DNA from: Eledone cirrhosa
Lineage: Eukaryota
Assembly (NCBI GenBank): GCA_964016885.1
Contig: OZ024740.1
Span: 273,110,001 to 273,174,000 of the forward strand
Direction of reading: 5' to 3'
DNA length: 64,000 nt
Part shown: piece by piece, positions 1-64,000 of the stretch
How the letters are laid out: every line of letters begins with the position of its first letter
Numbering within the stretch: position 1 is the first letter of the stretch
Made by a program: the position numbers and the translations under genes
The notes under the pieces: model-generated
The model's database searches: none
The model's input: the letters and a program-made list of their open reading frames with translations, nothing else
Told to the model about the DNA's origin: nothing

Positions 1-750
1 TGGCGGTGACCCTCCATCTCCAGGCCTGTGTTCGGCAGATTTCTTTCAGTGAAAGATCGAGAGTGAGAGATAGGAAATGAGAAGGAGATATAAGGGAAGA
101 ATCGCCTCCAGTACTAAACTAGTACTTTTTTTAATCGACCTTAGAAGGATGAAAGGCAAAGTTGACGTCAGAGCAGAGAGCCGGAACGAATAACATTCTA
201 TCCGATGTTCTAACGAATCTGTCAATTCCCTGCCTATTATCCATAACGATACTAGGTTGTAATTTACTGACATATGATCAATATTTCTAAGTTATAACAC
301 AATGACCAAGGATGAATATTATTTTTACCATAAAGATTTATTTAATATATATCAATATTATTTTTATATTCAAATTTTTTGAGTAAGTTCCAATAATGTT
401 TCGTATTTACTGAATAAAATTCAATATGTCGACAATATCATTGTCCAAATATCATTTTCTCTAAATACGCTTTAAAGTTTACATATACTGCCTAAAAATC
501 AATAATATCTATATGTTGTAATTTACTGAATAAAGTTCAATATTTGTTTCAAGATTAGCATTTATCGAATAATATTCAATAATAATTTAGTGTACAATGT
601 TCAATACTATTTCTGTAATGTAATTTCCCGAATAATGTTCAATATTGTTTTTGAATTGTAATTTACAGAATACAGTTCAATATTCTTCCTGGATTTTGAT
701 GCATTGAATCAGAACCAATATCATTTATAGACTATGATTTTATTAATAAA

Positions 751-960
751 GATTGTTTCTACTTTTAGCCAGCAATTGGAAGGAAAGGAGAAATTCGATT
801 ACATTGACCCCTGTACATTACTGAAACTTTATTTTATTCACCCCGTAATAATGTAAGACAAAGCTATGCTCGACCGGATTTGAACTCAGGACGTAAAGGG
901 CCGTATTTGCATGCCACAAAGCTTTTTGCCCGAAGCTCTACTAATGCTGTCAATCTACTG
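751..960 (-). mobile_element. SINE, diverged long form; an older fragment lies at ~85-235
   Basis: ATTGTTTCTACTTT...GGATTTGAACTCAG similarity to the family. Confidence 0.7.
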
Positions 961-1234
961 TTATTTTAATAATTCTCTCCGCCCCCTAATGTTTACTTGA
1001 GCAAAAATCAATGGTACTTCTCCCATGTAATATACTGAATAAGGATTAATACGTGTGGCGAGCCACATATATATTCTAGACATTAGAAAAAAACAGATTT
1101 AGGCTTCACCATCGACGGAGAGATGGCTCAAGACGAAGAATATTTGTTCTATATTGTAACGTACTAAATAAACATCAATATAGGATCCAGAAGAAACTCA
1201 CTGAATAGGGATTAATATTATTGAAACCTTATCA

Positions 1235-1452
1235 TGGGCGGTGAATTGGCAGTATCGGTAGAGGGTCGGACGCCATGATTTGAAGCATAGAGTTATGGCC
1301 CTTTATGATCTGATTTCAAATCACGCCGAAGTTAACCTTGTCTTTCATCCTTACGGGGTCGATAAAATAAAGTACTAGTCACTCACTGGGGTCGATTTAA
1401 TCGATTTTCCCCTCCCCTAAAATTACTGGTCTTGTGCCTATATAAGAAACCG
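1235..1452 (+). mobile_element. tRNA-derived SINE, long form, with 17-bp TSD
   Basis: A-box-like TGGCAGTATCGG, B-box-like TTCAAATC, core CTTTCATCCTTACGGGGTCGATAAAAT; TSD TTATTGAAACCTTATCA at 1218-1234 and 1453-1469. Confidence 0.9.
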
Positions 1453-1569
1453 TTATTGAAACCTTATCACGTACTAAATAATTATCGGTAATTATTTTAG
1501 CTTACAATTTACTGAATAACGATAAATATTGTTTCCATATTGTAATGTAATTTACTAAATTTAATTTAA

Positions 1570-1745
1570 TAATTATTTCTACATTTGGCACAAGGCCAGC
1601 AATTACCCAAGTGCATTACTGCTACTTTAATTCATCGACCCCGTCAGGATGGAAGGCAAAGTTAAACTCAGCACGCAAAGGGCCATAACTCTATGCTGCA
1701 CAGCTTGGTGCCTGACGCTCTACCGATACTGCCAATCCACCGCCT
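1570..1745 (-). mobile_element. SINE, short form
   Basis: Reverse complement of the family consensus. Confidence 0.8.
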
Positions 1746-1898
1746 TTGATAATAGTAATTATATAAATAAATATATAAATAATTATATTAATAGTTACAT
1801 AAATAAATACACAAATAAATACATAAATATTTATATAGATAAATATATAAATATTTATATAGATAAATATATAAATAAAGATGCTTGATTCTGTCCTG

Positions 1899-2149
1899 TT
1901 TGAAGACACCTGATAAGGATGGTATATCCAATGAGCTACAAACCGTTATTTTTGCAGGTACATCTGCTTTAGTTAGGAGAGATCTAAAAGTAAAAAGACA
2001 GAAATGGCTATTTATTGTTGCTTTCTGCAACAATGAATAGCCATTTCTGTCTTTTTTCTTTTAGATCTCTCCTAACTAAAGCAGATGTACCTGCAAAAAT
2101 AACGGTTTGTAGCTCATTGGATATACCATCCTTATCAGGTGTCTTCAAA
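1899..2149. repeat. Near-perfect 251-bp palindrome with a 5-nt loop
   Basis: TTTGAAGACACC...TTGTTGC-TTTCT-GCAACAA...GGTGTCTTCAAA. Confidence 0.95.
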
Positions 2150-2335
2150 TTGCGGGTCATGTCATGAGAGGCCAAAAAACTACTACAAAACCTTTACTAT
2201 GGGAGCCCACTAAACCTTTACTATGGAGCCCACTAATGTGAAACACAAACGCGGATGACCTTTCAAGACATTAAAGACAGTCAATGAGGAAGATCCGGGG
2301 AAGAACTGAGGCATTTGATGTGTCAGATCGTGTGA
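2150..2335 (+). mobile_element. Degraded RTE-like LINE 3' fragment
   Basis: AGHVMR...LLWEPT...KRG-like remnant. Confidence 0.5.
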
Positions 2336-2444
2336 AAGAGAAAGGCTGTATTTTGGGATGTCACAACAAAGAATTGGGTGAATTTAAAAGTTGTTATTAA
2401 ATAAAAATTATCAGTGCTTCTCTAGTGTACTTTACTGAATGATA

Positions 2445-2790
2445 AGACAGTAAACATGCACATAAACGTTCACCAGGTCCGAACACAGAGGAGCCGAACT
2501 CCCACTGTCATTGCCTCCATCTTTCTCGCCCTCCCCATCTCTAACTATGATGACAAAATGATCGGTAGATTGGATGGCTCTTCCAGCGCATCTTCCTTAC
2601 CCCCACCACCCCTCCGGGGAAACGCCTTCTCCATTCTGTCCGCCGGGGCCACGGGACGGCCATCACGTGGGACCCTATTGTGCATAATATCGAGAGATGA
2701 GGAGGGCGAGAGAGATGGAGGCAATGACAGTGGGTGTTTGGCTCCTCTTCGTTCGGAACTGTACGTGTATGTGCATGCTTACTGTCTATT
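2445..2790. mobile_element. Inverted pair of CRE-like 3' end fragments
   Basis: LRGNAFSILS-encoding segment at ~2612-2660 similar to 42260-42300; 2445-2545 is a diverged reverse complement of 2690-2790. Confidence 0.65.
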
Positions 2791-2884
2791 CAGTTAGACT
2801 TTACTGAATAAATGCAATTATATTTCTACATTTTAATTTACTGAATGAATATCGATAATGCCTTTGGATTAAGATTTATTGAAT

Positions 2885-3058
2885 AATTGTTTCTACTTTT
2901 GGCACAAGGCCAGCATTTACCCAGTACATTACTGGTACTTTATTTTATCGACCCCGTAAGGATGAAAGGCAAAGTTAACTTTAGAGGGATTTGAACTCAG
3001 ATCATAAAGGGACGTAACTATGCTGGAAAGCATGTCCGACCCTCTACCGATACTGCCA
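2885..3058 (-). mobile_element. SINE, short form
   Basis: Reverse complement of the family consensus. Confidence 0.85.
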
Positions 3059-3377
3059 AGATCAATAGTATGTCTAGATTATATTTTACTGAATGACAAT
3101 CAATAATGCTTGTGGAATGTAATTTATTATATAAAAGTCAATAATGTTTGGTTCGACATTATATCTTACTGAATAAGGAACAATACTATTCCTACCTTAC
3201 AATGTGATAAATATAGATAAATATTGTCACTGGTTTTTAATTTACTGAATATGGATCAGTAACGTTTGTAATTTTATTTTATTACATTAGAACAAATGAT
3301 ATTTTATTAGTTATGTGGCATTATACACACAGACACACACATAAATTCATACATACATACATACATACATACATACA

Positions 3378-3413
<36 letters not shown>

Positions 3414-3930
3414 TATAACAAAGGAAGTGTGGTAAGGAACAAGATGGACCATAACGTACCAAAGTACTCAATAATTAGGGTAGTAGAGTGGGTAATAGGA
3501 ACAAGATTCCGATAGAGAATTAGACTACCTCACTAATTTTTGATGTAACACGAGTAATTTCTATGGTTCACCGAGCAGTGAAAGAGGGTGAAAGAGGCTG
3601 AGAGAGGGTATGAGAGAGAGAGATAAACTGAAGCTGAAATATTCAGTATATATGTTATATATATATAACCATGAGAGACAACTGCTGTGGTGTGGACTGG
3701 AAGTGTTGTGTTAAACGCCGATAAATCCTGTTCAATTAGGTGTTCACTTCGAACAATTGTCAACACAAACTGGTGATCAGGTGTGTTCCTGAGACATTTG
3801 GAGTCACTGACTAATATTTACTACTGCGTATCTCGTTGCATAGAGCTTAGTAATCAATGTTATAATGATATGAGAAAAATGTTGAAACATTGATTACTAG
3901 CGTTGATATGGTCATTATAATGATGAAGAC

Positions 3931-3963
<33 letters not shown>

Positions 3964-5937
3964 ATTGGTGGTGTTGTTATTGGTAAAGTTGGTCGTGGTG
4001 TAGGATAGGGTGGTGATTATGACAAGGTGGATGATATTAATGTTGGTGGTAATGTTTCTATAATATTAGTCCGAAGAGAAACCATCAGAACCTTCGTTAT
4101 TCGTGAGTACAGGAGCTGATTGGTTTACCAGTTCCATTTGAATGACATTTGTATCATCGCAATGAGATTTTATTGCTTCCCTCTGAAATTCGAGCAGCAA
4201 CATAATTTTATCATAATATATTCCAACAACAAAACAACAACAACAACAGGAAAAACATTATCAACATCACCCATAACACTAACGAAAAACCCAGTATATA
4301 TATATGCACATCGTATTCCCTCCAATCAAATCACATACGAGAATAACAATAAAGAATGTAAAAAACAGAAAGTGTGAAGAAAAAAAAAATCAAAATCAAA
4401 ATCAAAGAATTGGCATACGCCAATTGACACGTATTTACATAAAATTATACGCACACATACAAAACACTCTCTTATAAATGAGCGTGCACAAAAACACGCA
4501 TATACAGACAGACTCTCTCATGAACAATTTCTTAGTCGTATAATATCAGACACATAAATATAGCAAAATGAAATTAGTTGAGAAAGTGAGTGAAGTGAGG
4601 GAGAATTGCTTTGAATTGAGGTATGACATTGATGGAATGATATTCAAATGATGTCTCAAATCATGAAAATATCCTCATGTTAAATAGCTGTATATTCCTT
4701 AAGTGATATCAGATTATGGAAGTGTTGTGTACAGTTAATCCTTAACCAATACCTTTCTTCCCTATATATCGTACAGCAACAGATTGACTCTTATCAATTG
4801 TAATGTATTCATTACAAGTCATAAAGAGCTTATGGAAAACGGTTATATGTTTTTGCTATGAGTGTTCTTTTTATATCTTCAGTCTTTGTGTTTTTGTATC
4901 ATAATTTTTTATGCTTTTTTATGTTTTCTTTTAATCCTTACTCTATAAAAAATAATAAGGTGAAAATATAAGCATTATAATACTGTTTCGTTTTACATAT
5001 ATGTGTATTTTTTTTATCTTCTCATAGGTTTAGTTTCGTAGAAAGTTAGTGGACGATGTGTGCTTTTGTTTGATAGTATATGTATGTAATATAGAAACAT
5101 TCTAAAGATAAACGATGAATAAAGCAGTCTTAAAACGCAAACAAACGACACATTTACAAAATCAAAGAATATGAATATAAATAATGACAATAACGATGAG
5201 AAACAAAAGTAGAACATGAGAACGACTGATGCTGATAAAACAAAGAAGACTCGTAGTACTGATGATGATGATGATGATGATGATGATGACGAGGATGAGA
5301 ATATGGGTATGAGAGAATAGGGGGTGGGTGGGCGATAAGGATCACGGGAATGGTGATGATGGGAACTTTCCTGATGAAATAATGATGAAATAGTGATGAA
5401 ATAATGAGGAAAGTGATGAGGGAGAAAACGGTGATCACACGACGAAATGATGACGTGGATAATGATATTGATGAAGACGACTAAACTGTTACAATAGCGG
5501 TGGTGATGATGATGGTGATGATGATGATGATGATGATGATGATAATAATGATGATGATGATGATACTGAGGAGGAGGATGACGATGATGGTGGTGGTGAT
5601 GATGATGATGCTGATGATGAACATGATGATGATGATGATAACAACGAAGATGATAATGGCGAAGACGATTAGGATGGCGAAGATGATAAAGATGACAATA
5701 GAACTGAGAATGTTTGTTTTAACGATGCATGGATCCGATATGGAAAATAACAATGATAACCCTAATATTGATGATGATGATGATGATGATGATCTATTGA
5801 ATATAATGGTGATGATGATGGCATAGTTGAAGGTGGATGCATTTAGAGATTCCATCATCCTCAATAATGGCTCTAGAGCCAAGATACATATGTACATATA
5901 CATACATATACTTACATACATATACATATATATACAT

Positions 5938-5969
<32 letters not shown>

Positions 5970-5974
5970 GCGAC

Positions 5975-6160
5975 ATCATGGAGGACCTCCTCAGCAGAAT
6001 CGGTGAATGCAACCTGTCTAAGGACCTAACAGGTTGCATGGATGTAGTGTCCCTATACCCATCCATCGACGTTGTTTTTTTTTGCTGTGGAAAAATGCGT
6101 CGAAAGAATGAGCGAGAGCGATGTGGAATTCCATTGGATTGATACCAGTGAGCTGGGACT
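5975..6160 (+). mobile_element. Possible Penelope-like RT fragment
   Basis: MDVVSLYPSIDV motif next to (TA)n; very short. Confidence 0.4.
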
Positions 6161-6602
6161 TGCTACTTAAACTCACACACAATAAGGATTATTTAGACAC
6201 ACGACCTCAGCAGCCTGTATGTATACACGTCGAATCTCTGCACAGTTTCCTTCACCGAAATGTTGTTCACAAGGCGTTGGCCAACTCAACTCTATAGTTG
6301 ATGTTAGGTAGGGGACTAACCCGAAACCAAGTGGTTGTGATGAACTAATAAAAGCAAGACACTGCATTACATTTGCAACGCAGCATGAAATCAAGCAGCA
6401 TTTCTTACAGCAATATTTAACCCTTCTTAAGTATAATTGCATTAACTGAGATAGAAATAGTTATTTCCATTGTATAGTTCTTTTCTATTTGAATACCATT
6501 AATCTTTAGTGGCGTTCTTTGTTTTTATAGAAGGCTGACTGATTTGGGGTGTATAACCCAACGAAACGTATGTACCTGTATGTACACTCATGTACACTGT
6601 TG

Positions 6603-6683
<81 letters not shown>

Positions 6684-7266
6684 TTATATATGCATTCGTG
6701 AGTTTTATACCGAATAATGATAAAATATATTCTTTTCCAAGCGAACATCCTCATATTATTCGATATAAACCGCATGAATGCATATACATATCTTCTGTGT
6801 TAGAGCTCTAACACATTTGCCTTTAATTTTCGGCAAAGCCCAGCATAAAATAAATCGTTATGCAAATTAGGCTAATCAAGCAATATATACTTTAGAGAAT
6901 ACTTCATATTCAAGAGCTGTTGTATTTAGTAGGAAAAAGCTAGATACACACTCTTGATAAAGTGGCAATAACACCGAAACAATTGTCGATTATTTCTCTC
7001 TGCTACAACTAGAAAAAAAGGAAGACGATAGTCGTCTAAAAACATAATAATATTAATATAAAATATTTATAATGTTATTATAAAACTAGTATAAATCGAT
7101 ATAAACTCACGAATGCCCTTACGTGTCCGCTATGTTAGATCGAAAAATGTTTGTTTATATATATATATGTATGTATATATATTAGACCGTAAAAAGTTTA
7201 TATATATATATATATAAAATAAAGTTAAATAAAAAGTCAAATGTTTAAAATTTAGCTTCGTTTATT

Positions 7267-7321
7267 ACTGCTATATATATTTCAGTGACAGCCATCTTTG
7301 GCTGTGACCTCTTCAGGCAGT
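7267..7321 (-). ncRNA. Type I hammerhead ribozyme with minimal stem III
   Basis: Minus strand: ACUGC-CUGAAGA-GGUCACAGCCA(AAGA)UGGCUGUCACU-GAAA-UAUAU-AUA/GCAGU, followed by AAUAAA. Confidence 0.88.
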
Positions 7322-7703
7322 CCGAATTAGTGTGGTATAGACAAGTACATATGTTGTTGAGGTGTATAATTTTATCAATACTCTGATATACCCAGTTCCT
7401 GGTTGGATTGTTATTTCACTGAGGAACTGGAATCATATGAATTCAAACAAACGAATTTCAGTGTCAAAGGGCCTCTTCTCCACTCATTGGTCAGTTAGAA
7501 CATCCTCATTCTAAGTGTTGTTATTGTTGAAGTTAGCTTAAAAAATTGATAAAGTGGTAGAAGGAACAAGGTGGTAAAGGAACAAAATAAGAAAAAAAAA
7601 GTGTCAAACTTCGCATTGGTCAGTTTTGAGAGCATTCCCCAGTCAGAAGTCTATAGAATTCTTTCTGGGGTGAGGCTCCCTGTAGTGTTTGTGTTATATA
7701 TAT

Positions 7704-8023
7704 ATATCACATAGAAAAAGAGAATCAGTGTTGCGACGAATGGAATTTATTGGACATATTACAATCGTTTCTCTGGCGACCAGCTCAAGGCACGATCGAT
7801 GTGATGATCGTACCTGATGTCACGATCGTACCTAAATCACAAGGTCCTCAGATACGTCTTGAGGATTCGTAGAATCATGACGTATCTGAGGACCTTGCGA
7901 TCTTTAGAGTCAGGTACGATCATCACATCGATCGTGGGTCGAGCTGGTCGCCAGAGAGACGATTGTAATATGCCCAATAAATTCCATTCATCGCAACACT
8001 GATTCTCTTTTTTTCTGTGATAT
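7704..8023. repeat. Fold-back palindrome carrying a hammerhead-like motif
   Basis: Arms meet at GATTC-GTA-GAATC (~7870); abuts (TA)n. Confidence 0.9.
7753..7858 (-). ncRNA. Candidate hammerhead with very long stem II domain; plus-strand mirror at 7879-7974 has GAAA changed to GAGA
   Basis: GACGUAU-CUGAGGA-(long insert)-GAAA-CGAUU-GUA/AUAUGUC, then AAUAAA; stem II closure is imperfect. Confidence 0.6.
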
Positions 8024-8097
8024 CATACGCTGCTCTATGAGAGCATCGAGTGCTCATACAGCCTACCGCACACGGACGCTTTAAGCATCCAACACCA

Positions 8098-8189
<92 letters not shown>

Positions 8190-8363
8190 GGTGTCATTAC
8201 TACAGTAGCTGGCTGACGATCTTTTGATTCCAGAATCGGGCCAGATCGATACAGATCGAACCTTGAACTGATCAATAGCGAAACGGGCGTCGCAAAATCA
8301 TTAAACGTAATGAAGGGTTAACAAATCATCCTTCTATTATTATATATTATATATAACACACAC

Positions 8364-8399
<36 letters not shown>

Positions 8400-8444
8400 T
8401 GTTATACTTTGGGTGGGTCATGTTGCCAATAAATCCAGAAAAGT

Positions 8445-8477
<33 letters not shown>

Positions 8478-9349
8478 TTGTGTTTGTGTGTGCATGTGTA
8501 TGTGTATGTGTGTGTGTGTGTGTGTGTGTGCATGCAGGCATATATATATATATATATATATGCGTATGGTTTTGTGTTAGTGTGCACGTATATATCGAAA
8601 TGTGTATCTAGATTATTTTTTAATACATCTCATAAATACATACATACATTCATACATTGGTGCCCGTGTTTTCTAGTATTCATACACATAGTACTCTATT
8701 TTCCTTTGCACAAAAAATACAAAACAAAATCCTAATGATAATAATAATAATCGTAATATTAATAATAATATTAATAATAACCTCACCCAAATTTTCCTCA
8801 CTCACCCAAGTGAATTTGTTTTGTTGTCCAGCCTCAAAGGAGAATGCGGAATGGTAATTAATGATTAATTCAATTATCCTCAAAAGAAATCAGGACTATT
8901 ATTATCATGCTTTTCGTTTTTCGTATTTTTATTTTTATTTTTATATCTCCCCATCCCTCCTCTTATAACTTTATCCATCCACGTAATATTCTTCCTTTAG
9001 CAATTTTAAGAAAGAAGCACAAGAAATTTCCTCGATTTTCATCCCATTGTTGTTGAGAATTTACAATTTTTTATACTCCCCACTAACACTTCCCGAAATT
9101 TCTATACATACATCATCACTCCCACCTCAAACGTAAAAAATATATATATAAATAATATAGAATATAAATGAATAAATAAATATAAATATTTGAAGATGAA
9201 AATGTAAAAAAAAAAAAAAAAATAGTTATAATGTAGAGAGAACCATCCAGAGGAATATTTCTATATTTTAATGTTCTTGTTAATTTCCGTCTCTTATACA
9301 ATCTCACACCATCTTCCCTTTCCTCTTAGTCTTCATCATTATTATAGTC

Positions 9350-9765
9350 CAAATCATCATCATCATCATCATCATCTTGTGCTTGCTGTTGTTGCTGTTG
9401 TTGTTGTTGTATTTCTTCTTCTTCTTCTTCTTCTTCTTCTTCTTCTTCTTCTTCTTCTTCTTCTTCTTCTTCTTCTTCTTCTTCTTCTTCCTCCTCCTCG
9501 TCCTCCTTCTCCTCCCCCTCATTCTTCTTCTTGTTCTTCTTTTTCTTCTTCTTCTCCCCCTCCCCTCCGCCTCCCATTTCTTCTTCTTCTTAACAACAAC
9601 CAGTTGGCATCATTTGCAGCAGCAGTAACACCACCACCATCACCACCACTACCACCACCACCACCACCACTACCACCACCATCACCACCACCACCACCAC
9701 CACCACCACCACCACCACCACCACCACCATCGCCATCATCACCACCATCTCCACCACTACAAACA
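9350..9765. repeat. Compound microsatellite (CAT)n/(GTT)n/(CTT)n/(CCA)n
   Basis: Direct reading. Similar compound tracts at 5260-5820, 19483-19693, 24165-24400 and 52000-52445; (GA)n at 24537-24644; (TTC)n at 31137-31206, 48121-48263 and 58995-59090; (TATC)n at 52578-52740; many (TA)n and (CA)n tracts. Confidence 0.97.
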
Positions 9766-10262
9766 TCAACGGGGGTTATCACCTCCTACTATTATTACCA
9801 GTGAAAGCAGACGCTGCACCGCCCAATACGACCATCGCCATTATCATCATCACAATTACTCTTTGTTGGTTATAGGATCTTATACAAATGATATTTGTTG
9901 CCCTCTGGAGTAAAGTACAAATTATATTTATCCTCAGTTCCCTCTCCATACCAACATTAATTCTATTTAGTGTTAACGCTACATTTGTAATAAACGTTCA
10001 TCTCCATATTGCAGTTGGCCCTTAAAAATGTATTATAATATATTTTCAGATATATTATTTATATCAATATCTTATTTAGCCTTGTTTCAAACCTGTTCCA
10101 CATCATTCCAAGGATACTATACTTATATGGGGGAATTCGACTGGCAATAAGTAATGTAGTTATTGAGACACGTGCATCTACCTATGTATGTATCGACATT
10201 TCGATGTATGTATATATATATACATGCATGTATCAACAATTTGTGCATATATATATATATAT

Positions 10263-10454
10263 ATAGGAGTAAGTAAGACCCCGACGGCTGAGCTCAAGCC
10301 GTTTCGACGGCTAATTCTGTACAGAATTAGCCGTCGAAACGGCTTGAGCTCAGCCGTCGGGGTCTTACTTACTCCTATTACCCACTCTACTACCCTAAGT
10401 ATTGAGTACTTTGGTGCGTTATGGTCCACCTGGTCCCTTACCACTTTTCCTTCG

Positions 10455-10456
<2 letters not shown>
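10263..10456 (+). mobile_element. Family A (TA)n-embedded fold-back element: perfect 116-bp palindrome plus tail
   Basis: Centre TGTACA at 10318-10323; right arm contains GAAAC-GGC..GCC-GUC; other copies at 22527-22760 and 61105-61300, partial copies at 3417-3505, 37795-37875 and 61910-62270. Confidence 0.88.
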
Positions 10457-10502
<46 letters not shown>

Positions 10503-10505
<3 letters not shown>

Positions 10506-10640
10506 TGGTTAGAGAATTGGTTCGCAATCGTGAGGTTGTGAATTCGATTTCTGGACCGGGCGATGCGTTATGTCCTTCAGCAAAACACTTTATTTTACGT
10601 TGCTCCTTCTACCTGGAGTTGCGACCGATGGATAGTATTA
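10503..10640 (+). mobile_element. Second tRNA-derived SINE type (CORE-like) fragment
   Basis: GAGTGGTTAGAG...AATTCGATTTC head followed by TGTCCTTCAGCAAAACACTTTA, a CORE-like segment. Confidence 0.55.
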
Positions 10641-10726
10641 GCAATTGGAAAAACCAACGGAAACACTGTTTCCTCGGTCCGATTTCACGAAAAGTCGATC
10701 GAGTACAATAGATATATATATATATT

Positions 10727-11221
10727 GCTAGGGTCTACTAGTGACGCAGTACCAGTTCTTGCTTGCCACCGTCGTTACTTTGTCTCCAAATGCGGAGGAA
10801 TATGTAGGCCCAAGATATATATATATATATATAGTAATAATAATAGTAATAATAATAATAGTAATAATAATAAATGTGAAGACTAAAATCCAAAGAGGGC
10901 TCGATAAGGATAAATATATATGAAATATGTAAGAACCCTAGAGCAAATATTTATTAAAATAACAGATTAATGTTTAAGCAAAGAATCGCTGCGATTCTTT
11001 GCTTAAACATTAATCTGTTATTTTAATAAATATTTGCTCTAGGGTTCTTACATATTTCATATATATTTATCCTTATCGAGCCCTCTTTGGATTTTAGTCT
11101 TCACATTTATTATTATTACTATTATATATATATCTTGGGCCTACATATTCCTCTGCCTTTGGAAATCACGTGACAAGCTGTCAAGCAAGAACTGCTACTG
11201 CGTCACTAGTAGACCCTAGCG
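10727..11221. repeat. Nested inverted repeats: outer ~90-bp diverged arms around an inner ~260-bp perfect family C palindrome
   Basis: Outer arms GCTAGGGTCTACTAGTGACGCAGTA / TACTGCGTCACTAGTAGACCCTAGC; inner centre AAGAATCGC-T-GCGATTCTT at ~10990. Confidence 0.92.
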
Positions 11222-11789
11222 ATAGAACGAGAAGGATCGCTACCCGTTGATGAAATTCTGTGATGATCCTGGCTGCGTCCATTTCATCCAGACAATTGTG
11301 GATTTAATGCGTGACTTCTGCGTGCTGAGTGCAATTATTGCAACGCAGTGCACAGGATACGGAGAAGAAACCAACGATTTCGTTTGGTCCGGGCTAAATT
11401 GTTTAGACCCGCACATAATCCAGAACTTACCACTAATAACTAAATGCGTGCGCTCTTAATCTAGATCAGGCGTTTCGGAAGTGCAAGTTCCGTGAATTCA
11501 TTGAGCGAGTGGGAAAGTTCGACGTACTAGCACAAACTCAGTTTGTCTAGTTCGATGCACTTATACACCCCCCCGCATACACACCTATACATACACACTC
11601 TCACACACATATAGTTTAAAATAGACACCAAATACATTAAATGCCGATTTAACTTCGCCACCTATCTTTATAATTAATTTTATATTGTTTTTGTAAAAAA
11701 CGATAATTATTTCATATATATGTATATATATATATATATATATATAAATATATATTTATATATACAGCTATACGTTATATATAGATATA

Positions 11790-12150
11790 AATAGCAAAGT
11801 TGACATGGCCCGCAGAATGAGTTCCTGGATTCTCAGAACTTTCCAGTCGAGTTATATCCACGCTATTGTCGTTCTCTTCTCTACTTTTGCCCGACCCCAC
11901 CTTTAATACTCTTGTCCACTCAGGTCTCCCCAAAGTATCATGAAAAGGTCAATCACGGTCAATCACGAAAAAGATAGATTGCATGTCAGACTATTGGGGT
12001 CGACTAGAAAAACTCAAACTTTATTCTGTCTGGGGCCGCCGTGAGCGCTACATTATCTGCATTATGTGGAAAATATTCCATCAACATTACTCAAATGATG
12101 TTTTGCATCACCTTTAAACTACACCCAAGGCTTGGGTCCCATGCCATCCA
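11790..12150 (+). mobile_element. CR1/L2/Jockey-group LINE fragment (RT C-terminus)
   Basis: ARRMSSWILRTF, FARPHL.YSCP, DYWGRLEKLKLYS, RRERYII motifs. Confidence 0.65.
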
Positions 12151-13396
12151 TGCTACATATTCGCATTAAATTCTATACTTGTAATACTGCCATTTTATTC
12201 TGCCAGTATTCGTATCTATGCATGTAATTTCATATTTTAACAACACACGTCTCCCACAGAATCACACCACTATTTTGTGCGTTTGTATCATAATTGTTTT
12301 AATTGTACTGAATTGTTTAACATTTTTTAGTTCATTATGTTTTCACTATTAGCGTTATCTATATTTCTTTTGTTAATACCATTATTGGTGTTCTTGCTAG
12401 TATTACTTTTGCCTTTGAATCTGATTCCCTATGGAATACATTTTATCCGCGACCTTCCGGTGTTTTCCTGAAATGTTTCTAGGTGTTGCTAGATTACCTA
12501 ATGAGTTTTTGCAACTGGGTTAAGAAAGACTTGGCTGCTCCTAATGAAGTAATTTACATGGCTACTTATATTCTCTTTCTTCGTTCGGCATAGATGCTCC
12601 GTTATTGCATTGTCCATAATTATTTTAAAGATTACTCTGTAATCAGTGTTGCTTTTAAACTGGGAAATTACCTTAGCGAAATAGTTTCAGATTGGTTTTT
12701 ATTATCACTAATAAAACAATGACAGAGATGAACACTAAATATAGGGAGTAAAATAGGGAGAAGTGAGGAAAAGGCTTAACGTATAAAAAATGAAATATGT
12801 TTCATATCTTTGTTGTACTGTATAACATTTCCTACTCTTAAACTCTGATTTCTATCACGGTTCAGTTGTAGTGTGTGTAAAACAAACAACTGTGCCATTG
12901 CTATTTTATAATACCCATCCATTCATCAGTTCAATGGTGACCATGCAGTATTATATTTCTAGAATATGCTTCATAAGGATATCCTATATTTTGGTGGATG
13001 CCTGCGTATAATCTCACTATCGAACGTGTTGGTTTATTTTAAGAAACAATGTGAATGGGTGCCTGATATATAAGGATGCATACATATTTATATATCCCTG
13101 CTGTATTCTTTCTTCCCATATGTTGGTATGTATTTATGTGTTGTATACATGTATGAATCCATGAACAAATATGTATGAATATATGCGTATATCTATGATT
13201 TGTGAGTATATATATGCATATGAATGTGCTTTTGTTTCTGCATGTGATTGTAGTTATAAGTGTGAATGCGTTTACGTGTGCGTTTGTTTGAGTTTGCGTG
13301 TTTGTGAGTGTGCCTGTATGTATGCATGTATATATATATATACATACACACACACACAAACATATATATATATATATATATATATGTGTTTGTGTA

Positions 13397-13428
<32 letters not shown>

Positions 13429-15300
13429 CATATAGATATATATGTGTGTGTGTGTCTGTGTGTGTGTGTTCATGTGTGTATTGACGTTAGCATGTTTGAT
13501 TGATTACTTGCCTTCATTGCTCATATTATCAGATCTTTGTCTGGTGAATTGTTTGGTTGGCTGCTATCTCCGAAATGGAAATGATGCGGCAACACGTTGA
13601 GTTCAGCCTCCTAACCCCATCTTCTCCATCGAAACATGTCATCGTTAAATAAGAAGTATTTGATCGTCAGTACGCACCAATTAACTCTCTAACAGAATGT
13701 TAATTATATTAGTCTTTTTTAGATGTGACTGTGGTTTGTTGTTTTGCTAAATTTTATATATTTATGCATTGATGTATTTATTTTTTCATTTATAGAAAAT
13801 ATCTGAGATGCTAAGGCCCAACACGAAGCAAGCTATCACGCCTCTACAGAAATGTTAACCCTTTTGCCTTTACAGAAATGGTATTTCTACTGCCTCCACA
13901 GAAACTCTACCTCTATCACCTCCACAAAAATGAGAACTATCGCGTCCATTACCGTCATATATCTGTTTCAAGCTTGAGCTACCACCCTCCTCACCAACAT
14001 CATCTCATAACAACACAAAGGTAGCCTCTACAAAGTCATGGGTTTCACGAATAATAGTAGCTATATTTCCCCCAAATCCTATCCTCACATCCTACGTTCT
14101 TACACTTTAAAATGGGACACATTCGTTAATATGGTTCTTAGAAAACATGTCTGAAAAACAAAAAATAGTTCTTCTGTACCAGGGCTGATCTGGAGTTAAA
14201 AAATAAAATAGAAACAGCATCAATCTATTTTGAGGACACCAAGCCATTGGATTAGATAGCATCAACTGCAACGCCAACCTCATAACTTTCCTCCAAACAA
14301 CAACAATAACAATAACAACAGCATCTGGCGTAACACTAACAATAACAAAATAACAACAGCAAAATCAACCCACATGGACACTATATAAGCATGCTAAGAA
14401 ACCCAAGAAAACTACTGCTATACCATCCTAAGAAAAGTTTCCCTAGAAATGCGGAAAGCCTATATGCATCGCTCAATCTCAGACTTAACCATTTAGCATT
14501 TACATTACGGTATATATACTATTGCATTTTCCCGTGAACAAATTTTCTTATATAATTATCTTACATAATTTCGAATCTATGTGAATTTGATATTATTCAT
14601 TTTGAGAACAATACCTTAACATGAGTGGCTGGTTATGGTTGGTTTGAACAGAAAGAGGTGAGAGGATTCTGGCTGGATTAGGTTTAAATGCCACAAACAA
14701 AGACAGAAAAAGGAAAGGGACATTAAAGTATGTGGTCGTGAGATATACATGATTTAAAAGCACAATGGAGAGTCACGGCTGTTAAGCCTTTGATCACAAA
14801 TCTGCTCAAACAATGCTGACCCAGGCCTTCGCAAGAAAAAGTTCACTTTGAAAACCACAATCACCACACAATGATATCCTAATTTTCCAGCAGCACTAGC
14901 TTCAGCAGCACCACCACATCTCCCACCACTATTATCACCACCCAAACTACATCCACACAACACCAATGTGGTCGCCACCACCTCCACCACCAGCAGCACT
15001 CTTGTTTTGTCAGGTCAGGTCAGTCGGTTGGTGGTACTAGTCGGTTGCTTCGTCAGTTGGTTTTCCAATTGAGCTATTGCAATGCGCAGTCATCATTGAT
15101 TAATTAATTCCCTGGACATCTGCTTAACGAGCCAAACAGAAAAGGACGGAAATTCTTTCCAGTTGAACAAAGTCTCTCATCACCCCAACTCACTTTTCTG
15201 GTCTTTCTATCTAAAAATCTTCCTGTATGTGTCGTTCTATCACTCTCTAGTTCTTTGTTTTGTTTTATTCAACACATTTAATGCTAAACTGGAGCACTGC

Positions 15301-15400
<100 letters not shown>

Positions 15401-15409
15401 TTATCTATG

Positions 15410-15470
15410 CCCAGCCGTCACGTCTTGTAATGTCCCATTTTTGTACACCCCTGTGGCAAATAAAGAACGA
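15410..15470 (+). mobile_element. Very short 3'-end fragment of a related Tx1-like LINE
   Basis: TGTCCCATTTTTGTACACCCCTGTGGCAAATAAAGAA resembles the 3' terminus at 18970-19006; lies between (TATC)n and (TC)n. Confidence 0.65.
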
Positions 15471-15514
<44 letters not shown>

Positions 15515-15674
15515 CTGTCTCGCTCGTTCCCCCTATTTACGTGTCCCAACGACTTTCTTTAGCCGTTGCTCGCACCAACCAGAGGTATATGGTCTTTAAA
15601 GCGATGAAATACCAATGAAGGCTGGAAGATCACTGATGAAAGACTAATTTTATTCATATGTAACCCATTTGCAA

Positions 15675-15757
<83 letters not shown>

Positions 15758-15758
<1 letters not shown>

Positions 15759-18700
15759 GGTCGATTTGACCTGGCCGATAGATATCGACTAGATTTTCTA
15801 TCTATCTATCTATCTATCGGTCGATTTGACCTGGCCGATAGATATCGACTAGATTTTCCGACTGCGCCAACCTGGACTTGGGCAAATCGTAGCGGATCAT
15901 CTAGGTCGTACCTAGATAGGTTCTTAGTTAGAATTAAGGATAAGGACTTTTTAAGTTGTCCAAAAATGCGCATTGTTGGCTATTCAGACCACAAATTAGT
16001 GACCTGCATGGTCAACCTTGACAGAACTCATAGACAGGGCCCCGGTTACTGGAAGCTCAACTTGTCCTTGCCGGCAAGTAGAGCCTACAGGAATCGGATT
16101 AGTACGTTAGTTAAGGAACGGTTGACTGGAGCGATCGTCAACAGCAGGTGGTGGGTATCTCTAAAGAGAGAGATTAGAGTAGTCTCGATAGAATTTAGTA
16201 AGGTTCTAGCTGCGGATAGGAATAGGAAGGAAAGGGAGCTAATAGATAGAGTAGAAGAGGCAATTAGAAGCGGCGACGTGGCCAGAGTGCTAGCGTCGAG
16301 AACGGCTTTGAGCCAGTTTTTCGACGCGAAGCACGAAGGCTGCGTTGTCCGAAGTAAAATACGTGCTCTAGGGAACGAGGGGACCAAAGCTGTTAGCTGG
16401 GCCCGCGTGACAGAGGCCAACAGTGGAACTAAATCCACCATCCGGTCTTTGCGAGACCTGGATGGACGGGCGATTCTTGAGCCTAAGCAGATGTGTGAGG
16501 CCTTTCAAAGGCACTTTGCCCGACTGTTCGGGAGGGGCGGGGAGCCGGTTGGGAACGTGGACTTCGGTCCATACCTCGACGGCCTGCCGCGCCTCTCGGA
16601 CAGGGAGGCGAAGTCCTGCGAGGAGCCGATTTCAGCCGCTGAGATAGAGGACGTGCTGAGCCAATGCGGCAAACGCAAATCCCCGGGTCTCGATGGTCTT
16701 CCTTACGAATTATATCTAGCTATGCCGGACTTGTTCCCCGATCTCCTCGAGGCGGTCTACTGCAACTGGCAACAGAACGGGAGAATTCCCTGTACTGTGA
16801 CCAAGGGCGTAGTCACGCTAGTGAGGAAGGACGAGAACAAGGGGGACGAAATAAGTAACTTCAGGCCCATAACACTGCTAAATACAGAGTTACAGATTTT
16901 GGCCAAGGTGCTAGCAAAGAGGTTGGCGCTTGTCGTGGGCAACCTGGTGGGAGATGCGCAGACATGCGCTATCCCGTCCAGGTCCATCCACGACAACCTC
17001 CACCTCATGCGATGCATCATAGAGAGGGTTGGGAACGAACCCGGCTTTGGTGGGGCTCTGATCAACTTGGATCAATCTAAGGCGTTCGATAGGGTCGACC
17101 ATGGTTACCTGGGTGCGGTGCTAGCGGTGGCAGGCTTCGGACCCGTTTTCAGGGGCTGGATCACTGCTATGCACAGCAGCCGCATCTGCTCTAGGGTCAA
17201 GGTGAACGGCTACCTCTCGGAGCCGTTCAAAATCGCGCGGTCCATCCGACAAGGGTGCCCTCTCTCCTCCCTTCTGTATGTGTTGACTCTCGAGCCACTA
17301 CTGCGGAAGTTGGAGTTGTTGCAGGGCATCCCTTTGGAACCGGGATTGCGGAAAGCGGTGTCGGCCTACGCCGATGACGTGACAGTAATGGTGTCGACGG
17401 CCTCCGAAATCGAGGCGGTCGGCACCTTACTGGAGGAGTACGAAAAGTTCACAGGGGCTAAGCTGAACCGGGACAAGTCGATCGGTTTGCAACTCGGCAC
17501 GTGGAGGGGCAGACCGATGCCCTCCGATAGCGTCGTCGGACGCTGGACGGAGGGCCCGGTGAAGTTGCTCGGGGTCTGGTTCGGATCGGACCTCCAGGTG
17601 GAGAAAAACTGGGCGGAGGTTACGAACAGGGTGTTTGCACTGACCCAGAAGTGGGCCAGTTGCAAACTATCCCTGAAAGGTCGGGCGGAGGTGGCGAACA
17701 CCTACATAGCGTCCGTCATCTACTACCGCCTGACCGTAGTGCCCTGCCCAAGGGAAACCCTCACCAAGATGGAGCGCGCGCTCTTCCAATTCCTTTGGAA
17801 GAGGCGGGCTCCTATGGTGAGGAGATCCATCTGCTGTCAACACCCTTCGAAAGGAGGGCTGGGGATGCCGTGGCTAATGATGCGTAAACACGCATTAAGG
17901 CTACGGCACCTCTACGTATTCCTCACCGGACAACCGGTGTGGGCCTCGTTTGTGAGACGAACCTTTCCCAGACTCGTCTCACTCACCGAGCTGCAATCCT
18001 GGGTCAAGCAAAGACCGAGAAAACTGGGCGCCTGGCACACTGAGTGTGCCCAGGCGCTCACCGCCCTCTGGCAGGCGGATCCGGTTATCAGTGGAGACTC
18101 CACCGCAACATTCTATAGAGGGCTGGTACGCAGCAGGTGCGACGACGCCCTCGGAGAAGCCCTAGACATGGAGGAGGACGAACTGGCCAGCCTGTTCGGT
18201 AGGACATTCAGCCCGGGACCTATGGACAACTTCCAGAAGTCCCTGGCCTGGCAGTGCTACCGAGGGGCTTTACCCGTTCGAGAAAGGCTCTACAGACACG
18301 GGCGCCCGGGTAGGGACCCCGCCAAAAAGATCTGTCCCAGATGCGTGTGCGACGAGGAAACCGTTGCACACGCATTAGTACACTGCTCGGGCGTAGCCGA
18401 TCTGTGGGGCTATGTCGAACAACTGCTGTCAAGGGTGGGACCGATCCGGTTGACCACCGAGTCTATTGTAATGATCAAGCCGCCTCCCCCCTTCAAAGAT
18501 GAAGCAGAGGCGGTGTTTCTGTGCGTAATAGCCATGGCGAAAGAGGTTGTATGGTGGACGCGTCTGAAAGGACTGAGGTCGGGCACCTTTCTCTCTGGCC
18601 AACAACTGGTCCGTTTCTTCCGATATCATTTCGGAAGAAGGATCAGGATGGAGAGAGAGGTGCTGCACCCCAGCCGTTTCTATGAAAGATGGGTGAAAGT

Positions 18701-19008
18701 GGCGAGAATGGCCCGTGTGAATGGGCCTTCACTCTACATCAGACTATAGGTGAGGAAGATGAAAGACCAAGGGAGCACCCCTTCTCTGTGCTCCTGAGGA
18801 GAAGGGTTGCACACTTTTTTTCGGGGGTGTGTGCGACCCCCCAAGGCGCCTCCTCTCTATTGAGGATTTTGTTAAAAATTTTATTTTTTGTTATATCTTA
18901 TTTTTATATTTTGTTATTGCCTCCTCCTTATTGAGGACGCCTTTTTGTGTAAACTCCCCCCTTTGTACTTGTCCCACTTTTGATGCCCTAGTGGCAAATA
19001 AAAGAAAT
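15758..19008 (+). mobile_element. 5'-truncated Tx1/L1-clade non-LTR retrotransposon inserted in a (TATC)n microsatellite
   Basis: GC-rich block flanked on both sides by (TATC)n; contains the long ORF2; ~260-bp 3' UTR ending ...GTGGCAAATAAAAGAA directly into (ATCT)n. Confidence 0.93.
15818..18749 (+). CDS. LINE ORF2: C-terminal part of APE endonuclease, reverse transcriptase and C-terminal zinc knuckle; 5'-truncated with no true start codon
   Basis: APE motifs YLDRFL and SDHKLV, GYWKLN, KSPGLDGLP, FRPITLLN, LDQSKAFDRVDH, IRQGCPLS, AYADD, GGLG and CPRC..ETVAHALVHC. No stops. The ORF-track start at 15669 is only read-through of the TATC repeat. Confidence 0.93.
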
Positions 19009-19077
19009 CTATCTATCTATCTATCTATCTATCTATATATCTATCTCTCTATCTCTCTATCTATTTATCTCTCTCTC

Positions 19078-19124
<47 letters not shown>

Positions 19125-19128
19125 ATCC

Positions 19129-19160
<32 letters not shown>

Positions 19161-19483
19161 TTACCTATCTGTCTAGTTAGCTGCCTAGCTATCTCTCGAT
19201 CATCTATGTAGACATATATTTTCTGTATTGCATGATCATATTCATGAAGGGATAAACAAAGGATGTGAATGAAGCTGGGACGGGAGCAGGATGTGGGTAA
19301 GCAGATGAATAGGTTTGAAGGGTTACATAGCCGGTGTTGGGTGGTAATTTTGGTGTGGCTGCTCAGTAAGTGTATAAGCTGGGGTGAGGAATCTGGAATA
19401 TCTTGAGATAGGCATAAGATGGTCAAGTCGAGAATGCCGTGAGCAACATGTCATTGAATTGGAACAAAAACAGTAACTGCAAT

Positions 19484-19535
<52 letters not shown>

Positions 19536-19536
19536 G

Positions 19537-19571
<35 letters not shown>

Positions 19572-19629
19572 GCTGCTGCTGCTACTCCTACTGCTCCTGC
19601 TGCTACTTCTGCTGCTGCTGCTGCTGCTG

Positions 19630-19694
<65 letters not shown>

Positions 19695-20275
19695 GGTAAT
19701 ATTGATAATAACGACAATGATAAAAAATATTTATTATCATCATCATTATTATCATTATGGTGGTGATGATGGTAAAAACTGCTTAAAAATGAAATACAGT
19801 CGAAAAGAGAAAAAACTTTGCCTTTCTCCTTTCCTGTCATCAAATGACAAAAGCACATATTATAGAAATTTGCAAATAATTTCATGTCTTTAAACAGATG
19901 AAGAAGAATATAATTGTCATTAAGAGGGAAGAAGGTTAAAAAGAAAATGGCGATACAAATAGAATTATAAAACAAAAAATGAAACCTGATTCATAAGAGT
20001 AAAAGAGTTATAAATAATATAACAAAATTCCACTGTTTTCATTCAATAACTAACTAGAAAGTGGTAGAGGGGCTGGAAAAGAGCATACACTGGTGAAAGT
20101 GTGTGAGAAAGAGAGAAGGAGAGTGAAGGGTTGTGTAAATGAAAGTAGGATTTGAAGAGATGAGAAAGTTGGATTCGAAGAGAAAGAGACTACAGACATT
20201 GATAGGGAATCAATAAAGTTGGAAGGGAATAAGGTAGTGAGGTGTAAAGAGAGAGAATGAAAGAGAAAAGAGAGT

Positions 20276-20362
<87 letters not shown>

Positions 20363-20370
<8 letters not shown>

Positions 20371-21232
20371 AAAGTTCTATTTAAATTGTTAGGATACAAC
20401 AAGCAAATATTTTTATAACTGATATAAAGCACTCAACAAGAATTTGGAGTAAACATACGATATTAACAAATGGAAACTATATTTATAAAACCATATTTAT
20501 TATATTATACATATTTCAAGGATACTACGTTAAGTTATGGTATGCTTTCATCAGACAAAATACAATATAGATCAGTTTTATAAATAAATATTGACATACC
20601 CTTAAAAAATGCAACCATTACTGTTGGAAGCTCCCGGATAGTGGAGTTGTTTACTTATATTAGTATAGGATATTTTTATTTTTAAAATAAGTCGTTGGGT
20701 TACAGAGACAGAAAAAGACGGAGAGAGAGGAAAAATAGAGAAAGAAAGAAAAAAGAAAAAGAAAAAAGAAAAAAGAAAAAAGAAAAAAGAAAAAAAGAAA
20801 AAAGAAAAAAGAAAAAAGAAAAAAGAAAAAAGAAAAAAGAGAGAAAAGAGAGAAACGAGAGAGAGACACCAAAACAACAGATAGAGAGAAAAAACAGAGA
20901 GGGAAAATATAGAGATAGAGAGAGGGGGAAAGAACGAAAACACTAAGTCATGTCTTATTGAGTTAACTCAACAATTGAGATGTAACCCAACGACTTATTT
21001 TAAAAATAAAAATATCCTATACTAATATAAGTAAACAACTCCACTATCCTGGGGCTTCCAACAGTAATGGTTGCATTTTTTTAAGGGTATGTCAATATTT
21101 ATTTATAAAACTGATCTATATTGTATTTTGTCTGATGAAAGCATACCATAACTTAACGTGGTACCCTTGAAATATGTATAATAAAATAAATATGGTTTTA
21201 TAAATATAGTTTCCATTTGTTAATATCGTATA
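20363..21232. repeat. Family B inverted repeat, ~250-bp arms with a purine-rich (GAAAAAA)n spacer
   Basis: 20453-20704 is the reverse complement of 20981-21232; (TA)n at both outer ends. Confidence 0.9.
21124..21188 (+). ncRNA. Type I hammerhead ribozyme (family B); mirror copy at ~20495-20562 on the minus strand
   Basis: UAUUUUGU-CUGAUGA-AAG..UACCAU(loop)GUGGUA..CUU-GAAA-UAUGU-AUA/AUAAAAUA. Confidence 0.82.
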
Positions 21233-21736
21233 TATATATATATATACATGAAGTAATTCCATCGGAAAAGTCCAGGAAAAAAACCATATTTATTTTATTA
21301 TACATATTTCAAGGATACCACGTTAAATTATGGTATGCTTTCATATACATATATATATATATATATATTTATATATATTGTTATACTTCGGGAGGGTCAT
21401 ATTTGTGTAATATTGCCAGAATTAATAACAGAACACACTCACTGTTTGGTTGGTTTTCGCTTTTCGCTTCTGTGTCTTTTATATCGGTAATCTAATTTAT
21501 TCGGTCCTCAATGTTACGATTGACTGACCAACGGTCAAAAATAATACTGATACAATATAGACACAATATAGATACAATATAGATACAATACAGATACAAT
21601 ATAGACACAATATAGATACAATACAGATATAATATAGACACAAACACAATATTTCTTTCGACACACGATTTCATATAAAAACCTCGCAAAACTAATTCAT
21701 CGCCGCCGTTATTTATATATATGTATATATATATAT

Positions 21737-21854
<118 letters not shown>

Positions 21855-21935
21855 ATATGTATTCATATATATCAACATAGATATACATATATATACATTT
21901 ATACAGATAATTACACATATATATATGTATATATG

Positions 21936-22482
21936 AAATCAAGGTCTAGCAAATAGAGAAAAAGTTTAAAATAACATTTAAAAAATTCTCAGTACTTACT
22001 ATATGTGCCTTTACCGCGGTTTCATGCTCCAGAATAAACGGAAAATCCAAGCGGATTTCTATTGAGAAGGGAGCAATCTTCAGAAGGCTCTCCTCCCTCT
22101 GAGAATATAAAATTCCCGAGTTCAAATCACAAACTGACGCCATACAAAACCATTCCCAAATGACAGCGGATGATGAAAGAAATAATTCTGTCTGGTGCCG
22201 TGTGCAAAGACAAAAGGCAGGGTGTACAAGGCAATGTCCTGCCACTAGAAATAGCAGCAGTCCAAACGGCCAAAATGTTATCTCTACGATAGAGGGAGAT
22301 CAATAATAAAGTATGAATTCCTACGTGTAAAAAATACATATAGGGAAACAAGTATTATCCAACCGTATGCCATTGTGGTTCTATGGCGGGCTAATAAATT
22401 AACAAGCCAGAACATATAAAATCAAGGTCTAGCAAATAAAGAAACAGTTTTAAATAAATTTTAAAAAATTGGCAATACTTAC

Positions 22483-22490
<8 letters not shown>
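21936..22490 (-). mobile_element. ~483-bp hammerhead-containing unit plus ~70-bp terminal direct repeat (retrozyme/pLTR-like)
   Basis: AAATCAAGGTCTAGCAAATA...TACTTACTATATGT at 21936 and 22419; (TA)n on both sides. Confidence 0.75.
22007..22088 (-). ncRNA. Type I hammerhead ribozyme with extended stem II
   Basis: Minus strand: GCCUU-CUGAAGA-uUGCUCC...GGAGCAu-GAAA-CCGCG-GUA/AAGGC; palindromic CCGCGG in stem III. Confidence 0.88.
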
Positions 22491-22526
<36 letters not shown>

Positions 22527-22527
<1 letters not shown>

Positions 22528-22760
22528 CAAAGGGTTTGTGGTAAGGAACCAGATGGACCATAATGCACCAGAGTACTCAATACTTAGGGTAGTAGAGTGG
22601 GGAATAGGAAAAAGTATGACCCCGACGGCAGAACTCAAGCCGTTTCGTCGGCTATTTCTGGACTAAATTAGTATTTTTAGTCTGGTAAATAAAAAAATTA
22701 GTCCAGAAATAGCCGTCGAAACGGCTTGAGCTCTGCCATCGGGTTCATACTTCTTCCTAT
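22527..22760 (-). mobile_element. Family A fold-back element
   Basis: Same sequence as 10263-10456 in opposite orientation with a longer centre; (TA)n on both sides. Confidence 0.85.
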
Positions 22761-23061
22761 ATATAAATATAATATATATATATATATATATATGTATATA
22801 CAAAAGGAAATTTCGCTCTACATGGCTAAATACAATAAATGTAATCTGAGTTTTTCGCATATTAATAATTGTTTCTACTTTTGGAATATCCCCTGCAAGG
22901 AACAGTCAGATAAAATTTACATAGTCTTTCTCCTTAGCCGTAGAAATTAAACGGGGCTAGGTTTAAAATGTAAGTTTGAAGAAGAAATGTATATAAACTT
23001 TACCAAAATTATTCTAGTCCCGACTATCGACAGTTTCCCTCGTACTTTGTTGATATATATC

Positions 23062-23622
23062 TGTAGCGACTAGCGCCACCTTGCCCTGGGAGAAAAAAAC
23101 TGATTGGAGTTACTTCCCGTTGAATTATAGAGGATTCCTTGAACTTCCGGTCTAGGGATTATAAAGGAGGGAGAAAATAGACATCTTAGCTTATTTGGCG
23201 ACCGACTCTCGGACAGTTCACTCACGAGCGAGTTTGTTAACCTTATTATATCTGTATCGAATTAAATTAGTGTTGGCCTGCAGTGGCGTTTACCAAAGTA
23301 AATAACCCTGACTCCACATCAGAAGGCTGCGTGTTCGCATCACGTCGGGGTCACCACTTTAGTGAATTGGTCACAGGGTTATTTACTTTGGTAAACACCA
23401 CTGCAGGCCAACCACTAATTTAATTCGATACAGATATAATAAGGTTAACAAACTCGCTCGTGAGTGAACTGTTCAAGAGCCGGTCACCAAATAAGCTAAG
23501 ATGTCTCCTTTCTCCCTCCTTTATAATCCCTAGACCGGAAGTTCAAGGAATCCTCTAGAATTCAACGGGAAGTAACTCCAATTAGTTTTTTCTCCCCGGG
23601 CAAGGTGGCGCTAGTCGCTACA
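23062..23622. mobile_element. Fold-back element of two inverted Gypsy-like LTRs around a tRNA-Trp copy, with 4-bp TSD TATC
   Basis: Starts TGTAGCGA and ends TCGCTACA; ~250-bp inverted arms; TATC at 23058-23061 and 23623-23626; minus strand reads LTR...TTCACTAAA-G-TGGTGACCCCGACGTGAT (Trp PBS); TATAAA at ~23160. Confidence 0.9.
23308..23356 (+). pseudogene. Retro-copied 3' part of mature tRNA-Trp(CCA), positions 28-76 including the CCA tail
   Basis: CTGACTCCAcATCAGAAGGCTGCGTGTTCGcATCACGTCGGGGTCACCA matches the conserved metazoan tRNA-Trp 3' portion as recalled; anticodon CCA at 23314-23316 and terminal CCA at 23354-23356. Confidence 0.92.
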
Positions 23623-24021
23623 TATCCAATCCTGGTATTATCCATGAGGTTTCAATCTTATCAAGAGACTCCCTTAAGAGGGCTAACATTTCTACAGTGA
23701 TCGCCGCCAGAAATGAATTCAAAATGGGTAAGAATCATCACATGGCCAGCGGCCAAAGTAGAAGGTTGTGAATGGCAGGCCAGATGGCAGGTAGGTTGGC
23801 TGATACAAAGAACAGTTAGATACCGCCTAAGGTTTACTCGACCGAACGGAAGTATAGAATAAATCCATAGGCATATATATGTATATATTTAGACATAGTC
23901 ACAGATACATATATGAGTGTGGCTACCTTTCACGGTGTGGCTCAATGAAAAAATTAATTAAGCAAATAATTATTAACCAGAGCTATATAAAATTATAAGT
24001 TTGAAGAACAGTCAGATAAAA

Positions 24022-24160
24022 TATTTATTTTATCGACCCCGTAAGGATGAAGGGAAAAGTTAACCTCGGTGGATTTTGAACTCATACCGTAAAGGGCCAT
24101 AACTCTATGCTGAAAAGCATGGCGCCCGACCCATTACCAATACGACCAATCCACCGTCCT
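24022..24160 (-). mobile_element. SINE, 3'-truncated
   Basis: TTTTATCGACCCCGTAAGGATGAA...CCAATCCACCG. Confidence 0.8.
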
Positions 24161-24215
24161 AATGATATGATGATGATGATATTGCTGTTGTTATTATTGT
24201 TGTTGATGATGATGG

Positions 24216-24267
<52 letters not shown>

Positions 24268-24533
24268 AACGATGATAATGGTGATGAGGATGATGACGAT
24301 GAATATAACTATCATGCTGATGATAAAAATGATGATAATGGTAATGGGAATGTTGGTTACAATAACAATTGTGCTGCTGTTTATCATGATGGTGATGATA
24401 GGGTAACTAATGGTGAAACTAATGTTGATCTTGAAGGTTGTGTCTTTCATGGCAATGAGCTAACATTGTTCATGAAATGTCAATGTGAAGGCGATTAAAA
24501 ATAGAGCAGTATATGAACAGGTAGAAGGGAAGT

Positions 24534-24648
<115 letters not shown>

Positions 24649-24800
24649 AATTATTTTACAATTTAGTTTAATTTTTCAAAATTTATACACAATTTTTCAC
24701 TTTTGGTACTTCCCTTTCTGCTACCGGCATCCTTTATATACATGCTTGTTTATACATACATACACACAGACACACGCACGCACATAGGCACACACGCACA

Positions 24801-24949
<149 letters not shown>

Positions 24950-25328
24950 TTACATATATATGTATAAACATATATATATGTATATATATAATTGAATATA
25001 AAAGAGAGATAAATACAAATATATACATATATGTATTCAAATCGTAAGGGATTTTATATTCAATTATATTACACGGCCCGGAAAAATCTCTTTCCTTGAG
25101 CTATTTAATTGTAAGAGACTATTTTGAGTTTCTAACTCAATATATACCTTTGATATATTCGGTTCCTTGAATTTGTTCAGCTAACTTAAATGTCGCGTAA
25201 ACTTAGCTGCTATTTTTAGTAGTATACGTTTTTGAGACACGCTAGGTTCTGATGCCATGTGCGTTATTCTATATACGCACACAATTCAGTTTTCTGAGAT
25301 ACTTAGAAGTGAAAGATTTACTAATTTC

Positions 25329-25409
25329 ACACCCACTGATGAGCAAAAGAATTGGTAATACCCTATCACTAAAATTGTGAAACAGCATTACCAAAAGCTG
25401 TCTTGGTGT
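25329..25409 (+). ncRNA. Type I hammerhead ribozyme with full stem III
   Basis: ACACCCA-CUGAUGA-GCAA...UUGU-GAAA-CAGC(auuaccaaaa)GCU-GUC/UUGGUGU; one stem I mismatch. Confidence 0.82.
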
Positions 25410-26454
25410 CTGGCAGTTGCCGCAATATCGGTTTGTATTTTTTTTCTAAATTTATTCTTTTAAATTGAGTCTGACAAACCCTATTGTTCATAGTAAGTAT
25501 TTATTTCACCCTGGTGAATCTGGTCCCTTACGATGTGAACACATATATGTGCCAAGCAGATGAAGAAATAAGATAAAGTAAAGTAAAATGGGGAAATAAA
25601 AGGCAATAAAATGAAGAAAATAAAAATATAAAAAAAAAAAAATTATGAGAAAAATAAAATGAAATGAAAAGGTAAAAAACTAAAAATATAAAAAAAAATA
25701 AATAAAATAAAGAAATAAAAAAGTTAAATAAAATACAATAAAATAGGATAAAATAAAATAAGAAAATAAATAAACAAAAAAATGATAAAGTAGTAAAAGG
25801 AATAAGATAATAAAAGAATAAAATAAGATAATCAAATAAAATGTGTGTGTGTTATAACCAATTTCAAAGTTTGAAAGATTTGGAAGATATTGACCGAAGT
25901 AGAAGTCTGTGTCAGAATCAATCTTTACACTATCATGGTGTGGTGCGTTTTAAGAGCAGATGAGACAATGGTGGAGTGTGATACCACAGAACCCGAGTGT
26001 TAAGATCCGGAAATGCAGAGGACTACAGTTCCCATGTTGGCATAGAGCTCATATGCGTGTATGTCAACTCACATCGTTCCAAGCACACACGCACAAGCAC
26101 AGGCCCAGGTGCATCCCCTAAGAACCACACACACACATACATACACACACACATACATACATACACACACACATTATAAACCCCCACACACACACTCACA
26201 TACACACACATACACCCACCCGCACACACACATGTAAGTATCTGTGCATGTACAATCTTAAATAACAGTATCTATGTATGGACATATGCATAAGTATGTG
26301 TTGTGACAGCAGTCGATCGAGGCAGGGGTAGGGTGGGGCTGCTGTCCTTATAGCTAGAGAGAAGTTCCCCTCGCAATGTTTTGTTATTGTCCATATGGCT
26401 TGAGGAAGGTCCCGGCCCTGAGGTGTCTCTCTCTCTCTCTCTATATATATATAT

Positions 26455-26712
26455 ACGATATTAAACAAATGGAAACTATATTTATAAAACCATATTTATT
26501 TCATTATACATATTTCAGGGATACCATATTAAAAATATGGCATGCCTTTTAATATGGTATCCCTGAAATATGTATAATGAAATAAATATGGTTTTATAAA
26601 TATAGTTTCCATTTGTTTAATATCGTATATCTACTCCAAAAATTTGTCGAGTGCTTTATATCAGTTATAAAATATTTACTTGTTGTAACCCAACAATTTT
26701 AAATAAAACTTT

Positions 26713-26718
<6 letters not shown>
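26455..26718 (+). repeat. Family B fold-back palindrome plus tail
   Basis: Arms meet at ATATTAAAA-ATATGGCATGCC-TTTTAATAT (~26545); (TA)n flanks. Confidence 0.9.
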
Positions 26719-26779
<61 letters not shown>

Positions 26780-27324
26780 TTATATGTAAACTATTTAAGT
26801 TCGATTCCTTGCCTTATTTCTCACTAATAACTTTTCTTATCAATGCGGGGTAAATTTCAATTGTTTAAAAATTCATTTTGGCCTACTGCACTAAGAATGT
26901 TAACTTGCATTTAGATACATGCTCAGTAAGTGGAACATAACCGGGGCGGGGGATACTTCACTGTCAAAATTTTAAATTAACTAATCAGTGATAATATTTT
27001 TAAAAACAGCCATATCCTCTCAAAATCATTTTGTGTTCTGACATATACTTGTTAGATTGTAGTTCGATGAGAGTAGTTTAGAAAAAGCCACCATATCATG
27101 ACCACGTGTGTTACCCCACTTACTAAAAATCAGTCCCAAACTCTATTAAAACATTTCAATTAATTTTTAATTAAAGTATATTTCTACGTTCGATTCCTCT
27201 TCTTTCCGATAATGACATTTCTTTTCGTTATTGATTCAATTAAAATCGAATAAATTGACTAATGATCAGTACTGTAGGTATGTTAGCCTACACATGACGG
27301 TACAGAGGCACTCAGTCCTCATAT

Positions 27325-27410
<86 letters not shown>

Positions 27411-27414
27411 GTGT

Positions 27415-27645
27415 TTCTTCTTCTTCTTCTTCTTGACAATTCTAGCTAATGGTTGTTATCCAACCATTTTGGTTGTGGTCTACCCCTGGGTCATGCCGGT
27501 TAGTTTTGCACGTAAAATCAGTCCAGCGATTCTTTCCTGAGACATTTTAAACACATGCCTGTACTATCGGAGCTGTGATCTCTCAATACAGATAAGTAGC
27601 GACTCTACCTGGAGTAACTCTTCTATCTACGAGCTCCGGCCGCTT
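27415..27645 (-). mobile_element. RTE-like LINE 3' end with (GAA)n tail
   Basis: Minus-strand ERSQLR...HV..MSQER...GRP..KWLD remnant; a similar copy at ~48265-48560 abuts a long (TTC)n. Confidence 0.6.
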
Positions 27646-27868
27646 GTATTCGAGGTCGTATTCTTTCCGTCAATACCTAAGACCATAGGTAAGGGTTGGC
27701 ACCAATACTAAGTTGAAGGTAGCAAGTTTGACGTTTACACTTACCGGCCCTCTTCTAATTATCAATTACGAAAGATAATGCATAAAAGCAGCAGCTCCTG
27801 CGATTCTTGCAATTTAACCAGCCGAACGCGAATTCCTATAGAGACTTCAGAGCATCAAGAAGCTGATA

Positions 27869-29607
27869 CACCGTGTAACAAAAAAAAATGTTTCTCTTTT
27901 CCTGGCTTGTAATCACTTTTTTGTGTTGTTTAGGTCCCAAATAAATTAAAAAAAAGTGCTAAAAGTGTTAAAAGTTGGGGTTTGTAAAAATTCTAAGCTA
28001 TCACTAGAATTATTTGTATGCTGGATTTTACGCTGTATGTAAGTTTAATTTGCTTATGTTAAATGATTTTTTATATATGTTTCAGGTTAAATTAAAATTA
28101 TAAAATAAAGAGTAATACCTAAAGAAAATTATAAAAGTGCAATAAAGTATAAAATTGTTAAAAAGTGGATTAAAGAGATTTATTGATACTGGATTTTCGC
28201 ACCCTGAATAAAGGGTAAGTTGTGTTTTAAACATTCGACTCCAGGTTGAAGCAGTGGAACTTGGTCAAGGAGGAAGTGCAGGTGACAAGTCAGAGACGTC
28301 GACACGAACCTTTCTCAGGCTTTTACACTCTTAGGGATGGCCTCTGCTTCTGCCATGACGTGCCTGGACTGTTTGACGTTATTGGAGTGCCGTTTGTGCC
28401 CAAGGAGTGACGGCTATTTAAAGACAGCTCCACCCCAAGTTTGAAGGCTGTCCTCCTCCACAATGGAAACAAGTTCCCAACACTGCCCCTAGCTCATTCA
28501 GCCTGCCTGAAGGAAGATTACTACAGTGTAAACGTCCTCTTCGAAGCCCTGCAATACAACCAGTACAATTGGGAAATCATTGGAGACTTCAAGACGGTAG
28601 CTTTCCTGCTTGGACTCCAAGGATGCTTTATCAAATTCCAATGCTTCCTCTGCCTTTGGGACAGCAGAGCCACCTCTGACCACTACAAAAGAAAGAACTG
28701 GGAACAGCGAACAGAATTTGTAGTTGGGACTCGGAACGTCATGTGGGAGCCACTGGTTGATCCCAGGATTGTGCTCATGCCGCCACTGCACATTAAGTTG
28801 GCGTTGATGAAGCAGTTTGTGAAGGCTCTCAACCAAGAATCAGCCGCTTTTAAGTACCTTCTTGAGTTCTTCCCCAAGTTATCTGAGGTTCAAATCAAAG
28901 GTGGAATTTTTGTTGGACCTCAGATAAAGAAGGTGTTTGAGTCTACCGAGTTCTCCAATAAGCTCAATAGGATTGAGAGAACAGCATGGAACTGTTTCAA
29001 GGCAGTTGTTAAGGGCTTCCTGTGCAACCTCAGAGCTGAAAACTACCAGCAACTGGTGCAGGATCTGATAAAGGCTTTTGGCGCCATGGGATGCAGGATG
29101 TCACTTAAACTCCATATGCTGGACGCTCACCTGGAACAATTCAAGGACAATATGGGCGCCTACTTAGAAGAACAAGGCGAACGATTCCACCAAGATGTGA
29201 AAGAGATAGAGTGGAGGTACCAGGGCCACTACAATGAAAACATGACGGTGGATAATATCTGGGTGCTAGTGCGGGAATGCGACCTGGACTACAACCGTAA
29301 ATCCAGGAAATCCAGTCATTTCTGACGTGTATAAGCTGCTTTATAAGTGTTATTTGTTTTTACTTGTTTGCTTTTGATAAGCTTGTGTAATAGAATAAAT
29401 ATATACTCTGTTGATTTAATTATATGAACTGAAACATTTTTTCAAAATGTGTTTTTTCTTGAAAAATATGAAAATTTCGAAATATCAAACTCTTGACCAC
29501 AAACCCAAACTTCTGATTAAATAATAGTCTTTTTTAAATAATAATGGGATATAACAAACCATGAAATGACACTTAGAACCGGGGAACAAAAAATATGTTA
29601 CACGGTG
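27869..29607 (+). mobile_element. Internally deleted DNA transposon, Chapaev3-like (CMC superfamily)
   Basis: Terminal inverted repeats CACCGTGTAACA ... TGTTACACGGTG flanked by TA on both sides; transposase remnant inside. Confidence 0.8.
28237..29325 (+). pseudogene. Chapaev3-like DDE transposase, C-terminal half
   Basis: SRLKQWNL, LLHNGNKFP, IIGDFK, CFLCLWDSR, PPLHIKL, MSLKLH, EEQGERFHQD; in-frame TGA at ~28408; N-terminus missing. Confidence 0.8.
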
Positions 29608-29609
29608 TA

Positions 29610-30180
29610 ATCGATCCCATACCTCTGCAGAACCTTCCAGAAAAGTTCCATGAAACGCTGTCGTGTGCTTTTTCAAGGTCTACGAAGAAATCACTCGTGA
29701 ACACGGCCCCGAGATACCTGAACATTTCTACCTACTTCAGTAGAACTCCACTCATTAGTAAATTGCACTGCGCACATATATGTGAGAGGATGAGTCTCCC
29801 ACTCTTCGCAGCACTGATTTTCATTTCAGCCATGCAGCACTCGGCACCAAACCTATCAATTGCATGTCGGAGATCCACTTCTTAGGAATTAAGTAATACA
29901 ATGTCTGCAAATTCCATCCGACTGAAAGAAGCCAAGATGTATTGCTGACAACACGAAAATCCAGCACAGAATGGAAGAGATCAGTGACAATACCAAATTC
30001 AATTATTAATCTCTGTCCTTGGTTCCCATTACACCATGTATCTTTATGAATTTGTTTATGCTGGAAGATGTTTATAATAGAGAGCCCGTTGAAAAGATCG
30101 TCTGTTGGGCCTCTCCATAGGTAATTAGATCGGGATCGCCTTCCTTCCAATCACCTCTTTCCATGACAAGTGGCCATAGC
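29610..30180 (-). mobile_element. Rearranged RTE-like RT fragments
   Basis: Minus-strand FFVDLEKAHDSV and FRYLGAVFT motifs. Confidence 0.55.
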
Positions 30181-31702
30181 CAACATGTGTATTGAAGTCT
30201 CTCATTAGAGTATACGTCATAACTATATCTAACGCTGCAGTGACTTCATCATTGTGGATAAATGTACCCCAGCAAAGATTCAAGAGTTAAATCTTCCTTC
30301 CATTTTGATTTCTCCTTAAGTATTCAGATTCTTTACCGTTATTCTTTTACACATTTTCCTTACTTTTGATTAAAGAATTTAAAATTCCATATATTTCATT
30401 CGTTGATTAATTCCGTTACACAGTTTGGCAATCTTGCATACAAGCATTTTTCTTCTTACTTCATTTTAAATTAGAAAAAAATTCCCTTTCTCTTTATTAA
30501 TTCTCATTTGATTTAATTTTTCTTTCCTTTCACCATTTTTGTTTCTTCATTCATGTCTATTCTGTCTCACACGATATATATTTTATATTTCGTATTGTTT
30601 TCAAAGGTGATTATACAGATTCTTTGCCTCACCACATTTTCTTCTTCAATTTTCTGTTCTTTACTTCTCATTCTTAACGAGCAATAAAAATGCAACATTT
30701 ATTTTCTGATGTTATGGTCTCTCTCTCCTTCTTTTTGCTCTTGATCGATGGGACTGGGGTCATCCTAGGTCAGCGATCTCAGAAGCGTTTTCGTGAATAG
30801 AGCCGACCAGGTCTGCGAGTGCTCTCTATCGCTGGTGGTTCCGTGCCAGCCCCCAATATCTTCTAAGGTGACGTCGAGATCTTCCGTTATTACTTCCACC
30901 CATCTGTTGCGAGGTCTTCCGGAGGGACTCTTTCAGCAGGAAGCTGCCAGGTCGAATTAGAGCAAAGCCCTGGTATGATAATCTGGTGTGAGCCGGAGGA
31001 GATGTCTGTACCAATCCAATGCATCCGACGGATGGCTATGAGGCGGGAGGACCGACGCGTTGTTGATACGGAGCTTCGTTTTATAACAGCATGTTTAATT
31101 TTGCTGTTTTAGCAAAACTCTATTCAATTCCTATATCTTCTTCTTCTTCTTCTTCTTCTTCTTCTTCTTCTTCTTCTTCTTCTTCTTCTTCTTCTTCTTC
31201 TTCTTCACCTCAAAAGTAGATATGTAGAATACAATGTATATTATATCTGAAAAACAAACTGAAGATTTATGACTGAAATACCTTTCATCATAGATCTGCT
31301 TGACCAGGGCTTACCTTGGACTAAATGATCACCACCAAAACAACACTTAGACCAAACCATCACACCAATTTTACATCATCTGTTCAGCATAAGCATCAGC
31401 TTATGAGAGCTGGCTAAGGACATGGTCTTGCCCCACCATAACAAATTTATCAATATGTATGTACTGCTAAGCAGTTTCTGTACGGGTTGTTAGTCAAAGG
31501 CAACCGGCTAACGCATAAATCAAATCTCAAGTACAAAAACTGCACCAAAATAACTTTGATAAATTCAAAAATCAGAGAATATAATTGCGAAAATGTTGCC
31601 TTAGATCGATCATATTTGAGGAAAACTGTTTAATGTAAAAACACGAATTTGGAAAATTTCGTACGGAGCATGAGAACTTATAGAAAGGACTGTGTAAGTA
31701 TG

Positions 31703-31885
31703 ATGGATTGGCAGTATCGGTAGAGGGTCGGACGCCATGCTTTCCAGCATAGTTACGTGCCTTTACGATCTGAGTTCAAATCCCGCCGAGGTTGACTTTG
31801 CCTTTCATCCTTATGGGGTCGATAAAATAAAGTACCAGTAATGCACTGGGTAATTGCTGGCCTTGTGCCTAAAGTAGAAACAATT
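31703..31885 (+). mobile_element. SINE, short form, young
   Basis: Near-identical to 49457-49635, 50197-50382 and 62050-62225. Confidence 0.9.
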
Positions 31886-32191
31886 AATTTACATGTGTTT
31901 TCAAATGATCAACATTACTGTATGCCTCACTCTTAGAAATCGTTATTGAAGTCATGTTCAAAATGATACCAATTATGGTCTCTTTGGCATTTCTTCCTGT
32001 CGTATGTGTGGAAAACAATGTGCCACGATCGGTGAACCGGTGGAACAAAGTGGGAGAAATGTTCATCAATGCAGCATACTCCGAAAGCAATATAAATCCT
32101 ATTCGAGTCATATTCGAGTCGCCGATGTTTCAGAGAGGGCGTTAGGTGGTGACAATAATGTAGAGGCATCTATTATATATGATAGAGATCG

Positions 32192-32648
32192 GTGTGGAAG
32201 TCGGACCTTCGTAAAGACCTGAAAATCCCCCTCTTCATTGCTGTAGTGGAGTCTGTGCTGCTGTACGGGTCTGAGACTTGGACACTGACTAAGAAACTCA
32301 CTCAGATGGTGAATGGGTGCTACACTAGAATGCTGAGTATAGCTCTGAACATTAATCAGTATACACTGAGGATGAAAATCTCAGAGCTGTATGGGAACCT
32401 CCCAAAAGTCAGCTCAAAAGTGACACAGATGAGAATGAGGTTAGCTGGACATGCTCACCAACATCCAGAGTTGACATTGCACTCAGTGCTCCTGTGGGAG
32501 CCTCTACATGGACACACTGAAAGAGGAAGACCAACGTTAACGTATGTTGATGCCCTATGTTGGAGACGCAGGACATGGCAGCGATAATGAGGGACAGAGA
32601 CCGCTGGAGAGAACTCGTCCATTGATCTCAGGAATTTTACCCGCCCTA
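32192..32648 (+). mobile_element. RTE-clade LINE 3' fragment
   Basis: VESVLLYGSETWTLTK, RMRLAGH, LLWEP, RGRP motifs; ends in (TA)n. Confidence 0.8.
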
Positions 32649-32689
32649 GATATATATATATATATATATAAACGTTTGTATAACCTCCT

Positions 32690-32740
<51 letters not shown>

Positions 32741-32758
32741 TGTGTATAGAAGATTAAG

Positions 32759-33137
32759 TTAATAAGAGGAATTCCAACTTTGTCTGATTTACTCGTTTTA
32801 TTTACAATCCTTTAAAATTCATAATGGTATTATAATGAAATAGTATGATAGAATATTAAATTCTAAGTGTTAATTGAACAAGTACTTTCATGCTTTCGCA
32901 ATCTTCAGGTTCATAATATGTGGTGACAGTCAAGTTTGCAATTTTCAACTGTTGAAAATTGCAAACTTGACTGTCACCACATATTATGAACCTGAAGATT
33001 GCGAAAGCATGAAAGTACTTGTTCAGTTAACACTTAGAATTTAATATTTTATCATAATATTTCATTATAATACCATTATAAATTTTAACGGATTGTAAAT
33101 AAAACGAGTAAATCAGACAAAGTTGGAATACCTCTTA

Positions 33138-33141
<4 letters not shown>
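32759..33141. repeat. 383-bp palindrome with a 1-nt centre and a hammerhead in each arm
   Basis: Centre TTTTCAAC-T-GTTGAAAA at 32950; (TA)n flanks. Confidence 0.95.
32987..33025 (+). ncRNA. Minimal type I hammerhead; mirror copy at ~32875-32913 on the minus strand
   Basis: UGAAC-CUGAAGA-uUGC(GAAA)GCAu-GAAA-GUA-CUU/GUUCA; palindromic AAGUACUU. Confidence 0.8.
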
Positions 33142-33189
<48 letters not shown>

Positions 33190-33202
<13 letters not shown>

Positions 33203-36200
33203 CTAGATGTCTGTCTGTGTGTGTGTATGATTTTTATGCATTTCCACATTTCTCTACCGATTTTGATGATTATTTTTCCAATGTGCTCCAAATTTACCGG
33301 GGCAGGTCAACGCCTTATTACTTTTGCCAAAATAAGAAATCGATAAAACTAAATACATGCTGTAACCCTCTCTCTTACACGCTTCATTCCTCTCACTACT
33401 ACCATAACAAATATATGAAAGTACTTACATGTTGCAACTCTATTTAAAAGGTTCATCCTTTCCTCTACTCCACTCTCAATCTCCTCTGCAACTGTCTTTA
33501 AAAGGATCATCACTCCCTCTACTCCCCACCTCAATCTCCTCTGCAACTCTCTCCAAAGGGTTACTGCCTCCGTCTATTACCCTATCAACATTACAATTTA
33601 GAACAACAACAACACTTCTTTTGAAGGAACGCGACACAAACTTTGAAACCTAAGCAACACATCGATTTATACAACAACCATAGCTTTACTCTCTCCGTCG
33701 CTCTTTCCTCTCTCTACAATAGATTATTCCCCCTCTCTATAATTTAACTGCTTTACTCTCTTCATGCTTCGAGGTTTAACACTAGCTTCACTCTCTCCGT
33801 CGCTCTTCTCTCTCTCTATAATAGATCATCCCCCCCCCCCTTCGTTCGGGAACGCGTAAAAAACTTTGATAACTAAGCGACACTCATACATCAAATATCA
33901 AAATTTAAAAAGCCGATAACACTAAATACATACTGCTCTTTCAACGTTACATTTTCCACACTTACATTTTACATCAAATAACAAATATTAAAAAGCAACA
34001 GATGAATTTATAAAACAAACAAACGTAACAATAACGACGCTTAAGCATTTATTTACATGATTCTCAACAAAGACATATTATATTGTTGTCCTTTTTGTAA
34101 TTTTCTTTCTTTGTTTTTCTCAATATGTGACAAAAAATTAATGAGAACACTTTTTTCACAGGATTCTATTCCAAGTCGGGACAATTATTGCTTTTGGTCA
34201 GGAGAAGGTCATGAAGCAAAACAATTTCAAATCAATCATCAATAAGGGCAAAAATCGATCATGATCTTTCCACCTCTCTATAATTTAACTGCTTTACTCT
34301 CTCTCTGTCGCTCTTAACTCCCTATATGACAATACTGCAGAGAGAGAAACAATGTATATGATCAAATGGAGCGTTCCGTATATTCCCCCTCTCCATAATT
34401 TAACCGCTTTACTCTCTCTGTCGCTCTTCACTCCCTATATGACAACACTGCAGTGGAGCGTTCCGTATTGACATACGGCTTATCTGGGGCATTTTCAATG
34501 GGCTTATTGCAAATAACAACCCGCAAAATAACACTTCATATAACAGATTAATGCTATAGACATATGAACCGGAATGTAACCCGTGAACATTTTCCTGGGC
34601 AAAATTATTCGAACAGACATCACCTAATTGTCAGAGTGTTCAGACTGAAACTGGCTAAACTCATGGCTTTAATCAAAAAGGTCAGGTATTTGGGGCTGTA
34701 AAATGTGACATGTTCACCGTCGAATGGCAAAAATGAGGGCTGCCGCATGCTCACATTTTGATTTGGTTAGCTGATAAAATCAATTCAAATGCCATAGACA
34801 GCTTCATTTCGGCTGAAATCCCTAACCCAGCAACTGACCAGGAATTACATGAGATCGTCAAAGCTAACATGATTCATGGTCCGTGTGCGTCGGGTCCAAA
34901 TGAGCATCACACATGTCTGAAAGGGGGGTCGTGCAGTAAGGGATACCCCAACAAATTTGTTGACCAGACTCAGTGGCGACGGGTACCCCCTGTACAGGCG
35001 GAGACGGCCCGAGAACGGTGGCTTCACCACAACAGTAAGGGGAGGTCAAGTCGACAATAGATGGATGGTCCCTTACTGCCCGCTTCTCTTGGAGATGTTC
35101 AACGCTTACATCAACGTTGAGTTTTGCATCTCCTTCAAGTCGATAAAATACATATGCAAATATGTAAATAAGGGCTCTGCTGCCGCAATGTTCGCATTTC
35201 AAGCTGAAAATAGCAGGGACGAGGTCACAGAATATCTGGCGGGGCGGTACATCAATAGCAATAAGGCTTTTTGTCCCCTATTTGGTTTACCCCTACACCA
35301 ACGAACGTCACCCCGCTATCGCACAGCTTGCGGTACATTTGGAAAATGGGCAAAGGGTTTACTTTACAGACCAAACCGCCGCCAAGTTGGCCGCCGATCC
35401 GAAAGAGACCACTCTGACGGGTTTCTTCAAACTTTACCAGTTCGATACATTTGCGCAAATAATTGTGTACTCCTAGCTTCCATCCTACTTTATCTGGTCG
35501 AAAAACACTTGGGTGCGAAGAAAGTCAGGTCAGGCTGCTGAAAGACGTCCTAGTGTAAAGTTTGACAGCTGTCTTGGAAGGGTTTACACTGTGCCCCCCA
35601 AGTCAACATGAGTGCTTTCATCTCCGCCTTCTTATGCATGAAGTTGTAGGCCCACAAAGTTTTCAGGACCTCAAAACTGTTGATGGAGAAATATGTGATA
35701 CGTACCGGGAAGCCTGCTTTAAGCGTGGTCTTTTGGAAGATGATTCGCAATGGGATTCCACTTTAGCAGAGGGTGCTTTGTTGAAATCACCTGAAGGTCT
35801 ACGGGAACTCTTTGCCATTTTGCTTCAAATGTGTGAATTGGGTGATCCCAAATCTTTATGAGTCAAGTACAGAGACTTCATGTCTGCAGTATACTTCAGT
35901 GGAAGTTGGTTACATCGACATTATCTACAACAGGATACTCATTGATATCGAGGACGCCCTCCTCGACATGGGTGGGAGTGAGTTGGCGACGTATGGCTTG
36001 CTGTTAACCGACAGAGAGGAAGCTAACACGTTGGCTCCGGATTTGTTGCGGGAAACAGCATATGACATTGAATCTCTTTCCAAATTGATTCTCGTTAAGA
36101 TTCGTCAGGAGAAAAAAATTGCGCTGGCCGTTGCTTCGTCCGGGATCGCTGCTACATTGCTGCCGGGAGGCAGGATAGCACATTCAACCATAAAACACCC

Positions 36201-37602
36201 CTTGGATTTAGTAAAAACTGAGACACCAACATGCAATATCAGCAAGAGTTCACACGAAGCTCTGGTTCTCAAAAAATGTTGCCTCATTGTTTGGGATGAG
36301 TGCACAATGGCACACGAGGTTGCCCTTGAGGCATTGGACAGGACCCTGAAAGACATTAGGGATTCTACGGCTCCTATGGGTTGCGTAACCCTTCTGCTAT
36401 CAGGGGATTTTCGGCAAACGCTGCCTGTCATCCCCAAAGTGACAAGAGCTGATGAAGTGCGTGCCTGCCTTAAAACGTCCATGTTGTGGCTCTAGGTGAA
36501 GAGTGTGTACCTGAATATGCGTGCGCATTTGTATTGTGACAACATGTCTGTAGCATTTACTCAGAATATTTTAGCACTTGGTGAGGGCAAGGTCCCTGCG
36601 GATGACAAGGGCGGTATAGCAATACACCCTGTCCAACATTGTGTGCAGCCCTTCTGACCTTTGGGAAGCAGTTTTTCTAACCTTAAAAACCTAGATTGGC
36701 TCAGCGAAAGAGCCATGCTTGCTCCGAAAAATACCATGGTTAATTTTATTAACGAGCAGCTGATTGAGAAGTTCCCGGTAAAGAGCCATCTTCAAATCTA
36801 TCTACCGGACGTCAGACCCCGATGATATCGTTAATTATCCGGTTGAGTTATTAAATTCCCTTGAGGGAATTCCCTTAGGGTTGGCTGTCCCATTATGCTA
36901 ATAAGGTGACTTCGGTCCACCAAAGCAGTGCAACGGTACTCGCATGGTCATCAAGTCATTGACGCCACACTTGATTGGGAGCACCATTGTAACGGGGTGC
37001 GGGAGAGGGGAGAATGTTTTCATTCCAAGGATGAACCTTTTCCCTTCGGCGTCAGATATCTCTTTCGATTTCCGGCGATCACAATTCCCGGTGAGACCAT
37101 GTTTTGCCATGTCCATTAACAAGTCACAAGGGCAAATATTGTCGGTGGCGGGCATCCATTTGGGGGAGCCATGCTTCTCCCATGGCCAACTTTATGTTGC
37201 CTGTTCCCGCGTAGGGAGCAGGAATGGACTTTTTGCTTTCACTCCTCAAGGGATGACACGCAATATCGTCTACAAAGAGGTGCTATGTGTTGGTGCAGAT
37301 GTTGGAGGTGTTGGAGTTATGTCGTCTGGAAAACTGGTAGGGTCACTCATAGCGGACAGATCTGACACACAGCGGCATCAGGGCCACCATCTTGCAACTT
37401 TGGTCTACTAAATTCTCTATTGGAAGATTATTGACCCATCATTGATTGTCCAAAATGCTAATAGGTTCGTAACTTTTAATAACCGGTTCAACTGGTTTAT
37501 GCACTTAATTAATAAGCTTATGCGCTTTCAAGCTACGTTTACCTGTATGTAACTTTTCATAGCAAATGAACAAACCCGAGCAACGCCGGGCTAAACTGCT
37601 AG
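33190..37602 (+). mobile_element. Decayed Helitron
   Basis: 3' end has hairpin CCCGAGCAACGCCGGG followed by CTAG|T at 37599-37602; 5' end lies within (TA)n before ATAAAATGCTAGATGTCTGTC (approximate); Rep/helicase remnants inside. Confidence 0.9.
34520..37290 (+). pseudogene. Helitron RepHel (HUH Rep plus PIF1-family helicase), frameshifted and internally deleted
   Basis: VEWQK*GLPHAHILIWL, MIHGPC, GYPLYRRR, IKYICKYVNKG, LAVHLENGQRVYF, VASSGIAATLL, IVWDEC, GDFRQTLPV, FAMSINKSQGQ, HGQLYVACSRV; many stops and frameshifts; Walker A motif absent. Confidence 0.92.
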
Positions 37603-37634
37603 TTTTATAATATTATGATTTTACAATTTTTTTT

Positions 37635-37745
37635 TCAAATCCCGCCGAGGTTAACTTTGCCTTTCATCCTTACGGGGTTGATAAAATAAAATACCAGTAA
37701 TGTACTGGATAATTGCTGGCCTTGTGCCTAAAGTAGAAACTATTA
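37635..37745 (+). mobile_element. SINE, 5'-truncated
   Basis: TTCAAATCCCGCCGAGG...AAGTAGAAAC. Confidence 0.8.
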
Positions 37746-37879
37746 TGATTATACAATTTGGTTTCGTAGATCTAGTATATATATATATATATATATTACC
37801 CATCCTACTACCCTAAGTATTGAGTACTCTAGTGCGTTATTGTCCACCTGGTATCTCACCACACCCTCTTTATTATATA

Positions 37880-38016
<137 letters not shown>

Positions 38017-38320
38017 GTGTGTGGTGTGTATGTATTTATATATATATGTGATAGGGGCAGTTCAGTCTCATCTCTTGTCGGTCTGTTTAGATTATTCACT
38101 CTTGTCAACTCTAAAGAAAGGATAAATTAAGAAAAACATCAATAATACAAAATGAGGTGAGAGGAGAGATTAATGTGTCAACATGAGTTAGACTTCTTTC
38201 GTGCTTGCTTTGTAAAGGTTTTGTTTTTGTCTTATCATTTAAGTGTGGAGAAGAGGATTAAATACCTCTACAGATACATAAAAAGCTTAGACACGTTTAT
38301 ATATATATATATATATATAT

Positions 38321-39488
38321 TAATAAGGTAATGAATTCTTTTACAATGGAATTAGCTCGAAGGAGGAAAATACCCCTGAGCCGTGTATAAACTAATATAT
38401 ATGATGAAACACAGATACCAATACATCTGTATATATATTGCAAAAGAAAATTTAGCCAGATTGAAGTATACTAATTATTATACTACAGTTTGTCCATATC
38501 GATTTAAAATAATAAATCAACAAAGACGAACTGCATTGCCAAAAGGCTATGATGTTTAGACACATTTAAATTTCAAAATCAAACCTGTTCCGTAGATAAG
38601 TTTAAACTTTAAAATCCAAATATGTTTCGAGATAAATAAGTGTAGGAATATCATGTCCTGCGCTCCTCAGTAAACATCCAGGGACAAATTGATATGCTTC
38701 ACTTCTAAATAATTTAAAAGACTGTGTGACGCACATGGTTTAACAGTTTCTAGCTACTCTCATAACCGTACTGCTAGAAATAACAGTCGTATATATGAGG
38801 CGGCTTTCAGCTCAGACTAGGAGCAGTTATATTAATAAGGTAATGAATTCTTTTACAATGGAATTAGCTCGAAGGAGGAAAATACCCCTGAGCCGTATAT
38901 AAACTAATATATATGATGAAACACAGATACCAACACATCTGTATATATATTGCAAAAGAAAATATAGCCAGATTGAAGTATACTAATTATTATACTACAG
39001 TTTTCCTCCTTCGAGCTAATTCCATTGTAAAATAATTCATTACCTTATTAATATAACTGCTCCTAGTCTGAGCTGAAAGCCGCCTCATATATACGACTGT
39101 TATTTCTAGAAGTACGGTTATGAGACTAGCTATAAACTGTTAAACCATGTGCGTCACACAGTCTTTTAAATTATTTAGAAGTGAAGCATATCAATTTGTC
39201 CCTGGATGTTTACTGAGGAGAGCAGGACATGATATTCCTACACTTATTTATCTCGAAACATATTTGGATTTTAAAGTTTAAACTTATCTACGGAACAGGT
39301 TTGATTTTGAAATTTAAATGTGTCTAAACATCATAGCCTTTTGGCAATGCAGTTCGTCTTTGTTGATTTATTATTTTAAATCGATATGGACAAACTGTAG
39401 TATAATAATTAGTATACTTCAATCTGGCTAAATTTTCTTTTGCAATATATATACAGATGTATTGGTATCTGTGTTTCATCATATATAT

Positions 39489-39497
<9 letters not shown>
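38321..39497. mobile_element. 512-bp unit as a 1.3-mer tandem followed by an inverted copy
   Basis: TAATAAGGTAATGAATTC at 38321 and 38833; strand switch at ~39002; (TA)n on both sides. Confidence 0.88.
39208..39283 (+). ncRNA. Candidate type I hammerhead; mirror copy at ~38600-38675 on the minus strand
   Basis: GUUUA-CUGAGGA-GAG...CUC-GAAAC...GUU/UAAAC. Confidence 0.65.
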
Positions 39498-39570
<73 letters not shown>

Positions 39571-39574
39571 TAAT

Positions 39575-41040
39575 TATTAAAATAACAGATTAAAGTTTAA
39601 GCAAAGAATCGCTGCTTTCACTCTTAACGGGATCTTCTGAAACTAACAAAGTCAATCTGTAAACGCAGAAGTGGATATTTAAAAAAACGTTACAACCGGA
39701 GGAAGACAGGAAGACGATACTTTGGTTCATGGAAACGTTCCCTGGCAAAGAACGGGAAAAAACGAATATAATACGTCATTAATAGGAATGATGAAAAACA
39801 ATTACGCGCAAAGAGAGAACCACGTTTATGGTATAAAAGAGGTCGTAGACTAATGTTCTCTTAGGTGGTTCATACAGACGTTCTCTGGCAATGAACGAAA
39901 AAAAACGAAGATAATACGTCATATGTGGAGCGTGGAAAACAAAGAAAAAACCACGTAAATGGTATAGCAGAAGTCGTAGACTAAAATTCTAACTAGGAGA
40001 CCGAATGGATCTCCGCTTCAGAGTTAAGAACAAAGTAAATAAATAGAATAGAGAGGTAATAGAAATTAAATAAATACATACACGCATACAAATACGTACA
40101 TACACAAGCATACGCGAAAACACTTACCATAGGTATACAAAACCACGCACATATAAATATGTGTGTGTGTGTATGCGTGTATACAAATAAATAAATAATT
40201 AAATAAACGTATATGAATAAATAAATACGTATATAACAAGCGCACACAAATATCTACATGTAAATACACAAATGTTCGGAGACGTAAGTCAACCAAAACA
40301 TGAAGTACACATATACACACACCCTACATACGTACGAACCTGCATACTCACACAGACGCAAAACTCCCGTATACACATAACCAAACCATATGTACCAGAA
40401 TATATAAAAATATACGCCATAACATATACAATCAAATATACGTACGAGAAGGTATACGTACCTTCACAAAACATACAGGTAATATATACTTACCTATGCA
40501 AATAAGTAATGGTATAAAGAAAACATATATATATCAAGACGTAAAATATGCACGTATAGATCGTACTATCCGTTAGGGTATAACGTGGGGCTCCACGCTC
40601 CACATATGACGTATTATCTTCGTTTTTTACGTTCATTGCCAGAGAACGTCTCTATGAACCACCTAAGAGAACATTAGTCTACGACCTCTTTTATACCATA
40701 AATGTGGTTCTCTCTTTGCGCGTAATTGTTTTTCTCCGCTCCTATTAATGACGTATTATATTCGTTTTTTCCCGTTCTTTGCCATGGAACGTTTCCACGA
40801 ACCAAAGTATCGTCTTCCTGTCTTCTTCCGGTTGCAACGTTTTTTGAAATATCCACTTCTGCGTTTACAGATTGACTTTGTTAGTTTCAGAAGATCCCGA
40901 TAAGGGTGAAAGCAGCGATTCTTTGGTTAAACTTTAATCTGTTATTTTAATAAATATTTGCTCTACGGTTCTTACATATTTGATATATATTTATCCTTAT
41001 CGAGCCCTCTTTGGATTTTAGTCTTCAAATTTATTATTAT

Positions 41041-41043
<3 letters not shown>
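39575..41043. repeat. Family C inverted repeat, ~410-bp arms and ~600-bp spacer
   Basis: 39575-39950 is the reverse complement of ~40595-40950; the right arm continues into the sequence that forms the 10860-11120 palindrome. Confidence 0.88.
40882..40933 (+). ncRNA. Variant hammerhead-like fold (family C, core CAGAAGA); mirror copy at ~39595-39646 on the minus strand
   Basis: AGUUU-CAGAAGA-uCCC(GAUAA)GGGu-GAAA-GCAG(cgauucu)UUG(C/G)UU/AAACU. Confidence 0.5.
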
Positions 41044-41078
<35 letters not shown>

Positions 41079-41173
41079 GAAGAGATTCCATCGGAAAGGT
41101 CCAGGAAAAAAGAGTGCTCTATGTAGGTTAGGGAGCTTAATAGTTATGTAAATATATATAAATAAATAAATAA

Positions 41174-41272
<99 letters not shown>

Positions 41273-41599
41273 CATATATATATACATATATATATATACA
41301 TATATATACATATACATGTGTGTGCTCGCGTGTATGTGTGTGCGTATGTATGCCCATAGGTGTATTTATGTTTATATATTCACACACGCATATAAACAAG
41401 ATAAAAATCAGTTAAGTTTGCTGCTGGAACATAGAATATAAAGATAAATCTTACCTATTGAAACACACGATGATGTTGCAGCGACACTCAAATAAAATAA
41501 GCGAGGTGAACATAACCTATGGAGATAGGTCCAATGTTATTAGTGTTATTAGCCCTCCAATATCGTAGAGATCGTTGTTGTTAGTGTACCTTTTAAAAT

Positions 41600-41790
41600 A
41601 TCGGTTTCTGATTTAGGCATAATGCCTCGAATTAGGTGGGGAGGGGGAAATCGATTAAATCGATCCCAGTGCATTACTTGTACTTTATTTTATCGACCCT
41701 GTATAGATGAAAGGCAAAGCTAATCTCGGTATGATTTGAACTGAGATCGTAAAGGGCCGTAACTCTATGTCGTAAAACATATTGTCCAAG
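41600..41790 (-). mobile_element. SINE, long form
   Basis: GGGGAGGGGGAAATCGATTAAATCGA..TTTTATCGACCC..GATTTGAAC. Confidence 0.75.
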
Positions 41791-42129
41791 GTTTCATGGT
41801 TTAAAGTATTACAAGTCTACTATTTTCGTAAATGCATGTCCTAGGAATGAATCCCAGATGGCCGACGTTTTAGGCAGGAATTACAAAGTTGTTGCACATT
41901 TTGCAGCACACCTACTTTCATATAGTCTAGGGAATTTTGACAGATATGTAGGCATGTATGTATATATTGGCGAACACGAGTATATACAAACACACATACT
42001 AAAACACACATTCTCTCACGTACACATGAACACGCACACGCGCACACATATACACAGAAATACACACAAACACACACACATAAAAATATAAATGGCGGCT
42101 CTCAACTCACTATCGGGAATCATCACTTT

Positions 42130-44232
42130 ATACATCCTAAGGTAAATAATTTGCAATTATTTACTGACCACAATGAATACAAACAATAAATTATAACTTT
42201 GCCTATTAATCCGTTTGGTGAGCAAATAGGGTCCCACGTGCTGGCCTCCCCACAGCCCCGACGGACGGACAGGATGGAGAAGGCGTTTCCCCGGAGGATG
42301 GTAAGGGAGATGCGCTGGAAGAGCCATTCCAACTCGCGAGGCTCACACCTGAGGCTGGCCAGCTCAGCGCCTATGGTGGTGAGTAGGGAGGTAGCCCTAG
42401 GGCCAAGGTCACTCGAAGTCTCCACTGCCAAGGGCACGACCGCGAACCTGTCGGAGAGCGACCCGCTACTTGGAGAGGTTGACCTCTTCAGCCCGATGTG
42501 CAGCAGTACCTGGATTAGTCGCAGGCTGCACCAGATTGCGGAAGGGGAAGATTGTCATATCATCTGTCCTTTTGGCATCCCCTCGATCCATCCCCACCGG
42601 CTCGAGCTGAGAAGGGAAGCATGCAGCGTCCAAGCCATGCTTAATGACCTCATTGAGGGCAGCATGGCGTGGAAGTCGGCGGGAACTGTGGCGACAGGAA
42701 AGCGCGAGGAGGTCGAAAGAGTCCTCGTTGGATCCACAGCGATATTTATGTGGCTCTCAGATCCGGAGTCCAAGCCTGAAGGAAACGCCGATGCGCAGGC
42801 TATCGTTATCCAGCTGCGTGCCAGTGGAGACGGAAGACAAGGGATGGAGCCAGAAATCACTGTGGGGTTTGGAGGTTGCGCGAAAACAGGCAAGGTGGTG
42901 CTGGTTGAGCTGTCGCGTTAGCCTGTCTGAGGCCAGGCTGCACTGGATGGCATCCCATACACTTTGGGAGTACTTGGCATCAGCAGGGGTAGAAGAAGGA
43001 GGGACGTCTACTGGGCTAAGTCCCGGGCTATGTCCCAGCCTATTCCACGTATCACAGGCGACCTAGCGTTCCCTGAATATAGAGCGTTCTATTGTGTTTT
43101 GGAGAACCCTGCTGACGAGGACGCGATTACAGATGAAAGAAACACTGGCAAAGCCAGCAAGATCGGAGACCGGAGGTAAAGTGGCCTGTTACCATCCAAT
43201 GTCATCAAATCTGACGTTGCATATCTCCTCAGATGCCGCTCGGATTCAAGTATCATCGAGGTCACCGAGGTGAGATGCGTGGCTGCAGCACGGAGCACTG
43301 CGAAGGGTGTAGAGTAGCTTCGGCATGGTGAAGCAGTTCCTTAACAAGAAGGGAGCTGGGTGGCTGTCGATCAAGCACAGTCGGCTCGTGAGGGTCTGGA
43401 GTTGTTGGAACCTAGATCTGATGGGGAAGCGAATGGCCGGCGGGTGGATGGGTGACCCGAGGATGAGGACATCCTCTTTGGAGGTCACCTGTACCTGGTG
43501 GAAAATGGACTGCACGTCCGAGACGGTAGCTTCAAAGCTCTCAGCCACATGGCTGACATTCACCACCTCCGACTTGAACGAGTTGACCTGGAGGCCAATT
43601 CCCGCCAGGGCAGGAACCACCGATTGAAGGACCTGGCAGAAAGTCTCCACGGGCCCGCCCAGCGTAGCATCATCCAGTTACCAAACGTTGAGAGAGGCCG
43701 TGATACTCCGAGCAATGTAGTCTAGACCAAGAGCAAACAGGAGGGGGACCGAAGGGTCGCCCTATTGGAACCCCAGTGGCCGAAGGTATGACCGTGTCAG
43801 CAGCAAGGAGCATGTTCGGGGCTCCATATGACAAGTCGGCCAGCTGGTAAGCAGGGAGAGCTCGGCTGAGGCAGGCATCGAGCAGATGGTCCCGGCGTAT
43901 GCAGTTAAAAGCATTCCTCATGTCAAGCTTGACAATGAGGTGCATGGAGTCTCTGGAAGCCGGTTCCGGTGAGCAGCTATTGAAGAACTGCCTGGTTGCA
44001 TGTGCGGCCCCCTCAGAGCCACCGGGCACGCCGACTCCCAGTTGCAACGGACCGGACTGAACTCCTCACCCAGTTCAGCTGTTATGGACCTGCAGACCAC
44101 CTTAGCAGCCAGCCTCCGGTAGACATTGCCCACAGAGATGGGGCGTATGCCACCCTCTTTCTTCCTGAGAGCGGTCAGGCTAGCCCCCCCCCCAAAAGGA
44201 GGCCTCAGGCGTGAGGATCCAGGGCGCCATGG
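42130..44232 (-). mobile_element. Decayed 5'-truncated CRE-clade non-LTR retrotransposon (RT plus C-terminal restriction-like endonuclease)
   Basis: GGIRPISVGNVYRRLAAK, QLGVGVPGGSE, KLDMRNAFN, WLLDD-like motif, RHAALN...LEP...KRTD, PLAVET, LFQRISLTILRGNA across frameshifts. Confidence 0.85.
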
Positions 44233-44529
44233 ATAAACCTATTGGTGAGTGCCACAATTGCACTCAGACAAATTGCCTCCCTTGTTATTCACTCTCACGA
44301 TATATTTGCCTATGTATGCACACAAACATACTTCCTACAAGATTAAGTACATATTTTTATACGCAAGCATTGAATGGACGTTTATATACACCTTTATTCT
44401 GAAACCCAATGTGCTACTATTATCTAATAATTATGTAAGAATATATATACAAATATACATGCAGTTAAGTAAACAATTTTCAATCCTGTTTTTGAATACA
44501 GCGTCTTTCAACATAGTTTCACGTCAACC

Positions 44530-45010
44530 ATAACATTGACTTCGAGATGTTAAAAATGAAGTTTCGCAGGCCGGCCGATTGTATGTAAAATGAATAGAAG
44601 AGCATACATCTTTATCAATTTAGATATGATGACTCAAAGAACATAGCATCGATTTTGAAATTAAATGAAGAATCTCGAGCCAAGAAGATATGACATAATC
44701 TACAGAAGATGTACCATACAAGCACAAATGAAAAAGGTCTGATATTTAAAATAACAAATTTACCGGAGTACCTAAACATTGATGGGCTGTTTACCTATCT
44801 CGTCTCAGAGACAACAAGTTCACTAACAGAGTGAAAGAGTGGACACCAAGGCAGTGGAGAAGAATCAGAGGGCTGCCAAATCCAAGCTTGACTATCTGAC
44901 CCGATACCGTGCCACATCGCCCAATATGATTAGAGATAGGAAGCGGTGGAGGTCAGCCAATGAAGGTTTCCTTCAACAGGACTGAGAAGGCCTGGATTTG
45001 GATTTGGACC
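44530..45010 (+). mobile_element. Degraded RTE-like LINE fragment
   Basis: KEWTPRQWRRIRG.P motif, DRKRWR, and short (GGATTT) tail. Confidence 0.5.
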
Positions 45011-45081
45011 TAAACATTTGAATGAGACGTTTCAGGAAATACGGCCACTTTGAGAAATAACCGAGCAATTAATGAAATTAT

Positions 45082-45262
45082 AATTGTTTCTAATTTGGGC
45101 ACAAGGCCAGCCATTACTCGGTTTATTACTGGTACTTTATTTTATCGACCCCGTAAGAATGAAAAGCAAAGTTACCCTCGGCGGGACGGACATAAACGGA
45201 CGTCACTCTATGCTGCATAGCATAGGGGCCGACCCTCTACTGATACAGCAAATCCACCGCCC
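45082..45262 (-). mobile_element. SINE
   Basis: Reverse complement of the family consensus. Confidence 0.8.
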
Positions 45263-45975
45263 TTGTTTGTAATTAATTAATTTTGTATTTTTCTAAATTC
45301 TTTTTGAACTAGATTTCGAAAATATATTTTATGATAATGATTACGGTGTAAGTTATTTTATGGCAATAGACACGACCCACTTTCATATTTAGAGTTGTTG
45401 ATGTTTGAGGCGTTTTTCTATCTAAGACTACATCATCCAACGTGGCCTTCCATTTTAAAGACGATATAGCAGGATTTAAGGAAGCCTTATCTACTATTCA
45501 AAGAAAGTTAAGAAAACGAGTACAGACTGTCCTGTTAATTCATGATTTCTACAGTAATGAATAGTTATCCAGCTTTTTATTTTGACCTATGAAATTATAT
45601 CTTTACATTGCGTGATCTCTCCCTTCGTTATTATATCTGCGAAAATAGCACGAAATCCTGATTTCATAGAAACTTCTTTTTTCTGTCAATTTTTTTTCTG
45701 TCATTTATATTTCAATTAGGAAAGATTTTTTCACATTTCAATTCAATCTTCTCGCATAATCTTATATCCTTATATTAATACTCTAAGAATCCTTATGGTG
45801 CCTTTGAAAATATCTCAAATTTGAAACATCTATTACGTTGTAGTTTTCCAGCAATACAACATACACGATGGAATATTATTGTATGAACCCTAACATAAAA
45901 TTAATTCATTATTTTTGCATGTTAAAGTGATTTTTGTTGTGTTTTACGCTTCTCTGTCTCTCCCTCTCTCCCTCT

Positions 45976-46035
<60 letters not shown>

Positions 46036-48234
46036 GCCACATTAAAATGTAATTACAACTTTAAAACTATGCTTTCAATTTTACCTGACAAGTGCAAGTG
46101 GAAATTCTAGTTTAGTTTCTAAAGACATCAATTAAATATTTCTCTAAGATACTTAAGCCGTCATAGCATTTGTACTTTACCTGTCTGGACTGATTTGTTT
46201 TAGGTTTCTGCGCCCCCAAACAAAAATATACACTGTAGAGATTTATTGCTTTATTTCCTTGTCTATTTATTTATTTTTACCTTACATATTTGTTTATCTT
46301 CTCGACTACTTGTGTAGTTTTCTTTAGTGAATTAATTGTTTCTAAGATCGATGTTCAGTGTAAAGCTATTCTCGTATTATTTATCACTGTCTATTCCTGT
46401 TTCCATTGGATTGATGCATTTGATTTTCAAAATATGTCAGCTAGTTACATGCTGTGGAAGACAGTGTCTTGGTGCTAAGTTCCCTATATCTTCGAAATAT
46501 TTCTTCTTTTTTTTTCATTAATATCTTTGCTAAATAGCTAATGGTATAATATATGAATTTTGCTGTGGAGCATGACAATATTTTGACAACCAAGAATAAA
46601 GAAAGGAAAAAAAATCTAAAGATAAAGAAGAAGCAGAAAGTAGGAATAGAAATATATAAACTGATTTGCTTGCATCTCAATTACATTTGTTATGGCGAAC
46701 GTTTAGAAATCACATCAGGAAAACTTCAGAAGTGATTTCAAGTCATATACCGTATGTTTCGTTTGGCAATTTAACACTTTCTCTGAGTAAAAACAGCACT
46801 GCATACATGCACATACATATGCACACATACACATACACATACATACATGCGTACATACATAAAACGCCCCATATATATATATATATGTATATATATGTAT
46901 ATATATATGTATATATATATAAAGGCATACATGAGATAAGATAGCTTGACGGATGATGCTAAGAAAAGACGAATCTGAAAGGCAAAATGAAGAAGGAAAA
47001 CTAATTCCATAAAACAACTGTAAGAATGATGGAATCCCTGCTTACACGTGTTGTCACTGAATCTTGTTTATGAATGTGCTTAAGTGTGATTCTCAAAGGC
47101 TAAGCCCTCACATTATCAACACAAATTATAGGTTACTGGTTTTCTTTTATCATACTATTGGTAGATACAATTCTTTCAGCTGCCAATAGATGTAATATGA
47201 AATATAATCAGTCAAACAATTCAGACAAAAAGGGATGTTTTTGATATTTATAAATCCCTATGCCGACCAGTATACATTCTTTCCCATTTGCTTAGTGATA
47301 ATATCGGAGTTAGTTTGGTAAGTACAGAGGAGTCCATAATCTGCACAGAAGGTCTAAACAGACCGTAACATTGCCGAGGTTTCCCCTTTCCTGCCGACAG
47401 AATCAATGTATTAGTCCAAGACCAATATTTTAAGGTCCCTTGCATTATCTGTATAAATATTAACTAAAACAAAAGATTATCAATTGCTTAGAAACCTCAC
47501 TGAAAAGAGTGAAACTTTACCAGGACTGTAAAAATAAATATCAGTTGTTCATATGCTTAATTCTACATTATTTATTAGTATCTTAGTGCACTATATAACC
47601 TTAATTCATTGAAGAAGTAAAACGGTCCCTAAACTGAATCACGATAAGTGTTTGGAAAAAGATACAGCAGTAAGTTGGTAAACATACATATTGCGCTTTC
47701 TCTTTCTCGATGACACTGGAATCATCCTAGGTCAGTGATCCCAGAGGCATCACCGTGTATATGAGATGTTAGGCAGTCTGGTTTCTTCTGATCGATTTTG
47801 CAACAGATTATGGTTCATCTGGGTGCGTTGTTGGCTCTCCACAGAATAGTTGGATGATGGGGCTGCCTTCTTGGCAGCGAGCCGACGCAGTTTAAATCAC
47901 AGATCAGGTCCTGAAGAGAATAAAGATTTTACACAATGAAAAAAAACAAACTGTTCAAATCATTATATTCATCCCGTAGAAATGAAAATCTAGTTGCATA
48001 TCCGAGAAGTTTTTCAATGGCTGGAATTGAAATCAACAATTAAAGTCAGTTAAGTTCTTTTTAATTCGAGAGTACATGGAAATAGTCCAAGCCTGAAGTA
48101 CTTAGCTGCTGCTGCTGCTGCTTCTTCTTCTTCTTCTTCTTCTTCTTCTTCTTCTTCTTCTTCTTCTTCTTCTTCTTCTTCTTCTTCTTCTTCTTCTTCT
48201 TCTTCTTCTTCTTCTTCTTCTTCTTCTTCTTCTT

Positions 48235-48264
<30 letters not shown>

Positions 48265-48265
<1 letters not shown>

Positions 48266-48560
48266 ATTATTCCTGCAAGGGTCATGGGAGAAAAGTCCTC
48301 AGACAATCCTTCCATCGCGTCGTGTCAGAAGCATCTATTTCCGACTAATTAGGCTGGATCCCCATGCGAAACCAGCCGAGCTCATGGATTTTTATCCGTC
48401 TATCTTTCTAGGTATCAATCCCTGGTCTACTGCGATATGGATTTGCTCGTAAAATCTGTCCACCGATTCTTTCCTGAGACATTCTAACGCATGTCTATAG
48501 TACTGTAGCGGCTCTACATGGACCGACTCTCTCTTCTATGAGTTACGTACTCTAGGCTAA
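48265..48560 (-). mobile_element. RTE-like LINE 3' end with (GAA)n tail
   Basis: Shares CGATTCTTTCCTGAGACATT with 27527-27547; abuts (TTC)n at 48121-48263. Confidence 0.55.
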
Positions 48561-49159
48561 TGTTCATTACGTGTGTTGTAGCATGGACATGATACAGTAC
48601 TGATAACAACATATATGATCTTGAACTTACTTATTTAGTACCCTATTAAACTGTTGATTGCACAAAACATTGGCTATGTGTTGACAAAAAACAATCACGA
48701 GTGAATCATAATATGCTATGCAACTTATTGTAAAATGTGATCTTAAAGCTTCGAGTAAATGCGAATAGTGTCAATCTACAAGCACTACAGGCAATATTCT
48801 CAAGCTAACAGATGATTAAAAGACAGCTTTTAAATGCTAAACCTAATATCTCGAAATCCCACAAAACAGATAAAGAGAAAGATACAGAAGCAAAGAAGAA
48901 GAGAAATGCAAAGACAAATTTGTATAAGCAGTTTCCATTATAAAGTACCAGTAATGCACTGGGTAATTGATGGCCTTGTGCCAAAAGTAGAAACAATTAT
49001 TTCCATTTCCTGCTGAACTACACAACTGTTCCTTCTTAGGAACGTTACAGTAGCCATATATTCAAAATATAATGAATTTATATGATTGCAGTTATTTGGG
49101 TTACCAATTATCACGAGTCAGACCAAATAATGTTGCTAATATGTATATAAATTACAGTA

Positions 49160-49410
49160 GCGCTAGGACCACGTCCCTACTCACCGTCATCGTTACGGAG
49201 TTGGCAGCTCACAGGTGTGAGCCTCGCGAATTGGAATCGCTCTTCCAGGGCCTCTCCCTCACCATCTTCTGGGGAAACGCCTTCTCTATCTGTACACTGG
49301 GCGGCCAGCACGTGGGCCCACATTTGCTTATAATAGTGATGGGAGAGCGGGTAGACGGAGTTTGGTCCATTTCTGTACGGACCTGATGAATATGCATATA
49401 TCTATTTACC
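49160..49410 (+). mobile_element. CRE-like 3' fragment
   Basis: Encodes RTTSLLTVI..ELA..RCEPRELESLFQGLSLTIFWGNAFSI, homologous to the 42123-42437 minus-strand ORF. Confidence 0.8.
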
Positions 49411-49456
49411 CACATCACATAATTGATAAACTGTTTTTCAAGACCTTACCACAGGC

Positions 49457-49635
49457 ATTGGCAGTATCAGTAGAGGGTCGGACGCCATGCTTTCCAGCAT
49501 AGTTACGTCCCTTTACGATCTGAGTTCAAATCCCGCCGAGGTTAACTTTGCCTTTCATCCTTACGGGGTCGATAAAATAAAGTACCAGTAATGCACTGGG
49601 TAATTGCTGGCCTTGTGCCTAAAGTAGAAACAATT
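49457..49635 (+). mobile_element. SINE, short form, young; an older relative lies at ~49785-49925
   Basis: Match to the family consensus. Confidence 0.9.
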
Positions 49636-50106
49636 GTAATTACTGTATTCATTTTTCTAATTATTGACAGATAACGTATGTGCCACCAGTAAAACTGACA
49701 ACTAATTTGTTGGAAACTGGAGTCTACAAAATATATACACAATTCAAGTTTATAGTATTTGTATGTTTGTTTAATAAACAATAAAATAGGCGGATAGAAT
49801 GCTTTACGGTATTCATCCCAGCTCATTGTACGCTCTGAGTTCAAATCCCGCTGGGATCAACTTTGCCGTTAATCCTTTCGCGGTTGATAAAAAAAAGTAC
49901 CAGTTCAGTACTGGGATCGATTCTTCATCTATAGAAAAAATCGTCTGTGTTTAGATCTCGAGAGGGTTGGGCTCCGTCAAGTTTTAAAGTGCCGCAGACA
50001 CGCCGTATGACGATGCCTCTATCACTCCGTAAGGAGTTAGGGGCTCTTTATCCTTATCCTTAATAAACAGCAGAACAAAAGATATGTTTAATACACACAA
50101 TACGTA

Positions 50107-51597
50107 CATATCATTTACAGACTTTTCCACTATACATTATTATTGTTGAGCTGTATTTCATACATATCATTTACAAACTTTTCCACTATACATTATGCGG
50201 TGGATTGGCAGTATCGGTAGAAGGTCGGACGCCATGCTTTCCAGCATAGTTACGTCCCTTTACGATCTGAGTTCAAATCCCGCCGAGGTTAACTTTGCCT
50301 TTCATCCTTACGGGGTCGATAAAATAAAGTACCAGTAATGCACTGGGTAATTGCTGGCCTTGTGCCTAAAGTAGAAACAATTATTATTGTTGAGCTGTAT
50401 TTCATACATATCATTTACAAACTTTTCCACTATACATTATTATTGTTGAGCTGTATTTCATACATATCATTTACAGACTTTTCCACTATACATTATTATT
50501 GTTGAGCTGTATTTCATACATATCATTTACAGACTTTTCCACTATACATTATTATTGTTGAGCTGTATTTCATACATATCATTTACAGACTTTTCCACTA
50601 TACATTATTATTGTTGAGCTGTATTTCATACATATCATTTACAGACTTTTCCACTATACATTATTATTGTTGAGCTGTATTTCATACATATCATTTACAA
50701 ACTTTTCCACTATACATTATTATTGTTGAGCTGTATTTCATACATATCATTTACAAACTTTTCCACTATACATTATTATTGTTGAGCTGTATTTCATACA
50801 TATCATTTACAGACTTTTCCACTATACATTATTATTGTTGAGCTGTATTTCATACATATCATTTACAGACTTTTCCACTATACATTATTATTGTTGAGCT
50901 GTATTTCATACATATCATTTACAGACTTTTCCACTATACATTATTATTGTTGAGCTGTATTTCATACATATCATTTACAGACTTTTCCACTATACATTAT
51001 TATTGTTGAGCTGTATTTCATACATATCATTTACAGACTTTTCCACTATACATTATTATTGTTGAGCTGTATTTCATACATATCATTTACAGACTTTTCC
51101 ACTATACATTATTATTGTTGAGCTGTATTTCATACATATCATTTACAAACTTTTCCACTATACATTATTATTGTTGAGCTGTATTTCATACATATCATTT
51201 ACAAACTTTTCCACTATACATTATTATTGTTGAGCTGTATTTCATACATATCATTTACAGACTTTTCCACTATACATTATTATTGTTGAGCTGTATTTCA
51301 TACATATCATTTACAGACTTTTCCACTATACATTATTATTGTTGAGCTGTATTTCATACATATCATTTACAGACTTTTCCACTATACATTATTATTGTTG
51401 AGCTGTATTTCATACATATCATTTACAAACTTTTCCACTATACATTATTATTGTTGAGCTGTATTTCATACATATCATTTACAAACTTTTCCACTATACA
51501 TTATTATTGTTGAGCTGTATTTCATACATATCATTTACAAACTTTTCCACTTACAGTTATGGAGATTATACATTATTATTGTTGAGCTGTATTTTCA
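50107..51597. repeat. 56-bp minisatellite, about 23 copies, interrupted by a SINE
   Basis: Unit CATATCATTTACA(G/A)ACTTTTCCACTATACATTATTATTGTTGAGCTGTATTTCATA. Confidence 0.97.
50197..50382 (+). mobile_element. SINE inserted in the 56-bp minisatellite
   Basis: Full short-form copy flanked by ATTAT on both sides, splitting one repeat unit. Confidence 0.92.
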
Positions 51598-52012
51598 CTT
51601 CCAAGCACTTCCAAATAATTATATACATTGTATCATTAGGCTTTTTCATCTGAGTTTTTCATTACCAACATTTGCACATTTAGTTTCTTAATTTGAACTT
51701 CGGATGCAATATTCTGTAGTTTGGCAAAAGAATCCCGTATTTAATCAAGCAAAGTTGATTTAAGTGAATCAGATACCATACAAAACTTAAACATATTCTC
51801 TTATATTATCAGAATGCTTTAGTATTTTATTTATATAGATATTTTTTCATTGAGAGTATTCTAAAATAGAAATATAGAGCCAAAAGGATTTTTAACCATT
51901 ATTAGAAAGGTGAGAGAAGCTAGGAAGATGAAAAGATGAGAAGAGGGGAGAAAAGGAAGAGAAAAAGACAGAAAGAAAGAAAGAAGGAAAGAAAGAAAGG
52001 ATAATAATAATG

Positions 52013-52089
<77 letters not shown>

Positions 52090-52577
52090 AAGAAGAAGAA
52101 GAAGAAGAAGAAGAAGATGTTTATGATGATAATGATGATGACGATGATGATGATGATGAGGAAGAAGAAGAAGAAGAAGAAGAAGAAGAAGAAGAAGAAG
52201 AAGGAGGAGGAGGTGGAGGAGAAGAAGCAGAAGAAGAAGAAGAAGAAGAAGAAGAAGAAGAGGTGTAAGAAAGAGAAATAGATTACAAAGCAATAACGGC
52301 AACTAAATCAGAGAATGCTTTAATATTAATGACATTATTGGATCATCATCACCACCACCACCACCACAAACACTACCACCACTAACGCCACCAACACCAC
52401 CACCAAAACCACCACCATCACCATCATCATCATCATCATCATCATAATCGAGTTACCAATAATGAGTCAATCAGATGAAACCCAATAGGTTTTAATGGTG
52501 AAATTCTATATTTGAAAACCTGCCACAAGCTGAATATAAGCAATTTCGTTAATTGTGAAGTTGAGTGCATATGGTCG

Positions 52578-52659
<82 letters not shown>

Positions 52660-52670
52660 AATCTATCTAA

Positions 52671-52701
<31 letters not shown>

Positions 52702-52793
52702 ACTATCTATCTATCTATCTATCTATCTATGTATCTATCCATCTCTCTCTCTATATATATGTATTTATACATATACATACGCGTCCCGCCTAA

Positions 52794-52915
<122 letters not shown>

Positions 52916-53088
52916 GTATATATATATATGTATATGTATACACATATATATGTATATTTATATATATACTTTTATCTGAAACGTTTATTACACTGTTTAC
53001 ACCTCAGCATGTTGACATTGATTGTTTCTAACAATTTTCATCGCTGTCTTTACATTTCTTTCTCTCCTTCGTGTATTATACAGGAATT

Positions 53089-53133
53089 GCAGAGGAATTG
53101 GAAGACACACGTCTATGTAGATATTTGCGTTTA

Positions 53134-53164
<31 letters not shown>

Positions 53165-53260
53165 TATAAGTATATATATATGATATATATATGTATATAT
53201 ATATATGTATGTATATATGTATATATATATAAATGTATATATATATACATACATATATAC

Positions 53261-53291
<31 letters not shown>

Positions 53292-53385
53292 TCATATATA
53301 TATACTTATATATATATATATATTTACATATATATATGTTAAACGCAAATATCTACATAGACGTTTGTCATCCAATTCCTCTGCC
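53089..53385. repeat. ~45-bp inverted arms around a (TA)n-rich spacer
   Basis: GCAGAGGAATTGGA..ACGTCTATGTAGATATTTGCGTTTAA / TTAAACGCAAATATCTACATAGACGT..TCCAATTCCTCTGC. Confidence 0.85.
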
Positions 53386-53759
53386 TTTCTGTTCCTCTGT
53401 CCCTTTCTTTCTCTCTTTCTCATGTGTATCTGTCTTATTTTTAATAGGTATTAGGTACTGTATTGGATCATAATTTCTTAAGTATCTACTTATTTATTAC
53501 CCACCAAACATTCAAAATTATCTATAATCTTTTTGTTGATTTTCTTTTAAAATGATATTTGTTTTACTTATTTTGATTTTATTTCGTTTGCCTTTTGGAA
53601 TTTTGTTTGTCTCCCTTGGTTTTTTTCCTTTCATGTTCATCATTCCCTGTCATATGTATAATATTTAGCAATATCGGTGTTTGCGTGATACTAGCTTTGG
53701 ACCATTGTGATAAATGTTGCAATGTTTTCATCATAGTGTTCTGAAATATGTTGTCTGCA

Positions 53760-54160
53760 ATATTGTTTCTATTTTAGGCACAAGATGAGCAATTTGAGTG
53801 CAGGTTAAATCGATTAAACCGTTATTAATACTTGATTGATATTATTTTATGGCAGTATCGGTAGAGAGTCGGACGCGATGCCTTGCAGCATAGAGTTACG
53901 GCCATTTATGGTCTAAGTTCATATCCCGCCGAGGTTAACTTTGCCTTTCATCCTTACGGGGTCTATAAAATAAAGCACCAGTAATGCACTGGGTTAATTG
54001 CTGGCCTTGTGCCAAAAGTAGAAACAATTATTTTATTCACCTCTGAAGGATGAAAGGCAAAGTTGATTTTGGCATCATTTGAAACTACTAAGTAAAGGGC
54101 CAGAACAAATAACGAAAATCTTTTGCCTGATTCTTTAACGCCCCGGACACCCCACCGCCG
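53760..54160. mobile_element. Young plus-strand SINE (53850-54028) nested in an older minus-strand SINE
   Basis: ATTATTTTAT flanks the inner copy; outer halves TATTGTTTCTATTTTAGGCACAAG... and ...GGATGAAAGGCAAAGTTG. Confidence 0.8.
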
Positions 54161-54179
54161 TCCTTATTTGCCAACTATA

Positions 54180-54280
54180 CAGGGTGTCCCCAATAAATGT
54201 ATACACATTTTGATTACCTTTACAAGTAATATTAATTAGATTTCTGTTGAAGTGTGTATACATTTGTTTGGAACACCTTG
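54180..54280. mobile_element. Tc1/mariner-type MITE
   Basis: TA|CAGGGTGTCCCCAATAAATGTATACACATTT ... AAGTGTGTATACATTTGTTTGGAACACCTTG|TA. Confidence 0.75.
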
Positions 54281-55629
54281 TATTTATTAACAGAACCTTT
54301 GGGAAATACTATTGTTGGTAGATTGCATATTATCCCAGTAGTGATCTGGAATTATTTTTTCAACCATTTCACCAATAACCAAGAACTAAGAACTAGGACT
54401 TATAAACTTCTCTCGAGAGATTACCTTCTAGACAAAGACAGCGACTTAGGTAGTTGGCGAACTTTCAGCATTCGAATATTTTAGATCGTAAAAAATAATT
54501 CTACTAATAATGGTAATAATAATTCTAATAATAATGGTGCTACTTTACTGCTGATGTTGCTGGTGATGTTGCTGTTATATTGCCGCTGTTGTGTCCCAGA
54601 AAAAAAGGTTCATAACAATGGTGATAAGCAGAAAAAAGGAGAAAGTACGGGAGGAGCTGAAGATGAGGAGTAAATGTGTAATGATAATGAGAAAGGAATG
54701 GATAAACGCCGATGATTTTGATGACGAAGATGGTTTCAAAATAACAATGATATTTTGATGACGACGAAAACAACCACAAAGATGACGAAAATGACGATGA
54801 TGTGATAGTGATGATGACGATAAAGGAAGTGATGATAATGCAATTCTAATCTTGCAAACTAACGATCAAACAATTTTTGAGCCGTTAACTCCGTAACCTT
54901 TTCATTCATAAAACATGTATGAGCTCTAATTTTGGCCTATATTGATGAAACGATAATGATGATAATGATGGTTGTTGTGGTGGAAGTGATGATGGTATTG
55001 GTGTGAAGGTCATGACCATGTGGAAGAAGAGATAGATGTGAAAGATTTATATAGCAGTATATTGTCATGCCAACAGGTTTTCTTTTGTGAGTAGCTGCAG
55101 GTTTTGTTTTCTAATCGACATATTACAAACTCAGCAATGAAGAAATATAAAATAATTTTATGTAAAAATTTGGCTATTGAATTATATAACTTAAAATGTG
55201 TTAGTTTCCTATTTATATTGGACATTTTATTGGTAAGGCGGAAAATTAGTGGATTCGTTATATCGCAGCTTCTAATGTGTTTCCTGATTGTTGCGGCTCT
55301 CTGGACCTTTATTTAAATAATACCGAGGTCACCGTTGCCTTTCAACCTTTCAGGCTTGATAAATTGTAGTGATCGCTTCTCGCACTATCTTTTGTTGACG
55401 GGATCGTCTACGTTGTGCTGTGAGATAGATCATGAAGGATCACTCATATCGTCCCCTCCTTTAGAAATGGAGAAGTGTTGAGCAAACTCTTCTCCGAGGA
55501 AAATTGATATGCTTTTGAAATGATTTAAAGCGGAGCTGATGGGCAGTACTGAAGCACAGAGTGGAAATAAAGAAGTATATTTTCTTTACATTTCCTCATA
55601 TATTATTGTATTATTTTGTGCCTAGTTGA

Positions 55630-55850
55630 GGGCGGTGGATTGGTAGTATCGTTAGAGGCGGACACCATGCTTTGCAAACATAGAGTTATGGTCCTTTACG
55701 GTATGAGTTCAAATCCCACCGAGAGTAACTTCGCCTTTCATCCTTACAGAGTCGATAAAATAAAGCACTAGTAATGTACCGGGTCGATTTAATGAACTTT
55801 CCCCTCCATCCCCAAACAATTACTGGCGTTGTGTCTATACTAGAAATCCT
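55630..55850 (+). mobile_element. SINE, long form
   Basis: GGCGGTGGATTGG...GAGTTCAAATCCC...GGGTCGATTTAAT. Confidence 0.85.
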
Positions 55851-57307
55851 TATTTTGTGCCTAGTTATCAATGTAATTCCAAGCTTAATTTTGACTGCAC
55901 ACCAAAATCCCTTCCAATAAAAATTATATCGTGGCATTCTAAATTCTGAAATAGCCCTTAATATGTTTCGTTTCTTTTATTTTACTTCCCATATAATCCC
56001 AATACTCTCTTTACTTATATATTACCTGATATTAGCATAATACGAACCAATGTGAGTACGCATACATTATAGCCCAATCCACTAGACATGACTGTAAATG
56101 GCTCTCAAAACTCCTTTAAAAAGGGAATGGCTATTTAGGATGACAGAGGCCGAGAAATGCAAATTATGGGATATTCAGTGTTGGAATACCTTTGATGACC
56201 ATGAACTGAATAACAATATCATAAGATGAACATGACAACGGTCAATGTGGTTGCATATAAGCAGTTATCTGGTTTGCTAAATAGCAGAAACTGTTCATTC
56301 AAATCCCATTTTAATCTGTACACATCGGACAATAAGTTCTCAGAAGAACTCTTTCTGAAAAAAGATTGGGATTGGCGCGGCTGAAATGTCTTTTGCTCAG
56401 GACGGATCTGACATTTAAACAGGCAGTAAAACATGCTAAAGCAACAATTGCTATTTCTGTCTGCACCCTTCACTAAACGCATTAGCCGAGTAATAGCTAA
56501 GAATGTGTGTCACCAGCGCCACTCTGTTTTACAATAATAGTACAGAGGAAGCCACTTATTATATTCACGACAATGTTATCAACATTTATTGCGATGAAAA
56601 TTAGTGGGCTTCATCTTCATTATTCAAAATGAATTATAAATTAACAGCTTAATACAATCAAGTTATGGACAATGGTTATCAGATTTTCAAGTAAACCGCT
56701 ACAGTACCAACTACTTCAAATATATTGCTTGCAGAGTTCAAACACAATGATCAAAAGAAATGTGTGTTAGTTACAGAAATGGAGTAAGTATATAGTAGTA
56801 GTGGTGGTGAATGCAAGTTTTGGTACTGAAAGTTGTGATGGAATTGTATGTTCGTGCTGGAAGTGGAGTTACTCTTGTTTTAAGGCGGTGTCGACAAGGC
56901 TGTATGAAGTGCTGTATATATATGTATGTACGTATATAAGAAAACCTTTAATAAACACACGGAACTCCAGGGTAACAAGACTGACGATTCAGCCTTAATA
57001 AAATGAATATTAAAACTCTACTTCGATCTTCAGTTCTCTTTTCTCTCAGCCGTCAACAACATACGGGGAGAGTGACAACAAGAAAACACATTTTAGAGAG
57101 AATTAATAGTTCCATTCATGTTGCCATCTCTAGGAAAACTGTTTATTCTGGCGTTTTGTGTAAGATATATTTTCTTTAAAATGTTGTGATAGAGCTCGTC
57201 AATCTAAAAGGGGAAAAACACGTTTTGTATATAGAGCTGTACGTATGCGCTTGCGCGCGCGTGTGTGTGTGTGTTTGTAAGTACGAAGCTGTGAGCAAAT
57301 GCGTGTA

Positions 57308-57349
<42 letters not shown>

Positions 57350-57399
57350 CATATATATGGCTCTAAGAAATTCTCTGGAGAGTTGGACCGCAGAAGGTC

Positions 57400-58412
57400 T
57401 TCAAATAAGAAACCCCGCTCAAGCAAATTGTTTCGGCCCTTAACTTCTTACAATCTAAGGAGGCTGAAAAGTGGTAATTTCATGAAGCAGGCATTAGAGG
57501 AGGTCTGACGCCGGCGGAGCTTTCGATTCTTAAGTTGATTCCCTGTGGATGTTGGGTATCCCTTCGTCTTCAGTACATGTATTAAGTGTACAGTGTGAGT
57601 GATCTGTTCCTCTGTCTTGCTACATCTATTCCGGATACGCGTAAGTTTATTTCTTATATATCCGGTTTTAGCACCAACGGGAAGGGCTGATCTATAATAC
57701 ACAAACAGGGCTCTGTTGGCAGCTTTCCTATACAAGTTGGTGTATATAGCACATTGCTCTATGGAATTCCAGCAGAGACAAGGAATCATTTTCATTGTTG
57801 TGTTCTTTGGTAAATCGTATGTTGTTATCTGTGTTTGAAAATGCCGTAGATATTATGTTGGCATCTTCCCGGGATGATTGAGGATGAGTGTATAATCTAT
57901 GTATTGGGTGAAGAAAACACAGGAGCGGCAGGTGTTGAGCGCTCGACCGGTCCGCGAAGCTCTTCATCGTTCGCCTTAGTCACTTAAGTGAAATCTTTCT
58001 GATTTGTTTTACCCCAAATTTTCAGTCGTAATTTATCTTTCTATCATTTTTACGATCGAGGGAAACAAGATGAACGAATTCTGAAGAAACAAATCAAAAC
58101 AACCGGAGTTGCCGCCCTATTTTTTTTAATGTGGCCACGAATGTAAATTAACGCTTGCGGCCCACCTGATGATGAGCCATATCTTATGCGACCCGCTTTG
58201 CCTGATATAGGTGATGGCTAGAAGGCCTGTTGTTTGTTTGTATGTGTGGTGGTAGAAAGCGAAATATGTATTTTCTACGATGACGGATAGAAGCTGATGT
58301 ATGTCTTGTAGAGTGAGACCGAAGCAGTATATGTTGTATGAAATGATGCAGTCAGTCACTAGGTTGACCGCTGGATGAGCGGGTACTGTCGAATAGAGGG
58401 AGACAACATTCC
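57400..58412 (-). mobile_element. Penelope-like element RT remnants, interrupted at ~57900-58185
   Basis: NVVSLYSTVP, VENTYFAF..HTYKQTTGL and LYRKAANR..YYRSALP..K..IRN..RIRNRCS...L..KGYP motifs typical of PLE RT; bounded by (TA)n. Confidence 0.75.
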
Positions 58413-58652
58413 ATTATATATATATATATATCTTTGGTTTGCTTTTATCCCGCTATGTTGTTTACTTGTACCCCTCGCTTTACGCGATTTACTTGTCCCA
58501 ATAACTTTTTTTAGTTATTGCTCGCACCAACCTGAGGTATATGATTTTTAATGCGATGAAATACCAATGATCGTTAGAAAATCACTGACGAAGGACTATT
58601 TTTATCATATGTAACCCATGTGCAACCACGCAGTATTCTTCTTTCTTCTCAT

Positions 58653-58726
<74 letters not shown>

Positions 58727-59547
58727 ATGTGTGTGTGTATGTGTGTGTGTATGTATGTACGAGAGGTGTTAGAAAAGAAACAAGACTAGCGTTGCACAAC
58801 AAATATTTCCCTCCCCGGATTCTCTGCTGCTTCATCATCACAACCATCTTGATTGATTCCAGGTCCGGAAAACCGGTCCTATTGACGACCGTCTTGAGCT
58901 TATGGAAAAGGAAAACTCTCAGACGGAGGCAGGCTGGGTGAGTATGGCAGTTGCCCCAGCACGGCTATGATCTTCTCGGCGAGGAACTGCCGGTTCTTCT
59001 TCTTCTTCTTCTTCTTCTTCTTCTTCTTCTTCTTCTTCTTCTTCTTCTTCTTCTTCTTCTTCTTCTTCTTCTTCTTCTTCTTCTTCTTCTCCTCCTCCTT
59101 CTTTGCTCTTTGACCAATATATAAACATTAGCAACACCGTCACACGTTGTCAACTGAATTCCAACGAGACAGTTTCAACAAATTTTAGAGCAATTCCTTG
59201 GTTCCAAGCCTTTCCACCAACTCTCTATTATCCACTCTTCATTTCTCCTCCTCTCTTCCTATCCATCTATCACATACATATGCGCACGCATATAAACACC
59301 CACTATATCTTTTCTTAGTAACCAATCTTTAAGCAATAGCAACAACTTCCCAAGTTGTCAGCTTATCCTCTGTGAGACTTGTATCAACTTTTAAAAGAAC
59401 AACAATTTTGATTCATATATTAAAAAAAGATACAACAAAATATTAACTTTCATTTTTTGACAGATTTACTTCCAGCAAATGAAAATTCTATAAAAAATAT
59501 ATTTTTTAAATAATATTTTTAATGTTAAAGTTATCTTAGTTTCCAAA

Positions 59548-59711
59548 TTTTCAGGTTATATGATATTTTTTTGTATTTGTTTAATTTTTTTCATTTTTAC
59601 TGTTGCGCATTTGTTAATATTCAACTTTATACACACACACAGATATATATATAAACGTACATACATGCATGTATATACACATATATATATATATATACAT
59701 GTATGTATTTC

Positions 59712-59755
<44 letters not shown>

Positions 59756-59806
59756 ATCATTTGTACTGCCTCTGTTTTTTGTTCTCTGTTCATTTACTAA
59801 ACTATA

Positions 59807-59837
<31 letters not shown>

Positions 59838-59884
59838 GATTAATAAATGAACAGAGAACAAAAAACAGAGAGGCAGTACAAATG

Positions 59885-59941
<57 letters not shown>

Positions 59942-60068
59942 ATACATACATGTATGTATGTACGTTTATATATCTTTGTGTGTGTGTATAAAGTTAAATA
60001 TTAACCAATACGCAACAGTAAAAATGAAAAAAATTAAACAAATACAAACAAATATATAACCTGAAAAT
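59548..60068. repeat. ~260-bp inverted arms centred on (TA)n
   Basis: TTTTCAGGTTATAT...CATTTGTACTGCCTCT / AGAGGCAGTACAAATG...ATATAACCTGAAAA. Confidence 0.85.
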
Positions 60069-60556
60069 ATACTATATATACTATATATATATATATATAT
60101 ATGTATATATTTATGATTTCATGATATTCTTTTAATGTATATATTACATTTTTAAATATCTGTATTGATATATATTTTTATTCATAGTTTGAATGATTTA
60201 AACATTTTTCATAATATCTTAGAGAAATCTTCTTTTTTCTAACTTTCTCCCCTCAAAACATTTCCTTATCATTTCCCATGTTATAATATTTGCACTATTT
60301 TTAATGTTATTGTCATTGCATCCAATTCAGCATTGAAAGTCCAGAAATCAACGTGGTCTCGACATGAATATATCATCTATCATACAATGTCTGTGACAAG
60401 GACTACATTCATATTCCAATGCATCTCATATATTTTTAAAGAGGGTAGTATCGATTTTGATACCGAAATTTGTACTACACTTCGTAGATTGTGTGACAAT
60501 GTTAAGTCTCTACAATTTGTCCATTTCAATTGTATTCTCTCCCTTTCTTTCCCTCG

Positions 60557-60647
<91 letters not shown>

Positions 60648-60795
60648 CATAAATATATATATATACATAAATATATATACATATATATATATATAAATAT
60701 ATACATATATATAAAAAAATATATATATATATATATATATAAATATATATATACATACAGATAAGTACATACATGTATATATATATATATATACA

Positions 60796-60841
<46 letters not shown>

Positions 60842-60900
60842 AATATATATATATATATATACATAAATATATATACATATATATATATATAAATATATAC

Positions 60901-60970
<70 letters not shown>

Positions 60971-61032
60971 TATATATATACATACAGATAAATACATACA
61001 TGTATATATATATATATATACATAATATATAT

Positions 61033-61104
<72 letters not shown>

Positions 61105-61109
<5 letters not shown>

Positions 61110-61298
61110 AACCAGTAAGACCCCGACAGCTGAGCTCAAGCCGTTTCGACGGCTAATTCTGGACTCAGAATTAGCCGTCGAAACGGCTTGAGCTCAGCTG
61201 TCGGGGTCTTACTGGTTCCTATTACCCACTCTACTACCTCAAGTATTGAGTACTTTGGTGCGTTATGGTCCACCTGGTTCCTTACCACTTTTCCTTCG

Positions 61299-61300
<2 letters not shown>
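61105..61300 (+). mobile_element. Family A fold-back element
   Basis: Palindrome 61105-61222 plus tail, between long (TA)n tracts. Confidence 0.88.
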
Positions 61301-61341
<41 letters not shown>

Positions 61342-61610
61342 CATACACACATATATATTTTTTTTATTCATAATCTGCCGTAATACGTATTTCTTTGGCG
61401 TTAATAATTACAGTATGCTGCCATCACGTAACCACCAACATGAACTGAATATAATAGCTGGGATGGACGAAAGGCTGGAAAGGCAGTTAATGAGAACAGT
61501 GAGAGGGGAAAGGAGATAGATAGTAAGAAAGAGAGTCAGAAATTTAGAGAGAAAAAGACAGGAAGGTAACAGCCAAAAATTAATGTAGAATTCAAAGAGA
61601 GAGAGGGGGG

Positions 61611-61645
<35 letters not shown>

Positions 61646-62049
61646 CGGCTGTGTGGTTACCAACAAATATTATTTAGAAAACGTGGGTGAAAACACTAAC
61701 ACAGAGAAAATTCCCGCTCATCGGTCAAAGTTCAGCTCATCGGCTGATCACAATGGAGTTATGCTTCCTCTGTTATTATTTTTATTTAAACAAAATAATT
61801 TTGTAAGGTTTCTTTTTAAAAAACATGTTTTTCTTTTTGCCTTGTTTCCGCTCGATGTCTTGTCCTCTCTCTGTTAATTATGTTGCGTATATATATATAT
61901 GTAAATATTCAGGAGCCCAACGGCTGAGCAGCTGTCGAAACGCCCGGAGCTCCTCCGTCGGGAACTCTAATCTTTTCATATTACCCACTTTACTACCCAA
62001 GTATCGAGACATGCGCCAACATTCGAGTAAAGAAAAAAATGAAAATAAA

Positions 62050-62225
62050 TAATTGTTTCTACTTTAGGCACAAGGCCAGCAATTACCCAGTGCATTACTG
62101 GTACTTTATTTTATCGACCCCGTAAGGATGAAAGGCAAAGTCAACCTCGGCGGGATTTGAACTCAGATCGTAAAAGGGACGTAACTATGCTGGAAAGCAT
62201 GGCGTCCGACCCTCCACCGATACTG
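62050..62225 (-). mobile_element. SINE, short form, young, inserted into a family A relative
   Basis: Reverse complement of the family consensus; family A-like sequence on both sides. Confidence 0.88.
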
Positions 62226-62267
62226 GTGGGTTATGGTGCACCTGATTTTCTACCACACCCCATCTGA

Positions 62268-62343
<76 letters not shown>

Positions 62344-62377
62344 TATATATATATATATTAATATATATATATATATA

Positions 62378-62650
<273 letters not shown>

Positions 62651-62768
62651 TACACTCTGCCTAGCTCTACACCTCGAGACTGAAGTGAACCTAAACACGG
62701 AGTGCTCACCCGGGTGAACCTACAGTAACTCCAAGTTACACTCCCTGGATATAAATATATATATATAT

Positions 62769-62863
<95 letters not shown>

Positions 62864-64000
62864 TGTGTTAAATTTCAATATATACAATAAAGATACATAT
62901 GTGTGCGTGTGTGTTTATTTGCTTATTCTGAAACGTTTTAATCATATTTATATTTTATCTAAATTTTTCACGACGTTTTTGCTCTGGTCACATTTATTTT
63001 TTAATATTATTATAACCACATTATAACACAGTGTTGTAAAGAGTGAAGGGACCCTTGTGGCAAATAAAGTGAAAAGAATATTATTATTTTAGTAATCTTT
63101 ATTTGATTTTTAAAAAAACTAAATATTTTTTCACGTTTACTTTTTTTCTATCTTTGTGTGTATGTATGTGGCTGTGTGTATGTGGCTCTGTGTATATATG
63201 TGTATGTGGTTGTGTGTATATATGTGACTGTGTGTATATATGTGTATATGTGTTTGTTTTGCGTTCAATGTTGTTTGTCTGTTTGTTGGGTTCTTCAGAC
63301 ATGTCACTGGAAAAAATTACTAATTGCTTTAGTGGGTCAGTTCGAATTGTAATTAATTTTATACACATTTTCTTTTGTTTGTTTCCTATCTTTATGTATG
63401 TGTGTATGTGTATGGATAGAGGTATAGATATATGTGTGTGATAGTGTGTGATATGTGTGTATGCTTGTGTGTGAAAAAGAATTTGACAAATTTAAATTTG
63501 TTTATTATTTTGTGTTTTTATCCAAGAAATGTTTTCCTTTCTTGCGCACCATTGGACAACCGTTACTGCCTCTCCCTTCTCTTTTATTAATTTTTCTTCT
63601 TCAACTGTTTGATATTGTTGTTGTTGTGGTTGTTAGTAGAGGCAATGCTGTTGATATTGCTCTCCTTATTTTCATTATCATTATTATTAATGCCCCTTCA
63701 TCCGTCACCCTTGTGGCAAATAAAAAAAAATAATTACTACCATTATTATTACTATTGTTGTGTTTGTGATGGTGGTGGTGGTCGTCCTGATGGTGTTTGA
63801 TGGTGGTGAAGATAATGTTGATGATGTTGTTGTTTACTTGTTGACATTTCAATTAATCACTAGACATTAACATTATTGAGTAGAATAACAAGCAAATATT
63901 TATTTTTATAGTGCATTTTTGATTTCGTTTTATTTACTTCCCATGTTACAATTTACATATATTTATTTGTTTTTTTGGCATGATTTAAAATCCATTTTTC

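Follow-up and report, generated by a model that had tools for sequence, protein, structure and literature searches.

The window analysed here, a 64-kb stretch of Eledone cirrhosa DNA, contains a short element (23058..23626) in which two LTRs of one retrotransposon family lie head to head around a partial copy of the primer tRNA, tRNA-Trp(CCA). We regard it as highly probable that this is a single insertion, generated by over-extension of strong-stop DNA on the mature primer tRNA, a template switch at a 3-nt match, and insertion by the element integrase. Read along the minus strand, a 265-bp LTR is followed by one G, by the complement of tRNA-Trp from position 76 to position 28, and by the reverse complement of the LTR from position 249 to position 1 (Table 1). 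The two arms share 95.2% identity across 250 nt, differing by 10 substitutions in 248 columns and by two one-base indels; both U3 tips adjoin target DNA, and the second LTR is not preceded by a polypurine tract. The TATC flanks form a direct rather than an inverted repeat, for which the chance match of two random local 4-mers has P = 0.008. The initial annotation had described this same order of LTR, G, Trp primer-binding site, continued tRNA match, inverted LTR and TATC duplication at 23058-23626, and the structure is borne out, as are the CTG join, an end near tRNA position 26/27, the double U3 ends and the integrase-type 4-bp duplication. The inverted LTR is indeed shortened at U5, but by 16 nt and not by the ~18 nt given earlier. 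ARAGORN detected no tRNA genes in the 64-kb window, and an Rfam scan returned only two miRNA-family matches, far below gathering scores, which we rejected as hairpin look-alikes produced by the inverted-arm hairpin. Seven public read runs are listed, none of them as an RNA source, and four (one study) contain 8-27% of sampled words; in these, the left flank and arm drew mostly 90-99% matches from repeats, none of them spanning.

Table 1. Features of the head-to-head LTR element, in window coordinates
Feature	Position	Strand	Basis
Left target-site duplication, TATC	23058..23061	+	sequence
Second LTR arm (LTR 1-249) with outward U3 tip; U5 truncated by 16 nt at its end	23062..23310	+	alignment
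3-nt microhomology CTG, common to LTR 247-249 and tRNA 28-30; genome-unique junction	23308..23310	+	
Copy of tRNA-Trp(CCA), very likely in its mature form, positions 28-76 with CCA end	23308..23356	tRNA sense +, cDNA sense -	
tRNA position 37: C here, G in 69/69 gene copies examined; likely m1G37 misread	23317	+	
tRNA position 58: C here, A in 68/69 gene copies examined; likely m1A58 misread	23338	+	
18-nt Trp primer-binding match (tRNA 76-59); only 11 nt in full-length parents	23339..23356	-	
Single spacer base (G) between LTR and primer site, as in parent	23357	-	
Full 265-bp LTR, TGT...AAA, assigned to CsRn1-type Gypsy by clade marks, U3 tip outward, no polypurine tract in front	23358..23622	-	
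Right target-site duplication, TATC	23623..23626	+	sequence

The arm belongs to a retrotransposon family of the animal's own 3.0-Gb genome, where a search with the arm yielded 838 candidates, the best 40 of which were scored. Among these best 40 of 838 were solo LTRs with 4-bp duplications, 3' LTRs preceded by a polypurine tract, and 4.7-kb elements with direct LTRs. The parent copies L076 and L077 combine direct LTRs, a polypurine tract, an 11-nt Trp site, the order RT-RNase H-integrase and 4-bp duplications, and thus supply the parent which the initial annotation had expected a search with the arm to find. Duplications of 4 bp also flank L144, L154, L141, L200, L219 and many solo LTRs, and the parent LTR termini are TGT...AAA. 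In full-length copies the primer site lies one base past the LTR and matches tRNA-Trp for 11 nt only, so even the 18 nt matched in the window exceed the parental site. The parent shows Pfam RVT_1, RT_RNaseH and rve in Gypsy order, with RVT_1 and rve falling below cut-offs in broken pieces, while the protease is represented by a DTG motif only, without a Pfam match, and the gag signature CX2HX9CX3C is found in the ORF L077:1523-2224. All of this comes from parent copies that are interrupted by stops and frameshifts. The marks of the CsRn1 clade, as given in the available part of its description, are a tRNA-Trp primer site, a 4-bp duplication, a CHCC gag, and LTR ends of TGT...AAA or TGT...ATA (PMC2582038). 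By these clade marks, rather than by an RT tree, we assign the arm as the LTR of a CsRn1-type Gypsy family. Considered instead as terminal repeats of a DNA transposon, an alternative raised at the outset, the arms prove to be retrotransposon LTRs, with a Pfam rve integrase in the parent. The family also includes a second LTR subfamily of ~450 bp (L171, L180, L193), which has its first 56 nt and its internal region in common with the 265-bp family. At the 5' ends of nine parent copies (L077:1359-1385 and eight others), the 11-nt site leads into 8 nt of complementarity to tRNA 59-52, a stretch that resembles the lentiviral primer over-extension sequence as presented in the available part of PMC13191261.

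Mature tRNA was very likely the template of the sequence between the arms, with reverse transcriptase passing its normal stop; this reading follows from the CCA end and from errors confined to positions 58 and 37. An 18-mer taken from the tRNA part matches the genome exactly at 92 places, which resolve into two gene clusters, single genes, and dispersed tails linked to LTRs. The 69 tRNA-Trp gene copies examined all carry G37, and at position 58 they carry A in 68 cases and T in one, with position 57 variable; the CCA end, present in the window core, is absent after every one of the 69. Relative to the tRNA-Trp genes of this genome, the core differs at positions 58 and 37 only, and two mismatches falling on exactly these positions among 48 sites would be expected with P ~0.001, the sites having been named from prior knowledge. 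The core starts exactly at the primer position, one base past the LTR, and lacks tRNA positions 1-27. Positions 58 and 37 are usual sites of tRNA methylation, and we take positions 37 and 26 of tRNA-Trp to be m1G37 and m2,2G26 sites. In the parts available of the respective papers, reverse transcriptase errors are documented at m1A58, m1G37 and m2,2G26 (PMC11417395), human tRNA-Trp is described as carrying m1A58 (PMC6380271), and plus-strand strong stop at m1A58 is documented (PMC8599865, PMC13191261); m1G37 on tRNA-Trp is not stated in the corresponding part of PMC10275265. The suggestion that synthesis had read through position 58 is therefore upheld by the CCA end and by the misreads at 58 and 37. 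As a side observation, tRNA-Trp(CCA) genes and variants form tandem clusters at G000:C4:353401161-353489285 (~56 pattern matches) and C4:277407648-277443959 (~9).

Comparable tails occur in other insertions, and nine long CCA-ended tails were compared: eight from 40 rows, reaching position 34 or beyond, and L005, added by hand, with L137 and L061 left out because of deletions. These tails differ from the genes at position 58 in seven of nine cases, at position 37 in three of nine, and in 13 of 421 comparisons at other sites. When the window's own tail and the pattern-selected positions 39-56 were removed to correct for bias, 6/8 tails differed at position 58 (P 9e-7) and 2/8 at position 37 (P 0.055; P 0.01 against genes), against 10/231 elsewhere. 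The family-wide error excess is strong at position 58 and borderline at position 37. Eight of the nine tails end at positions 27-30. The ninth (L129) continues to about position 9 with a mismatch at 26, so the stop before 26 is not absolute, and the proposition that no tail passes position 26 is refuted by this copy. In L129:1300-1619, an LTR of another family is followed by nearly the whole complement of tRNA-Trp, with misreads at 58 and 26, and by an inverted U3 tip; read in the opposite direction, it would place both internal Pol III boxes ahead of LTR sequence. The exact read-through pattern has 162 genome matches, which we rejected as a count of 162 events, given that two LTR families inherit an extended tRNA match. 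Among the 30 matches fetched, 16 (L079, L087, L096 and 13 more of L079-L108) and nine (L082, L085, L086 and six more) belong to these two other LTR families, which were left out of the tail statistics because their match is inherited. Both are multi-copy, with ~30-32 nt of inherited tRNA-Trp match past the LTR, and in one of them position 58 is fixed for a base that the genes do not have, which looks as though a former read-through product had turned into the primer site of the family.

The window element itself is solitary. Its junction 16-mer has one match in the 3.0-Gb genome, and no second full copy was found among the best 40 of 838 candidates. As the junction is single-copy, the element is not an amplified MITE-like element; the conjecture of a multicopy, MITE-like element with a tRNA core fails on this unique junction 16-mer, and on sisters that each differ in junction and core. 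The architecture, as distinct from the element, does recur. An exact U3-tip 16-mer has 121 genome matches, of which 100 are listed, in 86 loci, and all of these loci were examined. Head-to-head insertions, bounded on either side by a U3 tip and by copies of one 4-bp direct repeat, were counted at 5 of the 86 loci among the matches listed, and when their junctions and duplications were compared, as had been proposed for any further inverted-LTR copies, every junction was different; three of the five, again among the matches listed, have a primer-tRNA core. Fetched flanks were mostly ~1.3 kb, so that longer head-to-head products could be missed.

The five insertions are individually distinct. 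The window element, with its TATC duplication, has a tRNA core to position 28, whereas L005 consists of an LTR, a tail to position 30 and an inverted U3 tip of 6-10 nt within an AGTC duplication. L166 has 17-18 nt of primer tRNA and a TATA duplication, which is uninformative because TATA sits inside a TA run. In L173 (CATC) two LTRs are joined at a short perfect palindrome without a tRNA core, and L194 (CCTC), of the longer LTR subfamily, likewise has no tRNA. Since L173 and L194 lack the tRNA core, read-through is not required for the head-to-head architecture, and is one route among several to such insertions. L239, initially considered as U3-U3 ended, was dropped as it terminates in an ordinary U5 end, and L002, L170 and L174 were not counted, as each has an inverted U3 tip with the other end degraded or not found. 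Two further structures came from other searches and lie outside the 86 loci: L155, in which inverted LTRs enclose a tail and 270 bp of other DNA, and L062:1328-1661, a palindrome with U5 outer ends whose centre falls in the anticodon loop of the tRNA; its two arms share one position-58 misread, and AACT is found at either end. In L144, L154 and L200 the over-long end jumped into the interior, leaving deleted elements with direct LTRs and duplications. L165:581-1549, L078, L154, L162 and L239 have normal outer ends and duplications, together with interiors that are scrambled or inverted immediately after a primer match of 17-21 nt; these scrambled interiors are repeated template jumps of the strong-stop end.

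We propose the following origin for the window element. Plus-strand strong-stop DNA would have copied U3-R-U5, entered the primer tRNA, and misread positions 58 and 37, probably at methylated bases, before stalling just before position 26, presumably at m2,2G26. Too long to pair with a primer site of 11 nt, the 3' end probably primed instead at CTG in the U5 of a plus-strand LTR, either its own or that of a second molecule, and the primed strand would have run off at the U3 tip. Run-off exactly at this tip suggests that plus-strand DNA was the template. A fold-back hairpin has one integrable end only, so a further step would be needed to complete the opposite strand: two molecules may have primed each other, or the hairpin may have undergone strand displacement. 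Integrase would then have joined two U3 ends to the target, producing the 4-bp duplication. Lacking both a polypurine tract and a directly repeated R, such a product would not be copied again. Both arms have the same two minority LTR alleles, which are found together in 9 of 40 LTRs, and the arms differ by 4.0%, inside the 1.5-5.7% range of seven ordinary LTR pairs. Alleles and divergence thus fit one insertion event from one parent lineage, without separating fold-back from two-molecule priming.

Between these two ways of priming we see an even balance. A purely intramolecular origin, in which strong-stop DNA folded back onto the U5 it carried, as the initial annotation had proposed, and a second plus-strand primer later opened the resulting hairpin, accords with the minority alleles of the two arms, with the anticodon-loop centre and paired position-58 misread of the L062 palindrome, and with L165, a partial fold-back into U5. 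Two RNAs of one parent would nevertheless share alleles as well, and 7/7 ordinary LTR pairs agree at these two columns too; moreover, a hairpin offers only a single integrable end, and the second arm of L005 is only 6-10 nt long. Post-insertion rearrangement, whether a reverse insertion nested in a solo LTR with later deletion or an inverted-duplicating replication template switch, is suggested by the many scrambled and deleted copies in the family. We judge it unlikely, however, as U3 tips are exact at both ends, the flanks are not inverted and present the same non-palindromic 4-mer as a direct repeat, the outcome of nesting would be a U5 at one outer end or a pair of unlike duplications, and the CCA end and the errors at 58/37 would be unexplained.

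The remaining alternatives are less probable still. A genomic tRNA gene or tRNA-derived SINE could in principle have supplied the tRNA part, as large tRNA-Trp gene clusters exist; but the genes lack CCA and have G37 in 69/69 and A58 in 68/69 copies, the piece begins exactly at the primer position one base past the LTR and lacks positions 1-27, and its exact variant occurs in no gene or SINE among the 92 18-mer matches, which together make such a source very improbable. We rate just as low an amplified, MITE-like non-autonomous family moving as a unit: long inverted arms, a duplication and similar architectures elsewhere in the genome are what it would predict, yet the junction 16-mer occurs once, the best 40 of 838 candidates include no second full copy, junction and core differ in every sister, and a polypurine tract is absent. 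An assembly artefact, in the form of a fold-back or palindromic read chimera, is the least credible explanation. Although the centre of the element is known from the assembly alone, its arms differ at 12 places, the boundaries of the inversion coincide with the LTR tips, the flanking repeats are direct, and four other loci among the matches listed follow the same logic with different junctions. Over-extension on the mature primer tRNA, followed by template switching and integration, is thus the account to which we adhere, and the element is best read as a by-product that was able to integrate but led no further, of a sort which the parent family has generated more than once.

The LTRs of TRIMs are directly repeated, while MITEs, fold-back DNA transposons and DIRS elements have long terminal inverted arms like those of the window element. 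In contrast to these last three groups, the arms described here correspond to a retrotransposon LTR, the parent having an rve integrase, and the element is single-copy. TRIMs, including the tRNA-containing Helenus, are similar in being short, non-coding and LTR-bounded, with a 4-bp duplication in animals and tRNA-like sequence, and are described in the available text as families in which two LTRs enclose a primer site and a polypurine tract (PMC10886601). The window element shares with them a primer-binding site (23356-23339), but its LTRs are inverted instead of directly repeated, a polypurine tract is absent, and its junction is single-copy. The tRNA-derived portion of Helenus serves as a promoter within the LTR (PMC10886601), whereas the tRNA piece in the window lies between the arms and lacks positions 1-27. 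Closer to the parent are the CsRn1-clade elements PwRn1 and AgCR, which, as far as the available part of PMC2582038 describes them, are like it in an 11-12 nt tRNA-Trp site, 4-bp duplications, TGT...AAA, a CX2HX9CX3C gag motif and an integrase that is last in pol. Unlike those elements, the window element is composed of LTR and primer-tRNA sequence only, with its LTRs inverted.

The nearest mechanistic parallels are retroviral. Over-extended strong-stop DNA of retroviruses is alike in that synthesis passes m1A58 and meets further stops deeper in the tRNA, and in the available parts of these reports, mostly in vitro and cell work with HIV-1 and MLV, such products are unable to complete transfer and to integrate (PMC8599865, PMC13191261). 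The window product, by contrast, is integrated, with an integrase-type duplication and a second U3 end. An MLV circle with a tRNA between its LTRs (Colicelli and Goff 1986, cited in PMC12220202) and tRNA-Gly adjoining deleted HIV proviruses (PMC12220202) similarly represent tRNA copies joined to LTR DNA as by-products of reverse transcription. In the part available of that source, these cases differ in that the tRNA is not the primer, the circle is not integrated, or the insert has no direct repeats (PMC12220202), whereas the window has the cognate primer tRNA between inverted LTRs, and a 4-bp duplication. Primer over-extension, tRNA copies in aberrant retroviral DNA, and tRNA-containing TRIMs are therefore already known; an integrated head-to-head element of LTR, primer tRNA and LTR was not found in the literature searched, in which older subscription papers are thinly covered.

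Over-extension has been known mainly from retroviral test-tube and cell work, where it is described as blocking integration. Integrated cases with visible misreads indicate that over-extended products can gain a second integrable end. Their tails may also constitute a record of which primer-tRNA bases were methylated in the germline. Head-to-head LTR insertions are, in addition, a putative source of long hairpins from which small RNAs silencing the family could arise, and repeat annotators could mistake such insertions for MITEs. The element studied here looks like a single-copy dead end, mechanistically informative and recurrent only as an architecture. A broader scheme, which we offer tentatively and consider possible rather than probable, is that CsRn1-type elements, with their 11-nt primer site and non-canonical U5 end, possess a regular side pathway which rescues stalled or over-extended strong-stop DNA as LTR-only, two-U3-ended molecules. 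If so, then integrase might insert such molecules in ~1/20 events, seeding long hairpins against the family's own LTR as a built-in source of silencing RNA, and the tails would preserve, much like fossilised tRNA sequencing, the methylation of positions 58, 37 and 26 in the germline.

Several other features lie around the element, within a 3.0-Gb genome that is microsatellite-rich. Just left of the element lies a very high-copy repeat (window:22560-22870) with an internal inverted part at ~22610-22755. Further left, a 1033-codon open frame on the minus strand (window:15648-18749) reads, by eye, like a non-LTR retrotransposon reverse transcriptase. To the right, two frames on the plus strand were likewise assessed by eye, and we take that at window:28411-29325 to resemble a DNA-transposon-like protein, and that at window:34921-36495 to be, presumably, a Helitron-type Rep/helicase remnant.

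What the first reader, a model, noticed from the sequence alone, without database searches (positions are those of the whole stretch)
23308..23356. tRNA modification footprints in DNA: C at tRNA positions 37 and 58, plus encoded CCA
Seen in sequence: against the conserved metazoan tRNA-Trp sequence (from memory), the two clear differences are G37>C (23317) and A58>C (23338), and the copy ends in CCA. Established: m1G37 and m1A58 block Watson-Crick pairing and cause RT misincorporation, and CCA is added post-transcriptionally in eukaryotes. Inference: the template was a mature modified tRNA, so this locus records in vivo modifications and the misincorporation bias of this RT.
Basis: partly seen in the sequence, partly recalled or inferred. 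Interest (0 to 1): 0.85.

Follow-up and report, generated by a model that had tools for sequence, protein, structure and literature searches.

The report
Jumping gene overcopied its tRNA primer
A jumping gene's copying enzyme ran past its normal stop into the tRNA it uses as a starter, made errors at two letters that are usually chemically modified, and the faulty hairpin-shaped copy was pasted into the genome, where it and similar accidents seem to preserve a record of tRNA modifications.

Summary
Observation confirmed: 23308-23356 is tRNA-Trp positions 28-76 with CCA, C37 and C58. None of 63 host gene-like copies has C at either site.

The fragment is the loop of a 561-bp fold-back of one Gypsy (CsRn1-type) LTR with a 4-bp target duplication. 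It is the primer tRNA, over-copied during plus-strand strong-stop synthesis, mis-primed on LTR sequence and integrated.

In a genome census of 28 singleton copies, position 58 is non-A in 7 (6/27 without the window; background 2.1%, p about 2e-5). Copying ends at positions 35-40 (20) or 27-29 (7), never at 30-34.

Against: substitution at 37 is weak (1/7 without the window); G49>A (5/28) is unexplained; most genome hits are inherited copies; the modifications were not measured in this animal; C is not this family's usual error (T58 in 7/8). Two coding lineages keep 32- and 39-nt primer-binding sites.

Overshoot is known in HIV; ten searches found no genomic census. The scan saw a similar tRNA-Leu case in another genome (e1-7804496).

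The parts
23058..23061 (+). Left target-site duplication (TATC)
   Evidence: a 4-bp duplication is readable in 8 other family members
23062..23310 (+). Left arm: LTR in sense orientation from its U3 end, cut about 16 nt before the U5 end
   Evidence: 95.2% identical to the right arm over LTR positions 2-250; alignment
23308..23310 (+). 3-nt microhomology (CTG) shared by the left arm and tRNA positions 28-30: the inferred mis-priming site
   Evidence: the arm alignment ends at 23310; the tRNA match starts at position 28
23308..23356 (+). DNA copy of tRNA-Trp(CCA) positions 28-76 including CCA; its 3' part is the reverse complement of the primer-binding site, the rest is over-extension
23317..23317 (+). 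C at tRNA position 37 (host G; inferred m1G37 misincorporation)
   Evidence: rough posterior 0.86-0.93 that RT made it (using 2/9 as prior rate)
23338..23338 (+). C at tRNA position 58 (host A; inferred m1A58 misincorporation)
   Evidence: rough posterior 0.86-0.93 (using 6/27 as prior rate)
23357..23357 (+). One-base spacer between LTR end and primer-binding site, as in full-length family members
23358..23622 (-). Right arm: complete 265-bp LTR of a Gypsy CsRn1-type family
   Evidence: 95.5-96.6% identical to the LTRs of the 4.7-kb coding elements L081 and L082; domains
23623..23626 (+). Right target-site duplication (TATC)

Best explanation
This is a dead, integrated accident of LTR-retrotransposon reverse transcription. 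SHOWN: the anatomy is target duplication, LTR (U3 end outward), tRNA-Trp 28-76, inverted LTR (U3 end outward), target duplication; the LTR belongs to a Gypsy CsRn1-type family primed by tRNA-Trp. INFERRED: (1) plus-strand synthesis from the polypurine tract copied the LTR and then the attached primer tRNA; (2) RT did not stop at m1A58 but misread it, misread m1G37, and stalled just before modified G26; (3) the over-extended 3' end, which no longer matched the element's short primer-binding site, annealed through 3 nt to plus-sense LTR sequence, either on itself or on a second strong-stop DNA in the particle; (4) fill-in gave a linear palindrome with two U3 ends; (5) integrase inserted it with the family's 4-bp duplication. 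The two C's are most likely RT errors at modified bases. The set of such copies in the genome records where the primer blocked or misled RT.
For: Anatomy and duplication. Parent family: RT, RNase H, integrase; CHCC Gag motif; tRNA-Trp primer site and 4-bp duplication match the CsRn1 description (PMC2582038 passages). Host genes G37 in 62/63, A58 in 61/63, no C. Census (+28): 35 rows, less 1 host gene, 1 second arm of a palindrome and 5 rows of one amplified family = 28. Position 58 non-A in 7/28, 6/27 without the window, against 22/1037 background (binomial p=1.8e-5; p=0.002 against an assumed 5%) and against 2/63 in genes (Fisher p=0.008). The changes are mixed (C in 4, T in 3 in the census; G in L064 and L162 outside it), unlike an isodecoder. 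End points: 20 per 125 site-exposures at 35-40, 0/40 at 30-34, 7/16 at 27-29. The one copy passing position 26 has G26>T (L061). L058 folds back at position 27 through the anticodon stem. L007 is a second U3-to-U3 product with its own 4-bp duplication. L006, L016, L085 and L206 are internal deletions joined at or beyond the primer site with 4-bp duplications. Read-through past A58 and a stop at 37 are described for HIV (PMC13191261 section 10). Ty1/Ty3 make several plus-strand strong-stop DNAs per particle, the first carrying tRNA sequence (PMC5371799 passages).
Against: Substitution at 37 is 1/7 without the window in the census (p=0.14); it reaches 2/9 (p=0.04 against genes) only by adding L007 and L008, found by other searches. 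G49>A occurs in 5/28, nearly as often as changes at 58, at a site with no blocking modification that I know of; inherited copies show 2/60 (p=0.03; 2/48 after dropping 12 tandem copies, p=0.09). 21 of 28 census copies keep A58. The background is capped by the mismatch limit of the searches, so it is an underestimate. The end-point windows were chosen after seeing the data, and L058's end was reset by hand from 25 to 27. Two gene-cluster copies also carry T58 (L161; L210 also T37 and A49). Some singletons may be inherited long primer sites of low-copy families, as two coding lineages are. Independence of the seven T58 copies is only weakly supported: all share A57 and the LTR tree has no well-supported branch. 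That this animal's tRNA-Trp carries m1G37, m1A58 and a G26 methylation is assumed from other eukaryotes (partly recalled).
Confidence: 0.85

Rival explanations
1. The fragment is over-copied primer tRNA, but one or both C's are ordinary mutations that arose after insertion.
For: Arms are 95.2% identical, so about one later mutation is expected in 49 nt. C is the minority change in this family (1 of 8). Two of 63 gene-like copies changed at 58. Position 49 shows that an unexplained hotspot can exist.
Against: Both changes hit the two predicted sites (8.5e-4 by chance). Position 58 is non-A in 8 of 8 copies of this family (8 of 9 counting L159, whose LTR is 90% identical). Rough posterior for an RT origin is 0.86-0.93 per site.
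Confidence: 0.1
2. The tRNA segment was inherited from a parent element that already carried a long tRNA-like primer site; the fold-back is a later rearrangement and says nothing about the reaction that made this copy.
For: Most genome hits are such inherited copies: one junction cluster of 58 (T58 in 57), one of 11, one of 6, one of 3. All seven T58 copies of the window's family share A57.
Against: No other copy shares the window's junction or its C37/G57/C58 combination. The full-length parents L081 and L082 have only an 11-nt contiguous primer site. The family's read-through copies end at different positions (27, 27, 28, 29, 30, 38, 38, 52). T58 copies fall on both sides of the one moderately supported LTR split (92/92). 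Even an inherited segment would trace back to an earlier read-through.
Confidence: 0.04
3. A LINE-made tRNA retrocopy, or an assembly fold-back artefact, that happens to sit between LTR pieces.
For: A LINE-type RT frame lies at 15648-18749. The window has other near-perfect inverted repeats. No reads were laid on the locus.
Against: The tRNA's CCA sits one base from the LTR end, exactly in the primer-site register. There is no poly(A) tail and no duplication around the tRNA piece. The arms differ by about 5%, the element has a 4-bp duplication, and the same tRNA-LTR register recurs across many LTR families.
Confidence: 0.01

Closest known systems
Plus-strand strong-stop DNA over-extension on the primer tRNA in HIV-1 (products P1-P5; PMC13191261, section 10 read; PMC11251516 passages)
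   Same: RT normally stops before m1A58; minor products run on and stop at position 37 or copy the whole tRNA; loss of A58 methylation lengthens them.
   Different: There they are in vitro or cell-culture intermediates, described as dead ends beyond position 54. Here they are integrated, inherited genomic copies from an invertebrate-type Gypsy family with tRNA-Trp, carry substitutions at the modified sites, and are rescued by mis-priming.
Lentiviral primer over-extension sequence (PMC13191261)
   Same: Element-encoded complementarity beyond the 18-nt primer site. Two coding CsRn1-type lineages here carry 32-nt and 39-40-nt complementarity; the window's family has an 8-nt T-loop complement after its 11-nt site.
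   Different: The lentiviral sequence covers a few bases to about position 54-55; here it reaches 45 or 37/38. Function here is untested, and the window copy itself is a one-off accident.
Ty1/Ty3 multiple plus-strand priming; primer sequence not inherited (PMC5371799 passages)
   Same: A first tRNA-containing strong-stop DNA is displaced by later ones, which would supply both partners of the head-to-head join and explain why full-length parents keep their own short primer site.
   Different: The Ty product stops after 12 nt of tRNA and is discarded; no integrated palindrome is described in the passages seen.
CsRn1 clade of Ty3/Gypsy LTR retrotransposons (PMC2582038 passages)
   Same: The parent family has the tRNA-Trp primer site, CHCC Gag motif, 4-bp duplication and GPF motif.
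   Different: The window copy has no coding part and has inverted, not direct, LTRs. Clade membership was not tested by a tree with named members.
Misincorporation-based tRNA modification mapping, mim-tRNAseq (PMC8062790 passages)
   Same: Stops and mismatches at 9, 26, 37 and 58 report base-pairing-face methylation; the m1A signature depends on the neighbouring base (here non-A58 in 6/13 with A57 against 1/15 with G57, p=0.03).
Helenus TRIMs (PMC10886601, part 1 of 6 read)
   Same: Non-autonomous LTR elements with tRNA-derived sequence; 4-bp duplications in animals.
   Different: In Helenus the tRNA-like part lies inside direct LTRs and is proposed to act as a Pol III promoter derived from a SINE. 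Here it is the primer, outside the LTR, lacking the A box.
Retroviral deletions by errors in plus-strand transfer (Pulsinelli and Temin 1991: title seen only in a reference list, text not held); cloned circles with tRNA between LTRs (Colicelli and Goff 1986) and the strong-stop origin of tRNA SINEs (Ohshima et al. 1993): both recalled, not held
   Same: As recalled: tRNA primer sequence copied into DNA and joined to retroelement sequence by faulty transfer.
   Different: Not checked against the texts. They may already report mismatches at modified bases in single clones, which would lower novelty.

Membership tests
CsRn1 clade Gypsy (parent family) | Primer-binding site for tRNA-Trp next to the 5' LTR | tested here: met
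   L081 and L082 carry 11 contiguous complementary nt one base after the LTR
CsRn1 clade Gypsy (parent family) | Gag CHCC motif CX2HX9CX3C | tested here: met
   present in L081 and L082
CsRn1 clade Gypsy (parent family) | 4-bp target-site duplication | tested here: met
   L006, L013, L016, L081, L082, L083, L085, L206; L019 matches 3 of 4
CsRn1 clade Gypsy (parent family) | Pol order PR-RT-RNase H-IN with GPY/F motif | tested here: met
   frames are broken; the protease frame had no Pfam hit and the integrase hit was below the curated cut-off
CsRn1 clade Gypsy (parent family) | Monophyly with named CsRn1 members in an RT-RH-IN tree | not tested
   no named reference proteins were fetched
Over-extended plus-strand strong-stop DNA | Whole LTR joined to primer site and further tRNA complement in exact register | tested here: met
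Over-extended plus-strand strong-stop DNA | Ends cluster at modified tRNA positions | tested here: met
   20 ends at 35-40, 0 at 30-34, 7 at 27-29, 1 beyond, of 28; windows chosen after the fact
Over-extended plus-strand strong-stop DNA | Excess mismatch at position 58 | tested here: met
   6/27 without the window against 2.1%
Over-extended plus-strand strong-stop DNA | Excess mismatch at position 37 | tested here: inconclusive
   1/7 without the window; 2/9 with two added copies
Over-extended plus-strand strong-stop DNA | The primer tRNA is actually modified at 58, 37 and 26 in this animal | not testable with these tools
   needs tRNA-seq or mass spectrometry
Host tRNA gene or pseudogene | Full cloverleaf with 5' half, no encoded CCA | tested here: not met
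LINE-made tRNA retrocopy or SINE head | Poly(A) or LINE tail and own duplication around the tRNA piece | tested here: not met
   CCA runs straight into the LTR; the only duplication flanks the whole palindrome
TRIM / Helenus | Two direct LTRs with primer site and polypurine tract between; tRNA-like part inside the LTR | tested here: not met
   LTRs are inverted, no polypurine tract seen, tRNA part outside the LTR

The most novel reading that the evidence does not exclude
Animal genomes hold a readable, datable record of germline tRNA modification made by their own LTR retrotransposons. Each primer-overshoot insertion is one read; end points map blocking modifications (37, 26); the substituted base at 58 depends on RT family and isodecoder (window family 4/4 against 3/24 in the other families of the census, p=0.002; A57 6/13 against G57 1/15). 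Some Gypsy lineages have kept the accident as a 32-nt or 39-nt primer-binding site, the longer one ending at the position-37 stop, a retrotransposon counterpart of the lentiviral over-extension sequence.
Probability: 0.45. Interest if true: 0.75.

Novelty: new variant of a known kind. Interest (0 to 1): 0.58.

Why it matters
If it holds, tRNA methylation state and the error signature of extinct reverse transcriptases can be read from a genome assembly alone, in animals with no tRNA-seq data, and dated by LTR divergence. It also shows in vivo that over-extended strong-stop DNA is not always a dead end: it can be rescued into deletions, palindromes with two U3 ends and amplified families. Practical point: CCA-ended tRNA fragments beside LTRs should not be annotated as tRNA pseudogenes or SINE heads, and some Gypsy primer sites are far longer than the 18 nt that annotation tools assume. 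The single window copy is a dead relic; the value lies in the class.

Tried and rejected
ARAGORN and Rfam gathering found nothing in the window.

The first CCA-anchored search gave 248 matches, 100 listed. I rejected it as a census because most examined rows belong to amplified families with one shared junction. (47 rows) favours A58 and favours C58; neither was used for rates.

Junction cluster J03 is a low-complexity artefact and was split by hand. L058's apparent G26>T is arm sequence of its fold-back and was not counted as a misincorporation.

A present-day A49 isodecoder as the cause of G49>A was not found: 1 of 63 gene-like copies has A49. The LTR tree is star-like, with no starred branch and an unsettled bootstrap.

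The flank BLAST identified the joined sequence for only a few of the events; most flanks stay unassigned.

Sequencing runs: 3 of 6 listed hold 0.23-0.27 of the words, all from one study. No reads were laid, so this is no evidence either way.

Three older papers were not held. PMC3747384, PMC9278108, PMC10085805 and PMC7197481 (passages only) had nothing on primer over-copying in genomes. Earlier scan notes for this genome: none.

Full report
OBSERVATION. Window 23308-23356 matches a host tRNA-Trp(CCA) gene of the same 3.0-Gb animal genome (L028) at positions 28-73, continues with CCA, and differs only at 37 (C, 23317) and 58 (C, 23338). A pattern with free letters at 37 and 58 gave 68 matches; 5 are LTR-joined copies. 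Of the other 63, G37 is in 62, A58 in 61, and C in none. I saw the flanks of only part of these 63; none of the 20 full-length gene-like copies ends in CCA. Position 57 is G or A in host genes (two isodecoders).

The fragment is the loop of an inverted repeat, 23062-23622, flanked by TATC on both sides. The right arm (23358-23622) is a whole 265-bp LTR, one base from the tRNA's CCA, which is the register of a primer-binding site. The left arm (23062-23310) is the same LTR in the other orientation, cut near its U5 end; its last three bases double as tRNA positions 28-30. The arms are 95.2% identical, which argues against an assembly fold-back. The LTR has many genomic relatives (839 candidates, 40 scored), including 4.7-kb elements L081 and L082 with RT, RNase H and integrase hits and the CHCC Gag motif. 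A 4-bp duplication is readable in 8 family members. These are the features listed for the CsRn1 clade of Gypsy elements (PMC2582038, passages); I did not build a tree with named members.

MECHANISM. Read on the minus strand, the element is LTR, primer site, tRNA complement down to position 28, then LTR backwards. The first three parts are an over-long plus-strand strong-stop DNA. In HIV-1 this product normally ends before m1A58; minor products end at position 37 or copy the whole tRNA, and loss of A58 methylation lengthens them (PMC13191261, section 10). In Ty1/Ty3 the polypurine tract primes several times, and the first, tRNA-bearing product is displaced (PMC5371799, passages). I infer that such a displaced product annealed by 3 nt to plus-sense LTR sequence, on itself or on a second product, was filled in to a palindrome with two U3 ends, and was integrated. 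The two routes give the same sequence and cannot be told apart here. The family shows sister accidents: L007 has LTR, tRNA to position 30, six bases of the LTR's U3 end and a 4-bp duplication; L058 folds back at position 27 through the anticodon stem; L002 is another head-to-head join; L006, L016, L085 and L206 jump from at or beyond the primer site into pol or the 3' leader and keep 4-bp duplications. Full-length parents have only 11 contiguous complementary bases, which may make mis-transfer common in this family (inference).

TEST ACROSS COPIES. A CCA-anchored search gave 248 matches, but among the 126 copies examined most are inherited: junction clusters of 58, 11, 6 and 3 copies. For an estimate that treats A, T and G at 58 alike I took the union of two searches over positions 38-76: 35 rows; dropped were 1 host gene, 1 second arm of a palindrome and 5 rows of one amplified family, leaving 28. 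Position 58 is non-A in 7/28 (C 4, T 3), 6/27 without the window, against 22/1037 at other sites (p=1.8e-5; p=0.002 against an assumed 5%) and 2/63 in gene-like copies (p=0.008). End points: 20 at positions 35-40, none at 30-34, 7 at 27-29, and one copy (L061) that runs to about position 8 with G26>T. Stop rates per exposed site are 0.16, 0 and 0.44 (p=0.004 and 5e-5 against 30-34); the windows were chosen after seeing the data and L058 was reset by hand to 27. These are the positions at which RTs stop or misread in tRNA-seq (PMC8062790, passages). That tRNA-Trp carries m1G37 and a G26 methylation is recalled from other eukaryotes, not from a call. Within the window's family all 8 read-through copies found are non-A at 58 (window C; L002, L005-L008, L057, L058 T); L159, with a 90% identical LTR, keeps A. 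In the census the family is 4/4 against 3/24 for others (p=0.002), and A57 copies are 6/13 against 1/15 for G57 (p=0.03); these two effects are confounded.

RESULTS AGAINST. Substitution at 37 is 2/8 in the census and 1/7 without the window (p=0.14); adding L007 and L008 gives 3/10, or 2/9 (p=0.04). G49>A is 5/28, against 2/60 in inherited copies and 1/63 in genes; I cannot explain it. 21 of 28 copies keep A58, so most read-through was on unmodified primer, was read correctly, or was inherited. Two gene-cluster copies carry T58, one of them (L210) also T37, A49 and a change at 32. The LTR tree does not prove that the T58 copies are independent: no branch is well supported, though one 92/92 split separates L007 and L016 from the others. 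About one later mutation is expected in 49 nt at this age, so each C has a rough 7-14% chance of being ordinary. There is no read-level confirmation and no modification data for this animal.

LONG PRIMER SITES. The 11-copy and 6-copy clusters are coding CsRn1-type lineages (RT, RNase H, integrase and CHCC in L204 and L205) whose complementarity to tRNA-Trp runs 32 nt (to position 45) and 39-40 nt (to 37/38). Adjacent leader sequence is 84-87% and 84-93% identical among copies while the tRNA-like part is nearly intact, but the copies were found by that part, so this is biased. The 58-copy cluster has T58 fixed (59/60), and the one locus read at length had no long frame (L203). They resemble the lentiviral primer over-extension sequence. 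They also mean that some singletons of the census may be inherited rather than fresh.

NOVELTY. Over-extension on the primer is known biochemistry. Ten full-text searches (listings seen, ten papers opened as passages or sections, no supplements) found no report of integrated genomic copies used as a modification record, of an integrated U3-to-U3 palindrome with a tRNA loop, or of 32-39-nt primer sites in Gypsy elements. The library lacks most subscription papers, and three older papers likely to bear on this were not held. The scan's notes hold one similar unchecked case with tRNA-Leu in another genome (e1-7804496), seen after my reading was formed; it is not independent support.

VERDICT. New variant of a known kind. 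Confidence in the mechanism 0.85; interest 0.58.

Noticed in passing
L205 (G000:C28:46003500-46013000) and L023, L034, L131, L142, L147: Coding CsRn1-type lineage with a 39-40-nt tRNA-Trp-complementary primer site ending at position 37/38; position 58 is A in 4 and T in 2 of 6 copies.
   Followed up: partly
L204 (G000:C1:163268500-163278000) and 10 relatives: Coding CsRn1-type lineage with a 32-nt primer site to position 45, A58 in 11 of 11, shared across three LTR types.
   Followed up: partly
L203, L088-L117 and others; tandem run near G000:C14:21370000-21465000: Amplified family, no long frame in the one locus read, with a fixed T58 in its 32-nt primer site (59 of 60), sometimes tandemly doubled: a possible RT error spread genome-wide.
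   Followed up: partly
L210 (G000:C4:277429821): Full-length tRNA-Trp gene copy in a gene cluster, no CCA, with changes at 32, 37, 49 and 58. Could be chance decay or conversion by an over-extended cDNA. L161 has T58.
   Followed up: partly
census copies L056, L061, L124, L146, L148; also L008, L131: Recurrent G49>A across unrelated LTR families, unexplained; perhaps a lost or unassembled isodecoder, or a hotspot.
   Followed up: partly
L061 (G000:C14:18749161-18749224): Near-complete tRNA-Trp copy joined to an LTR, with G26>T, C58 and a possible 2-nt loss near position 9: the intermediate once proposed for tRNA-SINE birth (recalled). C58 would damage the B box.
   Followed up: partly
L081, L082 (5' leader): The window's family has an 11-nt primer site followed by 8 nt complementary to the T loop of the A57 isodecoder, repeated in the leader. 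Its LTR mostly ends in AA, not CA; a few copies (L017, L018) end in CA.
   Followed up: no
L024, L134: Over-extended products joined at or just before a polypurine tract and 3' LTR start, giving tRNA sequence between two LTR ends.
   Followed up: no
G000:C4:353394000-353490000 and C4:277405000-277445000: Tandem clusters of tRNA-Trp genes; the larger is almost all the A57 isodecoder.
   Followed up: partly
window 15648-18749 (+): 1033-aa open frame with RVT_1 and zf-RVT: a non-LTR (LINE-type) element with a long intact frame.
   Followed up: no
window 35785-36495 (+): PIF1-like helicase fragment, probably a Helitron piece.
   Followed up: no
window 38386-39497, 39571-40956, 32703-33197: Three more inverted repeats (99%, 95%, 93%); the first two have a loop that repeats flanking sequence, like fold-back duplications; no tRNA seen in their loops.
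   Followed up: no
window 50268-51687: Tandem array with a 56-bp period and 99-100% identity in its core.
   Followed up: no
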